Part shown: positions 1-64,000 of the stretch, piece by piece
Position numbering within the stretch: the first letter of the stretch is position 1
Layout: each line of letters starts with the position of its first letter
Virus record (IMG/VR): IMGVR_UViG_3300030616_000018
Source: an uncultured virus (IMG/VR IMGVR_UViG_3300030616_000018)
Taxonomy: Duplodnaviria; Heunggongvirae; Uroviricota; Caudoviricetes
Length of the DNA: 64,000 bases
Direction: 5' to 3' (one strand)
Program-made: the position numbers and the translations under genes
The notes under the pieces: model-generated
The model's database searches: none
What the model was told of the DNA's origin: nothing
The model's input: only the letters and a program-made list of their open reading frames with translations

Positions 1-915
1 ACTTTGTATATTAACACCACCAGCACCATCTATATTCACAGAACTATCACTATAAATATTACATGTTCCTGTAACAGAAATATTACAATCTCCGTCAACT
101 TCAAGAGTCATATCGTCTACAACAGATCTATCATAACTACCTTCTATATTATCAATTTTATCACCAACAGTTGTAAGATGATGCTCTCCATGAACATTTT
201 CTTTACGATCCTTATAAACGATTTTATCTTCATTTTGAACAACATTAACTGTTCTATTACCACCAACTGCTAGATCTTCATTTTCTGCAATATTAGCTTT
301 TCTATTCTTCTTAACGAGAAGACTTTTATCTCCATCAATCTGTTTATTATCATCAAGTTTTATACGAACACGACGATTGTCCCTAGTCCAAATATGAATG
401 CCTGATTCATCTATTCGATAGACTGTTCTTCGTTCTGGACTCTCATCACGATTATATACTAAATAAATAGTGTTTGGCTCTTTTTCAGTCTCTTCATTAA
501 CATAGAATATGTTAAATTTTTTTGGTGTCTTAAATATAATATATTGTTCGTCCCTATCTAGAACTGCAGGTTTAACTGTTCTTCCATCTTGAGCTTCATT
601 ATCGGTATTATCATCAGCATCAGAAATTATACGATTAATGTACCCAGAACTATAATCATTACTATAAAATTTGACTATTACTTTGGTACCTGCATGTAAA
701 GGATAATAGCTGCCATATTCCCCATTGTCTGATGGTGTGATCCTCCAAGCATGAACTTGGTTCTTACACCATATTCCTTTATCTTCAGTAAGATGTTGCA
801 TTATCTCAGGCAAGTGAACTTTATAACGACCCATTTGTCTAGGGTCTGGTTCGCCTAAAATAGTACCAATAAATTCTTTCTCAATGAGGGATTCTAAAAT
901 ATCTAATTCGCTCAT
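1..915 (-). CDS. gp5/VgrG-like baseplate central spike protein (runs off the left edge, partial)
   Basis: Not in the ORF track; translated by hand from ATG 915: MSELDILESLIEKEFIGTILGEPDPRQMGRYKVHLPE...W...GSYYPLHAGTKVIVKF (gp5 OB-fold pattern), ending in beta-helix-like repeats (LEVDGDCNISVTGTCNIYSDSSVNIDG). Confidence 0.75.
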   Translation of the reverse strand, partial: MSELDILESLIEKEFIGTILGEPDPRQMGRYKVHLPEIMQHLTEDKGIWCKNQVHAWRITPSDNGEYGSYYPLHAGTKVIVKFYSNDYSSGYINRIISDADDNTDNEAQDGRTVKPAVLDRDEQYIIFKTPKKFNIFYVNEETEKEPNTIYLVYNRDESPERRTVYRIDESGIHIWTRDNRRVRIKLDDNKQIDGDKSLLVKKNRKANIAENEDLAVGGNRTVNVVQNEDKIVYKDRKENVHGEHHLTTVGDKIDNIEGSYDRSVVDDMTLEVDGDCNISVTGTCNIYSDSSVNIDGAGGVNIQS

Positions 916-919
916 AGTA

Positions 920-1258
920 TTATCCTTCGTATGCACCTAATTCTTTTAATATCTCATTAACCTTTTCAGCGATAACATCTTCATACTGTATACCAATCTG
1001 ATAATCTCCTCCGGCACCACCTGCAGTTACAGGTACCTTCTGACACCACACTACTTTAGCTGCAAACAAGTGATGTGTGCCTTCAAGTGAAAACTGTATC
1101 ATATCATCCACTTGAAATAATTGATCGACCATCAATGACATACCTCCATGGCATATATTTGAACTTTTAGCCACTCTTATAGACGTGCCATCTCCAAAAA
1201 CATATGTCACATCAATAGCATACTGATATCGATCAACTTCTCTTCTATCATCACTCAT
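920..1258 (-). CDS. PilZ domain protein (c-di-GMP receptor) 1
   Basis: DRREVDR (RxxxR), SNICHGGM, AKVVWC, YQIGIQY; start set at ATG 1258 after AGGAGA. Confidence 0.8.
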   Translation of the reverse strand: MSDDRREVDRYQYAIDVTYVFGDGTSIRVAKSSNICHGGMSLMVDQLFQVDDMIQFSLEGTHHLFAAKVVWCQKVPVTAGGAGGDYQIGIQYEDVIAEKVNEILKELGAYEG

Positions 1259-1384
1259 GAAATATTCTCCTAATATGATCAAAGAGTTCGATGTCAATCC
1301 ATCCAAAATCATTTGCCACAAGTAATAACATGATTACTATACTAATAATTAAAACACTTGATACTACTTGATAAGTGGTTTGCT

Positions 1385-1966
1385 TCATTGTACACCCTCT
1401 GCTCTCTCCATCTTTATCTTATCTATTTCTATTTGAACCATTTTGCTCAAGTATTTTTTTAAAGACTTCCAACATTCTCTATCATTATTCTCTGGATCAA
1501 TACCTTTTTTATGTTTATCACCATCATTAGCTTTCCATCCGTCATCTTTACTAGGTATCAATGAATAGTTACCTTCTGTCTTATTAGGGATAAATACGAA
1601 ACAACCATTATTCTCTCCACTAAATCGACTTAATTTTTTATATTGGCCTTTCACAATATGACCAGCATAACCACTTACTAATTGACACCGAAAGTAAAAT
1701 ACTGGGTTCTCCCAGTCACCACCAGCTTGATGTAACCTACAATTAAACTTGCATTCTGTATGATCCCATTGATTCTGTGGAATAATTATTATTTTTTCCT
1801 GTCTATGATAAGTATCATCATTTTCTTGATCGAACCATATTTTAAAATCTTTCTTAGCTTGGACAGTTATATCTCTCCACATTCTACTTGCTAATTGATC
1901 ATAATGAAAGAACTGTGGTTTAAGTTTCTTTATTGCTTCATATAAATAAATCATCAGAGACACCAT
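1385..1966 (-). CDS. hypothetical phage protein with N-terminal tag variant (MVSLMIYLYE)
   Basis: 193-aa ORF in minus-strand operon. Confidence 0.6.
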   Translation of the reverse strand: MVSLMIYLYEAIKKLKPQFFHYDQLASRMWRDITVQAKKDFKIWFDQENDDTYHRQEKIIIIPQNQWDHTECKFNCRLHQAGGDWENPVFYFRCQLVSGYAGHIVKGQYKKLSRFSGENNGCFVFIPNKTEGNYSLIPSKDDGWKANDGDKHKKGIDPENNDRECWKSLKKYLSKMVQIEIDKIKMERAEGVQ

Positions 1967-2170
1967 TCAGAAGTCTGTTAACTCTTGTAACTTCTTTCCT
2001 AATTCGCGTACACAGTTATTATCATATGGATACATAGTGATTTGTACTTCTCCAAGACTTAACACTAATACTTTTCTATGATCTACAGTCTCTCGTATCC
2101 AAGCTGATAAATCATGGAAACCTATATTATTGTTTCTCTTACCAGATACTCTTATTTCCATAATGATCAC
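1967..2170 (-). CDS. hypothetical protein
   Basis: 67-aa ORF abutting both neighbours. Confidence 0.5.
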   Translation of the reverse strand: MIIMEIRVSGKRNNNIGFHDLSAWIRETVDHRKVLVLSLGEVQITMYPYDNNCVRELGKKLQELTDF

Positions 2171-2658
2171 ATTTGGAAGATTGTCCCTCCAGCTAAACCG
2201 CCTTTGGTAATTTCTTCTTCAGTCTTCCATCTCCTAAGTATTCCTTTAATTTTAGAAACAACATATCCAAGAGATATCCCACCAGCAATAGCACCTAATA
2301 ATGCTAACGCAATCGCAGGTCCTAAAGTTAACCCAGCCATCCCAGCCTTTGCAGTGGCAACTAGACCGCCAGAAACAGCACCAGCAGCACCTCCTTGAAT
2401 CCAACCAATTCGTTGTCCTACTTTCTGAGATGCTAAAAGATATGCTCTAACTTTAGGGTCATCTAAAAGAGTTGTCATTTCTTGTCTTTCAAATGTTTTT
2501 ATTTTACCCTTCTTTACAATCTTTTGGCTTAATGTTATAAACCTTTTAATTGTAGGGTCTTTAATCATTCGATTCATTTCTGGGACCTTAGGAACTTCAG
2601 ATTCAGCAATAACCTCTTCGCATATTGCAAGTCCTAAGTAATAATGATTACTATCCAT
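2167..2658 (-). CDS. glycine-zipper membrane/virion protein, paralog of 44823-45335
   Basis: GGAAGAVSGGLV...GAIAGG hydrophobic segment; shares DP..F..LS, LL.D..V..Y and RW..E..I with 44823-45335. Confidence 0.6.
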   Translation of the reverse strand: MDSNHYYLGLAICEEVIAESEVPKVPEMNRMIKDPTIKRFITLSQKIVKKGKIKTFERQEMTTLLDDPKVRAYLLASQKVGQRIGWIQGGAAGAVSGGLVATAKAGMAGLTLGPAIALALLGAIAGGISLGYVVSKIKGILRRWKTEEEITKGGLAGGTIFQM

Positions 2659-2659
2659 T

Positions 2660-3163
2660 TTAATATCTCCTAGTATTCACTTTAGGTACATTCCTATGTG
2701 TATTAGCGAAAGCCATTCCAGGAGGAACATTCTTATTCATTTGATTGAGGCCCGTTGCTGATGCTTTATCTCCAAATTGCCCTACACTTTTATTCTGTCT
2801 CATTTTGTCGATATTAAAACCAACATTCTGACTTTTATCAGGCATACTCATAAACGCCCCACGACCTCTCAAATCAGCCCTCCTTATATTTATTTTTTTT
2901 GCTAGAGGTATTTGAGTCTGGTTAATAGGAACTTGGAATTTAGCTCCGCCACCTTTTAATGCTTGAACATTAGATATTACTTCCGACATATTAATCATTG
3001 TCTTCCTCTTATTTTTTAAAAGAGTAGTTGTACTATTACCGGATCTAAGATTCCTATCTATAATCTTTTGATAACCTGGGGAAACCACACCTACCGGTGG
3101 TTGGGCAGGTGTGGCGCTCCAAGTTTCTCTGAAATAACTAACTAGAGAAATCATTTGTATCAT
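2660..3163 (-). CDS. basic low-complexity protein with N-terminal tag (MISLVSYFRE), putative capsid internal protein
   Basis: K/R/N-rich, tag variant. Confidence 0.5.
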   Translation of the reverse strand: MIQMISLVSYFRETWSATPAQPPVGVVSPGYQKIIDRNLRSGNSTTTLLKNKRKTMINMSEVISNVQALKGGGAKFQVPINQTQIPLAKKINIRRADLRGRGAFMSMPDKSQNVGFNIDKMRQNKSVGQFGDKASATGLNQMNKNVPPGMAFANTHRNVPKVNTRRY

Positions 3164-3166
3164 CCA

Positions 3167-3778
3167 TTAGGCCTGTGCAGCCTCTTCAGCAGTTTTAGCT
3201 TCTTCTAATTTTTTCCTTGCAACTTCAACGGCAGATTTTAAAGGTGTTTCATCATCACCCTGTTGCATATCTGCTAACGCCTGTTCTGCTTCTTCTAAAT
3301 TCATCTCAGCGACTTCACGATCAACTCTGAGTTCCGCTAACTCTTTAACTTTCTTTTTTGTAATTGGTACCTCTTCTGCTGGGGGTGGTTCCGGAATCGG
3401 AGCAGGTTCTGGAGGAATTGGAGTCGTAGCAACAGCTTTCGCAACCTTTTTAATAGCTTCAACAGCTTTCTCAGCATAATCAGCAGGTCGTGATTTAATT
3501 GCACCTTTTAAAGCATCAATACCAGCTCTTGAAATCATAATAGATTTCTTCGGAGCAAGTCTACCCCAAATCGCTACACACTCAGATTCTTCTCCAGTCA
3601 TACCACATATAGCAGTTTGCCAATGAGCATCTGGGTTATCGAGAATATTGCTAAGTTCATCTACTCCTGCTTCCGACAACAAAACTTCCCGGTTGTTGAG
3701 TACAACTCCTGCGGCTAAAACTATGCAACCTTTTGATTGTTCATGAGTTAATGCACAAATACCATCTCTGTAATCCAT
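3167..3778 (-). CDS. hypothetical protein (Pro-rich linker, C-terminal coiled coil)
   Basis: 203-aa ORF with AGGAGA RBS. Confidence 0.65.
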   Translation of the reverse strand: MDYRDGICALTHEQSKGCIVLAAGVVLNNREVLLSEAGVDELSNILDNPDAHWQTAICGMTGEESECVAIWGRLAPKKSIMISRAGIDALKGAIKSRPADYAEKAVEAIKKVAKAVATTPIPPEPAPIPEPPPAEEVPITKKKVKELAELRVDREVAEMNLEEAEQALADMQQGDDETPLKSAVEVARKKLEEAKTAEEAAQA

Positions 3779-3974
3779 AATACTTCTCCTTAACGTTTAA
3801 TTTCATTTGAGAAAGTCGATAATAAAATCAAATTCTCCATCATGGTACAAATCGCGACACATGTACCATATAGCTATCAACATAATAATTAATGCAATAA
3901 TGTCAGATATCCATTTCTTTTTACCAATTTTTTTATAAATCTTTTCTAACTCACGCTCTCGATCTTTGTTCATT

Positions 3975-4964
3975 TTAATACATCTTTGGTATCGCCTTTG
4001 TATCGAAGTCTACCTTATTCAGATATTTAATCATTGCTGCTTCGACAGTTTTATGTAACTTGTCTGAAATCATAGCAGTCCTTGGAAACAACCCTGAAGG
4101 ATATCTAGCTAGAACAATGAATCCAATAAAAAGATCTAATGAACCTATAAGACTGTAAAACCCTGATGTTGAAAGTATTTTTAAAAGATTCATAATAATA
4201 TTATTAGGGCTACCTGTATAAATCTTGAAATCAACTAATAGTTTTCCTACATCTTGTATTGTACTGTATTTAGATGTCGCCTCTAATTTAGGCACCATTT
4301 CATTTAAAACTTCTTGATCGACAATTTTAGTGTAATTTCTTTTAAGGAAACTAATAGCAGATAGATGTCGCTGTTGTAGATAATGACGGTGAAATATATA
4401 GATACAAACTATCTTGATCACCTCTTTTTGCTTATCATTGTATACAGCGCCCTTTCCTAACGATCTTAGAAATATTTGATTTAAGTAAAGTACTAGATTT
4501 CTATGGAGTTCTTTATCTTTCTGAATCTCATCTTTATGTGATAGAACTCCAGCTCGTATAAGGCTGTAGTATACAGCATAAATACAATCGTCAATTCTTT
4601 GGGTTTCCCCTGTATTTAAATCAATTTCTAGATCACTTGAATCTATAACAATCCCAGCAACTTTATCCGTCTTGTTTAATAAAAGTCTACTGAATATAGC
4701 GGGTGTCTTTGATTTAGATATCCCTATAAATACTAACCCTTTATTAAACACAAAATCAACCATTCGTTTAACGTTATTACCGGATAGCTTTGACAAGAAT
4801 AATTTAAAATCTTCATTGAATCTTACATAAATTTTTTTATTTTCTTCATCCTTATCAAACCAAACGATATTAAATTCTTCTCTTTTTAAAGCATTATTGA
4901 CCGGGGAAAAAGCGTAATGCTGAACCGGAAAGCTGTTAGTCAACTTCTTGGATGGTTTTATCAT
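3975..4964 (-). CDS. hypothetical phage protein
   Basis: 329-aa ORF with AAGGAG RBS. Confidence 0.7.
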   Translation of the reverse strand: MIKPSKKLTNSFPVQHYAFSPVNNALKREEFNIVWFDKDEENKKIYVRFNEDFKLFLSKLSGNNVKRMVDFVFNKGLVFIGISKSKTPAIFSRLLLNKTDKVAGIVIDSSDLEIDLNTGETQRIDDCIYAVYYSLIRAGVLSHKDEIQKDKELHRNLVLYLNQIFLRSLGKGAVYNDKQKEVIKIVCIYIFHRHYLQQRHLSAISFLKRNYTKIVDQEVLNEMVPKLEATSKYSTIQDVGKLLVDFKIYTGSPNNIIMNLLKILSTSGFYSLIGSLDLFIGFIVLARYPSGLFPRTAMISDKLHKTVEAAMIKYLNKVDFDTKAIPKMY

Positions 4965-5002
4965 CGAACAGACTCCTTTTAGTTTTTAATATTTACCAAT
5001 AA

Positions 5003-5014
5003 TATATAGAAATA
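5003..5014 (+). promoter_or_regulatory. conserved phage promoter-like motif TATATAGAAATA
   Basis: Same motif precedes most plus-strand units; here upstream of the AAA/vWA pair. Confidence 0.55.
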
Positions 5015-5029
5015 TTACTAATGAGTTAC

Positions 5030-5371
5030 CTAGTAACTTAATAGACTTTCTATTTGGTACCGATAAGGTGCTATTATAAGTCTGTCGACGAATCTTTCAG
5101 GAACAAACTCAAAAATAGACTTTACATTGTTTACTATAAGAATGACTTGATAAATGTATGGTTCACCATATTGATCATTACAAAACACCTCAGGCCGCAT
5201 GAACCATTTCTCATTATTAAATATTATGTAGTCAGAATTGTCTTGAAGAATTTCAATGTTATTAAAAAATACATTCTGATGTATTGGCTTTTTGAATTCA
5301 TTAATCATCCTAGTTTTGATACTCGGGAAAGATCTAAAGTATTTGAGTAAATCAGTTTCTTGGTTTTCCAT
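5030..5371 (-). CDS. T4 gp53-like baseplate wedge protein (LysM-like)
   Basis: MRPEVFCNDQYGEPYIYQVILIVNN fits the RPE...YG...W/Y.IL..N pattern of gp53. Confidence 0.6.
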   Translation of the reverse strand: MENQETDLLKYFRSFPSIKTRMINEFKKPIHQNVFFNNIEILQDNSDYIIFNNEKWFMRPEVFCNDQYGEPYIYQVILIVNNVKSIFEFVPERFVDRLIIAPYRYQIESLLSY

Positions 5372-5403
5372 TTTATTTTACCTTATTAACCAGAAAGGAG
5401 AGA

Positions 5404-6657
5404 GTGGCTATGGTAAGTGAAGAGTTAGCAAAAAACAGTATGCCGTTAAATGATGTTGTAAATGATCTAATGGTTTTCAATTGTGTGTTACAAACGGCAG
5501 GTGACCAGTTTGCTTTAAAGAGAGGTGGCGTCGCTATCCCTTATGTCATCAGCCAACCTGGTGCTGGTAAAACAGCATCATTTGTAGATCTTTGTATGCG
5601 TCTGGGATGGGGATTAATCGTCGTACATCTTGCTATGAAACCTATAGAAGAACTCGGCGGTATTCCAGACTTTAGAGACATTGAAATCAATGGAGAGAAG
5701 TTTCCAGGTACGGTATGGTCTATTCCTGACCTAATCGGACAATTATACCAAATGGAAGCAAAGAACCTCCCCGGTGTGTTTTTATGTTTCGATGATATCC
5801 ACCTTTGTGGTTCAACATATCTAGGATTAATGCAAGAGTTCTTTACAGAAAGAACTATGCGTGGATACAAAGTCCCAGACAGTGTTGCAATTTGTCTGTT
5901 TGGTAACAGCACAAATAAAGCGGGTGCTAAAGTTCTTTCATCTGCAATAACAAATAGATGTTGTATGTTACCCATTGTAGCAGATTATGAATCATGGAGA
6001 AAGAATTTTGCACTTGGTAACTTAGCAGAAACCCCAAAGTTGGGATTTGACCCTGCGAAACTTAGATTGTTAGCCCAACAAATTACTCGAGTTCACCCTG
6101 CAGTTACTTCGTTCTTAGGAAGAGATAGCTATGCTAAATTCTTTCATGAAGAAGAACAAGTGGACTCTCCTTGGGCCAGTCCTCGATCTTGGACTAGATT
6201 TTCTAATTGGCTTTTTGCCTATGAGCTTGTCCATGGAAGAATCATGGAGGATCATTACGCATTATATTTGGGAACTGGGCATGTTGGGAAAGAAGCAGCT
6301 AGCGAGTTTGTGAAATATTATAAGATCTTTTCGAAGTTTGATATTCCACATATACTCAATACTGTTGATGCTTACATACTTCCTACATCACCAGTTGATC
6401 AATATGCGTTAGCATATGCGGTTACAAGTCACTACTGTAATGATAAGAACCGCAAGAATATTGTTGGAAGCTTCGCTAAATTTATTCTCAAATATTTTGA
6501 TAACCTACCAGATTTAGCATTAATGGTCGTAAGAGAAATTCTTGATACTGAGAATATCGTCAACAAGAGAACTCTCTATATTGATCTCACAACAGAATTA
6601 AACGCTCTACGTCCTGGCGTAACGTATAATCTTCTCAAAGATGTAAATGATGCGTAA
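5404..6657 (+). CDS. MoxR-like AAA+ ATPase
   Basis: Walker A SQPGAGKT, Walker B LCFDDIH, sensor GN, SAITNR arginine finger, SPRSW motif. Confidence 0.85.
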   Translation: MAMVSEELAKNSMPLNDVVNDLMVFNCVLQTAGDQFALKRGGVAIPYVISQPGAGKTASFVDLCMRLGWGLIVVHLAMKPIEELGGIPDFRDIEINGEKFPGTVWSIPDLIGQLYQMEAKNLPGVFLCFDDIHLCGSTYLGLMQEFFTERTMRGYKVPDSVAICLFGNSTNKAGAKVLSSAITNRCCMLPIVADYESWRKNFALGNLAETPKLGFDPAKLRLLAQQITRVHPAVTSFLGRDSYAKFFHEEEQVDSPWASPRSWTRFSNWLFAYELVHGRIMEDHYALYLGTGHVGKEAASEFVKYYKIFSKFDIPHILNTVDAYILPTSPVDQYALAYAVTSHYCNDKNRKNIVGSFAKFILKYFDNLPDLALMVVREILDTENIVNKRTLYIDLTTELNALRPGVTYNLLKDVNDA

Positions 6658-6666
6658 GGAGAATTT

Positions 6667-8016
6667 ATGAACCCACTTGTCGCTAAGAAAGTACAGAACG
6701 CACGAATAAAGTTATTTAAAAAATCTGACGGTCTGAATTTCTTTGGTGCATGTTCTTATATGTTTGACTGGGACATTCATTCAATGCCCGGGAGAAACGC
6801 AGAAGGATATGTACTATTCAACAAAGATACTTTTAAACATGAGGATGGAACTATCCATGTTAACCTAGATATGGTCATGCTAGACAATTATACTCATATA
6901 AATTTAGCATACATTGTGTGTCATGAATTACTCCACATACTTGGAAAACACGGTGTCAGAAAAGGTCAAAGAGACCATGACATCTGGTGTGTAGCTTGTG
7001 ACCATACAGTTGAACGAGACCTGAAAGCATTAGCAACCTCTATCGTACCTTATGATAATTCATATCATATGTTCGATGAATTACATAGATTGAAAAATAA
7101 TTGCACAGTCGAATTTGCCTACGATTGGATCCAGAAACAAATCAAATTAGGAAACATTAAAGTAATCAGAATTCCAGGGGGAATGATTGGTGTCAGTGGA
7201 TCCGGCGGTGACTTCTTTGTCAACCCTCAAGTCGGTGGAGTCGATCAAGATAAAATTAAAAGTAATGATCAAAAGATAATTTTAACAAATGAAAAGATTG
7301 TTGCTGAAGCTCGAGCTTTACATCAAACGATGAAAGCGAAAGGTAATCAGAGTGGAAATCTGACTTCATATTTAGATAAACTACTCGCAGTGAAAATCCC
7401 TTGGGATGTTTTATTAGAAAAAGCGATCAAAACAAATGTCATACTTAAACCTAATGAACGAACATGGAGAAATCCTAACAAGTACTTTCGAGCATTAGGT
7501 TATATTCTACCCGGTACATCTTCAACAGAAGACCGAGAAGGAGTAGGTGTGATCATCTATGCAACCGATAGTTCCGGTTCAATGTCAGATGAAGAATTGA
7601 AGAAGTGCTCTAGTGTAACAGATCAAAGCTTTCAATTCTTTCGAGAGGTTTGGTTGTATGTGCATGACACGACAGTTAAACAGAGGAAGATATTTACAAA
7701 AGATGATCGTTACATGTTCATGAAATTCCTAAAGAACGAAGGTTATAAAGGAAGAGGTGGAACAAGTCACGAGGATGTATTTGAAAAGATCCAAAAACAA
7801 GCATGGGAGAACGATCAAGTTAAGAACGATTTATCTATGGTAATATGCCTAACTGATGGTTGTTCTGATATTGAAACAATGATTAAGAAAAAAGAATATC
7901 GATGGTTAAAGACAATACCAACCGTATTCGTTATATCAGGAGGGTATAACCTAAACATCGAGCAAGACAACATTAAAGTAATTTATATGGACGGTAGAGA
8001 TCCAGGTGAGGATTGA
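6667..8016 (+). CDS. putative metallopeptidase + vWA domain protein (DUF2201-like), partner of the AAA ATPase
   Basis: HELLH zincin motif, MIDAS DSSGSMS, GRGGT, LTDG. Confidence 0.85.
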   Translation: MNPLVAKKVQNARIKLFKKSDGLNFFGACSYMFDWDIHSMPGRNAEGYVLFNKDTFKHEDGTIHVNLDMVMLDNYTHINLAYIVCHELLHILGKHGVRKGQRDHDIWCVACDHTVERDLKALATSIVPYDNSYHMFDELHRLKNNCTVEFAYDWIQKQIKLGNIKVIRIPGGMIGVSGSGGDFFVNPQVGGVDQDKIKSNDQKIILTNEKIVAEARALHQTMKAKGNQSGNLTSYLDKLLAVKIPWDVLLEKAIKTNVILKPNERTWRNPNKYFRALGYILPGTSSTEDREGVGVIIYATDSSGSMSDEELKKCSSVTDQSFQFFREVWLYVHDTTVKQRKIFTKDDRYMFMKFLKNEGYKGRGGTSHEDVFEKIQKQAWENDQVKNDLSMVICLTDGCSDIETMIKKKEYRWLKTIPTVFVISGGYNLNIEQDNIKVIYMDGRDPGED

Positions 8017-8038
8017 TATTGTCCGTGATAACAACGGT

Positions 8039-8085
8039 GGCCGAACACTGGTTAATTCCGGTGCTCGGCCTCCATTATTTTTTTT
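8039..8085 (+). terminator. intrinsic terminator
   Basis: GGCCGAACACTGG/CCGGTGCTCGGCC stem, followed by a T-tract, between convergent genes. Confidence 0.65.
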
Positions 8086-8099
8086 ATGTATATATAGGT

Positions 8100-8324
8100 T
8101 TAACGTTTGCGCAAAGTATATCGCGGAACCTTATAACCCAACTTACCGCTAGGTAGTCTTTTAGGTTTATACCTATTATAAAGTCTACCTTGTTGTTCGA
8201 CCTTCTTTTCAGACTCTTTAGGATTCAAAGGTTTAATCTTTGATCCTTTTTTTGCTATGTTTGTTGAAAGAGAAGGTATAGCTTTTGGATTTCCTCTTAG
8301 AGCAAATTCTAGTATTGATATCAT
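8100..8324 (-). CDS. small basic protein with MISILE tag
   Basis: 74 aa, K/R-rich. Confidence 0.55.
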   Translation of the reverse strand: MISILEFALRGNPKAIPSLSTNIAKKGSKIKPLNPKESEKKVEQQGRLYNRYKPKRLPSGKLGYKVPRYTLRKR

Positions 8325-8336
8325 TGTGCCCTCACT

Positions 8337-8570
8337 TTAAAGTAAGGCATCTAGTACATTAAATGCGTTATCTGCACTACGAGCTTCATTAGGATATTTG
8401 CTAGCTTCAGAAGAAGAGATATTGTGTTTCTTTAAAAACTTTTCATACGCGCGTCTTCCTTTTTTTCTAGCAATGAACATCTTTATCCTTCGTTTAATAT
8501 TCGTCAGAATTCCCACTCTGATCGCTTCACGTATTATCTCTTCATTTTTCATAATAACCCTAAGACACAA
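8337..8570 (-). CDS. small basic hypothetical protein
   Basis: ORF track; real start probably MKNEEII. Confidence 0.5.
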   Translation of the reverse strand: MCLRVIMKNEEIIREAIRVGILTNIKRRIKMFIARKKGRRAYEKFLKKHNISSSEASKYPNEARSADNAFNVLDALL

Positions 8571-8610
8571 TGGGGCACATATATATAATCATATGTACCC
8601 CATCATGTGT

Positions 8611-8937
8611 TTAAAGATAATCGTTAATTCCACCTTCTTGGAGAGCTTCTCCATCAGGAACCAACGCAGACTGGGCATGAACAGCTTCGTTGATGAAGGT
8701 CATTGTGGCAACCTCAGAGAATAAACGAATATTTTTGTAGGTCTCCGGCAGATTGGCGCCCACGAACTCATCAAAATGCTCAAGGACGAAAGCCTTCAGC
8801 GTTTTACCATAATCATAGGTAGCAGCAACAGCCTCTTCGATAAGGTCATTATTCTGCTCCACGAAAACCTGCATTTCTTCACTTTCCAGGATAGTTTCTA
8901 CATAACTCTTTTGTTCTGACATTTGAAATTCCTCCAA
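8611..8937 (-). CDS. acidic protein, possible head core/scaffold component
   Basis: E-rich, many xxE motifs, followed by a hairpin at about 8560-8612. Confidence 0.5.
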   Translation of the reverse strand: MEEFQMSEQKSYVETILESEEMQVFVEQNNDLIEEAVAATYDYGKTLKAFVLEHFDEFVGANLPETYKNIRLFSEVATMTFINEAVHAQSALVPDGEALQEGGINDYL

Positions 8938-8984
8938 TTTATTTATTTGGTTGGTTGTTTAAATTGTTCTAATTATAAATACGA

Positions 8985-9431
8985 TTAACCAGGGGCTTGC
9001 TGACGCTTTCTACGAAGTTTGCTAAGGGCCCATCCACCTAAGAGAGCTCCACCAGCGGCTGCGGCCATTCCTGCAGGATTATCGTCCATACCCTGACGAA
9101 GACCTTTAGACATTGCTCCCGCTTTTTCTGAAGCATATTCACCAGCAGCACCAATTTTCTTACCTGCTGCGCTGAATCCTTTTTGGGCTGTACGTTCAAG
9201 AGATTTACCAAATCCTTCATCTCTAAATGCTTTCTCGGCACCTTCTCGACCACTTCTGGCACCCATCTTAACACCAGCAGCTCTAGCTTGAGTCATTTCT
9301 GCAGGACTATATCCACCACCAGCGCTAACCATTCCACGTTTAACTGAGTCTCTAGCGCCTCTATACCAATCGGCAGGATTATACCAAGCTTCGCGTAAGC
9401 CGTCACCAGCCCACCCAATTTGCCCCGACAA
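8985..9431 (-). CDS. Gly/Ala/basic protein segment, probably the -1 frameshift extension of 9440-9655
   Basis: TTG start buried in a hairpin with no RBS; frame is open back to the A7 run of the upstream gene. Confidence 0.6.
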   Translation of the reverse strand: MSGQIGWAGDGLREAWYNPADWYRGARDSVKRGMVSAGGGYSPAEMTQARAAGVKMGARSGREGAEKAFRDEGFGKSLERTAQKGFSAAGKKIGAAGEYASEKAGAMSKGLRQGMDDNPAGMAAAAGGALLGGWALSKLRRKRQQAPG

Positions 9432-9439
9432 AAGGTGGG

Positions 9440-9655
9440 CTACTCTTTTTTTCCTTCAGGTTCTCCAACAGCTTCCATCAAGAACTTTCGAGAAGCATCA
9501 AAATCCGCTTCACTGATAAGTCCTTCTACCTCTGTACCCGGTTCACCTGTCTTTGTCTCCACTCCTTCTTGAATAACATCAGCGCCATCCGGTTCTTCCA
9601 TGATGTTAGCCACGGACTCTTCGATAATCTTATTGACATCGTAACTCATATTCAC
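9440..9655 (-). CDS. acidic small protein ending at a slippery A AAA AAA site
   Basis: AGGAGG RBS; ends GGA AAA AAA GAG TAG followed by a hairpin. Confidence 0.65.
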   Translation of the reverse strand: MNMSYDVNKIIEESVANIMEEPDGADVIQEGVETKTGEPGTEVEGLISEADFDASRKFLMEAVGEPEGKKE

Positions 9656-9689
9656 TTCCTCCTAGTTTCATTTATATGAACCTTGGTTA

Positions 9690-10331
9690 TTAAGCAGCGG
9701 CAGTAGCAGCTTTTCCTCTTTGTTTAAATCTATTCATAGTTGCTTTAGCCTCTCGCTTCTGACCACGTTTAATAACATGATCTGTACCCATTTTAACAGA
9801 TTTATCCCATACACCTTTAACATTGGTCATGCCTGCAGCAATAGCGGACTTAATACGATTTACAGCATTTCCACCCATTTTCTTAGCACCGGCATATCCT
9901 TTCGTCATCTTAGCACCCAGAGCTTTAGCTCCATATTTCGCTCTTGCTGACTTCAGAAATGCTCCAGCCTTCTTCTTACCACTCTTGAAAGATTTACCAA
10001 GATCATCCATTCTATCCCTAAAAGATTTTTTACCACTGTATCCTCTTGGCACCTGATGTACTCCTTTAGCTTCAAGCATTAAATTCTCGTAAAAAGAAGC
10101 AGAGTAAGCCATGTAAGGAGCAAGTACTGTTGACAGATGTTCTTCAAACACTTCATCAACATTGTCAGATTCAAGCATTTCGATATATTTCTCGATTGCT
10201 TTTTCTACATATTCACCTTCATACATAGATGCATCAATTATAGCACCTTCGAGAACTTGATCTAACATAATTTCATCTTCGTTCTCAACAAACAAAATCA
10301 ATTCGGTATTATCTTTAAACATTTTAATCAT
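9690..10331 (-). CDS. acidic-N/basic-C protein, putative processed head protein
   Basis: D/E-rich first about 88 aa ending MLE, then K/A/G-rich. Confidence 0.6.
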   Translation of the reverse strand: MIKMFKDNTELILFVENEDEIMLDQVLEGAIIDASMYEGEYVEKAIEKYIEMLESDNVDEVFEEHLSTVLAPYMAYSASFYENLMLEAKGVHQVPRGYSGKKSFRDRMDDLGKSFKSGKKKAGAFLKSARAKYGAKALGAKMTKGYAGAKKMGGNAVNRIKSAIAAGMTNVKGVWDKSVKMGTDHVIKRGQKREAKATMNRFKQRGKAATAAA

Positions 10332-10348
10332 CCTCCATTGAATTTAAG

Positions 10349-11068
10349 TTATCTTAATTTTTTTGCCGTGAACAATAACGCTTTACCTCTAGCACTTCGA
10401 CGTATCCCTTTTCTTTTTAAAGCTCTTTTATTTTGTACAGCCTCTTTAAGTTTAGCTCTCTTATTCTTCATATCAGTACTGTTAACTAACTTCTCATATG
10501 CTTTCTCTGATTTTTTATGTTGTTTGTAAGCCGCCTTATGTGCTTTAACTGCAGCCTTTAATTTTACTCCAACATACTTTTTAAGCTTCTTTACTGGTTT
10601 ACTTGATTTAATCTTTTTACCTATTGAATCTTTAATAGCCTTCTTTATATTAATAATACCAAGTTTTCTTTTAATAATATTAGACTTCGATAATTTCTTG
10701 ATATCTTCTTTGGCTATTTTTTTCGCCTTTTGTCCATCAATCTTTGACTTCTTCTTCTTAATTTTAGGGACATTGGCTTTAGTATTTTTGTAATCATCGG
10801 CTGATGCCGAATGCTTATTAACTATGCTAGCTACTTTCTTCGCTATTCCTTGATCATCAATCTCTTCATTCCAATTTTTCTCGAACAATATCGATTCAAA
10901 AAATAAAAGATTTTGAGACAGATATAAATCAAGTCTTTCAAACACAAACGATTCTAACTTAGTACCATCATCAGCACTATTAGCATATTTTTCAAGAGCT
11001 GTAATAACATCATCATTTTCGTAAAAAACAAGATCACTAAGAGACTGTTTTAATAGAAATTCTAACAT
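10349..11068 (-). CDS. acidic-N/lysine-rich-C protein, putative head/DNA-binding protein
   Basis: charge switch after ILFE; histone-like K-rich tail. Confidence 0.6.
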   Translation of the reverse strand: MLEFLLKQSLSDLVFYENDDVITALEKYANSADDGTKLESFVFERLDLYLSQNLLFFESILFEKNWNEEIDDQGIAKKVASIVNKHSASADDYKNTKANVPKIKKKKSKIDGQKAKKIAKEDIKKLSKSNIIKRKLGIINIKKAIKDSIGKKIKSSKPVKKLKKYVGVKLKAAVKAHKAAYKQHKKSEKAYEKLVNSTDMKNKRAKLKEAVQNKRALKRKGIRRSARGKALLFTAKKLR

Positions 11069-11082
11069 AGTAAGTTCCTTAA

Positions 11083-11763
11083 TTACACATACTTATAAGT
11101 TTGCCCAATTGCATGCTCGTCTTTTTCTCTCTGCTTTCGTGCTGCTCTAACTGCACCAGGCTTATCAAGAAATCTTTGTCCTGAAGACTTAAGGTATTTC
11201 GACTGCAACTTTCTTCCACCACCAACAAGTCCTGCTCCTGCAGCTCCTGCAGCTTGAGCGCCACCTCTTAATAAACTTCCAGCAGCTTTCCCATAAAGAC
11301 CAGTTTGAACATAAGCCTTAGCTCGTTTCAAACTTGTTCCTGTGTTTTTAAGTCTATCTTTCGCCCATCCTAGCTTTTGATCTGCATTTTTATTCAACGT
11401 CTTACTTTGTGCTATTCTCTTTGTTCCAATTCGTTTTAACCTTCTAGCTCGCCACATACTTAACTCTATTATATTACCATATATAGCGGGATAGTTAGAG
11501 TATTTCTGTTCTTCTAAAACTTTAGTGATTGCATAATTAAGTAATGAACCCTCGGTAAATATGCTAGCAGGATCAGTATCATCATAGATAGAAGCATTCT
11601 TTACTATATATCCACTGATTGCTTCAACAATAGCTTCTTTGTGTTTTGAGGTTAGTTTTCCTTCGATCATGGAAATGAACTCATCACCTAAGTATACACA
11701 TCCATCCATAATCGACTCATACATAATTTGCTCATGTAATGGGTAATTGTTTTCCATAATCAT
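11083..11763 (-). CDS. acidic-N/basic-C protein, putative processed head protein
   Basis: charge switch after NIIE. Confidence 0.6.
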   Translation of the reverse strand: MIMENNYPLHEQIMYESIMDGCVYLGDEFISMIEGKLTSKHKEAIVEAISGYIVKNASIYDDTDPASIFTEGSLLNYAITKVLEEQKYSNYPAIYGNIIELSMWRARRLKRIGTKRIAQSKTLNKNADQKLGWAKDRLKNTGTSLKRAKAYVQTGLYGKAAGSLLRGGAQAAGAAGAGLVGGGRKLQSKYLKSSGQRFLDKPGAVRAARKQREKDEHAIGQTYKYV

Positions 11764-11766
11764 TCC

Positions 11767-11979
11767 TTATTTAGGTCTACCGTCTATCACTTCAGTCGGT
11801 ACTATATCCTCAAAGTATTTATTTACTCGATCAACTTGTCGTTCCTCATCAGTTGCAAGCCAGTCTTTCTTTATAGGTTCCTTAACCCAACCTTCATTAA
11901 GACGTCTTAATCGTTTAGCTACACCTAAAGCACCCAATCCTGCTGTTATACCAACTATCTCCATTTCGTTTAACGCCAT
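11767..11979 (-). CDS. small protein, GITAGLGA-KxLRR family
   Basis: EIVGITAGLGALGVAKRLRRLNE. Confidence 0.6.
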   Translation of the reverse strand: MALNEMEIVGITAGLGALGVAKRLRRLNEGWVKEPIKKDWLATDEERQVDRVNKYFEDIVPTEVIDGRPK

Positions 11980-11993
11980 GTTTTGTCTCTCCT

Positions 11994-12263
11994 TTATATT
12001 ACAGTGCCTATAGCTCCAGCAGCAGCTCCAGCAGCAGTAGATATCGCTAAATCTCTACGAGATTTCTTTTTCTCTTCTGGAGTTTTCTTATGTTTAGATT
12101 GAGTTAATTTAGATGCTGCTGCACCACTAAGACCCCATACGGTTGCTTGTTTTAGAGCTGCTTTAGCACCACCACCTTTTACAGCAGCATGTAAAGCATT
12201 CTTTAATTGTTTGACTGGTATGTCGTCTATATTAATTTCAAATAAATGTGCAACAGGTATCAT
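11994..12263 (-). CDS. small protein with MIPVAHLFE tag
   Basis: start reassigned to ATG 12263, just after the stop of 12268-12414. Confidence 0.6.
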   Translation of the reverse strand: MIPVAHLFEINIDDIPVKQLKNALHAAVKGGGAKAALKQATVWGLSGAAASKLTQSKHKKTPEEKKKSRRDLAISTAAGAAAGAIGTVI

Positions 12264-12267
12264 TATA

Positions 12268-12414
12268 TCAGTCCTTGTCACTTGCCTGTTTACTTTCAAC
12301 AATTTTTTCTTGATTAGAAGGGGTATCGCTCGTTTCTTGAACCCTTCGTAGTTTCTTAGCGAAATTCATCGCTCCTAATCCTGCTGTTATTCCGGTTAAT
12401 TCTATGTTTGTCAT
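12268..12414 (-). CDS. 48-aa protein, GITAGLGA-KxLRR family (below the ORF-track cutoff)
   Basis: MTNIELTGITAGLGAMNFAKKLRRVQE...; GGAGGAGG RBS. Confidence 0.65.
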   Translation of the reverse strand: MTNIELTGITAGLGAMNFAKKLRRVQETSDTPSNQEKIVESKQASDKD

Positions 12415-12430
12415 ACCGCCTCCTCCATTA

Positions 12431-13159
12431 TTATTTCTTTGCTATTGTTGGTTTCCCAGCTTTAGCTTTCTTCCAATCGTCATATCTATTCTTTGCTCCA
12501 GCAGCTTTAAGACCTTTCGCTGCCGTGCGATTTACATGATATGCTCCCTTTGCACTATGCAATGTAGTTCTAATTCTATTCATTACTCCTGACTTATCTA
12601 TTGCATTTCCCATTTTCGCAGTAGCCCCAGATGCCGCTTTAGTACTCGATACCATAGCTTTACCAGCTTTCTTCATGGTCTTCTTTGCTTTATCCATACG
12701 CCAATCAGCAAATTGTTGTCCTCTTTTCTTGCCTAACCCTTTCATAATCCCTCTTCTAAGAGCACCACCAACTCGCATAGGAGCTCTTAACACAGCCCCA
12801 AGTTTACCACGTAACCGATTAGGATCTTGTAAACCTTTAGATAAATCCCTTCTTGCTTGATACAGAACTTGCCCCGCTTTTTTTGAATATTCTTTTCCAG
12901 CTTTACCATAATCAACAAGTTCATTAATAATAGATTGTCCTGTTTCTACAACAATATTAGCTTCATTTATATTCTCAATTATAGCATGACCAGTTAAATA
13001 ATCACTATAATCACAAAAAAATTCAATTAATTCATTGTCTTCACTAGATCCAATAAGATATCCAGCATCCTCATACATTGCTTCAGCAAATTCAATATCT
13101 TCTTGAAGTATGACTCGATTCATTCCTAAAGAAATTGCAGCCGTTAGCTGTTGGCTCAT
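12431..13159 (-). CDS. acidic-N/basic-C protein, putative processed head protein
   Basis: charge switch after IINE. Confidence 0.6.
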   Translation of the reverse strand: MSQQLTAAISLGMNRVILQEDIEFAEAMYEDAGYLIGSSEDNELIEFFCDYSDYLTGHAIIENINEANIVVETGQSIINELVDYGKAGKEYSKKAGQVLYQARRDLSKGLQDPNRLRGKLGAVLRAPMRVGGALRRGIMKGLGKKRGQQFADWRMDKAKKTMKKAGKAMVSSTKAASGATAKMGNAIDKSGVMNRIRTTLHSAKGAYHVNRTAAKGLKAAGAKNRYDDWKKAKAGKPTIAKK

Positions 13160-14595
13160 AACATAGTCCCCTCATTTATTGCAATATTCAAAGCTGCACA
13201 ACTCTGCTTTGTAGGTTCCTCTTCGACAAATTGAATCATTAATGGATTGATTAATGATGGTTTAAAATCAGTAGTCCACTGTCCTGGTGTTACTTCGAAA
13301 CAAACCTTATTTGCTTCTTTATCATATGATAAATAAGGATAGTTTGAAACCAAGTTACCTTTTGTTGTTATGAAGTTATACTTATATCCTCGTTTAAGCT
13401 CAAAGTCTCTTATATCAAATGAAACACAAAATACAACTCGATCTTGAGTTATTTGAGGAGATATGTCATCAGGATCATACACTATAAATGTTCGTTTAAT
13501 GAATGTCTTTGGTTTATCAAATAAATAGGTTTTTTGATTGCTCTTTAAATAAATGGGGCCAACTACTGATCCTCTACGAATATTCTCATATTCAGCATCT
13601 ACATAATATTTAATACCATTTGAGAGTCTAACCCATACAGGAATACCATTCTCGACAATCCAATCACCATCAATTGGACCATCAGCCACTACATAGTTAA
13701 ACCCAGAAAATTTATCAATCCATACTAAACGCCCTTGGTCATCAACTATCCATCTTCCCTGAGAAGTTGGATTCTTAGGAATAGGCGACCCTAAGTCTCC
13801 TTCTAAATTCGTTTCTCTGAAAGCGTTAAACAGCTTTTGCATAGGATAGTCAACGATTGGTTCATGACCAAATCGACTATAATGTAAATTTATTGTCTCC
13901 GTTATTTCTGGATCAATATCATTAAAAAGATACATAGGCATCTGAGTTAAAAAATTAACCTCCATATTAACCGGAAACGACCTAGTACTGGCGTCAGTAA
14001 TCGAAGTACTAATACTCTCAAGACGTATGTGTGGCTTGTAACTCATGGAGTAACAATACTCAACTTGGCCCTTATTTTCGTTTAGTTTCGTAAATAAGTT
14101 AATGATCTTATGCCCATTATTTTTTATCCCAAGGGTTTCAAGATATTGGTATGGTATCTCTAAGAAGGAAGTGTACTCAAGAAATTGAATATACTTATTG
14201 ACTGGAAGATACCGTTTAATCATAAACTCGATATCCTTTGCCTGTAATTGCGACTCACAATTAATTATTATAGTTATAGAACTTTGAACATGTTCTTCTT
14301 GCAGCTTTACCATTCGTCTGTTTTCAGTATTATATAGCGCTACGTGTTGCATTTTATTTTCTGGACCAAATTGTTGAATTACATTTGGTCTTTCAGCGAA
14401 TATATAATGATCATCATTAAGCGTTACGATGCATGCAGGAAATTCAAAATTCGGCTTGTAATCTTTATCTACGGCAAAGGATCGATTAGCAATATTGAAG
14501 TCATACGATTTAATTGTATTATTACCGAATATGTGCTTATCAAACATCGTACGAACAGATAATAGCAAATCTGAATAATAATTGTGTATTTTCAT
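13156..14595 (-). CDS. large hypothetical protein, possibly tail terminator/completion-like
   Basis: 479 aa; N-terminal FPACIVTLND and later V.F-type strands loosely resemble tail-terminator folds. Confidence 0.4.
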   Translation of the reverse strand: MKIHNYYSDLLLSVRTMFDKHIFGNNTIKSYDFNIANRSFAVDKDYKPNFEFPACIVTLNDDHYIFAERPNVIQQFGPENKMQHVALYNTENRRMVKLQEEHVQSSITIIINCESQLQAKDIEFMIKRYLPVNKYIQFLEYTSFLEIPYQYLETLGIKNNGHKIINLFTKLNENKGQVEYCYSMSYKPHIRLESISTSITDASTRSFPVNMEVNFLTQMPMYLFNDIDPEITETINLHYSRFGHEPIVDYPMQKLFNAFRETNLEGDLGSPIPKNPTSQGRWIVDDQGRLVWIDKFSGFNYVVADGPIDGDWIVENGIPVWVRLSNGIKYYVDAEYENIRRGSVVGPIYLKSNQKTYLFDKPKTFIKRTFIVYDPDDISPQITQDRVVFCVSFDIRDFELKRGYKYNFITTKGNLVSNYPYLSYDKEANKVCFEVTPGQWTTDFKPSLINPLMIQFVEEEPTKQSCAALNIAINEGTML

Positions 14596-14607
14596 ATATA
14601 CTCTCTT

Positions 14608-15012
14608 TTATGCTGCCCGTCTTTGAGGGAATACAGAAGCCATAATTCCAGATTTTGTAGTCCTAGGTTTTCTACCTTTAATAACCGTAAAATCTTTTCT
14701 TCGAGTATCAGGAACATTTGTTTGCCGTACAGATTTTTCAATCTGTTTTTGAGCTGCAGCTGTACTATCAATAGTATGTTGCCTAGATAATCTATCACCA
14801 ACAGCGGCTTTCATATTAGTAAGATTCGATGATGCTTCCATACTTCTAAGTTTATGCTTCAAGTTCTTTTGCATACCTGGTAAATATTTCTTGACTCCAC
14901 CACCGAAACTTGAATCTAAATCCTTAGCTAATCCAACATTAAGGCGAGCTTTATTTTTACCATACTTTTCGACTTCTGATGAAAACCTTTCTATTAAAGG
15001 TGTATTGTACAT
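14608..15012 (-). CDS. basic hypothetical protein
   Basis: 134 aa, MYNTPLIE start, GGAGA RBS. Confidence 0.55.
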   Translation of the reverse strand: MYNTPLIERFSSEVEKYGKNKARLNVGLAKDLDSSFGGGVKKYLPGMQKNLKHKLRSMEASSNLTNMKAAVGDRLSRQHTIDSTAAAQKQIEKSVRQTNVPDTRRKDFTVIKGRKPRTTKSGIMASVFPQRRAA

Positions 15013-15020
15013 ATATTCTC

Positions 15021-15245
15021 CTAACGCAGCTTATTATTCATAACTGCGGCAGCTCTCAAGAGGGCTGGATTTCTCGAAGGTAATGTTGTAGGCATTACTT
15101 CTTTCCTTCGAAAAGGTCTCTTCAGCAGTTGGGCTCCAGTGTGCGCAACATCTCTGAAACTAGGAACACTCATCTCATCAACATTATAGTCTTCATTTTT
15201 AGAAAAATTTAACGGGTCGTTAAACAAATACGATACAGGTATCAT
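15021..15245 (-). CDS. small protein with MIPVSYLF tag
   Basis: tag family member. Confidence 0.6.
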   Translation of the reverse strand: MIPVSYLFNDPLNFSKNEDYNVDEMSVPSFRDVAHTGAQLLKRPFRRKEVMPTTLPSRNPALLRAAAVMNNKLR

Positions 15246-15979
15246 TTTAAGTCTTCCTCCATTAATTCAGATAATAATTTAATTTTTTCAAATATTTCAT
15301 TCTGATATTCAGTACGGTACCTTACTCTAAACTCAAAATAAGTTTTTTGTATATCAGGCCAATGTCCATAATCAAATGACAATGATACTTCATATACCAT
15401 CTTTTCAAAATCGTACTCCTTATAAAGTATTTCTAAATTCTTATCAAATGATTTACTTAAAGAATGCAAACAATCTAGATTATCTGCTGTAAATAAAACA
15501 TAAAGAGTACCACTATTTTGATGTCCATGCCCTTCACACGATGAAAATGTTGTTATTCCAGGAAACATATTAATAGTAGCACATAAAGGAGCAACCTCTA
15601 GATCAATTCCTATAGAATCTTCAAGACCTCCACCACATTGATCACCCTTTCTTGTACTTACATGTGGTAAAAGATTCTTCAATACTATCAATCCTTCTTC
15701 TGGGCAACCTAAATCTCTTAGATCCTTATATTCTAATTCATAGCATTCTAAATATGCAACTACAAAATTAAAGAGAGTTTCACCATTTAGACTTCCATAA
15801 GGACCAATCATCATAAAATTTTTATTCTTCCTAACTCTATCAGTCTTTACATTTAAACTATTTAATTCTTTAATGTCAATAAGATAATAATTTATTACTT
15901 TTGATAAATGTTCAATATCAATCAGATATTCGTCCTGTTTGAGAACTATATTGTAGCTGTACTTGTATATCTCTATCAT
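15242..15979 (-). CDS. protein with TYW3-like TxSSCxGH motif
   Basis: INMFPGITTFSSCEGH. Confidence 0.45.
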   Translation of the reverse strand: MIEIYKYSYNIVLKQDEYLIDIEHLSKVINYYLIDIKELNSLNVKTDRVRKNKNFMMIGPYGSLNGETLFNFVVAYLECYELEYKDLRDLGCPEEGLIVLKNLLPHVSTRKGDQCGGGLEDSIGIDLEVAPLCATINMFPGITTFSSCEGHGHQNSGTLYVLFTADNLDCLHSLSKSFDKNLEILYKEYDFEKMVYEVSLSFDYGHWPDIQKTYFEFRVRYRTEYQNEIFEKIKLLSELMEEDLK

Positions 15980-16133
15980 TTAAAATCCTTATATTAGATA
16001 GTATTTCGTTACGTCTATCGCATCCTGAGCGTCGCTCTTTGCCTCCACGAACAAAATAAGTGAGATCCAAAAATTTTCTTCTATTCTCTTGCCTCCGTCT
16101 CTCCGATATTCCCTTCCGTTTTTGGGTCTTCAT
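15918..16133 (-). CDS. small ERR/DRR-repeat protein
   Basis: SERRRQENRR...YFVRGGKERRSGCDRR. Confidence 0.55.
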   Translation of the reverse strand: MKTQKRKGISERRRQENRRKFLDLTYFVRGGKERRSGCDRRNEILSNIRILNDRDIQVQLQYSSQTGRISD

Positions 16134-16443
16134 CTGGTAACCTTACGCCTAAGAACACAGCTAACCTTCTTCTAATTTCGTTATCAATTGTCGTTGAATT
16201 AAAGTAAATACCAATATCAAATACCCCATTCGCTATTTCTTGACATCTAAGTGCAGTTGATTTAAAATTTGCATCTCCATCAGGTAATTGTAGCGTCGTG
16301 TCTAATTCAGTTAACCGAGGGATATCTCGACTTGATGTACAACTTAATCCACCCATACTTATGTTCTTGGTCTGACAGTATACACCATCAAGAATCACTG
16401 TTAATACTTCATTCTTCCTCACAGCCGTTCTATTATCAGACAT
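16081..16443 (-). CDS. PilZ domain protein 2
   Basis: NRTAVR, TKNISMGGL, IGIYF. Confidence 0.8.
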   Translation of the reverse strand: MSDNRTAVRKNEVLTVILDGVYCQTKNISMGGLSCTSSRDIPRLTELDTTLQLPDGDANFKSTALRCQEIANGVFDIGIYFNSTTIDNEIRRRLAVFLGVRLPDEDPKTEGNIGETEARE

Positions 16444-16447
16444 GTTA

Positions 16448-16630
16448 TCACCTAAGGCTAGAGTATCTACTCAATACTTTATTTTGATATATTGTAAATA
16501 ATCCTTTTTTCTTCTCTCTCTTTACTGGATCAGGTTCCTTTTTAATGGCATCAGCCATTGCAGGAATTACTTTTGTAGGCTTACTTAAATTAGCTGCTTT
16601 ACCATCAAATATATGACTAATTGAAATCAT
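16448..16630 (-). CDS. small protein with MISISHIFD tag
   Basis: tag family member. Confidence 0.6.
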   Translation of the reverse strand: MISISHIFDGKAANLSKPTKVIPAMADAIKKEPDPVKREKKKGLFTIYQNKVLSRYSSLR

Positions 16631-17094
16631 TATGACACACTCCTCGCAAATGTTTTAGCGACATCTCTCGCTTTCTCATCTGTTTTAATAATAAACGGTT
16701 TGCTTATTCTATCGAATCCACTTGTTTTATTAGTAATCTTATCACCTATACCAAAAGAAGCAATAGCTCGATGACTCCATCCAAACCATTTACCACTCGC
16801 CGCTTTACCGAATGAATCTACTGAACTGTTCATAGTTTGTCTTTCTCCTCTAATTCCTAACCACTGAGGATAAGTCGACAATGGATGCCCTTTAGAGTCT
16901 TTTGGTACATTCTTAACAGTTCGATCTTCTGGTGCAATTTTAGTAACAAAATATTGATTGCGTTTAAACTTCTTCATCCTATTTGTTTTAGGATTAAAGT
17001 CTTTAACCTTCTTTTTCTTTCTTTTAACAACAGCATATTCACCAGATTTAAGATCTGGCTTTTTATCTTCAAATAACCAAGATATAGTAATCAT
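16630..17094 (-). CDS. basic protein with MITISWLFE tag and C-terminal GKWFGWSHRA domain
   Basis: tag plus a globular-looking C-terminal domain. Confidence 0.65.
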   Translation of the reverse strand: MITISWLFEDKKPDLKSGEYAVVKRKKKKVKDFNPKTNRMKKFKRNQYFVTKIAPEDRTVKNVPKDSKGHPLSTYPQWLGIRGERQTMNSSVDSFGKAASGKWFGWSHRAIASFGIGDKITNKTSGFDRISKPFIIKTDEKARDVAKTFARSVS

Positions 17095-17103
17095 CGTTTA
17101 TCC

Positions 17104-17442
17104 TTATGCCGCGCTTTTAGTAATTCTAGGCATGTTAGTTTTACGCCTTTCAATACCTTTATATGGTTTAACTTTAAGGGTCTTAGGCTCCAATTCTTTC
17201 CTTGCCCTTCGTATCATATTTGTAGCTCCGCCAATAGCAGCATTACCGAATCTCATCATTTGTGTTCTATGTTTAGTTGGAACCATACTAGGATCTGCAC
17301 CAGCTGCAAATCCAGACACTCTCCTACCTTCCTTAGACATAACATTAGAGATCCCTAAGTAATCATTTCTCTTTTTAAAAGTTTTAATCTGTGCTTTGGC
17401 GCTAGGACTATATTTCTCAAATAACCATCCTACTGTTATCAT
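17104..17442 (-). CDS. basic protein with MITVGWLFE tag
   Basis: tag family member. Confidence 0.6.
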   Translation of the reverse strand: MITVGWLFEKYSPSAKAQIKTFKKRNDYLGISNVMSKEGRRVSGFAAGADPSMVPTKHRTQMMRFGNAAIGGATNMIRRARKELEPKTLKVKPYKGIERRKTNMPRITKSAA

Positions 17443-17544
17443 AATATATCCTTATAATTAATTACAAACTTATACCTTTTAAGATCAACTAAATTTAATC
17501 CTATAGTGGGAATTGCTTCAAATAACCAAGATATTGATATCATT
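17439..17544 (-). pseudogene. frameshifted tag-family micro-ORF (MISISWLF*)
   Basis: ATG ATA TCA ATA TCT TGG TTA TTT TGA; removing one T gives MISISWLFEAIPTIGLNLVDLKRYKFVINYKDIL. Confidence 0.4.
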
Positions 17545-17546
17545 GT

Positions 17547-18098
17547 TTATCCTTTAGCATGATCAAACTTAACAAGTTTGAAGAACTCTTGACCTGTCAT
17601 ACGTGGTTTAAGTTTTCTTGGATCAATTTCAACAGAGTTATATCCTTTGCCACCCTTTTGTACCTTCTCCATAAAAGAATATACTAATCGAATTATTTGA
17701 TCTATATTATTAAATGGCCCACGTATACCTCTAAATTTAGCAAATGAATGTTCGAAATACATCCACTTATCAATTTGCTTATACGCTACAAATGAATGAC
17801 AACTGGTATAATATTGCTGTATGTGAATTAATTTATGTTCACGATTCCATTTCTTAAAGAAGTAATGTTCAAACCATGTCTGCTCGTAACATGTACCTAT
17901 CTTATATTTATACACTTCTTCAGGAGTAGCTATAACACATTTATTCCACCAAAGATCAGGATCGTCAAAATCAGTATACTTTTTATGGTTCTTATCCATC
18001 CAACCATATTTGATACGATCCATCCATTTTAATAATTCTTCTGGAGTCTTGATATCTAGCATATTCAGCATCTCAAATAAACATTGGATAGGTATCAT
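17547..18098 (-). CDS. transglutaminase/papain-like fold protein with MIPIQCLFE tag
   Basis: GTCYEQT (Cys), CHSFV (His), WMYFEHS (acidic) triad-like motifs. Confidence 0.6.
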   Translation of the reverse strand: MIPIQCLFEMLNMLDIKTPEELLKWMDRIKYGWMDKNHKKYTDFDDPDLWWNKCVIATPEEVYKYKIGTCYEQTWFEHYFFKKWNREHKLIHIQQYYTSCHSFVAYKQIDKWMYFEHSFAKFRGIRGPFNNIDQIIRLVYSFMEKVQKGGKGYNSVEIDPRKLKPRMTGQEFFKLVKFDHAKG

Positions 18099-18496
18099 TG
18101 TTTGTCCTTCGCTTCTCTTGCTCTATTTATAAGTCGTTCAGCATCTTCTATATCACCTATTGCTCGTCTAAATACATCTAGAAATATTGAATTAACATGC
18201 TGATCAATCTTATAGCTTTTCTTACCAACATTATTCTCTATTAAAGAAGAAACAATTCCCTTTTTATAAAAAGCAATAAATGAAGCTCTTATACAATTCA
18301 CTGCAACATATTGTGCCATTGTTGGCATACAGGAGTTTGATAATTGCTTTTCTTTATTCGCACACTTATCAATATACTTATCAATATATTTCGAGTAGAA
18401 CTGTTCTAATTTCTGAGTTTCACTGTTCGCTGGAATAGCTAAAGACATAAGAGAAATGAATATAAAAAACACTGATATATCTATTAACTTTAACAT
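18095..18496 (-). CDS. exported hypothetical protein
   Basis: N-terminal signal peptide, Cys residues. Confidence 0.55.
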   Translation of the reverse strand: MLKLIDISVFFIFISLMSLAIPANSETQKLEQFYSKYIDKYIDKCANKEKQLSNSCMPTMAQYVAVNCIRASFIAFYKKGIVSSLIENNVGKKSYKIDQHVNSIFLDVFRRAIGDIEDAERLINRAREAKDKQ

Positions 18497-18521
18497 TTCT
18501 CAATCCCTCCAGTCAGTTGAT

Positions 18522-18845
18522 TTAGGCCCCTGCAACATTTGTTTTCTCGTCGTAATTTGCATTCCCCACAAATTTATCTGCGTCTTTATCGACATCAGAC
18601 TCTCCAGATAATTCTGGATCTACTTTAGCATTATCAGCGGTAATACTACCACCTTGAAAATGTTGCGCAATTCTTTTCTTTGCTACACTTGATAAATTGA
18701 TAGGAATATTCACAGCAGGATATTTAGAAGTATATCCCCTTTTAGTGAATTGAAATACGTCATTTTCTCCTATCCTCCGAAGTCCTTTCACTAGGATTAA
18801 AGCACCTAACCCTGATGAAATTCCCAAAGCTTCTAATTTCGTCAT
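18522..18845 (-). CDS. GITAGLGA-KxLRR family protein
   Basis: MTKLEALGISSGLGALILVKGLRRIGE. Confidence 0.6.
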   Translation of the reverse strand: MTKLEALGISSGLGALILVKGLRRIGENDVFQFTKRGYTSKYPAVNIPINLSSVAKKRIAQHFQGGSITADNAKVDPELSGESDVDKDADKFVGNANYDEKTNVAGA

Positions 18846-18849
18846 AAGC

Positions 18850-19902
18850 CTACTCCTTTAAAGATTCAAGAAAATCATTAAAATCATTAAAACCATACAA
18901 TACATCAAATGCAGCATCCGCACATTCTTCATCATACAGTATACCTCTGTTTTTATTTATTTCATCTAACGCTACCGCAACTCCAAGAGCAGGCCTATAT
19001 GGTCTATGTGTTGACATCGATTCGATTACATCACTAACAGCAATAATCTTGGATGAAAACAAAATGTCATCACCTTTTAATCCTTGTGGGTAACCAGACC
19101 CATTTATTCTCTCGTGATGTTGATGTACTATTTCAGAAACATCACAAGGTAACAGATCTTTAAATGGAATGTTTTTAATTATATCGTATCCTACATCTGA
19201 ATGGTCTTTAATCAAAGCAAACTCATTCTTACTCAATTTTGATGGTTTAGTCAAAATATCAGAAGGTATAGATATCTTACCAATATCATGCATTAAGCCA
19301 GCAATACGAACACAATCAACTCTATCTTCTTTTAATCCAAGAATCTTAGCCATTTCAACAGATAATTGTGTAACCCTTTCTTGATGTCCCGCAGTATAAG
19401 GATCTCTAGCTTCCGTTACTTTGGAGAGAGTTCTAATTGTTTGATCTAATACATTAATTACTTCTTGAGTTTTTTCTTTCACTTCTCTCTCTAAATTTAT
19501 CTTATAATTCTCTTGGTGTACTAAGAGTTGATATTTTTCAATACAATTATTGACGGTGTGCAGTAACAAATCAAAATTAACCGGTTTCATTAAATAATCA
19601 CAGGCACCATGTCTAAGAGAATCTACTATATCCTGCATTGAACCAGCACCAGAGAACATAACAACTTGGTGTTTTGGATAATCACTTTTAATAAGTGCCA
19701 AAAGTTGAACACCAGTCAATCTTGGCATATCAATATCAGTAAGCGTTACAATTGGCGTATATTGATTAAATAATCTTAAACCTTCCTCCCCATCGTTTGC
19801 TGTAATGACTTCGAACCCATTCCCCTCCAAGAAATGTTTTATTGGTTCTACTACCAACGGTTCATCATCAATCAAAAGAATCTTAAAGGGTTCATTCATC
19901 AC
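18850..19902 (-). CDS. response regulator with HD-GYP cyclic-dinucleotide phosphodiesterase domain (RpfG-like)
   Basis: REC: LLIDDE, TDIDMP, DYLMKP; HD-GYP: RDPYTAGHQERV, HDIGK, HHERINGSGYPQGL, RPYR. Confidence 0.92.
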   Translation of the reverse strand: MMNEPFKILLIDDEPLVVEPIKHFLEGNGFEVITANDGEEGLRLFNQYTPIVTLTDIDMPRLTGVQLLALIKSDYPKHQVVMFSGAGSMQDIVDSLRHGACDYLMKPVNFDLLLHTVNNCIEKYQLLVHQENYKINLEREVKEKTQEVINVLDQTIRTLSKVTEARDPYTAGHQERVTQLSVEMAKILGLKEDRVDCVRIAGLMHDIGKISIPSDILTKPSKLSKNEFALIKDHSDVGYDIIKNIPFKDLLPCDVSEIVHQHHERINGSGYPQGLKGDDILFSSKIIAVSDVIESMSTHRPYRPALGVAVALDEINKNRGILYDEECADAAFDVLYGFNDFNDFLESLKE

Positions 19903-20276
19903 ATTAATACTCCATCTAATATTTTGTCTATTTGATCAAATTCCCAATGGGGGATTCGCAATAATCCCATACCCTTTTCTTCAATATAGGAGTTCTTAAT
20001 TTGATCATTAATTTTAGTTCGTTCGTGAACATATTTAGCTTTATATCCTTTATTTACTGGATCGTAATGGTGCTCACCATCGAATTCAATTAATATATTA
20101 TGGTCTGGTAAATAAAAGTCAAATCTTAATGGCTTTCTTCCTGTTCTTCCAAGACAATCTTTAAATGTCTTTTCCATCTCAAATGTCACTCGACGTTGTT
20201 CAAGTGATTGTGCAATCTTTAGTTCTCCTTTTGAGACTTTCTTGCCCTTATAATATCTTCTCTTTTTAGGCATCAT
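19899..20276 (-). CDS. PD-(D/E)XK endonuclease, DUF559/Vsr-like
   Basis: LRFDFYLPDHNILIEFDGEHH...KN...LLRIPHW. Confidence 0.75.
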   Translation of the reverse strand: MMPKKRRYYKGKKVSKGELKIAQSLEQRRVTFEMEKTFKDCLGRTGRKPLRFDFYLPDHNILIEFDGEHHYDPVNKGYKAKYVHERTKINDQIKNSYIEEKGMGLLRIPHWEFDQIDKILDGVLM

Positions 20277-20282
20277 ATACCT

Positions 20283-20588
20283 CTAAATATTCAAACATGT
20301 TTCTAAATCCATTCTAACACTCGATGTCGGAGAAAGAGGATCAAACTTAATTGCAGTCGAATACTCCCTTTTATCCAGTTTAACACACCGATTACAAAGC
20401 CCCGTAAGGTTAATATCACCCGAAGGTAAACTTAAAATGATAGTTAATAATGATCCTTTTTCGATAAATTTATTAGTTCGACACATTACTCCACTCAAAC
20501 TAATATCTTTTGTTTTGCCAAGAATTTGGTCATTTATTTTTATATTTAATTCTTGACATGCTCGGTTAAAGAATCTTTGATCATTCAT
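20283..20588 (-). CDS. PilZ domain protein 3
   Basis: DQRFFNR, TKDISLSGV, AIKF; start MNDQR after AGAGGA. Confidence 0.75.
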   Translation of the reverse strand: MNDQRFFNRACQELNIKINDQILGKTKDISLSGVMCRTNKFIEKGSLLTIILSLPSGDINLTGLCNRCVKLDKREYSTAIKFDPLSPTSSVRMDLETCLNI

Positions 20589-20613
20589 TTTTCCTCTTTT
20601 GCACCTTAAAGAT

Positions 20614-20940
20614 TTAAGACTTGACAGCGTGTCCTTCTTCGACAAGAAGTTCATTAATGTTGGTTTCATCGACCACTAATATACCCAACACCCTACCGTA
20701 TTTACCTCTTTTATCTAACTTGGTTTGAATTGTGAATTTCTCCGGTAACAATTCTTTAAGACGATGTTTAGCGGCAAGCCCTTTCATCTTCTGAACATCA
20801 TCCCTTGTTCTTACTTCAGGAGCATTAATTCCGAATAAACGAATTCGACTCTTATAATGCATATCAAAACCTAAATCAATAATAACATCAACGGTATCAC
20901 CGTCAATTATTCTATCTAATTTACAACTATACTCATACAT
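20614..20940 (-). CDS. thermonuclease (SNase-like) family nuclease
   Basis: IIDGDTVDVIIDLGF, RIRLFGINAPE, GKYGRVLG, INELLVEEGHA. Confidence 0.85.
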   Translation of the reverse strand: MYEYSCKLDRIIDGDTVDVIIDLGFDMHYKSRIRLFGINAPEVRTRDDVQKMKGLAAKHRLKELLPEKFTIQTKLDKRGKYGRVLGILVVDETNINELLVEEGHAVKS

Positions 20941-20949
20941 CCTTTCACC

Positions 20950-21663
20950 TTATACGTGCGCAAATTTAAGTTTACTAGATTGTTTAGCAGCCTTTTTGGC
21001 AGCTTGTTTCTTTTCAACCATTCTGGCATTGCGTTGTAATTGAAGTGCGGCTCTATCCATTTTTCTTGATTTAGCCGCTTCACTTCCAGCTTTTTTAGCT
21101 ACAGAATAGCTTTTTGTACTTACTTTTGAATTAGAACTCCCATCTCTTTGTAACTTCTTATTTAGAAATGCGAGTCGAGTGGCAGCCTTCCCATGTCTTA
21201 TAGCTTTATTTGCATGAATTCCCGCCTGGTCTTTAATCTTTTCTGCATGCTTCCTAACTATCTTTCTTCCAAGTTTTGTGCCATATGCAATTCTTCTTAC
21301 ACCTTTAACAATAGCTCTACCTACTTTATTTTTACTCATACGATGTGTTAACTTTCGAATTTCACTATGCCGTTTTCCGCCCCAACGTCTTTCTTGATCT
21401 GTGCCCATATCTGCTGCATCTTTAAGATCTTTTTCGATTTGTACTTGTTCACTTCCTGAAAATTTATCAGATTTAGAAATACCTTCCCATACAATAGAAA
21501 ACTCTCTATCAAAATAATTATCTATTTCAGTGATATTATCAGTATCGAGAAAACGCAATACATCTTCAAGGAATGATTCACCATATTTATTTATACAACA
21601 CACTGTAATATCTTCAATGATTTGTTCATCAGTGTCAACAAACAAATTTGATATTGTAATCAT
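20950..21663 (-). CDS. tagged acidic-N/basic-C protein, paralog of 21677-22420
   Basis: shared KYG..FLE and SK.K.GRA.VKGVRR.AYGTKLGRK.VRK.A. Confidence 0.7.
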   Translation of the reverse strand: MITISNLFVDTDEQIIEDITVCCINKYGESFLEDVLRFLDTDNITEIDNYFDREFSIVWEGISKSDKFSGSEQVQIEKDLKDAADMGTDQERRWGGKRHSEIRKLTHRMSKNKVGRAIVKGVRRIAYGTKLGRKIVRKHAEKIKDQAGIHANKAIRHGKAATRLAFLNKKLQRDGSSNSKVSTKSYSVAKKAGSEAAKSRKMDRAALQLQRNARMVEKKQAAKKAAKQSSKLKFAHV

Positions 21664-21676
21664 ATCAATCTCCTAA

Positions 21677-22420
21677 TTATTTCATTGCAAGCAAGGGGAC
21701 ATTGCGTTTAGCTTGAGGTTTCATTCTTTTTGTGTTCCCTTGTTTAGCTTTTTGCTTTTTCTCAATAAAGTCAGCGTTTCTTCTTAACTGATGTGCTTGT
21801 CTTAATTTCTTCGATGCTTGATGAGCATATACTCCAGCGTTACGGCCATGTGCATCAGATGCCATATTATAGGACATAGCAGCACCAAGATTCCCAAGAT
21901 TCCCAAGGGTTGTGTTCTTTGAAATACCTTTTGCTCTTAATGCAGCTCTTAATGACTCTTTCCCATGCTGACCAGCTTTAGTCATTTCTGGTGATGCCAT
22001 CTTATCAACAACATCTGCATATTTCCTAACAACTTTTCTTCCTAATTTAGTTCCATATGCTACACGCCGTACTCCTTTAACAACCGCTCTACCAATTTTA
22101 CTTTTACTCAATTGATTCGTAATCTTTCTAATACCTCTTCTTTTACCAGTTAAAGACTCACTAGCTTTTCGTCCAGATTTAATTGAGTCTTTAACATTCT
22201 TTCTTACTTTCCTTTTATCCTCATCATCAAATTCTTCTACTTCAAATAAAGCATTATACTCTTTATCAAAATATTCTTCCATTTCTGTCATAATACCAGA
22301 TTCGAAGAAAGGAATAATGCTTTCGAGAAAACAATCGCCGTATTTATAAAAACAATGTATAGTAAGATCCTCTATTAATTGTTCATCAGGATCTATAAAT
22401 AACTCTGATATTGGAATCAT
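21677..22420 (-). CDS. tagged acidic-N/basic-C protein, paralog of 20950-21663
   Basis: MIPISELF tag; tandem paralog. Confidence 0.7.
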   Translation of the reverse strand: MIPISELFIDPDEQLIEDLTIHCFYKYGDCFLESIIPFFESGIMTEMEEYFDKEYNALFEVEEFDDEDKRKVRKNVKDSIKSGRKASESLTGKRRGIRKITNQLSKSKIGRAVVKGVRRVAYGTKLGRKVVRKYADVVDKMASPEMTKAGQHGKESLRAALRAKGISKNTTLGNLGNLGAAMSYNMASDAHGRNAGVYAHQASKKLRQAHQLRRNADFIEKKQKAKQGNTKRMKPQAKRNVPLLAMK

Positions 22421-22430
22421 AATAATATCC

Positions 22431-22769
22431 TTACTTTTTCTTCCTTGGAGTAACTACAAATATAGTTTTACCTTTATTATCTTTAAGCTTTTGTCTAATA
22501 TCAGCAGCAGTATCTTTGTAAGATTTAGCTTTTATACCTAGGTTGTTAGAATATTTTATTGCTCTTTTTCCACCACCTTGGAATTTCCCAATTTTCTTTG
22601 CACCATAGGAAAGTCTTTCAGCCCCCTTACCCATCTTTTCTCGAACTTTAGCCCAATCTTTCATTACACTCCGACCTAATTTAGAACGATAAGGCACCAT
22701 ACTTAATCCTCTAGTAATTGAAGTTCCAATTTTGAACTTTGATTCGAATAAGTAAGATATTGCAATCAT
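22431..22769 (-). CDS. basic protein with MIAISYLFE tag
   Basis: tag; SKLGR motif shared with the two neighbouring paralogs. Confidence 0.6.
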   Translation of the reverse strand: MIAISYLFESKFKIGTSITRGLSMVPYRSKLGRSVMKDWAKVREKMGKGAERLSYGAKKIGKFQGGGKRAIKYSNNLGIKAKSYKDTAADIRQKLKDNKGKTIFVVTPRKKK

Positions 22770-23176
22770 GATTTAATGCCCTGTTTAATATGTTTTGACT
22801 TTAAAAAATCAGAAAATGACTCTAACTCCATTATAGGTAATATTTTCTCCATATCATCGTGCCATTGATAAATGTAACCATTATCAGTATCTAACAATAT
22901 TTCATCACTACCAACAGAGTGTATTGCTATATAACTCTCTGGTAATTCAATGCTGTCTCGTAATATCTTTGTATAACCTATTACGGAAGGAATGTCTTTG
23001 CCTTGGTCACCTTTCCATGATCCGTAGATAGAAAGATTCTCTTCATCAATAGCACCATGCCACTTAATAAATTTTTTATAGTCCCCAGGGAGTCTAACAT
23101 TAAGAGATTCCTCTATTTTTTTTACTGCTCCAGCATGAGGTACTATTTTCCCGAATAAATGTTTTATCGTAATCAT
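22766..23176 (-). CDS. SMI1/KNR4 (SUKH) family protein
   Basis: IEESLNVRLPGDYKKFIKWHG, LPESYIAI, ILLDT, ESFSDFL. Confidence 0.8.
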   Translation of the reverse strand: MITIKHLFGKIVPHAGAVKKIEESLNVRLPGDYKKFIKWHGAIDEENLSIYGSWKGDQGKDIPSVIGYTKILRDSIELPESYIAIHSVGSDEILLDTDNGYIYQWHDDMEKILPIMELESFSDFLKSKHIKQGIKS

Positions 23177-23424
23177 TTCTCTAATTTTGATAATAGTTCC
23201 ATTTTGCCCGAATCAGCGCTCTTTTGAAATCTTAATACAACAGTTTTACCAGATTTCGCTCTAAACTTTTTAGATCGAATAAGAGGCCTACCAGTATCTG
23301 GATCTTTCGCAGCTTCGGACTCTTTTGGTTTATCTTTCGGTTCATAATGTGTATAACCACCAGATTTTGTTTTCTTACCTGGTTCGAATTCCTGCTTTTC
23401 AAATAAATTACTTACGGGTAACAT
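23173..23424 (-). CDS. small basic protein with MLPVSNLFE tag
   Basis: tag family member. Confidence 0.6.
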   Translation of the reverse strand: MLPVSNLFEKQEFEPGKKTKSGGYTHYEPKDKPKESEAAKDPDTGRPLIRSKKFRAKSGKTVVLRFQKSADSGKMELLSKLEK

Positions 23425-23758
23425 AATTACCTTTTCCTTCTAAGAATTCTTCTAATAATAATTTATCTTCATCAAGTATACTTTCTTTTTTGAAACATAA
23501 TGCTGTGTGGTACACGCCACAATTAACATTTAATGTTCGTAAAGTAGTAGCTTCAATGAAAATACTTCTATCAGGTAGTTTTAATTCAATCTTATAATCT
23601 GTAATATCTTCAAGTATTTGGTTCACGGTCGCGTAAAGCCCACCCATACCTATATTGGTAGTTCGTCCACAAATTTGACCATTGATTATTATATCGATTG
23701 ATTTTTCTACCCGAACATGTCGGCGATTACCTAGAACCGCATTAGTAACTACTAGCAT
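23408..23758 (-). CDS. PilZ domain protein 4
   Basis: NRRHVR, TTNIGMGGL, ALCF. Confidence 0.75.
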   Translation of the reverse strand: MLVVTNAVLGNRRHVRVEKSIDIIINGQICGRTTNIGMGGLYATVNQILEDITDYKIELKLPDRSIFIEATTLRTLNVNCGVYHTALCFKKESILDEDKLLLEEFLEGKGNYVTRK

Positions 23759-23762
23759 TTTA

Positions 23763-23990
23763 TTAGAATCTAAATAAGTTATTTGTTAACCCAGGGAATC
23801 TGACATGAAGCCAAATAGCTAAAGTAGCAACTAACCATATCCAGCCCATGACTGCTATTGTAAATATTGACCAAAATCGTCGTTTAGTTTTGTATAAGAA
23901 CCGTAGCATAAATCCCATTTGAGGAGGCATATTCGGAATGCGCCTATCCCATGGACCACTACGCCGTTCTTTAAATCCTTCATCACTCAT
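23763..23990 (-). CDS. small membrane protein with ERRSGPWDRR motif
   Basis: one TM helix after a basic motif. Confidence 0.55.
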   Translation of the reverse strand: MSDEGFKERRSGPWDRRIPNMPPQMGFMLRFLYKTKRRFWSIFTIAVMGWIWLVATLAIWLHVRFPGLTNNLFRF

Positions 23991-24067
23991 TAATATTCCT
24001 TTGGATAAGACACTCCCAAGGAAAGGAGATCACCATGAACAAACCCTGGGAGTGTCCGCCACCCACC

Positions 24068-24583
24068 TTATCCGAGTTCTTTACCGAACCCAGCTGCCGC
24101 TGCTCCATCAACACCTAATTGACTATCATTAAATGCTTGACCAGTCGGTTTAATCTGCGAAGCAGGAGCAAACCCCTCTTCTGCACGATGTCCACCTACA
24201 CTCGGCGAATCTTTCTTCTCTGCAATCATAAAATGTATGAAAGTACCATCATCACTGTACACCTCTACTGATCCATCGGCTGCTTCATATTCGAAGGTCA
24301 ATCCATCCATGTCACCATCGCCGCCACGAGCAGCCTCAGCAGCATCCATATCAGCAACATCTTCACGATGAGGAACATCAAGAGAAAGCATTTGATCTGC
24401 TACACGATCAAAAGCATCTCCATGATAAGGCACACATACCAACCAATCTGTTACATATTCCCCAACCCTCTTCATCACAACACATTTCGGGCTTTTAAGT
24501 ACTGCATCAAAAAGAGTTCGGGCTTCTGCAGGATCGTTAACTTTGTGAAGTACTTCTAATTTAAACTTAGCCATGATCATCAC
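24068..24583 (-). CDS. acidic hypothetical protein
   Basis: 171 aa, AAGGAG RBS, followed by a hairpin. Confidence 0.6.
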   Translation of the reverse strand: MMIMAKFKLEVLHKVNDPAEARTLFDAVLKSPKCVVMKRVGEYVTDWLVCVPYHGDAFDRVADQMLSLDVPHREDVADMDAAEAARGGDGDMDGLTFEYEAADGSVEVYSDDGTFIHFMIAEKKDSPSVGGHRAEEGFAPASQIKPTGQAFNDSQLGVDGAAAAGFGKELG

Positions 24584-24607
24584 TCCTTATAGAATTTTTA
24601 ATGTTGT

Positions 24608-24982
24608 TCAGCCATCAATTTCAAAATGGTCAATTTTTCTTTCTTCTTTCTCATTAATAAAATTATCAATCTTCTTTCGAACACCCATATCAATACTACT
24701 AAAATAAATGCCTACTTCATAATTATCTTGTTTAATTTTCTCACAACGAACGACAACTCCATCAAATATAACATCATCATCAGGAAGATTAAGGGTTAAT
24801 CTTAATCTAGTCATTTCACTTATAGGTTTAGTCATTGTACAGCTAGCACCAACACAACTCAAATCCTTTGTTTCCCCGTGAATATCGTGAGATGCATCTT
24901 CAGGAATTATCTTGAACTTAATTGGAGCTTTGACTCTTTTACTTCTTCGTCTTTCACGTATTATAACTTTTTCTTCAGTCAT
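24608..24982 (-). CDS. PilZ domain protein 5
   Basis: ERRRSKR, TKDLSCVGA, GVVVRC, YEVGIYF. Confidence 0.88.
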   Translation of the reverse strand: MTEEKVIIRERRRSKRVKAPIKFKIIPEDASHDIHGETKDLSCVGASCTMTKPISEMTRLRLTLNLPDDDVIFDGVVVRCEKIKQDNYEVGIYFSSIDMGVRKKIDNFINEKEERKIDHFEIDG

Positions 24983-24992
24983 TTGTAACCAC

Positions 24993-25574
24993 CTAAGTTT
25001 TGGTAATTTGAACCCTTTTAAACCAACCTCGGCAATACTTTTCCTGAGTAGGGCTTTTCTTCATATAATTTAAATAATGACTAGCCTGTAAAGTATTCAT
25101 AATTTTAAGTAGTAATTCATCCGAATCAACCCTCAAATATATGCTTAAGTTCATCATAGTAGTTGGTCCTAATTGTCCATCATCAGACATATCGGGAAAT
25201 AGTTTACCGTTACGATTTAGAAAATTAAGACTTCTCTGAAGAAATTTAACTGACCGTTTAATACCCATATTAACTCCGGTATCAAACATTTCTTCACCAA
25301 GATCTTGGGAAGGTAAATCATCCCCTTGGAATGGATCCCAATAATGATGTTTATAAAAATTTTGAACCATTTGTTGAATTGTAGCCAACCTGTCTAGATT
25401 TTTAGGGAAGTTAGGTGCTTGTTTAGTACCATCAATAATCTTCCATCCTTCCCAACCAGGATGGAATCTTCGCGCAACACCCTTGTAAGTTTCCCCACCA
25501 GCGTCATCAGGGTCGTGAACATATCCGCCTTCATGCCCCATCGTCTTATCATACGCGTTCTTGAAATTGGCCAT
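24993..25574 (-). CDS. glycoside hydrolase family 108 lysozyme/endolysin with peptidoglycan-binding domain
   Basis: HEGGYVHDPDDAGGETYKGV, FDTGVNMG, DGQLGPTT, GWFKR. Confidence 0.9.
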   Translation of the reverse strand: MANFKNAYDKTMGHEGGYVHDPDDAGGETYKGVARRFHPGWEGWKIIDGTKQAPNFPKNLDRLATIQQMVQNFYKHHYWDPFQGDDLPSQDLGEEMFDTGVNMGIKRSVKFLQRSLNFLNRNGKLFPDMSDDGQLGPTTMMNLSIYLRVDSDELLLKIMNTLQASHYLNYMKKSPTQEKYCRGWFKRVQITKT

Positions 25575-25806
25575 CCTCTTTATCCTTTTCTGAATCTAAC
25601 CCTTTTGTGAAACTAACATATTCTTTTAGTTCTTGTTGTTTATCACTTAGGAAACCTTCAATACATTTCCTACAATGAACCTCATTATTAAGAACAACAA
25701 TATCACTAGCCTCTAGTGAACCGTGTTCACGATTACATCTTATCGTCACTCCTGTGCTCACTTGATTTTTCCTCTCCAGGTTGTTTTGCTTGTTCTTTCT
25801 CAACAA
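25549..25806 (-). CDS. small Cys/His hypothetical protein
   Basis: CNREH...HCRKC. Confidence 0.4.
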   Translation of the reverse strand: MLRKNKQNNLERKNQVSTGVTIRCNREHGSLEASDIVVLNNEVHCRKCIEGFLSDKQQELKEYVSFTKGLDSEKDKEDGQFQERV

Positions 25807-26404
25807 CCTTCATTCTTGGTTCGTTATCAACTTCTTCTACATGATTCTTCTTAGTTATTTTATCTCTCTTCCATAACAACGTAAATAGGTTACACATGAG
25901 ATCATCAGGAAGAACAAATTTACTAAATTTTATTTCTTCTGGTTCTCCAAATATGCTGTATATAAACTCGGAACAATAAAGATTTTTATTATCACATTTG
26001 AAATCGTAATCATATCCAATCTTTTGTTCATGTAATTCTTCAGCTTTCCCTATTGCGGGTTGAATTAGATTATTATTTTTACATCGAAGAATACCAATAT
26101 CGTCACATCTCATAAATGTTAGTATGTCTTCTTTTGTGATCCCCTTACCTAACATATGAATAACGTCATCATCACCCGAATAGAAAGCTGCATGAGACCA
26201 ATATCCTGGTACAAGAAGGCTACCAATATAATGACTGTAACGACGAAGCAATACATCACCAGGTTCAAGAATACCAAGAATCTCTCTCATATGATGACCT
26301 TTGATTTGGTAATGAGAATCACCAAACAATATAATACCACCAAAATAGATTCGTATATCTGCGGCCCATGCTATAAGTTTATCTTTAAATCGTTTCTCTG
26401 CCAT
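25733..26404 (-). CDS. permuted papain-like NlpC/P60 enzyme (YiiX/YebB-like)
   Basis: LEPGDVLL, PGYWSHAAFY, YDYDF, LYCSEFI. Confidence 0.85.
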   Translation of the reverse strand: MAEKRFKDKLIAWAADIRIYFGGIILFGDSHYQIKGHHMREILGILEPGDVLLRRYSHYIGSLLVPGYWSHAAFYSGDDDVIHMLGKGITKEDILTFMRCDDIGILRCKNNNLIQPAIGKAEELHEQKIGYDYDFKCDNKNLYCSEFIYSIFGEPEEIKFSKFVLPDDLMCNLFTLLWKRDKITKKNHVEEVDNEPRMKVVEKEQAKQPGEEKSSEHRSDDKM

Positions 26405-26408
26405 ATTG

Positions 26409-26600
26409 TTACTCCTTTGGTAAAGATTTAATCGATTTAGCTTTTACATCAAGATCCTTTCTATCTTTTACCTTATCTCTTAATAATGCCATTGCTGGTA
26501 ACAATGTACGAGTATTTAATCTTTTTCTTAAAAATAATTCTTTACCTTTTTTATTACCTAATCCAACAATAAAATCATATTTCTCTAATATACTAATCAT
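26409..26600 (-). CDS. small basic protein with MISILE tag
   Basis: same start as 8100-8324. Confidence 0.55.
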   Translation of the reverse strand: MISILEKYDFIVGLGNKKGKELFLRKRLNTRTLLPAMALLRDKVKDRKDLDVKAKSIKSLPKE

Positions 26601-26608
26601 GTTAACTC

Positions 26609-27313
26609 CTACCGGGCTTTACACATTTTAAAATTATTCCCATCTCTCTCAACATAAGTACGATTATGAATCCAATCTCCGGTATTAATATAATCACATT
26701 CTCTTATATCTTTTGGATCAGAATCTCGAAGTACTATTTTAGGTAAATGAGTATGTCCCATAACAAGGTATTCAAAGTCTTTCTCATACTTCGACACCAT
26801 GTGCTTTTCCATATCAAGCACTAGAGCATTATATTTCTTATGTTGCCTCTTGGCTGAGATCGAATGATACAGATTTCGGGTGTATGCTAATAAGTTAACT
26901 CCTAATCTCTCTAGGAACCATCTGATAGGGTATACAAGTTTGGCCATCCAGAAATGTCTCGTTATCAATTCGTCAAATTCTTGACCATGAACGAATAAAG
27001 TATCACCATCTCGAAGAAATTCAAAGATCCTACACATATCAAAAATAGAATGCATTTGTGTTATGTCTGGATCGTGGTTACCTCTAATAATTAGCATAGA
27101 ACCACGTTTTGCACGTTGATTTATTTCATTGATTAAATGTCCATAGTTGCTTTTAATAACATCTACCGGCGCTTCCCAGGTGTCTATAATATCACCAAGT
27201 ATAATTATTCTATCATATTTGGCATCATTAAGAAGTCTTAAAATTATAGCTTCAGAATTAAATAAAGGATTACCTAAATGTAAATCAGATAAATATAAAT
27301 CCATGATCGGCAT
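26609..27313 (-). CDS. calcineurin-like metallophosphoesterase (LpxH-like)
   Basis: SDLHLG, LGDIID, GNHD, HG, GHTH, NTGDW. Confidence 0.85.
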   Translation of the reverse strand: MPIMDLYLSDLHLGNPLFNSEAIILRLLNDAKYDRIIILGDIIDTWEAPVDVIKSNYGHLINEINQRAKRGSMLIIRGNHDPDITQMHSIFDMCRIFEFLRDGDTLFVHGQEFDELITRHFWMAKLVYPIRWFLERLGVNLLAYTRNLYHSISAKRQHKKYNALVLDMEKHMVSKYEKDFEYLVMGHTHLPKIVLRDSDPKDIRECDYINTGDWIHNRTYVERDGNNFKMCKAR

Positions 27314-27338
27314 ATTCCATTTTTATTTTCATAAAGTT

Positions 27339-27358
27339 TATATAGAAATAGTTATAAT
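27339..27358 (+). promoter_or_regulatory. phage promoter-like motif upstream of the RAMP + array unit
   Basis: TATATAGAAATA-GTTATAAT followed by hairpin GGGCAATAATGCCC (27361-27374). Confidence 0.7.
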
Positions 27359-27407
27359 ATGGGCAATAATGCCCAAGAGCGAAAACCTTAATAAAGGAGA
27401 TTGTACA

Positions 27408-28358
27408 ATGGTAGAAAAGAAACAACCAGCGGCTAAGGCAAAGAAAGACCAACCCCAGATTGAAGTAGGTAGCGAAACAACTGGATACTGGGATTATTAT
27501 TCTATTTTATTTCGTCTTCGCAGAACGATGCTAGGTACTTGTACCGAGGCATCAATAATGCAGGAACACGTTATTCAAAAGGCTCGCAAACAAATCAAAA
27601 AGGCTAATCGCCTTGGCGATCGTATTGTAAAGTCTATTGACAAGTTCAAAGGAGATGCTATCTCCGAAGACAAAGAAATTGAAGAGGTCAAGAAGATTAT
27701 TATGGCATTCGCAGAATTGACCGCGAAACCACTTAGTATGAATCTTCCGAACGATCTCAAATCCTTGCTCACCATGGCGAAGGAAGTCAAAAAAGATTAC
27801 GACGAACTCGTTGCAAAAGGTGAACAAGCAAAGTTCACAGTCTTCATGAAAGAACCGAAGAATGGTGATCCCAATACACTATGGCCGGTTATTAGTACCC
27901 ATATGATTTTAGGGAATCTCAAAGAGAATCTCAAAATCATTTGCAACAACGGAGACAAAACAATATTGTCTACTAAAGTCTCCATCGGTGAAACTATGGC
28001 GTTAGATGTCAAAGCTATCGAAGAGTTTATGACTCCCAACCTAGACATTATGCGCCATCCGGATGGTAAACCTCTTATTGAGGAACGACCCATATCGTTT
28101 AACCGTATGGGGAAGACCGAAACGGCAATTGCTGCTTCTGAACAGTTGCCTAAACTTGCCACATTCGGTTGTAAACTTCGTATCCGTAAAGGTAGCCCTA
28201 TTAATGAGACTGCCCTTAGGAAACTTTTTACTTACGGTAAAAACAATGGATTAGGAGCTAATCGTGGTGCTGGTAATTTCGGCTCCTATGATTACAAACT
28301 GGAGAAACTACCCAACTTCGTTGAAACTGTCGAAGGACACGAAGACGGGTGGAGATAG
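27408..28358 (+). CDS. stand-alone RAMP (Cas7/Csm3-like RRM-fold) protein, 316 aa
   Basis: start MVEKK after AAAGGAGA; N-terminal strand FRLRRTMLGT, ISTHMILGNLKE, ASEQLP...FGCKLRI, C-terminal G-rich loop GKNNGLGANRGAGNFGSY typical of RAMPs. Confidence 0.75.
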   Translation: MVEKKQPAAKAKKDQPQIEVGSETTGYWDYYSILFRLRRTMLGTCTEASIMQEHVIQKARKQIKKANRLGDRIVKSIDKFKGDAISEDKEIEEVKKIIMAFAELTAKPLSMNLPNDLKSLLTMAKEVKKDYDELVAKGEQAKFTVFMKEPKNGDPNTLWPVISTHMILGNLKENLKIICNNGDKTILSTKVSIGETMALDVKAIEEFMTPNLDIMRHPDGKPLIEERPISFNRMGKTETAIAASEQLPKLATFGCKLRIRKGSPINETALRKLFTYGKNNGLGANRGAGNFGSYDYKLEKLPNFVETVEGHEDGWR

Positions 28359-30089
28359 GCGCTATGAACTCATACGAATTAAGGCGTACTATTGGTCTGG
28401 TTCATTTCGCTTATGTGACGTGAAGGTGGCGTAAACTGACATGAAGTCTGATTTCGTACTGGTTCTGTATATTACCGTACTGTGTAATATTATCATGTAT
28501 AGTTGAGGTGTGATGTCTTAACGTACAATTGGCTGATATAATGTACTGATGATGTATTCCGAGATAAAGTAAACTTTCGGGTGTCATTATGTGCGACGAC
28601 ATACTCTTTTATGCTGTCACGTTATGGTCGCATGTTATACAATGCGATGCAGTAATGGTGTAGTTTTATGGCATGGAGTGAAGTTAAGTAAAGGTGATGT
28701 ATGATCTTATCCAGCATTGTGCCGTAGTGGTCAGGTGGCGTTATACGTCATAGACTAATGTGCGACACAGTAACGGTTATGTAATGTGTTGTCGACTTAC
28801 GATTCGTGGAGTTGTGTCAAGTCTTGGTTATATGGTCTGTCATCTATTCCTGACTGGCGTTGTAACAGCTTTGCTCGGTCTCGTTGCGTCCCGCTAATAA
28901 ATAAATAAAATAAAGTAAGGTGAGAATCCTTATTAGCGAATGTATTGGTATGATACAATTTTACCAAGTAGGCTTGAGTTGAGTTATGTACGATGATGGT
29001 CCCATCCCGTATTGTAGGTTTCCACTTTGTTTCGTCCTGGCAACATGGAGTTGTTTGATCTGCCATTATATGGAGTAGCGGTGGACTGAATTACGCTCAA
29101 CTTAGGCGTTGTAACAGCAAGGTGCAATGAAATTTACTATTGTGAAGTTCTGTATGGGTGAAATAGTATGAACCGTAGTTGTGGTGGGTTAAGCTATCAC
29201 AAAGCAGGGTTTGATGATGTAAAGTGGCGGTAAAAGTAAAGTCCAATCAACCTATGTAATGTGCAGTGTCCGGTAAACTGTGATTACATGAACTTTTGTT
29301 TGCTACGAGTTGAGTCAGATAAGCTCATGTAATTTATCGTATTGGTGAAGCGTTATCAACTACAATGCTATTTGGTGGAGGTCCAGTTTTGCCTTTATGT
29401 GGTAGAATTGTGTGGGCTGTTGTTTTGGTGACAATAAATAATATGACATAAAGTAAAGTGGGGAAGTCAACCCAACGTCATCAAAACAATTCCTTGGTAC
29501 AGTTGTATCAATTAGCCTGAAGTTTCATGTCGGTATTGTTCTGTCCATTAATGTTCAATATTGTAATGTTCAATATACTCAAGTATTGGTACAATGTCGT
29601 AAACTGGAGTGAATCGCAGTACCAGTGAACCGAACTCAAGCAATGTTTCGTTCTGGTGAACTGAAGTGTACTCACGTAACGTCGGGGTACTATGATATAA
29701 ATCAGAGTAAGATGTCGTTCTGGTTTGATACTGCAAAAAGCAAAATGCCCTGAGGCTTGATTCTGTTAAATAGAATTACGGTATAATATAATATCGTAGG
29801 ATAGCCTGAAACTTCATGTAGGTAATGTCATGTCTCATACCATGAGTTCATGTGCCGTTCCGGTAAGACATCCTAAAGTAGAATGTGATGATGTAAAGGC
29901 TGGGTGACGCAATATTGGCTGACGTAGATGTATAGGTCTAGCATTGTTGGCTCGAATATGGTGAAATAGAGTAATGGTTGGGTCGCGTTGGCTCGTGTGA
30001 AGTTTCTTGAGGTAACGGTGGACTACGGTCAACTGATGTAATGTCGTTCCGGTAAAGGTAAAACACCATATCGTATTGTGTAGTCCCAC

Positions 30090-30392
30090 CGGTAGCGTAT
30101 CACGCTGTGAGCTCCAGTAAGGGTTTAGTTAACCATAGTGAGTTTGGGTTGTGTGACGGTAACGTCCAATATCATCTGGTCCATCACCGTACTGGTGAGG
30201 TGGTTTGCGATTATGTATTATTATGTGATGCTTTGTTTTGGTGAAATGATTTATCATAAGTCATATTACCGTTTAGTGATGGCAATGTCCTATATCGCCT
30301 GATCTAGTATTGCACTGACTCGGTAGCGTATCACGCTGTGCGCTCCAGTAAGGGGTTTAGTTAACCATAGTGAGCTTGGATTGTGTGACGGT
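30090..30392 (+). repeat. two near-identical about 70-bp blocks inside the array (about 30090-30159 and 30321-30392)
   Basis: cggtagcgtatcacgctgtg(a/c)gctccagtaaggg(g)tttagttaaccatagtgag(t/c)ttgg(g/a)ttgtgtgacggt. Confidence 0.9.
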
Positions 30393-31893
30393 TTAATGAA
30401 GTACAGCACTGTTACATATCGTATTGGTGGGACTATGTTAAGTCAACCGACGTGTCATTATGGTATTGTACTGCCCAGTAGATCACTATGAACTTCCGTT
30501 TTGGTCCGGTAGACTATCATGTTGTAAAGTACTGGTATAACGAAGTACCCTATAATCGGATATGGTTATGTAGTGGCTATGTGTCATAGCATAACATATC
30601 ATTATGTAAAGCTATGGTTCGGTTATGTGCAACTTTGTTCGCTCAATTTCAGTGCAGTCGGGGTATCATAAACTCAAGTGTCCTGGTCTAGAGTAAAGCA
30701 TTGGTTATGTTGCGCTGGTAAACTGTTGTACTATTTTATCGGGTATCGTTCTGGTGGACTAATCTACCGAGCCGTATCGTGAAGTCACGGTGCTGTCAAT
30801 CACTATGAACTACTATAATGTGGAATACGGTGACGGTTGAATGCAATGGAGTTTCCTACCCTTACATTAAGTAATGGTCAGGTGAAACTTTGTATCATGT
30901 GATGATGCGATGTGAAGACTTTGTTGCGTCCGATGCAATAGTATTCAGTGGTATTCTGTAATGGTAATCTAGACTTGGCTAAAGTATTGTTTCATCATGG
31001 TCTAGGTATGCTGAGCTGAATTACGATGTCGTTGGATAAAGTAGTATGTAGTAAAGGTCTAGTCTACCCTACTGTTGTGGTGCGGTCAATCTGCGTAATG
31101 TAATATATTGTGCAGGTGAGGTGTGTTGTTCTACCTTGGAGTTAAGTGTAATGATGTCGCGGTATGGTGAATTAAAGTATGTCATTGTTCAGTGACGGTA
31201 TGGCGATGTGTCTTGTTATAAAGTACAGTAATACATCGTCAGGGTTCAACATTGCATCTTACAGTGATGTCCGGGTATGCTTCTGTTGTCATCATATCGT
31301 ACGATGACGTATGGGTATGCTGAATCAAAGTGTCGTTTACCTAAAGTACCGTTGGGGTAAGGTGTTTTCATGTTCCGTAGCATGGGTTGAAGTTGCGGTA
31401 TGGTTACATCAGTTATGATGCATTGAAGTTGCGTGGCGGTACGATAAACTGAAGTAAGCTGAGCTAAGGTCGGGGTATGCTGAATTCAAGTGAAATGATG
31501 TAAACTGATGGTACGATTCTGCTATGTGGCATAATATAATGTTTTGTGTAGGTCCAGTTGTATGGAGTTATATGCCGTTATGGTCTGATACGATGAATCA
31601 TGATATAATACCGTAAGGGTGATGTGAGATATCGTTCAATTCAGTACTGGCACGTATCGTTGGGTTCTGTCCACTAGAGTTATGTAATGGTGAAATTATG
31701 TCAGTCTAAGTGCATTGTTATAGTGTGCGCTTTTGTAAAGTAGAGGCAGGATAACGTAACCCGAAATACAGTATGGTTTCATACAGGTGATATAAAGTCA
31801 GCTAACGTTGTGTATAGTATCGTATTATGGTGGCAACGTTACATTCATTATTGTACTGTGGTGTTAGGGTGGAATTATGTGGGCTGAGGTTTC

Positions 31894-32061
31894 GTAGGGT
31901 TTCGTAGTGGTACGCTAAAGTTTACTATTGCCCATTCTCGTAAACTGATGGTAAAATTAGCTAACGTTGTATATACTGTAGGGTTTCGTAGTGGTACGCT
32001 AAAGTTTACTATTGCCCATTCTCGTAAACTAATGGTAAAATTAGCTAACGTTGTATATACT
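31894..32061 (+). repeat. 84-bp tandem duplication inside the array
   Basis: 31894-31977 and 31978-32061, one mismatch (gatggt/aatggt). Confidence 0.92.
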
Positions 32062-32242
32062 ATCGTACTATGGAACGGCATCATAAAGTTACGCCAGCTA
32101 ATGTGCAGTCGAGTCCTGGTTGGATTAAGTTGGGTGTAATATTGTCATGGTTCGATATAGCTTCATTGACTCGGGTTATGGCCTAGTTCAATTTACTCGG
32201 CTACCGTATTGCTAGGGTGAACTGTGATATCGCAGACTAAGC

Positions 32243-32291
32243 GTGGCTAGACAGTCTTTTATAGGTTGTCTAGCCACAACCTAATTTTTTT
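32243..32291 (+). terminator. hairpin terminator closing the array (likely bidirectional)
   Basis: GTGGCTAGACA...TGTCTAGCCAC then T-tract, between convergent units. Confidence 0.75.
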
Positions 32292-32292
32292 A

Positions 32293-32511
32293 TTAAACAA
32301 TTGACCACGGAATGCCTAATACAATCACTATTAATATCAATACCAATATTATAATTGCAGGTATATAAAACTTCTTAAGGTAATAATATTTAGATCCTTC
32401 TTCTTGTGTCTTTAGGATCTTTAATTCTCGACCAATATGTAAGAGCAACAAAAGTACCATTCCTCTTATTATTATTTCAAATACTTTAACAGTTGTTTCT
32501 TCTGGGCTCAT
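32293..32511 (-). CDS. small two-TM membrane protein
   Basis: two hydrophobic segments. Confidence 0.55.
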   Translation of the reverse strand: MSPEETTVKVFEIIIRGMVLLLLLHIGRELKILKTQEEGSKYYYLKKFYIPAIIILVLILIVIVLGIPWSIV

Positions 32512-32527
32512 ACCCTAACCTATTCTC

Positions 32528-33451
32528 TTATCCTGCTACGCTTTTTTGCCTATGCATTGTTAATATACACCCTATATGATAATCATGATCCCCATCATCT
32601 ATATTAGTGTCAACAGTGACTCTTACTCTCATTCCATGACCTATTTTATCAGTATCTGAAGTCTTAAGTTGTATAGCATTATCTCCAACTAACTGAATAT
32701 GATTAGCGAATCTAGAGAACGTTATTTCCATCGTAAAGATATTATAATTACCATCACCTGCCGGCATTGGACGAATATTCTCAAACAATTTAGTTGTTGA
32801 ATTCCAATCAGTGTCCCAATACGCAGGAGGCTTACCAAATTGTGGATCTCCCGCTTCAGGAATAAATATCAAACCAGGAGTAGTGGGGTCGGTTAAATCC
32901 TCATTAATATCTACATTGCTTGCTCCACCTGCAAGAGCAGAAGGCAAAACAATATAAGGTGCAGCTGGATTAACAAAATATCCCGTGCCTGTGTTTGCAT
33001 CCGGGGTCGTCGTTACAATTCTAGGAACAATCTCTACTGTTATTTCATCAAATTCACAATTTTTCCAACTTAGATAACCTTCATGAATATAACTAAGATT
33101 TTCAATAGTATTAAAATCTAGATACTTAACATGCTGTAAACCATCCGCAATGTGATGATTAAATGAAAGTTTTTCTCCACCACCAACAAGTGCAATATTA
33201 CTTGGGTCATCCCCTCGACTTGTAAAATGTACTTTAGTACCTAACGGTCTTGATGTTTGATGTACCCTCATTTTACCTGAAGTATCTCTTTTTTCTTCCT
33301 CAGTTAATGTATCGACAATAGATATCTTAGTTGAATCTATTTCATGACCTGAATTATTAGGACAAGCAACAGGTTCTATCTCGCCCCATATTTCGTAATA
33401 CATATTCTCTGTATTACACCATACTCTATATTTGTTAAGTGTAGTGGGCAT
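32528..33451 (-). CDS. putative virion structural protein
   Basis: beta-rich 307 aa, downstream of tail-fibre genes. Confidence 0.5.
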   Translation of the reverse strand: MPTTLNKYRVWCNTENMYYEIWGEIEPVACPNNSGHEIDSTKISIVDTLTEEEKRDTSGKMRVHQTSRPLGTKVHFTSRGDDPSNIALVGGGEKLSFNHHIADGLQHVKYLDFNTIENLSYIHEGYLSWKNCEFDEITVEIVPRIVTTTPDANTGTGYFVNPAAPYIVLPSALAGGASNVDINEDLTDPTTPGLIFIPEAGDPQFGKPPAYWDTDWNSTTKLFENIRPMPAGDGNYNIFTMEITFSRFANHIQLVGDNAIQLKTSDTDKIGHGMRVRVTVDTNIDDGDHDYHIGCILTMHRQKSVAG

Positions 33452-33501
33452 ACTATATCTCCATTAGTATTTTAGCCATGCAAGCCAAGCAATAGTAAAA
33501 T

Positions 33502-34197
33502 CTACGAAACACCGCTTGGTAAATTCTCAGGTACTGTTCCAGAAAATTGAATCATAAAGAAACTTACATAAAAATCACAACCATCATTCTCAGACTTTCT
33601 TCCTTGTAACTCTAGAAGTGCTTGTTCTGCTGGCCATCCTGTAGTCACTGGTTGTGAGAATACCTTCCAAACTTTTTTCTCAGAGTGCATCCTAATCCAA
33701 TCAAATACTACTTGATTATTAGTTGAATCAAAAACTCTGAGATCAAAATATTTATCATTATCATCTTTAGAATATATAACTGCCTGAACTCCAATAGGAG
33801 TACCTAACTGATTTGTTCCTCTGAATATAAAATGAGTGCTTGGTGTCCAACTATCTCCAGCAAATTTAAAAAAGTTTTTATTATATGAACCAAAGCTAAG
33901 AGTAAGATCTCCTGCCCCACCTTCACCAGCTTCTGGAACACTACTAGGATCTACTCCACCTGAAAGTAAACCAGTATGGGCCGCAATAATAGCATCTAAT
34001 TCTGTTTCTTCATCTTGAGTTAATGCATCATTAAACCATACCTCACAAATATCTTCATCGAGATTAGTATCAATATGATGAAGTTCTGTTGTTATAATAG
34101 TGGATGCCTGAATTTCTTCTTGTAGTATTGTAATGTCTACTTTATGATTTATTACAAAATCATCATATATCGAATAAGCATAATCGGTTAAAGCCAT
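33502..34197 (-). CDS. putative tail-associated protein
   Basis: LQEEIQAS...LDAIIAAHTG N-terminal module, beta-rich C-terminus. Confidence 0.5.
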   Translation of the reverse strand: MALTDYAYSIYDDFVINHKVDITILQEEIQASTIITTELHHIDTNLDEDICEVWFNDALTQDEETELDAIIAAHTGLLSGGVDPSSVPEAGEGGAGDLTLSFGSYNKNFFKFAGDSWTPSTHFIFRGTNQLGTPIGVQAVIYSKDDNDKYFDLRVFDSTNNQVVFDWIRMHSEKKVWKVFSQPVTTGWPAEQALLELQGRKSENDGCDFYVSFFMIQFSGTVPENLPSGVS

Positions 34198-34213
34198 GTC
34201 AATTCCTCTATAA

Positions 34214-36352
34214 TTATGATGGTACCTTCCAGATTTCTAATCTAGCTCGACGAATTGATGCTGTATCGCCAAGATTACTACAACACCAATCAAGATCTAC
34301 TGTATGATTTCCAGCGGATAAGTTCTCATATTTAAACCCACTTGCAGGATGCCATTGATCACTACCTGCATCTTTAGGTTCCCACTGGTGTTCCATAATA
34401 GTGGTCGTATCATCAATTTGAACTTGCCCTCTAAAATCATTAGATCTATTGTTGTATTGCCATTCATAATACCAACTAATTCTATATTTACCACCAACTA
34501 GACCAGTAAGAGTCAATCTTACTTTTTGTTGGTAGGCATTATTGGTAGTCTGTTGCAATGTCTCTGATGATGTTTCAAACAATTCTTCAAATACACCATC
34601 TTGTCCATCGACACCGTCAGCACCATCTTGTCCATCTGCACCTGCAGGACCCGTATCACCTGGTTCCCCTTTTAATCCTGTGAAAGGACCAAAATCAAAC
34701 CATACACTTCCATCATACATTATGACGTGTTTTGACATGTCCCCATTGAGAGGAGCAGGTAGCGTTTGATTAGATCTATTATCATCTAAAACAAGAAAAT
34801 AATAAAGATCCGTTGAAGATGCTCCAGACGTTGTTTCAATCGACGTTATTTTTGCTTCATCTAAATCATCATATTCATCAACCTGAAAAGCTTCTCCTTG
34901 GGGACCTTGGGGACCAGTTGCGCCATCTGCACCATCCACACCATTAGCCCCATCAGCTCCGTCAACACCAGGAATACCTTTGATTCCCTGAAGTCTTTTA
35001 ATATTAAGAACTAGATTAGGTTGACATGTCACTACTGATGTATTTGCTCTCATTAATTGAACTGTGATATAATCTCCATTATTCAAATAATAAGGAAATG
35101 ATGCTTTTAAATCTTGTATCTCTGTCTGATAAAAATCCCCTGTTACTTCACTTGCAGGAATAGAAGTTGTGCCATTAACTTGTATTCTACCATATACAAG
35201 AGTCATAGTTGTTGCTACTAATGATTGGAAATAAAAATCTATATCATACCAACCATCTTCATAAACATATATTCTCTCAGTATTGGTATCATCATGTTTG
35301 ATAACTGTATCATCGGTTTCTGCTTCAGTTGTATCTAAAGTTACATCGCCCCAAGTCGTACCTATATTATAGGTTGTTGATCTACGAGCGGATACTAAAT
35401 TGATTAATGTTACATCTCCAGCAGGACCTTCAACACCTTTTATATTTCCTATTAATACCCATGACCCACTTTGTTTCTCATACACATCACTGGTATTAGT
35501 ATTTAGATAATAATCACCATTCTCTCCAGTTGCTCCCGCAGGAATACCTGCTCCATTGTACCAAACAGAACCTGAAGGACCTGGTAACCCTGTATCACCC
35601 TTTATTGAATCTACTTTATATACTTCTAAATCCGATTTAAGTATAGCAGACGGATCACCAGAAGATATTACTTGAACTGATATCCACTCATTAGCATTAA
35701 AATATTCAACTACTTCATTAGATAATTCATCTGTTATTCCACCTTGATTAACATTAGTTAATATATGTGAATTATCACATTCTGAAGCTGGTAAGAACAC
35801 TGAATCATTTTTATTTATTCTTGCGTTCAATGTACTATTCACATTAGTTGGTGGAGTACCATTAGGAGGTATGCTATACATAATATTATAGGCTACTCTA
35901 TAATACCCTGCCTCATTGAAATAAATCCTATCTTGATTTGCTACGCTATGACTTAATCTAGAAGGCTCAGTTTCTGAGTCCTTTATTGGATACACTATAT
36001 CTTGCCAGGTCGTAGGAAATGTAGTATATGTGTTCATTCGAACTCGACAATGAACCATAGCTGGTTGTCCAAATAATTCATACTTCTTATATGCGAGTAT
36101 ATTTGGATCCCATACATATGCTGCTGCTGTATCATTTGCAATATAGAGTTTGCCTGCTATACCCGTAGCCGGGAAACTAGATGATGAATTATAGAAGTAA
36201 CTATCTGTTATCTTTACATTACCTACACCATCACCAATCCATAAATCTTTAGTATCGAGGGAGACAGCAGGCTCCCCTCGTTGAAGGGAAGCAGCTTGAA
36301 CATTACTGTTCGCTCCTCGCTTTAACTTTATTAAATCAATTGTATTCGCCAT
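34214..36352 (-). CDS. collagen-like tail fibre/appendage protein
   Basis: IKLKRG...GEPAV.LDT..LWIGDG N-terminus (Mtd-N/hyaluronidase-like), Gly-X-Y repeats, C1q-like beta domains. Confidence 0.8.
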   Translation of the reverse strand: MANTIDLIKLKRGANSNVQAASLQRGEPAVSLDTKDLWIGDGVGNVKITDSYFYNSSSSFPATGIAGKLYIANDTAAAYVWDPNILAYKKYELFGQPAMVHCRVRMNTYTTFPTTWQDIVYPIKDSETEPSRLSHSVANQDRIYFNEAGYYRVAYNIMYSIPPNGTPPTNVNSTLNARINKNDSVFLPASECDNSHILTNVNQGGITDELSNEVVEYFNANEWISVQVISSGDPSAILKSDLEVYKVDSIKGDTGLPGPSGSVWYNGAGIPAGATGENGDYYLNTNTSDVYEKQSGSWVLIGNIKGVEGPAGDVTLINLVSARRSTTYNIGTTWGDVTLDTTEAETDDTVIKHDDTNTERIYVYEDGWYDIDFYFQSLVATTMTLVYGRIQVNGTTSIPASEVTGDFYQTEIQDLKASFPYYLNNGDYITVQLMRANTSVVTCQPNLVLNIKRLQGIKGIPGVDGADGANGVDGADGATGPQGPQGEAFQVDEYDDLDEAKITSIETTSGASSTDLYYFLVLDDNRSNQTLPAPLNGDMSKHVIMYDGSVWFDFGPFTGLKGEPGDTGPAGADGQDGADGVDGQDGVFEELFETSSETLQQTTNNAYQQKVRLTLTGLVGGKYRISWYYEWQYNNRSNDFRGQVQIDDTTTIMEHQWEPKDAGSDQWHPASGFKYENLSAGNHTVDLDWCCSNLGDTASIRRARLEIWKVPS

Positions 36353-36430
36353 TCTGCTTCCTTTTTAATTTTTTCAATTTATATAGACAAATAATGTCTT
36401 AAACCACTAACCTACAAAGGAGATACACTA

Positions 36431-36586
36431 ATGGACAGTCTTAAATGTTGTTTCTGTGATTTCAATGCGACCGAAGATGAATGGAATGAGGAACATACAA
36501 ATCCGGGTGAACGTTCTGAATACATTTGTCCTCAGTGTCATGAAGAGTTGGATTTTGACGATTTAGAGGAACCAGACGAAGAGTAA
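36431..36586 (+). CDS. 51-aa acidic zinc-ribbon protein
   Basis: MDSLKCCFCD...YICPQCHEE; AAGGAGA RBS; promoter variant TATATAGACAAATA at 36380. Confidence 0.6.
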   Translation: MDSLKCCFCDFNATEDEWNEEHTNPGERSEYICPQCHEELDFDDLEEPDEE

Positions 36587-36608
36587 TATTTTTTGTTTTT
36601 AAATATTA

Positions 36609-36620
36609 CATATAGAAATA
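36609..36620 (+). promoter_or_regulatory. phage promoter-like motif
   Basis: CATATAGAAATA. Confidence 0.65.
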
Positions 36621-36683
36621 AATTAATCGTAGGGCGGTAGGCTTTTATTTTAGTCTTCATATTAATTGAAAAGGAGACATTGT

Positions 36684-36902
36684 ATGGCTAAATTGAATAA
36701 CCGTAACAAGATCGACCATTTAAACCTAACCCGAACTACGATTAATAAGATCAAAAAGTTCCTGGGTATAACTAGAATCGCCGGCCTTCGAAAAACGACC
36801 CGTAGCGAATTGTCAGCCATTGTCGGATTTGGTCCGAAGACTATCAATAAGATTGGACAAGAATTAAAGAGGTGTCACGTGAAGTCTTATCATTTGAGAT
36901 AA
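36684..36902 (+). CDS. stand-alone RNA polymerase alpha-CTD-like (HhH) protein
   Basis: IDHLNLTRTTINKIKKFLGITRIAGLRKTTRSELSAIVGFGPKTINKI aligns with the alpha-CTD I..L.L..R..N.L...GI....L......L..I.GFG.K pattern. Confidence 0.7.
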   Translation: MAKLNNRNKIDHLNLTRTTINKIKKFLGITRIAGLRKTTRSELSAIVGFGPKTINKIGQELKRCHVKSYHLR

Positions 36903-36912
36903 AAGCCCCTAC

Positions 36913-36945
36913 GAGAGGTCCTTTATGGGCCTCTCAATCTTTTTA
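36913..36945 (+). terminator. intrinsic terminator
   Basis: GAGAGGTCC/GGGCCTCTC plus T-tract. Confidence 0.6.
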
Positions 36946-36959
36946 ACGAAAGGAGAAAT

Positions 36960-37304
36960 ATGACAGATAAAATAAACCCACCAGGTAAACTACCCTATCG
37001 TGGGGATTGGTATACCTATTGGTTAACTGATGGATTTATAGACATCAGATTAGGCAAGATTATTAGTTATACTGGTATTGAGCAAAAAATGGGTACGAAG
37101 TACATATACACATTAATGAGGTATGATATAGACTACTATGAAATGTATAAGGATTCAATGTACTTTGATGACCTTATTGACCCCAAATTTACTCGTAATG
37201 AATCCGAAATATTTGAAACATTTAATGATGCTGTGTTAGCAACATTAGAACTAATGTGTCACCATTCGTCGCGGATGGTTAATATTCTAACAAGAAAAGA
37301 ATAA
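36960..37304 (+). CDS. hypothetical protein
   Basis: AAGGAGA RBS; hairpin 37312-37335 downstream. Confidence 0.6.
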   Translation: MTDKINPPGKLPYRGDWYTYWLTDGFIDIRLGKIISYTGIEQKMGTKYIYTLMRYDIDYYEMYKDSMYFDDLIDPKFTRNESEIFETFNDAVLATLELMCHHSSRMVNILTRKE

Positions 37305-37346
37305 CATCAGAGGGAGTCTCGTAATTGAGACTCCCATCGAATTTTT

Positions 37347-38246
37347 TTATAGTTCTCCACCATCAATAACGATAGCATGATATTCCATATTACCACTGGT
37401 ACTGTTATAGGTAATCAATTTACCATCACCAAGAGCACCTTCATCAATAGTCTTCGTACCCAATTTAGTGTCATGCGCCGATAATTGTAGTTCAATCTTG
37501 TTAGCAGACCAACCAACATCAGTATCCCCTAATCCACTAGAATCATCGATAACAGCAGATTGAGCACGAGCATCAGTGAAATACAAATTTGTTACTTCAG
37601 AAACATGAGAAGTATTGAGAGTTACAGTAGGTCCAGTTTGCCCGTTAACATTAACAATACCATCAACTGCCGTTAACATTTCTGTCCATGCAGATCCGGT
37701 ATAAATCCAGCTTATATTGGTACCTGTAACAATAGCAACATCTCCAGCTTGAACTGTGAGCGCATCACGTGCAGCATTGTCTGCAACAACACTAACAGAA
37801 GTAATCGCTAAATCGGGAAGATAAGAACTTGGTATTTTACTACCTGAATCTAATGGTGCAACACCATCAACTTGCCCTCTCCAGGTTCCTGAAACTCGAG
37901 CGTCAATAGCAGCATCTAACCCCGTAATATCCCCAGGATCAATATTGCCTGAACCACTTGTAACTAACACATATGCTCCGGCTTTCCAAGCATAGAGAGT
38001 AGTTTCATTACTCTCATTCTCATCAGTAACAACCATATACAATTTGTTTACTTCACCTGTTCCTGGTAAGCTTGCATAATCAGCAGATACTACAATATCA
38101 GAAATTTTAATTTTCCCAGTACCATCCCCTACCCAAAGCGATCTAGTATCCATTCCTATCGCGGGCTCGCCTCTTTCAAGAGAAGCAGCATCTACTGCGG
38201 ATTGATTACCTCTTTTTAACTTAATAGTGTCTAATAATACAGTCAT
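37347..38246 (-). CDS. tail fibre/appendage protein, N-terminus paralogous to 34214-36352
   Basis: IKLKRG...ASLERGEPAIGMDTRSLWVGDG, GVAPLDSGSKIP, VNGQTG, NLYFTDARA, C-terminal IDGG. Confidence 0.75.
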   Translation of the reverse strand: MTVLLDTIKLKRGNQSAVDAASLERGEPAIGMDTRSLWVGDGTGKIKISDIVVSADYASLPGTGEVNKLYMVVTDENESNETTLYAWKAGAYVLVTSGSGNIDPGDITGLDAAIDARVSGTWRGQVDGVAPLDSGSKIPSSYLPDLAITSVSVVADNAARDALTVQAGDVAIVTGTNISWIYTGSAWTEMLTAVDGIVNVNGQTGPTVTLNTSHVSEVTNLYFTDARAQSAVIDDSSGLGDTDVGWSANKIELQLSAHDTKLGTKTIDEGALGDGKLITYNSTSGNMEYHAIVIDGGEL

Positions 38247-38281
38247 TCTTAATTCTCCTTAAATATATTTAGTTAATAATA

Positions 38282-38782
38282 CTATGTTAAATCTCCTCCA
38301 TCAATCTCTACGCCTTCAATTAAATCATTAACCATGTCTACCTGTGTTTGATTCATAAATTGATGATCTCCATCCTGTACAATCTTAGGTGCAGGTATTA
38401 AACCTTGAACCACCTCTTCTATGGCCTGTATTTGATTATTTGTCACAAAGTTATGGTCGTCATCCTGTACTACATTAGCAGCAGGTACATTATCTCCAAT
38501 TACTGTACCGCCGCCACCCAAAGGATGCCAATCAAGCATACCTGTCCTTCTCGAATATATCCAAAGAGCTTCATCTTTTAACGCAACTTCATTCTCTTCA
38601 GGATCATCTGGGAACACATTTGGTTCATTTGCAACAATTGATATCCTATGGGCTTCCAGAATATTATGTTTTTTAATAGTTCGGCCGGTACGCATTTCAA
38701 TAGATGGAGTAATATGTGTGGTTGTTTTTTGAATCGCCGTAATCAAAAAGTTTTTGTGTTCATTATCTTGGCCCATAAACAA
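38282..38782 (-). CDS. putative tail-associated protein
   Basis: two VQD.DH.F repeats, C-terminal IDGG. Confidence 0.55.
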   Translation of the reverse strand: MFMGQDNEHKNFLITAIQKTTTHITPSIEMRTGRTIKKHNILEAHRISIVANEPNVFPDDPEENEVALKDEALWIYSRRTGMLDWHPLGGGGTVIGDNVPAANVVQDDDHNFVTNNQIQAIEEVVQGLIPAPKIVQDGDHQFMNQTQVDMVNDLIEGVEIDGGDLT

Positions 38783-38815
38783 TGCTCCTGATAATTTTTA
38801 AATTTTAAATTGTTT

Positions 38816-38827
38816 TATATAGAAATA
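38816..38827 (+). promoter_or_regulatory. phage promoter-like motif
   Basis: TATATAGAAATA. Confidence 0.7.
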
Positions 38828-38896
38828 GTATTAATAGGAATGACAATGTTCCAGCTCGACAAATTTTATTTGTTAGAAGAACAACAGGAGAAAGCA

Positions 38897-39097
38897 ATGA
38901 CAAACGGTACCGTGAAATGGTTCAACGACAAAAAGGGGTTTGGGTTCATAGAGCAAGAAGAAGGGCCCGATGTTTTCGTACACTTTTCTGGGATTCAGTC
39001 CTCTGGATTCAAGTCCCTCAACGAAGGAGATAAAGTCACATTCGAAATAGAGCAGGGACAAAAAGGTCCGGCCGCAGTCAATGTGGCTATGGTGTAA
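38897..39097 (+). CDS. cspA: cold-shock protein (CspA family)
   Basis: [15 protein letters not shown] (RNP1), DVFVHFS (RNP2), [20 protein letters not shown]. Confidence 0.95.
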
Positions 39098-39187
39098 AAA
39101 AGATCAGTGATTAACGCTTAGTTTACAGATTAACCAAACATTGTCATTCCTTTTTACCATTAAACTAATCTAGAAAAGGAGAAACAG

Positions 39188-39721
39188 ATGTCTCATACAA
39201 TGATTTTAGTTTGTCCCAATTGCGGTAGAAAAGGTCAACATCACGTACACGAAACAGATCCAACAATGTATTATAGTAACATATTAATAGAAGCTCTCGG
39301 AGCAGACAAAAGAATTCCTCGTGGAATATATAGAGAGCAAACTAGAATATGCAATTCATGTCTTCGATATTTTACAACCTACGTAATTCCTCAAAAAGCT
39401 GTCACCGCATTGGAGAATATGATTACACGACTTAAAACTCGTCAACAAGAACACATTAGGCTTATAGATGATCAAGTCGATTTGCTTAAAGAAAAGGACA
39501 AGAAAATTAAAACACTACGATCACAATTAATTACAGCTCGTTTAAGCAGTACTAAGAAAGGAGTACAAACAGAATTCAATTTCCAAGAAACGATAATAAA
39601 CAATACATCATTTACACCAGATTTTAATAAGATGGAACAAAGAGCTAAAATTTTTAATAATCTTTATCGTCAAGATGATACTCATATTGTGGCCGATACT
39701 ATTCTTAGTCTAAAGAGCTAA
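39188..39721 (+). CDS. zinc-ribbon (NrdR N-terminus-like) + coiled-coil protein
   Basis: CPNCG...RICNSCLRYFTTY. Confidence 0.55.
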   Translation: MSHTMILVCPNCGRKGQHHVHETDPTMYYSNILIEALGADKRIPRGIYREQTRICNSCLRYFTTYVIPQKAVTALENMITRLKTRQQEHIRLIDDQVDLLKEKDKKIKTLRSQLITARLSSTKKGVQTEFNFQETIINNTSFTPDFNKMEQRAKIFNNLYRQDDTHIVADTILSLKS

Positions 39722-40258
39722 GGCAATTGCAATAATCGAACCGATCGTTATAATATACATAGCGCTTCGATTCATCCAATTGTCTCTTTTATGTTCGGCA
39801 ACTTCTTGACGATAAGCATTTTCACTTTGCACCCATAACTCACGATACATTATCGATTTTTGCCTCTCTAATTTAATCATTTCTCTTAACGCATTTATTT
39901 GATCAATATAAGTATTGACTAACAATTCTTGTTCTATTGCAATCTTCTTATATGTTACTGCTAATTTTACTAAACCACCTACTTTGGCATATTCTTTTGG
40001 TACTAAGAGAATATGAGTAGCTCGACCTGATTCTTTTGTGACGACCTGTATCTTGTCCTTATTTACTACAACATACATTGGTTGCAACTTATCAGGTTTA
40101 GGTATTTTATCCAACGTTATCTGAATATCATATGGATCGACTCGATCATAATATATTTCAGGTGGTTTAAACGGTTTGAATTCGGCTGGCGCACACCCTA
40201 TCATTAGTACAATAATTGTGACAATTAGGGTGACAACCGGTGACAATTTTTTAATCAC
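39710..40258 (-). CDS. lipoprotein with C-terminal TM helix (spanin-like topology)
   Basis: lipobox LMIGC, coiled coil, C-terminal YIITIGSIIAIALAL. Confidence 0.55.
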   Translation of the reverse strand: MIKKLSPVVTLIVTIIVLMIGCAPAEFKPFKPPEIYYDRVDPYDIQITLDKIPKPDKLQPMYVVVNKDKIQVVTKESGRATHILLVPKEYAKVGGLVKLAVTYKKIAIEQELLVNTYIDQINALREMIKLERQKSIMYRELWVQSENAYRQEVAEHKRDNWMNRSAMYIITIGSIIAIALAL

Positions 40259-40290
40259 TTTATGAACCTCTTATTTGAAAGGAATAGACT

Positions 40291-40656
40291 ATGGAAATTG
40301 AAATTGTGACTATTAAGAGAAGACTTACTAAATCTCTTGTTAGTCAAATGCCTAAAGCCATTGATAATGATTTAGCATTACTGACCGGAGAGGTTTTAGG
40401 TCATTTTCGCAATGTCATTAAATATGAAGAGAAATCAATTCTAATTAAATACGATGGTAATTATTATACTATTCCAATGGACATTAAATGGATGGATGAA
40501 TCTCTCGAGAACGAACCTATATTTGTGGTTACTAATGGATATCATCATATGACTGTCCATAGAACATTCGATACATCGGAACAACTTGAAGCGTGGTGGA
40601 CATCATATGAAAGAGTTTTAAAAGCAGCAACTAAACAAATATATGTGTACTATTAG
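40291..40656 (+). CDS. hypothetical protein
   Basis: 121-aa ORF with RBS. Confidence 0.6.
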   Translation: MEIEIVTIKRRLTKSLVSQMPKAIDNDLALLTGEVLGHFRNVIKYEEKSILIKYDGNYYTIPMDIKWMDESLENEPIFVVTNGYHHMTVHRTFDTSEQLEAWWTSYERVLKAATKQIYVYY

Positions 40657-40667
40657 GAGGTAGATCT

Positions 40668-40898
40668 ATGCCATGTCAACAATGTAACAGCGGTAGAATC
40701 TCATCAGTATTAGGTCATTGTGTAGACCGTTTCACTGCAGAGATGGATGGAAAAGAATTTGGGCCACATTATATCCCAGACGATATGGGTATCGGCGCAG
40801 GAGATGACTTGGAGATTGAATACTGTTTAGACTGCGGCCAAATACAGGGAGACTTCCCCGTTTTCCCCGCGTTCTTTGAACCTGAAGAGGAGGATTAG
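40668..40898 (+). CDS. small Cys-rich acidic protein
   Basis: CQQC...HC.D...YCLDCGQIQG. Confidence 0.65.
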   Translation: MPCQQCNSGRISSVLGHCVDRFTAEMDGKEFGPHYIPDDMGIGAGDDLEIEYCLDCGQIQGDFPVFPAFFEPEEED

Positions 40899-41122
40899 TG
40901 GAAAATATCTCATTAATATGTCAAGAGTTTAGAGAAACAATAGATAAAAGAAAAGCTCTTAGAAAAGATTTATTAGAGTTTATTAAAGTCAATATTAATC
41001 ATAAGGCTGTAACTTCCTATATTAGAAATAAGATAAAGGGCAAAAAAACAGCAACGATACATGACGGCACATTAATAAATTGTGCTGGGTACTTATATAG
41101 CCAACTTCAAAGAAAGGAATAA
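40898..41122 (+). CDS. hypothetical protein
   Basis: overlaps the upstream stop codon; followed by a terminator. Confidence 0.5.
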   Translation: MENISLICQEFRETIDKRKALRKDLLEFIKVNINHKAVTSYIRNKIKGKKTATIHDGTLINCAGYLYSQLQRKE

Positions 41123-41130
41123 ATCATAAT

Positions 41131-41156
41131 AGCCCCTTCGGGGGCTTATCTTTTTA
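41131..41156 (+). terminator. intrinsic terminator (UUCG loop)
   Basis: AGCCCC-TTCG-GGGGCT plus T-tract; same design at 42737, 47151 and 54031. Confidence 0.75.
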
Positions 41157-41174
41157 TTTAGTTTTTACATTCTA

Positions 41175-41186
41175 TATATAGAAATT
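41175..41186 (+). promoter_or_regulatory. phage promoter-like motif
   Basis: TATATAGAAATT. Confidence 0.65.
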
Positions 41187-41308
41187 ATACTATTGGCGTA
41201 ATGATAATACTCAGAAAGCCGCGGGGACTTTATGGAAACATAAAAGTCGATTAAAACCCAACTGGTCTCACAAGAGATCAGTAACCCCGCAACTAAAGGA
41301 GGTACCCT

Positions 41309-41611
41309 ATGAGGTACAAAATTATCACCATCGCCGCTGACGAAACCGCTGAACTCATCAGAGATGAACACCATGTCATCCGAGATGAATCCACTTACCG
41401 TTATGGTGGTCCTTTACAACTGTGCACAATGTACAGTTATAAGGATCAAGAGTGGATAGCTATTAGGCTATCGGTTGACCGATATCAAAGTCGGTATACC
41501 CGAGCCAAGCTTAGCGAACTCGATAAACCAGATATATTCTACGATGATATGAAACACTTTCATCGTGGCAAAGAATATATCGAGGAGCTTTGCGAAAAGC
41601 TAATCGAGTAA
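41309..41611 (+). CDS. hypothetical protein with structured 5' leader
   Basis: AAGGAGG RBS. Confidence 0.6.
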   Translation: MRYKIITIAADETAELIRDEHHVIRDESTYRYGGPLQLCTMYSYKDQEWIAIRLSVDRYQSRYTRAKLSELDKPDIFYDDMKHFHRGKEYIEELCEKLIE

Positions 41612-41703
41612 GTTTCGTCAGAAAATCCTATGTACACGGAGCTGGTAAGCGATTTATCGCAACCAACCACGTACAGAGGGTTTTTCTTTTTTTCTCTTCT
41701 CTA

Positions 41704-41715
41704 TATATAGAAATA
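41704..41715 (+). promoter_or_regulatory. phage promoter-like motif
   Basis: TATATAGAAATA. Confidence 0.65.
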
Positions 41716-41767
41716 AATATATTACTATGTACCTATTTTAATATAATCAACTTAAAGGAGAATAGCT

Positions 41768-41998
41768 ATGAGATCGACTCGTATCACAGACAACGAAGAA
41801 CTTGACTCTATTAAAGGACAATATCTAGCAAAACTAGAAGATATTGCCATGAAGATGTTTACTGAAACTGGCGTCCAAATGGTTGGTATGAATTTTCATT
41901 GGACTAAAACTGAAATAAGAGCAGAAGATCAAATGAACGAGATGGGAGATAATGAGTGGGAACTACAAGTCAAGGTATCGGAGCCACAGTTCAAGTAG
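41768..41998 (+). CDS. hypothetical protein
   Basis: AAGGAGA RBS. Confidence 0.6.
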   Translation: MRSTRITDNEELDSIKGQYLAKLEDIAMKMFTETGVQMVGMNFHWTKTEIRAEDQMNEMGDNEWELQVKVSEPQFK

Positions 41999-42413
41999 AG
42001 GATTACTATGAAATCAAAGTACCTTCTCAAACGAAAAAAGAGCAAACCTCGAGAATCATTATTTGACAGAGTGTTGAACAAAATAATGATCATATCATTT
42101 ATCCTATTTATAGCCATAGTATTGATAACAATAATAGCAGTCTTCTGGGGATGGACCGGATGGTGGACCGCTATCGAATAACCCTACAAAATAAGGAAAG
42201 CGAATGAAAAGAATTATCCTGTTAATAATACTTATGATTTGTATACCCAACATATCGAGTTCGGTTGTTGATGATTGCCTGTGATACTGACCTTGTATTG
42301 GGCTACCAGGTCGGTGGCAATGGCACAACAACTCAATAGTAACATGCTATCCTACAAAGATATCATATGGGCTATGTCGATCTACCAATGGCACTCAAGC
42401 TATATGGAAAGAA

Positions 42414-42740
42414 TTGACCTCTGGAGGATATGAGATTCAATGGTCTCAAAGCGATGGTCCACATAATCTGGATCTAGAAACGATGCATGTTATCGATGAC
42501 GGTACGAAACTTATAGGATCTAATCAACAAGGTCAAGTAGTAAAAGCTACAAAAATAAAATTAAAAAGAGCAGATCTTACAGTTAATGATCCTGTTCAAG
42601 AAGATAGTATTATAGAAGATGATATTATTGATGTTGTAGAAGATGAACTTCCTGAAGAAACTGAAGATGTTTCCCCACGAGGTAAATCTCCTGAAACAAT
42701 CAAGATGCTGGAAGAAATAAAAAATCAAATTAAGCCATAG
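42414..42740 (+). CDS. acidic hypothetical protein (start uncertain)
   Basis: ORF ends at the UUCG terminator 42737-42754. Confidence 0.4.
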   Translation: MTSGGYEIQWSQSDGPHNLDLETMHVIDDGTKLIGSNQQGQVVKATKIKLKRADLTVNDPVQEDSIIEDDIIDVVEDELPEETEDVSPRGKSPETIKMLEEIKNQIKP

Positions 42741-42764
42741 CCCTTCGGGGCTATCTCTTATTTT

Positions 42765-43475
42765 TTATTCTACTATTTGATCATAGTATATTTCAATTAA
42801 ATGATCATAATACCAAGGAAACATATCCCTTCTTAACTTAGCTCGATATCTCTTCTGCTCTTCTTTTCTCCTCAAGTTATAGAACACTACACCTTCCGCA
42901 TCAACTGATTCTTTATCTTTTAGCTTGCTAGCATACCGTGAAACTAAATATTGTTTAAACCATAAAGATAGATTATCATAGGTTCTTTCATGTTCGTGCC
43001 AAGATCTATATGTAAGATGTTTAATTGCTTTACTAAATGGATACCATAAATGACCACTAATCCCGTAAGGATTGCCGTTTACATGTCGACCAATTACTTC
43101 ACCAGCTTGTTCCCCATCTTTCTCTATATACCCTTTTGCTACTGCCATAAATACTCCTTCAACAATAGCAGTTCTACCTTTCGATCCCAATATATCTAAC
43201 ATATCAATTGGGTTCTTACGGTTATATAGAGATGTAAGACGACCCTTCTCTGTAAACAATTTAACATTAGTGCCATCTAATTTTTCCACTGCAACAGTAT
43301 CTGGGTCGTCAAACACCCACGAAAATTCTGGATTAATTTCTCTAGTCACAAGCCGCACTTCAGGTCTTTTCATTTGAAGATTACGACCATGTGTTTTCCA
43401 CTGGTCTCTATTGACCTTATATGTTTTACGAACAAAAGGACATTCAATCTTAGGAAAGTTTGTTAATTCGATCAC
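42765..43475 (-). CDS. ATP-dependent RNA ligase-like nucleotidyltransferase
   Basis: motif I EKLDGTN, AGEVIG, AEGVVF, AKLRR. Confidence 0.75.
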   Translation of the reverse strand: MIELTNFPKIECPFVRKTYKVNRDQWKTHGRNLQMKRPEVRLVTREINPEFSWVFDDPDTVAVEKLDGTNVKLFTEKGRLTSLYNRKNPIDMLDILGSKGRTAIVEGVFMAVAKGYIEKDGEQAGEVIGRHVNGNPYGISGHLWYPFSKAIKHLTYRSWHEHERTYDNLSLWFKQYLVSRYASKLKDKESVDAEGVVFYNLRRKEEQKRYRAKLRRDMFPWYYDHLIEIYYDQIVE

Positions 43476-43516
43476 TTTATTCCCCCCCCAATACCAATAC
43501 GAAGTTACTTTTGATT

Positions 43517-43777
43517 TTATTGAAGAAAACCGGGTGCTGAATCATAGTAAAAGTTCTGTAAATACTCATGTTCCTTTTCATAATGGTTACAAATGATCTC
43601 ATTTCTTCCACTATTATTACATTTGATTCTCCAACCTTCTACCAATTCTTCTTGTAACATAACATCTTGTTCTGTGAATTCTGGTCTAAGTACACCCCTA
43701 GGTACATCAGGCAATCTATACGAATTTGATGTACATGACGATAATATAAGACATATAAAAATCAAAATATGTTTCAC
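43517..43777 (-). CDS. small lipoprotein (o-spanin-like position)
   Basis: lipobox LSSC. Confidence 0.5.
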   Translation of the reverse strand: MKHILIFICLILSSCTSNSYRLPDVPRGVLRPEFTEQDVMLQEELVEGWRIKCNNSGRNEIICNHYEKEHEYLQNFYYDSAPGFLQ

Positions 43778-44137
43778 TTATATATTCTCCCATTCTTCAT
43801 CGATCACAGAATCAATCTTTGCTATACTATCTTCTTTAAGTATAGAATTCATTTCAACTGCAGCCTTTTGGGCTATTTTTTTTACTTTCTCTTTTGATTC
43901 CTCGGACGCTGTTTCAGACATCTTAATCTGTTTATCCAACACTTCTTGTTCTTTAGTTATTTTGACAATTTGGTCTTGAATCTGTTCTTGTTTCCCTTCG
44001 TGTTTTGCTACTTCGATGTTCTTCTCTTGACTATCTTTTTGCATAAACCTCTTAAGAAGAAGCATCAGTCCGCCAAAGAGTGCAACACTTCCAAGACCAA
44101 ATATACCTATCTTAGCAGCACCTAGTGATTCAAACAT
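43778..44137 (-). CDS. N-terminal TM + coiled-coil protein (i-spanin-like)
   Basis: TM helix then long helical region; abuts the lipoprotein gene. Confidence 0.5.
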   Translation of the reverse strand: MFESLGAAKIGIFGLGSVALFGGLMLLLKRFMQKDSQEKNIEVAKHEGKQEQIQDQIVKITKEQEVLDKQIKMSETASEESKEKVKKIAQKAAVEMNSILKEDSIAKIDSVIDEEWENI

Positions 44138-44151
44138 ATTGTTGTCTCCTA

Positions 44152-44439
44152 TTAAGCACCTGCTCTCCTACGTTGTTCCACTTCAGATTCACCACCTTTT
44201 AAATTTGGCAAATTAATACCCAATTTAGCTCTCTTATAAAGATCAGCAGCAGTAAATTGTGGTCCTCTTAATTCTTCTGCCGCTGATTGAACTCCAGCAA
44301 CACCAGCTTTCACAACTTTCTTTATATTTCTTGATCCAGCTTTCACTCGTTTACGTCCTGCACCAAGCGCCTTTTTCATACCACCAGCAATAGCATTCTT
44401 TAAATTCATTTCGCTTATATTTTCCATTTTATAAATCAT
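44152..44439 (-). CDS. basic small protein
   Basis: MENISE start followed by K/A/G-rich sequence. Confidence 0.55.
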   Translation of the reverse strand: MIYKMENISEMNLKNAIAGGMKKALGAGRKRVKAGSRNIKKVVKAGVAGVQSAAEELRGPQFTAADLYKRAKLGINLPNLKGGESEVEQRRRAGA

Positions 44440-44812
44440 CCTCCTCTCGCTTCGGTAATCTTAATTTCTTTACTTTAGGTTTAGGCAATCTAGGATCAAT
44501 ATATTCAGAATGTGTATCTTCCTTATTCGGATCAACAAATCTAAGTACACTTGTTTGCCCTGGTAATACAAAATCGTCTTGAGGTAATTTAGTATTTTCA
44601 ACATCAGGTAATATAGATTCACCAGGATCAGTATTAACCTCTTCATCAGGATCTACACCTAAATCCATACTACCGAATGGTACGTCTTCTGATTTAGCAG
44701 AAGGTTCATCAAACCTCGTTTCATCCTTTTTGATCCAACTCTCTAAATTTATCTTCGGCAAAGAGTTATCCTCAATACCAAATGTGTTAACGAACGGACT
44801 ATCGTCAAACAT
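44429..44812 (-). CDS. acidic/Pro-rich hypothetical protein
   Basis: AAGGAG RBS. Confidence 0.55.
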   Translation of the reverse strand: MFDDSPFVNTFGIEDNSLPKINLESWIKKDETRFDEPSAKSEDVPFGSMDLGVDPDEEVNTDPGESILPDVENTKLPQDDFVLPGQTSVLRFVDPNKEDTHSEYIDPRLPKPKVKKLRLPKREEDDL

Positions 44813-44822
44813 AGTTACTCCT

Positions 44823-45335
44823 TTACGTCGTCAATTGTACTTGAAGTGCATTTATACCAGATGCTTGTTTTTGAATATTACTTTCACGCTGCCATCTACT
44901 GGTCACCTTTGATAATTTTCTCATAGCTAACGCTCCAATAACTCCAAGAGATGCAGCACCTAACAACCCTAATGCTACTGCTCCACCTGCAGTTGCTCCT
45001 AAACCAGCAGCAGTTAATACCCCTGCCCACATACCAACATATCCACCAAGCATGCCGCCACCAACTGCACCAGTCTTTTTAGCAGCAGTATCTACTTGTT
45101 CTATATATAATTTAACTGATCGATCTTTTAATAGTTTTAGTATCTTTTGTTTGTCTTGAAGAGGTATCTTCTTCTTACCCATCATACTTTCACTTAAAGC
45201 GATGAACTCTTGTACTTTAGGATCCTCCATTAATTCTTCAACAGGTTTCCCTAGAAAAAACCGTTTCATTTTAGATAGAACACCTTCAAACATTAAATAT
45301 TCTTCGTCTTCAAACAAATATGATATAGGTATCAT
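44823..45335 (-). CDS. glycine-zipper protein with MIPISYLFE tag, paralog of 2167-2658
   Basis: start reassigned to ATG 45335 after GGGAGA. Confidence 0.65.
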   Translation of the reverse strand: MIPISYLFEDEEYLMFEGVLSKMKRFFLGKPVEELMEDPKVQEFIALSESMMGKKKIPLQDKQKILKLLKDRSVKLYIEQVDTAAKKTGAVGGGMLGGYVGMWAGVLTAAGLGATAGGAVALGLLGAASLGVIGALAMRKLSKVTSRWQRESNIQKQASGINALQVQLTT

Positions 45336-45364
45336 AATAAATTCTCCCTTGATTTTCAAATTTA

Positions 45365-45390
45365 ATATAGAAATAATTCATATAGAAATA
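45365..45390 (+). promoter_or_regulatory. tandem phage promoter-like motifs
   Basis: ATATAGAAATA twice (45365, 45380). Confidence 0.65.
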
Positions 45391-45445
45391 GTTATTAGTA
45401 TAAAACACTAACAAATCTTATTAGTTCGGACTCTAAGGAGGAGAG

Positions 45446-45664
45446 ATGACCAAATTACATCCCGATTGTTCTGCGGCTCAGTTTATGATTAAACTTTTAG
45501 ACGACCCTTTAATAGATGAACAACTAAAGCAAAGTCACATCGTTATGTGTCCGACTTGTTATTATTATAATAAACAACAACTTAAAGAGGAGGAGACTGA
45601 GCATGGGAGGGAGATACATTATAACAGGAGTTCAATTGAGCCTATTAACAATACACGCAGATAA
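45446..45664 (+). CDS. hypothetical protein
   Basis: AAGGAGGAG RBS, CPTC. Confidence 0.5.
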   Translation: MTKLHPDCSAAQFMIKLLDDPLIDEQLKQSHIVMCPTCYYYNKQQLKEEETEHGREIHYNRSSIEPINNTRR

Positions 45665-46034
45665 TGAGAAACAGAAACAATGTGAAATATTAATTAAAAA
45701 TGTAGCACAAAAACAATGGATTGGTCAGTCTTCTATCGACATTAAAGATGACATTGAGTTACTTAAAAAAATACATGATGAAGGAGGAATAACTGAAGTA
45801 TATGTCATCACTGGTGTTGAAATCGGAACTATTATATCGGATATTCAACATGATAACTTTACGAAAGTCATGATTGACATCCATAACATTAAACAAAATA
45901 GGCTAATACATAAGTCAAATCGACCAATAGATGAATGTGTTACTTATCTGTTAGACAACTTCTCTAAGTTAGACCATGTTCAAGGTAACGAAATATTCAC
46001 TGGAATTGAAAATGAGAGGGAACCAAATGAATAA
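45603..46034 (+). CDS. hypothetical protein with internal duplication
   Basis: YIITGVQL / YVITGVEI repeat. Confidence 0.6.
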   Translation: MGGRYIITGVQLSLLTIHADNEKQKQCEILIKNVAQKQWIGQSSIDIKDDIELLKKIHDEGGITEVYVITGVEIGTIISDIQHDNFTKVMIDIHNIKQNRLIHKSNRPIDECVTYLLDNFSKLDHVQGNEIFTGIENEREPNE

Positions 46035-46506
46035 ACAGGTCGTAATTGACACTATTAAAGATGTATTAAAATACGAGGACCACGACCACGCAACAGGTGT
46101 ATTTAACGTCGGGCAAATGGCTAAAACTCGGGTTAGGGAGATACTTTCCCTTCGAAAGGGTGATTCTTTAACATACGGTGTAGAACAGGCTAATGTTAAA
46201 GTATTAAGAGAAGTGTATGACTATCTTCAAAAATATATAGATCATATGCTCGAGTACCCAGTCGATAAATGTCCAGTGTGTAGAGCTTTAACTAGACGAG
46301 AACGCTTTAAAAAAGATACATTCGTTGTTCAATTCTCAGATAACTACATTGAAACATTGTTAACATATGTTAGCCCAGATGAAGCAATACAACGCCTTAT
46401 GGAAGAAGGATCTATTGCCTTATCAATTCAAGTTAAAAAAGTCGTCCACTCCGTTGCTGATAAGATGTTAGAGAAAATCGAAAGATTCGTTAAAGAAAAG
46501 GAGTAA
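45976..46506 (+). CDS. hypothetical protein (probable start MNKQ at 46028)
   Basis: CPVC motif. Confidence 0.55.
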   Translation: MFKVTKYSLELKMRGNQMNKQVVIDTIKDVLKYEDHDHATGVFNVGQMAKTRVREILSLRKGDSLTYGVEQANVKVLREVYDYLQKYIDHMLEYPVDKCPVCRALTRRERFKKDTFVVQFSDNYIETLLTYVSPDEAIQRLMEEGSIALSIQVKKVVHSVADKMLEKIERFVKEKE

Positions 46507-46509
46507 TAT

Positions 46510-46953
46510 ATGGTTATGAATCCAGAAAACGAGAATCTTGCTGTCAAAGCATTTCATCAAATACTAGGTGATACGTTTGAAACAGTGTTAAAAGAACGAG
46601 TCATCTCGTTAATAAAAGAATGCAATTCATGGGCAGATTGTTATAAACTTTTAATGATAGCAGATAAGGATGGTAATAAACTAACTAAAATTAATATATC
46701 ATTTAACCCTTTAGAATTATTATATAACCCTAATGATGATGAAAATGATTCAGATGTACAATGGTCACAATCTACTAATCGAGAGAGTATGTCTCTTACA
46801 GAGTTCATTAAAGAATATATCTATGAAGAATTCATACTTGAATACGGACCAAATTATGACACGTCAGAAGTAACGCCTCTAATCATTAAGGAACTTGAAG
46901 ACTGTGTAAGAGAACTCAAAGAGACTTTTATACATAACGACCCGCTTGATTAA
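46510..46953 (+). CDS. hypothetical protein
   Basis: AAGGAG RBS. Confidence 0.6.
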   Translation: MVMNPENENLAVKAFHQILGDTFETVLKERVISLIKECNSWADCYKLLMIADKDGNKLTKINISFNPLELLYNPNDDENDSDVQWSQSTNRESMSLTEFIKEYIYEEFILEYGPNYDTSEVTPLIIKELEDCVRELKETFIHNDPLD

Positions 46954-47190
46954 AAAGTTTAACAGTTACTTGCCTGGAGAAGTTATCCTTTCCTTCTCTA
47001 TAGGTTGGCGCAGGGGTGGATTATTACCGTCTATAGACTTGCGGCCGAACAAAGGTAGCCTGCGCTGTAAATTTCTATTCTACCTTGTTCAATCCTTCAG
47101 GAAAGAACCTAAAGGGAGTTATCCTGAACCTAACAAAGTCTATATCCCTTAGCCCCTTCGGGGGCTTTTTTATTTAGTTTTCTCCTGATA

Positions 47191-47202
47191 TGTATAGAAA
47201 TA
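47191..47202 (+). promoter_or_regulatory. phage promoter-like motif
   Basis: TGTATAGAAATA right after terminator 47151-47170. Confidence 0.6.
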
Positions 47203-47243
47203 ATAAACACTATCTAACACTCAAATAAAAGGAGAATAAGATA

Positions 47244-47510
47244 ATGTTACAGAAAACTATCGGAATCTGGGCCTTGAAGAAATTCGGACCAAAACTAATC
47301 GATCGGATAGACGGCAATCGTAAGACGCCGTTTGTTCAACTCAAATTCGAGAATTGTAGCGGATGTCCGCTGCAACGATTGAATAACACTGTAACCATTG
47401 TTGACCGTACGGTCACCCATGTCGCGGACAACATCAAATTTAACGTAACATGGCTAATTGGTAAAGTGACACACATTACCAACGACCGAACGATAACAAT
47501 CAACGCCTAA
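47244..47510 (+). CDS. hypothetical protein
   Basis: AAGGAGA RBS. Confidence 0.55.
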   Translation: MLQKTIGIWALKKFGPKLIDRIDGNRKTPFVQLKFENCSGCPLQRLNNTVTIVDRTVTHVADNIKFNVTWLIGKVTHITNDRTITINA

Positions 47511-47794
47511 TTAGGTGAGAGTCCAGGTGGTACCTGAGAACCTCCGCCTGGTTGGGGGTTTTCTTTTTGCTTTGCTGCTTCTTTCTTTACAATTTGAGCA
47601 ACTCTCTGATTCATCCATTCCTGTGTTTCATTAGTGTCTGAAGCATCTGGATGTACACAATAATTTGCCCCTTGTCCTGCAGGGAAACTTCTAATTCTAT
47701 CTGCATCATGTGCAGTCAACATAACTAATACTGTTACATCTTTGGTATCGTATTCTAAATCGAGACCATCATTTCCCCTTACTATAACTTTCAT
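47507..47794 (-). CDS. hypothetical protein
   Basis: 95-aa ORF downstream of the tail fibre gene. Confidence 0.5.
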   Translation of the reverse strand: MKVIVRGNDGLDLEYDTKDVTVLVMLTAHDADRIRSFPAGQGANYCVHPDASDTNETQEWMNQRVAQIVKKEAAKQKENPQPGGGSQVPPGLSPN

Positions 47795-47814
47795 GCTATT
47801 CCTTTTTTTTATTC

Positions 47815-50800
47815 TTAAGCTTCTAATGCTTCTATTCTAGATGTTAAGTCATCTATTACTGTTTGTTGAGCGGTGCATGTGGCCGATAACTCTTGAACTG
47901 ATTTAATTAGAGGTGACACAAATTCTTCATATCTTAAACCATAATAATCGTCATCCTCATTATGTATATAACCACCAAACTCCTCTGTGGTCTTTCCATG
48001 TGCAGTAAGTGTAGATAATACTTCTTGTGATATTAAACCATAATGTGTTCTATGGTGAGTCATAGTACCTTCCTCTGTCTCACCACTAATTGGATCTACG
48101 TCTTCATAATCATAATCTTTAAACTTAAAAGAAACAGGATTAAGATCATTTATAAAGTCTAGACCTAAATCTGATGTAGTTATATTTTCTTTCTTTCTTT
48201 CATCAGATGATTGAATCGTTCCAGTATAAGCATAAACAGTATGCCATGCATAGCTAGCGTGCCCTAGGTTATAGGCATTAGTGATGCTCGGATAAAGGGC
48301 TGGTATATTAGGGGCAAATATAAGATACCTACCGCTTGCTGACGAATTAATATTATAGAAATAAGTTACAGCGCCAGCAGTACCATTCTGTAAATATGTT
48401 CCACCAGCACTATCTGGGTAAAAATATGAAGTGCGATTGTTAAGTGTGGATTTACTTGCAATGCCACCGCCTGCATATGTAGCCAGATGTGTAACATTAT
48501 CATAAGATAACTCGGTTTGTGCATCTGGATATACTTTTATTCCAGTATCAGTATATGTCTTACCTATCGCATAATATGATAACGTATCGCCACTACCTAA
48601 AGCCCAATATCCACCTTCATTGTTACCACTACTATCAAGAAAATTTAAACCAGTGGCCCATCCACCCGCCGATCCTTTTATAGAAACTATACCGGTGGAA
48701 GAATTAACTTGTACCTGTCTATCTCCTGGAAAATACGCTCCAGCAGCTAATGTATTTAATTTAGCAGTTCCTGTATGATAAAGTGAAGTTCCCGCATTTG
48801 GATCTATACGAACTCCTGCTTTATATGCAGTACTATCATTGAAACCACCAATCTCTATTATAGACCCATTTTCTTCTGACCAAAGATAAAACGCATCTGT
48901 GGCTACGGTAATCTTTGCATCTCCATGTTGACCATTTAAATGGATACCGGCACCCACACTTGATCCATCATCCATTGACATAAACGCTTTATTATTATTA
49001 TGATAGATTTCCGATGCTCCACCTGATTTACCAACAAAATGTAAGTTATTCTCCGTTAGACCACCAAATAACTTAATACTGTTATCGTCATCATCAGCGA
49101 CAAAATGACCACCATATGTATTATCTTCACTAAGAATACGAAGACCCGCTTCATTAGAAGTAGCGTTTACAAACCCCTCAAGAGTTTTGATACTACCAGA
49201 ATAAAGCTCATCATGCCTGTGAAGATCAGTTAATCCGGCATCTGTTAGATCTGTTGCGTTAACATCACTAATATTATTTACTTCTGCTCCAGTTTCAATA
49301 CCAGTGAACTTAGTTAATTCAGTTGCTGTTAAGTGTTTATAATCTCCATCATTTAAACCTGTTAGATTATTATGTGTATCTGTTGTTCCAAGTTTAACCC
49401 AATCAGTTCCATTATAAGTATAGAGTACATCTTCATCTTCCACCCAACAAGCAGAACCTTCACTTACAGAAGTAAAATCCCAAGATGATCCATTCCACTC
49501 GCCAAATTCGTTGTCATGGCCTAACCATGCACCAGTTGCAGTTGGTGGAGCAGTACTAATAAGATACCGATCTCCCGTATTCGGACTACCAGGAGGAGCA
49601 TTCAAATCTTTATCTAATACACTTTCTTGCCAATCAAGCCCTGAGACAAGACCATCAACATAACCCTTAGTTACTAGGTTATCAGTTGCCGTTGGTGTTA
49701 CACCAGATACTACTCCAGTAAATGCTCGTGTTCCACCAACTAATGAATATTGCGTGTGATCATCATCACTACGTCCATCTAACGCCCCATGATCATGTTT
49801 ATGAAGAGCAGTCTGTCCACCATCTGTTAGAGCTGTTGCATTCGTATCATTGATATTATTTACTTCTGCTCCGGTTTCGACACCATCTAATTTGGTACCA
49901 TCTGTAGCGATATCTCGACCATCGACAGTTCCAGTAACATTTATACTACCAGCGACTGTTACATAAGTAGGATATACTTTAAGCGGGACATACCAAGATG
50001 GAGTCTCACTAACAGCTTGAGACGCTGATGTTATTTTAAAATCCCAACGACCAGCTGCTTGATCAAATACCCAATGACTAGCATATCCAGCTTCTGTAAT
50101 ACCCGCGCTAAATGTATTACCTACACGGATATTAAAGTTGCCACCACCATCATTAGATGTGATATGATGTTTACCACTTTCAAAAAATACTCCTTTATCG
50201 GCACCACCACTCGTTTCAATTCCAGCATTAGCGGTTAATAGACCATTCGCTTGATCTGCAACATCACTACGAAGAAAATTAGCACCTTCAACTCCATCTA
50301 ATAAGTCAGCGTTAAGACCTGATCCAGCACCATCATTACCCGAATGCCAAGCATCATTACCATCAATTGTTATTTTAGCCACATCATCATGGAATATATA
50401 ACGTTTAGATGTACTATCTGTGTTGACATCAATATAAAACGGTTTAGGATTACCATCAGTTGATTTAGCAGTAAACATATTACCAGTAGACGCTCCATGA
50501 AGTGTCATAAACTGTTCTGTAGTTCTACCAAATTTAACAGTTGTTGCAGAATGATCATTAGTAGGATTAAATGCAGTGAGTCCAGCATCAAACGTTATTA
50601 ATGCATCTGCCGTATCCGCTTCATTAGACTTCAACAGGTTATCAAGAACAAAAGTATCAAGTTTAGTACCATCTACAGCAATATCTCGACCGTCTATTGT
50701 GAAACTTTGCACATCTAGATTACCACCAAGCTGTGGTGTAGTGTCATCTATCAGATCACCCATTCCTCCCATAGAAGACAACTCTTCTGCAACATCTATA

Positions 50801-51144
50801 AATATAGCACAATCCCCTGCTGTTAGTGATCCAAACGTCACTGTGATTTGGGCTGTAGTATCATAGCTAATATTAGATGGTTCAACTAAATCCCCATCAT
50901 TATCATAACATATAACTATCAATTGGGTTGTGCCTAAATTATGTGTTATTACCCACGATGTCGATCCTGTTAATTGATTGTGTATATGCCTCCGAGTTCT
51001 ATTCGTTATCGGATACCAACTCAATGTACCATCAACATCAGTGAATACATATAATATATCGTTAACAAATGCTAACCGACCCTCAGTAGGGTTTACTGGA
51101 AAACTAAGTAATGATGGCAATACTGCCCCATGCAATTTAACCAT
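47815..51144 (-). CDS. long tail fibre with C-terminal peptidase S74 intramolecular chaperone
   Basis: WVITHNLG, DTTPQLGGNLD, repeated DGRDIA.DGTKLD, GSGLNADLLDG; SSDERKKENI...YGLISQEV...LRYEEFVSPLIKSVQEL. Confidence 0.88.
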   Translation of the reverse strand: MVKLHGAVLPSLLSFPVNPTEGRLAFVNDILYVFTDVDGTLSWYPITNRTRRHIHNQLTGSTSWVITHNLGTTQLIVICYDNDGDLVEPSNISYDTTAQITVTFGSLTAGDCAIFIDVAEELSSMGGMGDLIDDTTPQLGGNLDVQSFTIDGRDIAVDGTKLDTFVLDNLLKSNEADTADALITFDAGLTAFNPTNDHSATTVKFGRTTEQFMTLHGASTGNMFTAKSTDGNPKPFYIDVNTDSTSKRYIFHDDVAKITIDGNDAWHSGNDGAGSGLNADLLDGVEGANFLRSDVADQANGLLTANAGIETSGGADKGVFFESGKHHITSNDGGGNFNIRVGNTFSAGITEAGYASHWVFDQAAGRWDFKITSASQAVSETPSWYVPLKVYPTYVTVAGSINVTGTVDGRDIATDGTKLDGVETGAEVNNINDTNATALTDGGQTALHKHDHGALDGRSDDDHTQYSLVGGTRAFTGVVSGVTPTATDNLVTKGYVDGLVSGLDWQESVLDKDLNAPPGSPNTGDRYLISTAPPTATGAWLGHDNEFGEWNGSSWDFTSVSEGSACWVEDEDVLYTYNGTDWVKLGTTDTHNNLTGLNDGDYKHLTATELTKFTGIETGAEVNNISDVNATDLTDAGLTDLHRHDELYSGSIKTLEGFVNATSNEAGLRILSEDNTYGGHFVADDDDNSIKLFGGLTENNLHFVGKSGGASEIYHNNNKAFMSMDDGSSVGAGIHLNGQHGDAKITVATDAFYLWSEENGSIIEIGGFNDSTAYKAGVRIDPNAGTSLYHTGTAKLNTLAAGAYFPGDRQVQVNSSTGIVSIKGSAGGWATGLNFLDSSGNNEGGYWALGSGDTLSYYAIGKTYTDTGIKVYPDAQTELSYDNVTHLATYAGGGIASKSTLNNRTSYFYPDSAGGTYLQNGTAGAVTYFYNINSSASGRYLIFAPNIPALYPSITNAYNLGHASYAWHTVYAYTGTIQSSDERKKENITTSDLGLDFINDLNPVSFKFKDYDYEDVDPISGETEEGTMTHHRTHYGLISQEVLSTLTAHGKTTEEFGGYIHNEDDDYYGLRYEEFVSPLIKSVQELSATCTAQQTVIDDLTSRIEALEA

Positions 51145-51202
51145 AATAGTCTCACTTTAATATTTTAATTTCATTTTAATATTCCAAGGGATGAATTTTT
51201 AT

Positions 51203-51526
51203 TTAGATAATTATTATGTCTTTAAAACTTTTCTTTTTTTTATCTTCTCTTTCACCTGATCTTCTTTCTTTAAACCATTCAACAATTTCTATTCTTCCTG
51301 TTTTATCATCAATCTTTGTTATAATAGCGATCTTATATAGTCTCTGAAGACTTGATATGCCAGCATTAATTAATCTATTCGATAAAGTCTTGTCAGTCTT
51401 TAAATTGTCAATTATCTCTTCAATGAGTTTTTTACTTTCATGATCAACTTCTTTAGGAGTAATATGGAGTCTTAATGCTTTGAAAGCATCTTTATCTATC
51501 TCATACATAATACCTCTTACTACCAT
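51203..51526 (-). CDS. hypothetical protein with ERRSGER motif
   Basis: FKERRSGEREDK. Confidence 0.5.
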   Translation of the reverse strand: MVVRGIMYEIDKDAFKALRLHITPKEVDHESKKLIEEIIDNLKTDKTLSNRLINAGISSLQRLYKIAIITKIDDKTGRIEIVEWFKERRSGEREDKKKKSFKDIIII

Positions 51527-51786
51527 TACCCGTTAAATTTATCCCATTTACTACCGCCTGCTTTACTCTTAATAAAGTCATAGATACTCTGCACTGTATC
51601 TAGCTTTTCAGCTTCTTCATCAGAAATATCTATATCAGATTCTTCTTCTAATGACATAATAAGCTCGACCAAATCTAAAGAGTCAGCTCCTAAATCATCT
51701 ATGATATGTGCTTCAGGTACAATTTCTTCAAGATTAACTCCTAGCTTCTCAGAAATAACTTCATTAATCTTTTCAATCGGTGTCAT
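51526..51786 (-). CDS. acpP: acyl carrier protein
   Basis: [34 protein letters not shown] with phosphopantetheine Ser; start MTPIEK after AAGGAG. Confidence 0.92.
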
Positions 51787-51916
51787 ATTGACACTCCTTT
51801 TTAAATCACCTGAATAAACCAAAATAATCATAGTTTCCATTTTTTACACTAGGGGTTTAAAATAGGTGATTAATTTTTATTCGTTGTTGATTGATTCTTT
51901 TAGTTTTTAACTGTTA

Positions 51917-51928
51917 CATATAGAAATC
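51917..51928 (+). promoter_or_regulatory. phage promoter-like motif
   Basis: CATATAGAAATC. Confidence 0.6.
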
Positions 51929-51985
51929 GTTTATTCAATAAGAATAATGAGTATATTTTTTAAACCTTAAATAAGGAGGGAGAAT

Positions 51986-52384
51986 ATGGATGATGTTCAC
52001 AGAGAAATCGTTCGATTCATACAAACACGCGGTTTAGACAACATGATGGACTTGGCGTGGATGGTTCCAGATCTTGAAAAAGAGATTGGATCTGTTCTTG
52101 AATCTGTTCGAGAGATGAAAGATCCACAGAATCATAAACACAAACACAAGAACTATGCAACTCTGTATATGAGAAACAAAATGTATATGATTCTTCCATT
52201 AGCTCAATTCTTAATTGATTTGTGGGTATCTGGTCAAACACAAATTGTAATCGAAACAGTAAGACATATTCTCGAATGTGAAAAAAATCACGACAATCAT
52301 ACTTACTACATTGATTTGGCATGGGTGATAAATAAACTACGCCGAAACACTACCGGCGAAATATTAATGTACATTCATAATTAG
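51986..52384 (+). CDS. hypothetical protein
   Basis: AAGGAGGGAG RBS; hairpin 52382-52399. Confidence 0.6.
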   Translation: MDDVHREIVRFIQTRGLDNMMDLAWMVPDLEKEIGSVLESVREMKDPQNHKHKHKNYATLYMRNKMYMILPLAQFLIDLWVSGQTQIVIETVRHILECEKNHDNHTYYIDLAWVINKLRRNTTGEILMYIHN

Positions 52385-52407
52385 CCCTGAAAGGGGCTAT
52401 ATTCTTT

Positions 52408-53781
52408 TTACTTTATAATCTTCATCTCATCACCAATGCTGTATAATAATTCACCCACTCTAGACTTACATTCAGTTTGTAATTGAGTCATTCTGTTTGT
52501 TACTGAATCATGAGATATCCCTTCCATTTCAAATGACTTAGGTATATCAATTTCGTCCCAATTGCTGAATTTTATCCCATACTTATCTGGGTTTATATAA
52601 TGATCAGAATTGGGGTAAATTTTAAACATTACAGGATTTATACTTACAAGTTTATTATATTTGTGATTGATCTGTTTTGCCATCGTTAGAGTTTTATTAA
52701 ACTCTTCGTCTGTTTCTCCAGGCATTCCAACAATCAATCCCACCATAGCAACTATGCCTTGTTCTACAAGATTCTCTATTGCTTTTATTCCATCATCAGG
52801 AGATTGATCTTTAGCTTTATTCGCTAATTCTAGAACTTTAGGACTAAAGCTTTCAACGCCCAAATATACTTTGTCACATTGTGATCTCTTTAGTTCCCTT
52901 GTCCATTCCTTAGTTATCCTGCTCGGATGAGCCCAAACAGACCAAGTTGAAATGTTAGACTTTCTTATAACATCTGTAAAATCCATTGCTCTATCTAAAT
53001 TACTATTAAAGTTATCGTCATTAACTTCTAAGTATTTAAACCCAACATTACACATTAACTCAAGATATTGAGAGAATTCATCTACGTCACAGTTAACGTA
53101 TGGTCTTTTACTTGCACAGAACGTACAGTTAAATGGACAACCAAATGAAGTAACAGTCGCTATATGCCCTTTAGATAAATAAGAATCGATACGACTAAGT
53201 TTCGGCCAAGAGATGGTTTCTTTAAACTCTCCAGTAATTATCCCTGATGTTACTAACCCTTTAGATATATCTAACATTGGTTGACAACCATCATCTATAA
53301 CCATAACATCTGCTATTCCATTATCTAAAAATATTTGTAAAAGATTCTTAGATAAAGAGACATGATAACCACCAAATACAGTCTTAACATTTGAATTAAT
53401 GGTCTTGATATAGAGAGCAGATATTGCTAAATAAAAATAGGACACATTAGTAATTGAGAACCCTATTATATCATTATCTCTTAGATCAATCTTATCAATA
53501 TCATTCAGTATTTCAAGAATAATATTAGAATCTACGTCATTCAAATCCAACCCTTTTGTTAGTCCTCGACCAGTTTTATAATTCTCTATTGTCTTTACGA
53601 AGTTAGGCATATCGGGTATTTCTCTAACATAGGTAGGATCTAATGAATCATATAATTTAAACCAATAATCATAACACTTACTTTTCACACTATTATCTTC
53701 AAGGAATTGTCTAATGATCCATATACTAGAATGTCTTGTCTCTGTTAGAGAAGTGTTATTAACTGAGAATAAGTATATCAT
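52408..53781 (-). CDS. B12-binding radical SAM protein
   Basis: IIGFS...VFGGYH cobalamin domain, GCPFNCTFC, DDNF, LGVES, IVGMPGET. Confidence 0.88.
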   Translation of the reverse strand: MIYLFSVNNTSLTETRHSSIWIIRQFLEDNSVKSKCYDYWFKLYDSLDPTYVREIPDMPNFVKTIENYKTGRGLTKGLDLNDVDSNIILEILNDIDKIDLRDNDIIGFSITNVSYFYLAISALYIKTINSNVKTVFGGYHVSLSKNLLQIFLDNGIADVMVIDDGCQPMLDISKGLVTSGIITGEFKETISWPKLSRIDSYLSKGHIATVTSFGCPFNCTFCASKRPYVNCDVDEFSQYLELMCNVGFKYLEVNDDNFNSNLDRAMDFTDVIRKSNISTWSVWAHPSRITKEWTRELKRSQCDKVYLGVESFSPKVLELANKAKDQSPDDGIKAIENLVEQGIVAMVGLIVGMPGETDEEFNKTLTMAKQINHKYNKLVSINPVMFKIYPNSDHYINPDKYGIKFSNWDEIDIPKSFEMEGISHDSVTNRMTQLQTECKSRVGELLYSIGDEMKIIK

Positions 53782-53807
53782 TAAGAACCTTTAACTTTTA
53801 AAAATTA

Positions 53808-53819
53808 TATATAGAAATT
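53808..53819 (+). promoter_or_regulatory. phage promoter-like motif
   Basis: TATATAGAAATT. Confidence 0.65.
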
Positions 53820-53865
53820 ATTATACTGTACGCCAATTAAGGTGTACAAATATAAGGAGACTCGA

Positions 53866-54021
53866 ATGAAAGATGAAGACTTTGAAGAAATTGAAATATA
53901 CGGAATGAAATTCAAGATACTCAAAGTACCTAAATTCGTACCACTCGAAGTAGAACCATTCGTACCACTTGAAGTCGATGAGTTTAAACTACTCGAAGTG
54001 GATGAATTTAAACCCCTTTAA
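53866..54021 (+). CDS. 51-aa microprotein with 8-aa tandem repeats
   Basis: FVPLEVEP FVPLEVDE FKLLEVDE FKPL; own promoter, AAGGAGA RBS and UUCG terminator. Confidence 0.65.
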   Translation: MKDEDFEEIEIYGMKFKILKVPKFVPLEVEPFVPLEVDEFKLLEVDEFKPL

Positions 54022-54067
54022 GCTCTCACCCTCCCTTCGGGGAGTTTATTCTTGTTTTCAATCATTA

Positions 54068-54079
54068 TATATAGAAATA
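54068..54079 (+). promoter_or_regulatory. phage promoter-like motif
   Basis: TATATAGAAATA. Confidence 0.65.
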
Positions 54080-54124
54080 GTTAAGTCTATGTTAAACTAA
54101 CATATTAAATGAAAGGAGACACAT

Positions 54125-54418
54125 ATGTCGAATCAAGTAATCCCTGACGATCTGAAAGAACATATACTGAAGATCGGAGAGAGGGAGTACATTAAAGAAA
54201 GAGCTAAAGGAGTTATACAAGTATACTCCGATATCTCTGATGGCACAGAGTCACCCAATTATGAAACATTATATAATATCACAGTTCAAGAATGTATGGA
54301 CGATCAGGTAGCAATACCTAAACGTTCGGAACTCAATAAACTGTTGGTAGAGGCGATTAACGAATTGAGAGCAAGTAAAACTGTTCCAATGTCCGCGCTT
54401 AATATAGAGATCATATAA
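54125..54418 (+). CDS. hypothetical protein
   Basis: AAGGAGA RBS. Confidence 0.6.
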   Translation: MSNQVIPDDLKEHILKIGEREYIKERAKGVIQVYSDISDGTESPNYETLYNITVQECMDDQVAIPKRSELNKLLVEAINELRASKTVPMSALNIEII

Positions 54419-55010
54419 AGGAGAATAGTATGAAACATCATATAGATGAGATACCAATACCCAACTCGATAGATACATTCTTCGAACCAACTCCTGCATT
54501 TATAAAGATGCGGGAAGAAATGGAAGGTATAGCAAAAGGGGATATCGATCACATCGAACAGATGAACGATATATTCGACGCTATTGAAATATTAACATAA
54601 CTCTACAGGTACCTGTAAGGATACCCTGTGGGGTATTCTTTTTACCAGTTAGCATTCGATTCCACACAAAAGGTCTTCAAACGTTCTCTCACATTTACAT
54701 CTGTTCACTCGCAATTTCGGGGAAAGTTCGGGGAAGTCCCAGTGCCATTTCCGGGGCATCTGGGGCATACCTGGTGTTACTTTACAATTTCATTACCACT
54801 CGCAAAAATGCCGTTTATCCTCTGCCCTTGGGCAATTTAATTTTTTTAACAATTTTACAAAACGGGTCTAAATCTTGTATAATTAAAAATATAAAATAAT
54901 CCTATCATACCCCACACCGTCTTATTCAATTTGAATTTATACAAATAACCTGTTACCATCTGTTGTTACCTGTTGTCATGTGTAGTAATTACATGTATAG
55001 TAATTATTAC

Positions 55011-55478
55011 CTAATGTATATTATTAAGTCTCGTCTTATAGAATAAATAAGAGTTAGGTGATTGTTTTGTTTTAGTTATATGTTTGTCTATATCTACTTG
55101 TTTGAAGTTAGCTTTTTTATGTGCTTTTATAGAATTCATATTGTTTTTATTTATTACTGCATATAGACCTTTAGCTTGAGGATACTTTTTTAATAGTGTA
55201 GTAGATATAACATCTACTAACCCTTTACGTCTATATTTTTGATGGATTGCTATTTGAAAGAAATGTTTTATGTTTTGTTTAGATCCCCTTAATATTATTC
55301 CTGTTGATGCGGCGCGTTTTTGATCGTACAAGACTGTATACCAATCACTATGAGGAGTGTCAAACCTTACAGCTATATCGTACTCCTTGTTAGGTATATC
55401 TATAGTTTTATGAAATTTTCTATCGAGAGGAATTAGTTCTATGTTGGATGATTCGAATAAATTAGATACAGGAATCAT
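55011..55478 (-). CDS. GNAT-family acetyltransferase with MIPVSNLFE tag
   Basis: QIAIHQKYRRKGL motif A, N.NSIKAHKKANF motif B. Confidence 0.75.
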   Translation of the reverse strand: MIPVSNLFESSNIELIPLDRKFHKTIDIPNKEYDIAVRFDTPHSDWYTVLYDQKRAASTGIILRGSKQNIKHFFQIAIHQKYRRKGLVDVISTTLLKKYPQAKGLYAVINKNNMNSIKAHKKANFKQVDIDKHITKTKQSPNSYLFYKTRLNNIH

Positions 55479-55566
55479 TCTATTATTCCTTAAATACTTA
55501 TAATTGCTACAATGAATGTTAATAAGATTATTAGTGTTCCAGTTAGATATAGTTCTCTTGGTGTCA

Positions 55567-55802
55567 TTACATTTTGATCCTACTTAGCATAGTTTTAGAG
55601 CCTGATATTAAAGATCCCTTTCGTTTTGGATCTTTTACTGCGCGCGATTTCTTCGCCATCAGATCACCTAAGTTTACCGTTCCGAAGTCTTTTGTATCCT
55701 GTGTCTTACCAGTTCTACTTATGTTTCCTAGATGTCTCATGAACTTTGTTTCTCTTTCTTTCCATTCTCTCACTTCGAATAACCCAGATATATAGAAATC
55801 AT
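55567..55802 (-). pseudogene. tag-family gene with a 2-nt (TA) insertion near the start
   Basis: ATG ATT TCT ATA [TA] TCT GGG TTA TTC GAA GTG AGA GAA TGG = MISISGLFEVREW once TA is removed; GGAGA RBS at the ATG. Confidence 0.6.
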
Positions 55803-55826
55803 AAGTCTAATTCTCCGATCAATATA

Positions 55827-56039
55827 TTATCCTTTTTTAAACATTGCTTGAGATGTTTTAAATATCCATTGAGCCTGGTCTTTAGAAAAACCGTTATTCT
55901 CTTCACATGATTTCTTCATACCCAATGCCATCTTATGTATATCTCCACCCTTCTTTTTGGTGGCGCCAATTATTGCCTTTAATGTACCCTTTGCATTATC
56001 TGTTGCGTTTTCTTCTAATATTCTTGTGATAGATATCAT
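55827..56039 (-). CDS. small protein with MISITRILE tag
   Basis: tag family member. Confidence 0.6.
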   Translation of the reverse strand: MISITRILEENATDNAKGTLKAIIGATKKKGGDIHKMALGMKKSCEENNGFSKDQAQWIFKTSQAMFKKG

Positions 56040-56051
56040 TTTAATTCTCCC

Positions 56052-56855
56052 CTATACTTTAATTTTATGAGATGCATCTTTAGCAGCTTCTCTACTCCTC
56101 TTTATTAACGAAGCAACACCTTTAAGTTTATCTATAGCACTACCGGTTTCTCCAGTCTTTTCAAAATCATCTTTTGCTGTTTCTAATTTCTCACTACCAC
56201 GTCTGATACCTTTATCACTTTTCTTTTCTTCTTTTCTGATATCACGTCTTGATTTATCTTTAATATAAGAATCTTCACCGGTGGCCTTTCTCATAGCCTT
56301 AAGCTTCTTACCTACACCATATGCTTTCGTAGTAAAATCCGTTAATTTCTTTTCTCTTCTTAAGACTTCAGGAGACATATGCTTACCAATCACTTTGTTC
56401 TTTTTGTTGACAAAAGTCATTGCTCCAGGAGCACCTACTGGCAGTTGAGCTCTGCCCTTTTTAACAGCAGATGATAACTCGTCTGCTTCATGTCTTCGAA
56501 GGAGAGGCCCTTCTTTCTTCAAGTCTGATTTTTTAAGATGTACACCAGTCTTTAATCCAACTATAGTTCTGAAAGGAACTGAGTTTCCTTTAGGCATATT
56601 TACACCTTTACCTAAAGGACTATCTACTGGCATAGCAAAAGGACCTGCTATATCAGATATTTTTGATTTCTTTATTTTATTACCTGTTTCCCTCAACTTG
56701 TAAGCAGTACCTTTATCAATACCTTTCATGTATTTTTTACCAGATCGAATAGATTTAGCTACTTTAAGTTTATCTATTCCTTTCTTACTAACATTACCAG
56801 CAGCAATCATTTTTTCTGCTTTATTAAGTTCAAATACAGCAGATATAGAAATCAT
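56052..56855 (-). CDS. lysine-rich protein with MISISAVFE tag
   Basis: tag family member; RRHEADE motif. Confidence 0.65.
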   Translation of the reverse strand: MISISAVFELNKAEKMIAAGNVSKKGIDKLKVAKSIRSGKKYMKGIDKGTAYKLRETGNKIKKSKISDIAGPFAMPVDSPLGKGVNMPKGNSVPFRTIVGLKTGVHLKKSDLKKEGPLLRRHEADELSSAVKKGRAQLPVGAPGAMTFVNKKNKVIGKHMSPEVLRREKKLTDFTTKAYGVGKKLKAMRKATGEDSYIKDKSRRDIRKEEKKSDKGIRRGSEKLETAKDDFEKTGETGSAIDKLKGVASLIKRSREAAKDASHKIKV

Positions 56856-56886
56856 TTTAATTTCCTTTTATTTTATGAGTAAGAAG

Positions 56887-57180
56887 TCAGAGATTAGGGC
56901 TATAATACTTGTGGGAATCAAGCTTGTTAAAAGTTCGAAGATTTCGCCTAGTTCCATGGATTCTATCTCGTTCTTGCTCCTTCCATGCTTGTTTAGATTC
57001 TTTTTCTGCACGAGCATGGAGATTATGATCCGCAGGAGGACCCATCCCAGGACTTATTACCGAATGAGGCCCCCATTGTCTAGGCTTTCCCCCATATATA
57101 TTCTTCGACTTAAGATGTTCTGTTCTTTTTGGACTCAAATTTACTTTTGTAGCATCAAATAATGGAGTTATAGAAATCAT
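56887..57180 (-). CDS. small basic protein with MISITPLFD tag
   Basis: tag family member. Confidence 0.6.
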   Translation of the reverse strand: MISITPLFDATKVNLSPKRTEHLKSKNIYGGKPRQWGPHSVISPGMGPPADHNLHARAEKESKQAWKEQERDRIHGTRRNLRTFNKLDSHKYYSPNL

Positions 57181-57365
57181 TCGTCCTTCTCCTCATCAAC
57201 TCGTTTTAATGTGTCAGTAGCGAAATATTGTCTTGTACATTCACATTCAATACAATGAAAGTTTCTAATCGCTCTTGTACCCTTCTTAACTTCAATACTC
57301 ATTTTATGTCTACATACAACACATTCGAATTCTCGTTCTATTAATTCTTTTATACTTACACCCAT
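57177..57365 (-). CDS. small zinc-ribbon protein
   Basis: CVVC...CIEC. Confidence 0.55.
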   Translation of the reverse strand: MGVSIKELIEREFECVVCRHKMSIEVKKGTRAIRNFHCIECECTRQYFATDTLKRVDEEKDE

Positions 57366-57369
57366 ATGA

Positions 57370-57561
57370 TTATCCTTTGTTTACTCCCATTTGAGCTGAT
57401 GCTAAACTTGGTTTTTTAGTCCTACCAGGAACTGGTGTTTTATTGAGACCAATTGGCGCTTTAGCTAAACTCACATTGGGAGGATTTACTCTTCTGTAAT
57501 TTTGTAGCCCGAGAGTTCGAGATAGATCTCTTTCCGCTATAATCTTAGTTATTGATATCAT
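57370..57561 (-). CDS. small basic protein with MISITKIIAE tag
   Basis: 10-aa tag ending IAE, like the T4 capsid-targeting sequence. Confidence 0.6.
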   Translation of the reverse strand: MISITKIIAERDLSRTLGLQNYRRVNPPNVSLAKAPIGLNKTPVPGRTKKPSLASAQMGVNKG

Positions 57562-57604
57562 TTTAGTTTTCCTTTTAGAGACACCCCGACTAAACGGGGC
57601 ATCT

Positions 57605-58069
57605 CTATTTTTTTGGATCTGCTGTCAACTTCTCAAAGACTCTACAATCATATCTACATTCAGATGCAAACTGTCTTAGTCTATCATCTTCAATCTGTTT
57701 AATCTTCTTGTGAACGATTATTTGTGGATCAGAGGGATTATTAATATAAGTTGCATACATTCTTATAACGCCATAGTGCATTAGATTTGATGTCAAGAAA
57801 TACCATTTATTTTTCTCTATTCTTTTGTTAACACTTTCTTGAAATGTGGTTATCCTAAGAATATCTCTTGTCTTCAATTTTACACTACTCAGATCTTCAT
57901 AATCATTAATTAGTAATGAATCTACATTCCATCTCCGATCTTGAGTCATAATGTCTATCTTTAATAGAACTGCGTCGACGGTTTCCTCTCCAATAGTCCG
58001 TATGTAAGCCATATTGAGTTCTTCATCGACGGTCCAATACGCGTTTTCTAAGAACTCGAAGGTATACAT
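57605..58069 (-). CDS. STAS/SpoIIAA-like alpha/beta protein (tentative)
   Basis: LLINDY.DL, LMHYGVIRMY pattern. Confidence 0.4.
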   Translation of the reverse strand: MYTFEFLENAYWTVDEELNMAYIRTIGEETVDAVLLKIDIMTQDRRWNVDSLLINDYEDLSSVKLKTRDILRITTFQESVNKRIEKNKWYFLTSNLMHYGVIRMYATYINNPSDPQIIVHKKIKQIEDDRLRQFASECRYDCRVFEKLTADPKK

Positions 58070-58080
58070 AATATTCTCTC

Positions 58081-58506
58081 TTAGTTTTGCATATTATCTA
58101 TCTCAGCTACTGTATCTTTAGTATCTTCTTTTAGAGCTTTAAGCTTAGATACTTTGAATGTTTCTCTTACAACTATAACTGTGCCACCTAAAGAAACTGT
58201 AAAGGTGCACCATGCTATAAACCCGTCCATTGCTACTTTAAAAAACTTAGTTACATCGGAAGCGGCAGTTGGATGTTTTATTACAAAATCCAAAAACTCA
58301 TCTCGCATACCGAACAGTTTCCAAAGAAAGAACAGTGACGTTAATAATGGAAAGAAGAATATTAACATTTTCGCGGACGAGAAATTCTCTAGCATCTTCT
58401 TTATAAACGCTTTCCAATAAGGTAATAACAACCCATCTCTTCGTTCTTTACCCGACCGTCTTTCCTTACAACATACAGAAGTTTCTTGTTTATCTTGATC
58501 AGTCAT
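58081..58506 (-). CDS. two-TM membrane protein with N-terminal ERRSGKERR motif (holin-like topology)
   Basis: two hydrophobic helices, charged termini. Confidence 0.55.
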   Translation of the reverse strand: MTDQDKQETSVCCKERRSGKERRDGLLLPYWKAFIKKMLENFSSAKMLIFFFPLLTSLFFLWKLFGMRDEFLDFVIKHPTAASDVTKFFKVAMDGFIAWCTFTVSLGGTVIVVRETFKVSKLKALKEDTKDTVAEIDNMQN

Positions 58507-58599
58507 AATCTAGTTCCTTACATATAAGTTAACACTTATACTTGTGTCAATAACATCAATAGGGTAGGGAGGTATTGATTTAATTGTTTTAAATGATTG

Positions 58600-59301
58600 T
58601 CATATACTCTTCTCAGAAACGAATGCTCGATTCTTTGGTGTCCAATTATTCAGGTTTTCGAAATCATTTTTGAGAATAGCATACATAATCCTATTGGTGT
58701 ATTCTTTATATGCAGAACGACCCTTAAGTTGTTTTATAATATCTTCAGCAGCTTTCTTATCAATAGATCGACTATAATTTTTATCATATAGTTTTGGTGC
58801 GCCGTCGGCAAAATTTAGAACAAATGTAATATCTGGATATTTATCTAAAAACTTACCAAAGAAGTCGGCACTATGATTATCTACAACTATATTCATTTGC
58901 CAATGAGGATTCTCTTTATACGCATCAATAACTTTCTGATCTATCTCACTTTTAACAAAGGGAGAACTAACAGCATGTATATCAATTGATTTAATATATT
59001 CTTTAAATATTTCATGATATCCCTTTATGATAAATGTACCATTAGTACAAATTTCTACAGGAACACCAACAGTAGTAAAGAATCTTGACCAAAAGTTTCG
59101 AGACAATAGACCTGGTTCTCCTCCAGACACTACATGACTTGGAAAGAGATGTTTAATCTTTCTAACTTCTTTTAATATTAATTCTTCATTGAATGTATCA
59201 CCACTATAGGAAATACAATAGGGGCATTCCCAATTACAGCTATTCAATAACCCTACACAGACATTGTCAATATATAAAGTTGATCCCATATAGTTGTCCA
59301 T
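58600..59301 (-). CDS. radical SAM protein
   Basis: CNWECPYC, SGGEPGL, ICTNG. Confidence 0.85.
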   Translation of the reverse strand: MDNYMGSTLYIDNVCVGLLNSCNWECPYCISYSGDTFNEELILKEVRKIKHLFPSHVVSGGEPGLLSRNFWSRFFTTVGVPVEICTNGTFIIKGYHEIFKEYIKSIDIHAVSSPFVKSEIDQKVIDAYKENPHWQMNIVVDNHSADFFGKFLDKYPDITFVLNFADGAPKLYDKNYSRSIDKKAAEDIIKQLKGRSAYKEYTNRIMYAILKNDFENLNNWTPKNRAFVSEKSI

Positions 59302-59323
59302 ATTAATATCACCTCACTTTAAA

Positions 59324-59665
59324 TTAATACTTAGCTGATGCGAATGTCAATGTAATTGGATCAACACCATCATTTGAAACAAAGATATCTGTCGATTCTC
59401 CATCATAAGCAAAGAACTTCATATTAGAGAATTCAGGATTCGTTGTGTTTCCAACCTTGATTTTAAATGGTGAATCAGAAAAGATGACCATCTGATTGAT
59501 ATTTGACGCCAAATTATGATCCACTGTTGGTCCAGGTAGATTTGCCTCGCCAGCTTCATGAGAAATAGGTTCATGCATAATCATATTATCCATAAACCTA
59601 GAGGTTTTTTGTTGATCTTCATCAGTTAATACTACACTCACACTCGTCTTCAATGTTTTCGACAT
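59324..59665 (-). CDS. putative virion beta-sandwich protein
   Basis: start MSKTLK after AAGGAGA. Confidence 0.55.
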   Translation of the reverse strand: MSKTLKTSVSVVLTDEDQQKTSRFMDNMIMHEPISHEAGEANLPGPTVDHNLASNINQMVIFSDSPFKIKVGNTTNPEFSNMKFFAYDGESTDIFVSNDGVDPITLTFASAKY

Positions 59666-59766
59666 TTTAATTCTCCTTGATTTAATATTCAATGTTTTTG
59701 TAAAGAAATTAGTACAATAATGGGGTTTGTAACCGAGCTCCAGAAATAATTTGATAATTTTTGGTT

Positions 59767-59813
59767 TGGATGAAGTCCCACATATAATTGGGGCTTCATC
59801 CATCATTTTTTTT
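59767..59813. terminator. strong hairpin with T-tract
   Basis: TGGATGAAGTCCCA/TGGGGCTTCATCCA followed by a T-run on the + strand. Confidence 0.6.
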
Positions 59814-59814
59814 G

Positions 59815-60083
59815 TGACGGAATCATCATCTCATAGGAAAGGATGCCTAATCAGGTCCACCACGCCCCGTTTAGACTAAAAAACTACAAAACGAATCATC
59901 CGCCAAGATATAATCGTGCGGGCGCATCGCTACGAGAGTACCTATTTGTGATCGCGCTTTCCGGGGGTGGCAAGCGCCCAGTGATCACACGAATTACCCG
60001 CACTTTGGATTAAATACTAAGGGCTGAGGACCCATCACATTTGGTCATGATCGCTCAGAATTTTAACCCGTAGCTTAATCCAA
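59815..60083. ncRNA. candidate structured non-coding RNA (three stem domains)
   Basis: GC-richer intergenic stretch with nested inverted repeats TTGGATTAA/TTAATCCAA, GTGCGGG/CCCGCAC, TGTGATC/GATCACA, GCGCTT/AAGCGC. Confidence 0.5.
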
Positions 60084-60584
60084 TTAAATATCACTTTCTC
60101 CTACATTAACTCCACTTTTCTTTGTTGATCGATCAATAACCGAGAATATACTATCATCATCACCAGGAGGTATTACTGTGGTGTCATCCTCGGTTAATAC
60201 TTCTCGCCCTTCTCTAACAGAATCAAGAGAAGTTAAAGGAGCACTTGGACGATTATCTTCGACCTCAGTTATCGCATCAACAGTCTTTTCCTCTACTTTC
60301 GGTGGAGCAGTAAATGCCGGTTTTGTTTCTCTAGTAAGATCCGGTCCTGCTGGTTTAACTGGAGGGACAATAGTAGGCCCAGGTGGTCTTACTGGTCCTG
60401 CAGTTACTTTTTGCGCTGATTGTATCTTCGCAAAGATAGTAGTAGCCATACTTGCTTCTTTAAACCCTGTAAAACTTGCAACATTCAATTTATTGAGAAT
60501 CAATCCTGCTTCCTCGCCTGAAATAATTAATTGAAACATTTGAGGTGTTGCTGGTGCCTGTTGTGTTTGATTATTTTCAACCAT
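60084..60584 (-). CDS. hypothetical protein, Pro-rich
   Basis: AGGAGG RBS. Confidence 0.6.
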   Translation of the reverse strand: MVENNQTQQAPATPQMFQLIISGEEAGLILNKLNVASFTGFKEASMATTIFAKIQSAQKVTAGPVRPPGPTIVPPVKPAGPDLTRETKPAFTAPPKVEEKTVDAITEVEDNRPSAPLTSLDSVREGREVLTEDDTTVIPPGDDDSIFSVIDRSTKKSGVNVGESDI

Positions 60585-60630
60585 CTTTATTACGCCTCCT
60601 AAAACATTTATATTTGATTAGTATTTAATC

Positions 60631-60978
60631 TTATCCTGGGAAATTAGCTGGTGGACCTTGGGGGAACCATGATTTTAAAAATGTAATAATTGTCATCACA
60701 ATACCAATCACCCCAATAATAATTCCCACAGACCAAAAGAATTTAGAAAAGTTGGACAATATTTTTCTTTGTTGTTCAATAACAGTATCTAATTTAATAA
60801 TCGTATCTGACGGAGTTGATCCTATTGCTTTCAGTAATTCTGTTATAGCGATAGTTAATTCCTTTATCGCCTCAGTATTCCCGTCATTAGAATCTTTAAC
60901 TTGTGAGAAGAGGAGTTGTACTATTCCCTCTGAAACAAGCCCTTCTCCCTTATCTTTGTCATTTGGCATACTATTCAA
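60631..60978 (-). CDS. coiled-coil + C-terminal TM protein
   Basis: FFWSVGIIIGVIGIVMTII. Confidence 0.55.
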   Translation of the reverse strand: MNSMPNDKDKGEGLVSEGIVQLLFSQVKDSNDGNTEAIKELTIAITELLKAIGSTPSDTIIKLDTVIEQQRKILSNFSKFFWSVGIIIGVIGIVMTIITFLKSWFPQGPPANFPG

Positions 60979-61549
60979 CCCCTAATTTAATATTTTCAAC
61001 TGCTTTGCGCAACTTCTCTCTATCTCCATCTAATTTCTTTTCTGACTTTTCTTTATCTTCCTCTAATTCTCGTGTGAATTTAAGAAACGTTTCTTTATTT
61101 TTATTCAATTGATCTCTAACAAAGTCAAGAGATCTTTTTAATTCATCACGTTCATCAAGAAGAATCTTCTTTTCAATTGCACGAGCAGATGCACGGGTTA
61201 TACCTGGAATCTGTACAGGTTTCTCTAAATAGTCGTAAACGTCTATCGAGCCAGCTTTCTTAAGACTATCAATATTTGGTCTAGCAGTAATAATTATAAT
61301 CTGGATATTGTTATCTTTCTTTTTAGCATATTGTGCGACAGTCATACCGTCAAAAGCACTTCCTGGTTGTAAATATATATCTGCTATTACTAAATCAATA
61401 TCCTCTTCCTCAACAGTCTGTATTGCACTACGATAATCCAAAGATGTGAGAACTCGATACTCTTCTCTTTCTAGTGTCATTCTAAATAGTTCGACGACTT
61501 CCGGTTCATCATCAACTACTAAGACACCTGGTAACTTTATTGGGTCCAT
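60971..61549 (-). CDS. response regulator (REC + coiled coil, no output domain)
   Basis: VLVVDDE, IADIYL, IIITA, DYLEKP. Confidence 0.9.
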   Translation of the reverse strand: MDPIKLPGVLVVDDEPEVVELFRMTLEREEYRVLTSLDYRSAIQTVEEEDIDLVIADIYLQPGSAFDGMTVAQYAKKKDNNIQIIIITARPNIDSLKKAGSIDVYDYLEKPVQIPGITRASARAIEKKILLDERDELKRSLDFVRDQLNKNKETFLKFTRELEEDKEKSEKKLDGDREKLRKAVENIKLGVE

Positions 61550-61551
61550 AA

Positions 61552-62148
61552 CTATTCCTCATCCCGTCTTTGGATAGATTTCACTGCATCGACAAGTTTA
61601 GATCTTACACTGGTCATCTTACTATTAAGGTCTTTTTGATGATCAACTAACTTCTGAGCCATACTTAAATAATCATCATCTTTGACATTACACTCATCAC
61701 CCGCTGCTAATTGTGCAATAGCTTCTTCGAGTTTCGTTTGAGACTCTTTATTAGCCTTCTCTAATTTACGTTGCTCTGTGAGTAACGTTTTTCTTTCTAC
61801 TGCACGATTACAGATTTGAAGAAGAGTGTCACGACTAACTGGCTTTGTAAGATAATCAGTTGCTCCATATCGTAGGGCTTGTTGACTTGATTCAACAGTA
61901 GGTTCTCCAGTCATCATGATTACTAATGTATCTGGACGAGCATCTTTAATAGCTTTTAATATTTTTAAACCACTAATTTTAGGCATCAATATATCTAGAA
62001 ATACAACATCATAATCTTGTTTACCAATAAATCCTTTTGCTTCTCCCCAATTTTCAGCAGTATCAACAACATGCTTTTGCTTTGAAAGAATCGATTTAAA
62101 AGAAAATCGTATCGATCTCTCATCATCGACAATTAACACTTTTGCCAT
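61552..62148 (-). CDS. response regulator (REC + coiled coil, no output domain)
   Basis: VLIVDDE, FLDILMP, MMTG, DYLTKP. Confidence 0.9.
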   Translation of the reverse strand: MAKVLIVDDERSIRFSFKSILSKQKHVVDTAENWGEAKGFIGKQDYDVVFLDILMPKISGLKILKAIKDARPDTLVIMMTGEPTVESSQQALRYGATDYLTKPVSRDTLLQICNRAVERKTLLTEQRKLEKANKESQTKLEEAIAQLAAGDECNVKDDDYLSMAQKLVDHQKDLNSKMTSVRSKLVDAVKSIQRRDEE

Positions 62149-62160
62149 AATATAAGCTCC

Positions 62161-63975
62161 TTAGAGATGAACAGCTTTTGGAAGATCAATAGTGAATTTA
62201 GTCCATTTCCCTTCCTCACTCTCTATTCTGATTTCACCTTTATGATCTTTTATGATGCCATAACTAATTGAAAGGCCTAATCCTGTACCAAAGTCTGGTC
62301 TCTTTGTTGTAAAGAATGGTTCAAATATTCTTTTTATTGCATCTTTAGGTATACCAGGCCCGTGATCTTTAAAGATTAATCGTAAATATTTATTATGTTC
62401 GCTAACTTTAATATCAATAATCTTATCAATCTCTTCGATATTAGGATACTTTTCATTTAATGCATAAATAGAATTACTCATTAGATTAAGAAGAACTTGT
62501 TGTATCTGTGATTTGCTGCACATAATCATTTCTAAATACTCAGGTATATCAATATCAAGAGAAACTCCATGTTTCTTTAGATTTGCTTTAAACAAAGCTA
62601 CAGAATCTAATACTACTTCTTTAATATCATTTGGAGTTTTATCTACTTCCTCTCTCCTAGCAAACGCAAGAAGATTCTTAACAATCTTAGCAATCCTATT
62701 CCCTTCTCTAACTATTTCGTTTCCATACCCATATTCTTCAGAGTTCGCCATTAAAATGTCTTTAAGAAGTTCACCATAAGTGATAATTCCTGTGATAGGA
62801 TTATTAATTTCATGGGCAATTCCGGCAGCCATTTCTCCAAGAGAAGAAAGTCTTTGACTTTCGGCAAGTTGCTCTTGAATCTTATGGCGTTCTGTGATGT
62901 CACGTATTACTCCACGAAAACCAACAGGATTACCATCTTTTGATCTTTTAATAAATATACTAGACTCAATATGTCTTATTTCATCTTGCCCTTTAAACTT
63001 CCAATGAATATTTCTTAAATCTTGATTCATCTTATATGCATTCACAAATATTTGTTTTAATACATCAGCAGTTTTAACAGGAAAGAAATCAGTGAACTTC
63101 TTGCCTAAAATCTTATCATCATTGAAATGAAATATAGTTAACGCTGCAGTATTTACAAAAGTGAATTTACCTTTTAAATCAACTTCATAATACCCCTCAT
63201 CAGTGTTCTCGATAATCGTTCTATATTTCTCTTCACTTTCTCGTAATTGCTCCATTGCTTCTTTATAATCTGTTACATCAGTAAAAGAATAAATATATCC
63301 TTTCTCTGACCGAACTCTATCAATCATATTACCTATTAAAATGCAAGGAACACGTTGTCCGTCTTTATGAAGAAATTCATGCTCTAATACAACCTGACCC
63401 TTCCTATGAAACTGACTTCTTACTTCATTATTAACTTTAATGAATTCAGCTTTATCTTCATACAAAAATCTAGACCTATATCCTACTACTTCATTAGGTT
63501 TATATCCGAGAATCTTGGTCATAGATTCATTGCCCCAACGATTCTTATCGTTTTGCACAAAACAAATACCATGGCTTGTCGTATTGAGAACTGCAGATAA
63601 CAATTCTTTGGTTCCTTCATTTTCTTCAAATTGCGACTGAAGTTTACTCTCTTTAAGCCCAAATTCTATAATAAATATTCCTAACATCAAGAATAGTACG
63701 GCAAATAAGAATCCGGCAAAGTCTTGAACATATTGCTCTAAATCGCTGCTACCTAATTTGACAAACTTATTAAATGCATCAAAATGGTAACTTACTTCAA
63801 CTGCCGCGCCAAATACTATGAGACATACACCAATGATAATATTTCTAACCTTTTGTTGTCTTAGGTTCTTTACAATTTTAATTAAATACAATATTATAAT
63901 GAGCATGAATAAATAATTAGTGTATTCTAAGATCACTTTTGTCATTACTATTGTCCCACTGTCGATGTTAACCAC
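62161..63975 (-). CDS. membrane PAS-PAS sensor histidine kinase
   Basis: 3 TM, two PAS/PAC, H-box IAHEINNP, N-box LLNLMSN, DHGPGI, FEPFFTTK, GTGLGL. Confidence 0.93.
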   Translation of the reverse strand: MVNIDSGTIVMTKVILEYTNYLFMLIIILYLIKIVKNLRQQKVRNIIIGVCLIVFGAAVEVSYHFDAFNKFVKLGSSDLEQYVQDFAGFLFAVLFLMLGIFIIEFGLKESKLQSQFEENEGTKELLSAVLNTTSHGICFVQNDKNRWGNESMTKILGYKPNEVVGYRSRFLYEDKAEFIKVNNEVRSQFHRKGQVVLEHEFLHKDGQRVPCILIGNMIDRVRSEKGYIYSFTDVTDYKEAMEQLRESEEKYRTIIENTDEGYYEVDLKGKFTFVNTAALTIFHFNDDKILGKKFTDFFPVKTADVLKQIFVNAYKMNQDLRNIHWKFKGQDEIRHIESSIFIKRSKDGNPVGFRGVIRDITERHKIQEQLAESQRLSSLGEMAAGIAHEINNPITGIITYGELLKDILMANSEEYGYGNEIVREGNRIAKIVKNLLAFARREEVDKTPNDIKEVVLDSVALFKANLKKHGVSLDIDIPEYLEMIMCSKSQIQQVLLNLMSNSIYALNEKYPNIEEIDKIIDIKVSEHNKYLRLIFKDHGPGIPKDAIKRIFEPFFTTKRPDFGTGLGLSISYGIIKDHKGEIRIESEEGKWTKFTIDLPKAVHL

Positions 63976-64000
63976 TTTTTGTTACTCCCGCTAATTCGAA

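Follow-up and report, generated by a model that had tools for sequence, protein, structure and literature searches.

The locus described here is, at a probability that we put at roughly 80%, a VIPR (Viral Interference Programmable Repeat) system of a large marine-sediment phage, made of one vipr gene and a same-strand 'staggered' array of 3.9 kb with some 90-100 short vrRNA units. The five-base rhythm marks a very large guide-RNA array of VIPR, a phage system related to CRISPR, and therefore the array is a new example within a known kind rather than something new in kind, the published types having been compared by their text descriptions. It is notable for its size, for having no accessory gene and for its conserved guides. 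Within the window (the whole stretch of 64,000 nucleotides that was analyzed) the main features of the locus are:

27408..28358, + strand: vipr-like gene of 316 aa coding for a RAMP / Cas7-like protein with a helical insertion of ~85 residues
28361..32242, + strand: staggered vrRNA-like array of ~750 pentamers N1-N2-N3-R-Y, forming 119 in-phase runs (at least 6 pentamers in 86 of these)
32243..32291, + strand: terminator-like hairpin (arms 32243-32253 and 32267-32277, then a T run) directly after the last pentamers

The array span is non-coding (28361-32242 holds no ORF longer than 89 aa) and its + strand has more G than C and more T than A. We compared the array with itself at different lags. 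Lags 5, 10, 31 and 36 gave identities of 0.369, 0.336, 0.343 and 0.366, respectively, and other lags ~0.22-0.28. The initial annotation had described a pentamer periodicity, and this proved significant against 1000 dinucleotide-preserving shuffles (mean 0.267), with z values of 14.5 at lag 5, 14.1 at lag 36 and 12.3 at lag 41; at each of the five lags tested, none of the 1000 shuffles reached the observed identity. Measured over 500-nt intervals, the lag-5 excess was at least 0.108 within the array and at most 0.055 across the rest of the window, and no second array was seen in the remaining 73 kb of the phage record. Tandem Repeats Finder returned only one 84-nt duplication and two trivial 10-mers and thus missed the period-5 pattern, as had been anticipated for tandem-repeat finding. 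The segmentation into pentamers was obtained with a 5-state cyclic HMM trained on the array region. Position 4 was G in 60% and A in 22% of the cases, position 5 was T in 88% and C in 11%, and positions 1-3 carried just 0.03-0.09 bit apiece. Position 3 was G in 21% of the pentamers. Among 744 pentamer ends, 737 were a pyrimidine, 590 (79%) were RY and 375 (50%) were GT. The HMM also registered 103 insertions of one base (75 of them the additional G in 'GGT') and 15 deletions of one base.

Specifically, three places inside the array illustrate its units:

28629..28777, + strand: four units (31, 36, 36 and 46 nt) as examples, with NNN-GGT at the end of each (exact re-parse)
30122..30160, + strand: highly conserved unit, 95% identical to the related locus L011 and 94% to L010 (blastn)
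31894..32061, + strand: 84-nt tandem duplication of two units, 41 + 43 nt (Tandem Repeats Finder; unit spacing from the HMM)

The first of them had been parsed by hand in the initial annotation, and the parse was exact to the base: the four unit lengths, the ends of the 25 pentamers (12 GT, 9 AT, 2 AC, 1 GC and 1 CT) and the closing hexamers aatggt, aaaggt, agtggt and aacggt were all recovered. Along the array there is a +1 step at NNN-GGT, spaced at 5n+1 nt, mostly 36 or 41 nt. Between successive GG steps there were 74 intervals, 49 of them otherwise free of slips and the other 25 with extra slips. The lengths of the slip-free intervals were 31 (4 cases), 36 (18), 41 (13), 46 (6), 51 (3), 56 (2), 71 (1), 1 (1) and 6 (1) nt, so the unit length is 5n+1, which is the formerly proposed 5n+6 under another way of counting. 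The pentamer before GGT ended with G in 83% and T in 95% of the cases, in agreement with the earlier observation that a GT-ending pentamer precedes the closing hexamer. For the extra base at the step, a complete GGY motif once per unit is the better reading. Units abut with the +1 step and there are no 3' tails between them. The conserved unit at 30122..30160 has a second copy at ~30351-30392, and both copies match one place in L010 and likewise one in L011 (blastn). The 84-nt duplication is single-copy in run X3, where the contig joint skips 84 nt (31947 to 32032), and a related contig in run X5 has indels of 5, 10, 36 and 41 nt with respect to the window array; the evolution is modular. As for the folding of 300-nt stretches of the array, one was no better than shuffles (z -0.30) and another was better (z -3.07).

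Between the vipr-like gene and the array, the + strand had no call of a terminator-like site; on the same strand, one was called at 32262-32283 plus a T-rich tail. The promoter scan stayed at chance level (20 sites vs 19.6 expected), and neither Rfam (gathering thresholds) nor a tRNA scan had a hit in the window. The vipr-like protein fell into no family of Pfam or PHROGs and had only chance-level matches in a sequence-profile search of the PDB (E of at least 0.28). In the fold comparison, every top match was a Cas7 subunit of type III or type VII. Among 50,697 phage records, there was no match to the locus (megablast) or to the protein (tblastn).

Profile comparisons support, transitively, a homology of the window protein to the experimentally characterized Vipr of Escherichia phage SUSP1. 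The SUSP1 vipr gene was picked by inference from the accession order of the paper and the residue numbers D177, W178 and R179. Because the direct comparison of the window family with the SUSP1-type family (hhalign, probability 5% and 11%) aligned the G-loop alone, the homology rests on one intermediate family: the window-family alignment A1 matched the intermediate A3 at 100% (E 5e-44), and A3 matched the SUSP1-type A2 at 95.8% (E 8e-9 over 175 columns). In SUSP1 Vipr, D177 is described as reading G1, W178 as stacking on G2 and R179 as holding Y3 (10.64898/2026.04.26.720927). These three residues align to A284, N285 and R286 of the window protein, in the sole aligned segment. The R179 position is invariant across A1, and pentamer position 5 is a pyrimidine in 99% of the cases. 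At the W178 position, 20 of the 24 sequences of A1 have W; in 32 of 33 arrays, 53-95% of the pentamers have G at position 4, the remaining array (L043) having 0.28. The D177 position is never D in A1 and pentamer position 3 is unconserved. As far as these alignments tell, the reduced scaffold matches the changes in the G-loop of the protein.

The pairing of gene and array extends to the relatives. A period-5 array was found on the gene's strand in all five non-self viral loci. Among the 43 related loci with at least 500 nt downstream of the gene, 39 had the gene-array pair, GT-rich on the gene's strand, under a strict filter, and the other 4 had weaker or shorter period-5 signals. At every locus the strand asymmetry follows the strand of the gene, with GT far above AC, and the grammar of the array is retained across proteins that are 36-53% identical. 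The spacing of the GG steps is 21, 26 or 31 nt in some relatives and 31-46 nt in others, always 5n+1, and the logo pooled over 409 boundaries reads G-Y NNN G-Y NNN GG-Y. There was no conserved neighbor gene in 59 loci; apart from vipr, none was common to more than 6 of them, and a gene cluster present in 30 loci is an antisense shadow ORF within vipr. We consider it very improbable that the array acts as a decoy or sponge, its RNAs soaking up or redirecting the Vipr of rival phages instead of guiding the Vipr of this phage. There is a precedent in satellite-borne solo vrRNAs, which are described as redirecting a rival's VIPR (10.64898/2026.10.15.759431), but the array is tied to its own same-strand vipr gene in those 39 loci and its scaffold tracks the G-loop of the linked protein.

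The arrays of the window, L010 and L011 are colinear, with patches that are 80-95% identical; the gene is 70-71% identical in DNA, and the Vipr proteins of the phages with colinear conserved guides are 77-79% identical. In stretches selected by BLAST (1213 and 1876 of the 3882 positions, aligned to L010 and L011), the identity was 88.8% and 89.7% at positions 1+2, 80-81% at position 3 and 77-78% at the scaffold positions 4+5. Fisher tests of positions 1+2 gave p values of 1.8e-3 and 6.9e-5 against position 3, and of 3.8e-6 and 1.8e-11 against positions 4+5. At the level of aligned sequence, purifying selection on N1N2 is shown. Of the three N, the first two would seem to carry the information, the third one being intermediate; a gapped reading of variable positions, as the initial annotation had proposed, is the logic published for the vrRNAs of VIPR (10.64898/2026.04.26.720920). 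The initial annotation had suggested an information-bearing array with a fixed scaffold and not a decayed satellite, and this is borne out by the coupling to a Vipr-like RAMP gene, by variable positions 1-2 conserved above the scaffold in orthologous arrays and by the use of these positions like codon positions 1-2 (see below). That the repeats are a DNA-level element (curved DNA, or a signal for packaging, replication or recombination) or else a neutral microsatellite in decay is hardly credible to us. Five bases do equal half a helical turn, but this reading does not fit a strand asymmetry that follows the gene, variable positions conserved above the scaffold, a grammar kept across such divergent proteins or register shifts that are always +1 at GGY.

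The use of N1N2 in 754 pentamers followed that of sense codon positions 1,2 in the 26 long ORFs of the window with r=0.87, against r=0.07-0.60 for the five other frames. Codon positions (1,2) in sense were also the best frame in 8 of the 11 relatives with enough codons, one of these 8 (L003) being weak in every frame (r=0.15). The three exceptions were L007 and L034, best in antisense (2,3), and L010, which was tied. Alternatively, contact preferences between the protein and the RNA could explain the codon-like composition. A direct copying of codons into the triplets was rejected, since stop triplets, though depleted, do occur (TAA+TAG+TGA 19 vs 37.8 expected).

We regard as unlikely a variant in which the ribonucleoprotein targets RNA and not DNA. 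Among solved structures, the nearest folds are those of RNA-targeting backbones (Csm3, Cas7-11 and type VII Cas7), and for this reason the filament might bind or cut transcripts. However, N1N2 is used like the sense codons (r=0.87) and unlike the antisense frames (r=0.07-0.56), and most guides thus resemble mRNA rather than its complement. An acidic residue after strand 1 is catalytic in Csm3. Mapped by eye, its place here falls in the TEAS segment and is not conserved, with E, D, Q or K. Besides, the VIPR relative that has been tested is described as binding double-stranded DNA (10.64898/2026.04.26.720920).

We searched for targets of 86 guides in 0.55 Mb (the own phage plus related contigs), scanning six decoding rules (NN+0, NN+1, NN+2, NNN+0, NNN+1 and N2N3+1), and the mismatches of the best hits were no different from those of shuffled guides. 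Perfect matches under NN+1 in the same 0.55 Mb were found for 4 of the 86 guides vs 10 of 430 shuffles. Within these 0.55 Mb and six rules, targeting of self or relatives had no support. The putative noncontiguous recognition of DNA (NN read, one base skipped) is backed indirectly by N1N2 being conserved above the scaffold and used like codon positions (1,2). The 5-9 repeats of a unit amount to 10-18 informative bases, little for specificity.

If the VIPR reading is followed by homology with the tested SUSP1 system, a common transcript of gene and array would run as far as the hairpin (32243-32291), and Vipr protomers would polymerize on the RNA, one per 5-nt repeat. They would hold the scaffold R-Y, which corresponds to G2 and Y3 in the canonical GGY, and present the bases after it. 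By the same homology, N1N2 of each repeat would pair with double-stranded DNA and every third target base would be skipped, so that a 36-nt unit would read ~20 bp in register with the codons, and a gene carried by a competing element would be silenced. The anatomy of the array suggests that the single GGY per unit, with its one-base register shift, would end one filament and start the next, and that the GGY step would set guide lengths in 5-nt increments. More tentatively, the clade might be a distinct VIPR type, in which an insertion-bearing Vipr would work without an accessory protein on a minimal G-Y scaffold, the +1 GGY step both ending the filament and processing the guides. Since the guides are colinear, conserved and sense-biased in codon register, the ~90 of them could form a hard-wired multiplexed silencing program against conserved genes of the host or of a long-standing rival, and not a fast-turning arsenal. 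The locus lies at the other end of the VIPR range, with a 3.9-kb array of ~90-100 tail-less guides and a one-base register shift as sole punctuation. As a natural experiment, it could tell how the length of a filament and the borders of a guide are fixed and what minimum of informative bases is enough, and it bears on VIPR guides as stable, conserved repertoires. Here a reading of the raw sequence recovered a putative RNA-guided system that repeat finders overlooked.

A classical CRISPR array (25-40 nt direct repeats plus spacers) was discarded: Tandem Repeats Finder gave no such repeat, there were no cas genes, and units are conserved and colinear between relatives. Cas families in Pfam had no match among the 15 neighboring ORFs of the window that were scanned, those in Pfam or PHROGs had none to the vipr-like gene or the five flanking ORFs, and no adaptation genes were seen near the array. 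The backbones of type III and type VII CRISPR-Cas (Csm3, Cas7) take a 6-nt step on arbitrary spacers, whereas the window has a 5-nt step and a sequence-specific scaffold.

VIPR was described in 2026 as having one Vipr protomer per 5-nt repeat and variable bases that read double-stranded DNA in a gapped code; the published set comprises 667 systems (10.64898/2026.04.26.720920). In the published descriptions, VIPR are proposed as ancestors of CRISPR backbones, the tested examples have four guides with canonical GGY/NN repeats, and the accessory vap gene is typical, not universal. Type II (SUSP1 and a Pseudomonas fulva prophage, with Vipr, Vap1 and vrRNAs) has in common with the window a phage-borne RAMP gene adjoining tandem repeats of 5 nt, in which variable bases are combined with a fixed purine-pyrimidine scaffold, and the W-R motif of the G-loop is common to both families. 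The differences are as follows. The protein has 316 aa with the helical insertion here vs 195 aa in type II; the scaffold keeps only G2 and Y3 of GGY, that is YNNNG, instead of GGY/NN; units abut, whereas type II has a conserved 3' tail or pseudoknot; there are 5-9 repeats per unit vs 9-16, and ~90-100 units vs 4 vrRNAs; and the window locus (59 loci compared) has no vap gene, unlike the tested type II with vap1. We rejected membership in type II (SUSP1-like) on the missing tail, the size of the protein (316 aa vs ~190 aa), the lack of vap and the 21% of G at position 3. Guides are conserved between relatives here, whereas the VIPR paper describes them as hypervariable (10.64898/2026.04.26.720920).

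WGT/NN-type motifs are described in VIPR-like arrays (10.64898/2026.10.21.760802). As reported there, the non-canonical arrays (WGT/NN, TGH/NN and others, detected by entropy periodicity) have in common with the window the 5-nt period, a degenerate first scaffold base and an adjoining Vipr-like fold; their clusters repeat ~10 times, whereas the window array has ~750 pentamers with internal punctuation. The VIPR trait of tandem 5-nt repeats adjoining a vipr gene is present in the window, with the scaffold reduced to G-Y, a published YNNNG variant. Both YNNNG repeats and staggered arrays are described among the VIPR types (10.64898/2026.04.26.720920), and YNNNG, listed with NNNGG and NNNNG repeats, is NNN-G-Y with the pentamer begun at a different base. 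In the staggered arrays, vrRNAs overlap by 1 nt, the end of one being the start of the next (10.64898/2026.04.26.720920, fig. S18). By the text of that legend, the 5n+1 spacing found here fits the 1-nt overlap of the published 'staggered arrays with overlapping vrRNAs'.

The plus strand of the 28361-32242 region is rich in G and T (T 1296, A 1013, G 985, C 588), and its longest ORF has 89 aa at most. The initial annotation had read it as a concealed grammar of pentamers ending in a purine and a pyrimidine, with a one-base step at GGT. Its hand parse of 28629-28777 was exact when repeated, and the observation is real. Self-identity was maximal at lags 5 (0.369) and 10 (0.336), with further peaks at 31, 36 and 41 that indicate a one-base shift building up every ~30-40 nt, and none of 1000 dinucleotide-preserving shuffles attained the observed identity at any of five lags tested (lag 5, z 14.5; lag 36, z 14.1). 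We have segmented the array with a cyclic HMM of five states that allows slips, which gave the consensus N-N-N-[G 60%, A 22%]-[T 88%, C 11%]. The model called 15 deletions and 103 insertions of a single base, 75 of which supply the additional G in GGT; among 744 pentamer ends, 737 were pyrimidines, 590 were RY and 375 GT. Slip-free intervals between GG steps (49 of 74) measured 31, 36 (18 times), 41 (13 times), 46, 51, 56 and 71 nt, two very short ones of 1 and 6 nt being also counted. As had been claimed, the pattern escapes a tandem-repeat finder: Tandem Repeats Finder returned an 84-nt duplication only.

AT-rich non-periodic breaks appear within the array at ~28890-28925, 29430-29460 and 29735-29790. 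The last contains TTGATT and TATAAT motifs separated by ~19 nt, a pair detected by eye and absent from the calls of the promoter scan, that might be an internal promoter. The region 30700-30999 (+) folds better than shuffles (z -3.07, 0/200), and 28629-28928 no better than them (z -0.30).

The array begins three bases past the stop codon of an ORF on the same strand.

Features of the locus
27408-28358, +, vipr-like ORF of 316 aa, same strand as the array
28361-32242, +, pentamer array
32243-32291, terminator-like hairpin and T run at the array's end

The 316-aa protein matched no family in Pfam or PHROG. Its own family comprises 115 clusters or more, all of them lacking a Pfam domain, and wherever a source gives a name it is "hypothetical protein"; a 306-kb contig carries one of the cluster members. 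A profile-based search of 1.84 billion representatives gave 933 matches with E<=1e-3, 56 of them with E<=1e-30, shorter relatives of ~200-240 aa among them, and a glycine-rich loop (G-loop), GKNNGLGxxRGxG, is invariant in the family alignment. The neighbouring genes are a tailed-phage set, with tail-fibre-like proteins, an endolysin-like GH108 protein and others. An Mtd_N domain is found in the tail-fibre-like proteins at 34214-36352 and 37347-38246 (-); in the longer (34214-36352) it is accompanied by collagen repeats and a BclA_C match below threshold. A receiver and HD-GYP-type (HD_5) protein and two PilZ-domain proteins are encoded at 18850-19902, 20283-20669 and 24608-24982 (all -), suggesting that the phage tampers with host c-di-GMP signalling; a third small ORF, at 23408-23758, resembles them by eye, with no Pfam match. 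The adjacent ORFs 20950-21663, 21677-22420 and 22431-22769 (-) look like paralogues, since their translations share similar N-termini and lysine-/arginine-rich tails.

We have examined homologues of the vipr-like gene in viral (6 loci) and metagenome (55 loci) contigs, partly from overlapping collections, so that not all loci are independent. A period-5 array was present on the gene's strand in all five non-self viral loci. Of 59 loci, 43 extended at least 500 nt beyond the gene, and 39 of these carried an array by a strict filter, the other four giving weaker or shorter signals. Arrays were downstream in 41 loci, upstream in 7 and on both sides in 5 (upstream or flanking, for example, in L017, L019, L020, L022, L014, L058 and L023). 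The upstream placement recalls SUSP1, the tested type II example of VIPR, which has one vrRNA placed upstream. No other gene was conserved beside the vipr-like gene across the 59 loci. All arrays shared one grammar: position 4 was G in 53-95% of pentamers for 32 of 33 (0.28 in L043), position 5 was a pyrimidine, position 3 was unconserved and GG steps were 5n+1 apart; some clades favoured units of 26/31 nt, and the window's clade units of 36/41 nt. The L043 array (8951-10300), with A at position 4 in 54% and G in 28% and just two GG-type steps called, may be a further scaffold variant or poorly segmented. Over 409 pooled boundaries from 12 relatives, the first pentamer past the GGY step was A-rich (54%, 45% and 41% A at the variable positions) and frequently AAAGT; it may act as a short, conserved handle instead of belonging to the guide.

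According to the structure paper (10.64898/2026.04.26.720927), one Vipr protomer binds each repeat: H17 and D177 read G1, R138 and W178 read G2, and R179 reads Y3 together with residues near it. The SUSP1 vipr gene was picked by accession order and the residue numbers of that paper. Direct profile comparison aligned the G-loop alone (probability 5% against the single SUSP1 sequence, 11% against 21 SUSP1-type proteins). An alignment of 20 shorter relatives matched the window family (probability 100%, E 5e-44, 205 columns), which has an insertion of ~85 residues, and also the SUSP1-type family (95.8%, E 8e-9, 175 columns). In the G-loop alignment, the window protein has A284, N285 and R286 where SUSP1 has D177, W178 and R179. 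This arginine does not vary across the window family; tryptophan occupies the W178 position in 20 of 24 sequences, its place being taken by N in the three from the window's clade and by H in one; no sequence has D at the D177 position. These changes parallel the array, where Y is nearly fixed, G2 mostly retained and G1 lost. In the window's clade (window, L008, L010, L011) N replaces the tryptophan that stacks on G2 in SUSP1 Vipr, and position-4 G is 53-60%, versus mostly 64-95% in W-bearing relatives (exceptions L046, 52%, and L043, 28%); two more N-bearing loci, L050 and L060, have 70%.

The window's array was compared with those of L010 and L011, whose proteins share 79% and 77% identity with the window protein. 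Their arrays are colinear with the window's at 80-95% identity in patches, the gene DNA being 70-71% identical. Identities by pentamer position were computed over the stretches that align (1213 and 1876 positions, respectively, out of 3882) and the differences assessed by Fisher tests.

Identity to the window array by pentamer position (L010, L011)
Position 1: 0.886, 0.885
Position 2: 0.889, 0.909
Position 3: 0.796, 0.808
Position 4: 0.701, 0.716
Position 5: 0.860, 0.825

The two bases following the pyrimidine are thus the most constrained, as expected of a guide code; a repeat made of scaffold only would show the reverse. The initial annotation was correct in taking the array as information-bearing. 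Usage of this dinucleotide over 754 pentamers resembled that of codon positions 1,2, read in sense, in the window's long ORFs (r=0.87, KL 0.059 bit), the other five frames fitting far worse. The same frame was best in 8 of 11 relatives (exceptions L007, L034 and L010), counting L003, which fits every frame poorly (r=0.15). This gives indirect support to a skip at the wobble base and suggests that most guides have mRNA sense, a point in favour of DNA targets and against RNA ones. A search with 86 guides under six decoding rules in 0.55 Mb (137 kb of the window's phage plus related contigs) gave no excess over shuffled guides. DNA contigs from runs labelled as marine sediment carry the locus unchanged, and no RNA run contained it. 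The 84-nt duplication is missing a copy in one run and a diverged relative contig has indels of 5, 10, 36 and 41 nt, differences consistent with evolution in steps of entire pentamers and entire units.

VIPR was described in a 2026 preprint (10.64898/2026.04.26.720920) as a phage-borne RAMP protein, Vipr, with vrRNAs of tandem GGY/NN pentamers that recognise double-stranded DNA with a one-base skip. The text and legends give seven types, alternative repeats NNNGG, YNNNG and NNNNG, and "staggered arrays" with vrRNAs from positions with 1-nt overlap. YNNNG as written there is the window's NNN-G-Y with a different start, and the 5n+1 spacing agrees with the legend text on staggered arrays. A language-model paper (10.64898/2026.10.21.760802) reports recovery of VIPR arrays and non-canonical WGT/NN-type motifs adjoining Vipr-like folds. 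The locus is most likely an additional VIPR-class member, of a kind of system already published, distinguished by a very large, tail-less, staggered array with a reduced scaffold, an insertion-bearing Vipr, the absence of an accessory gene and guides conserved between relatives.
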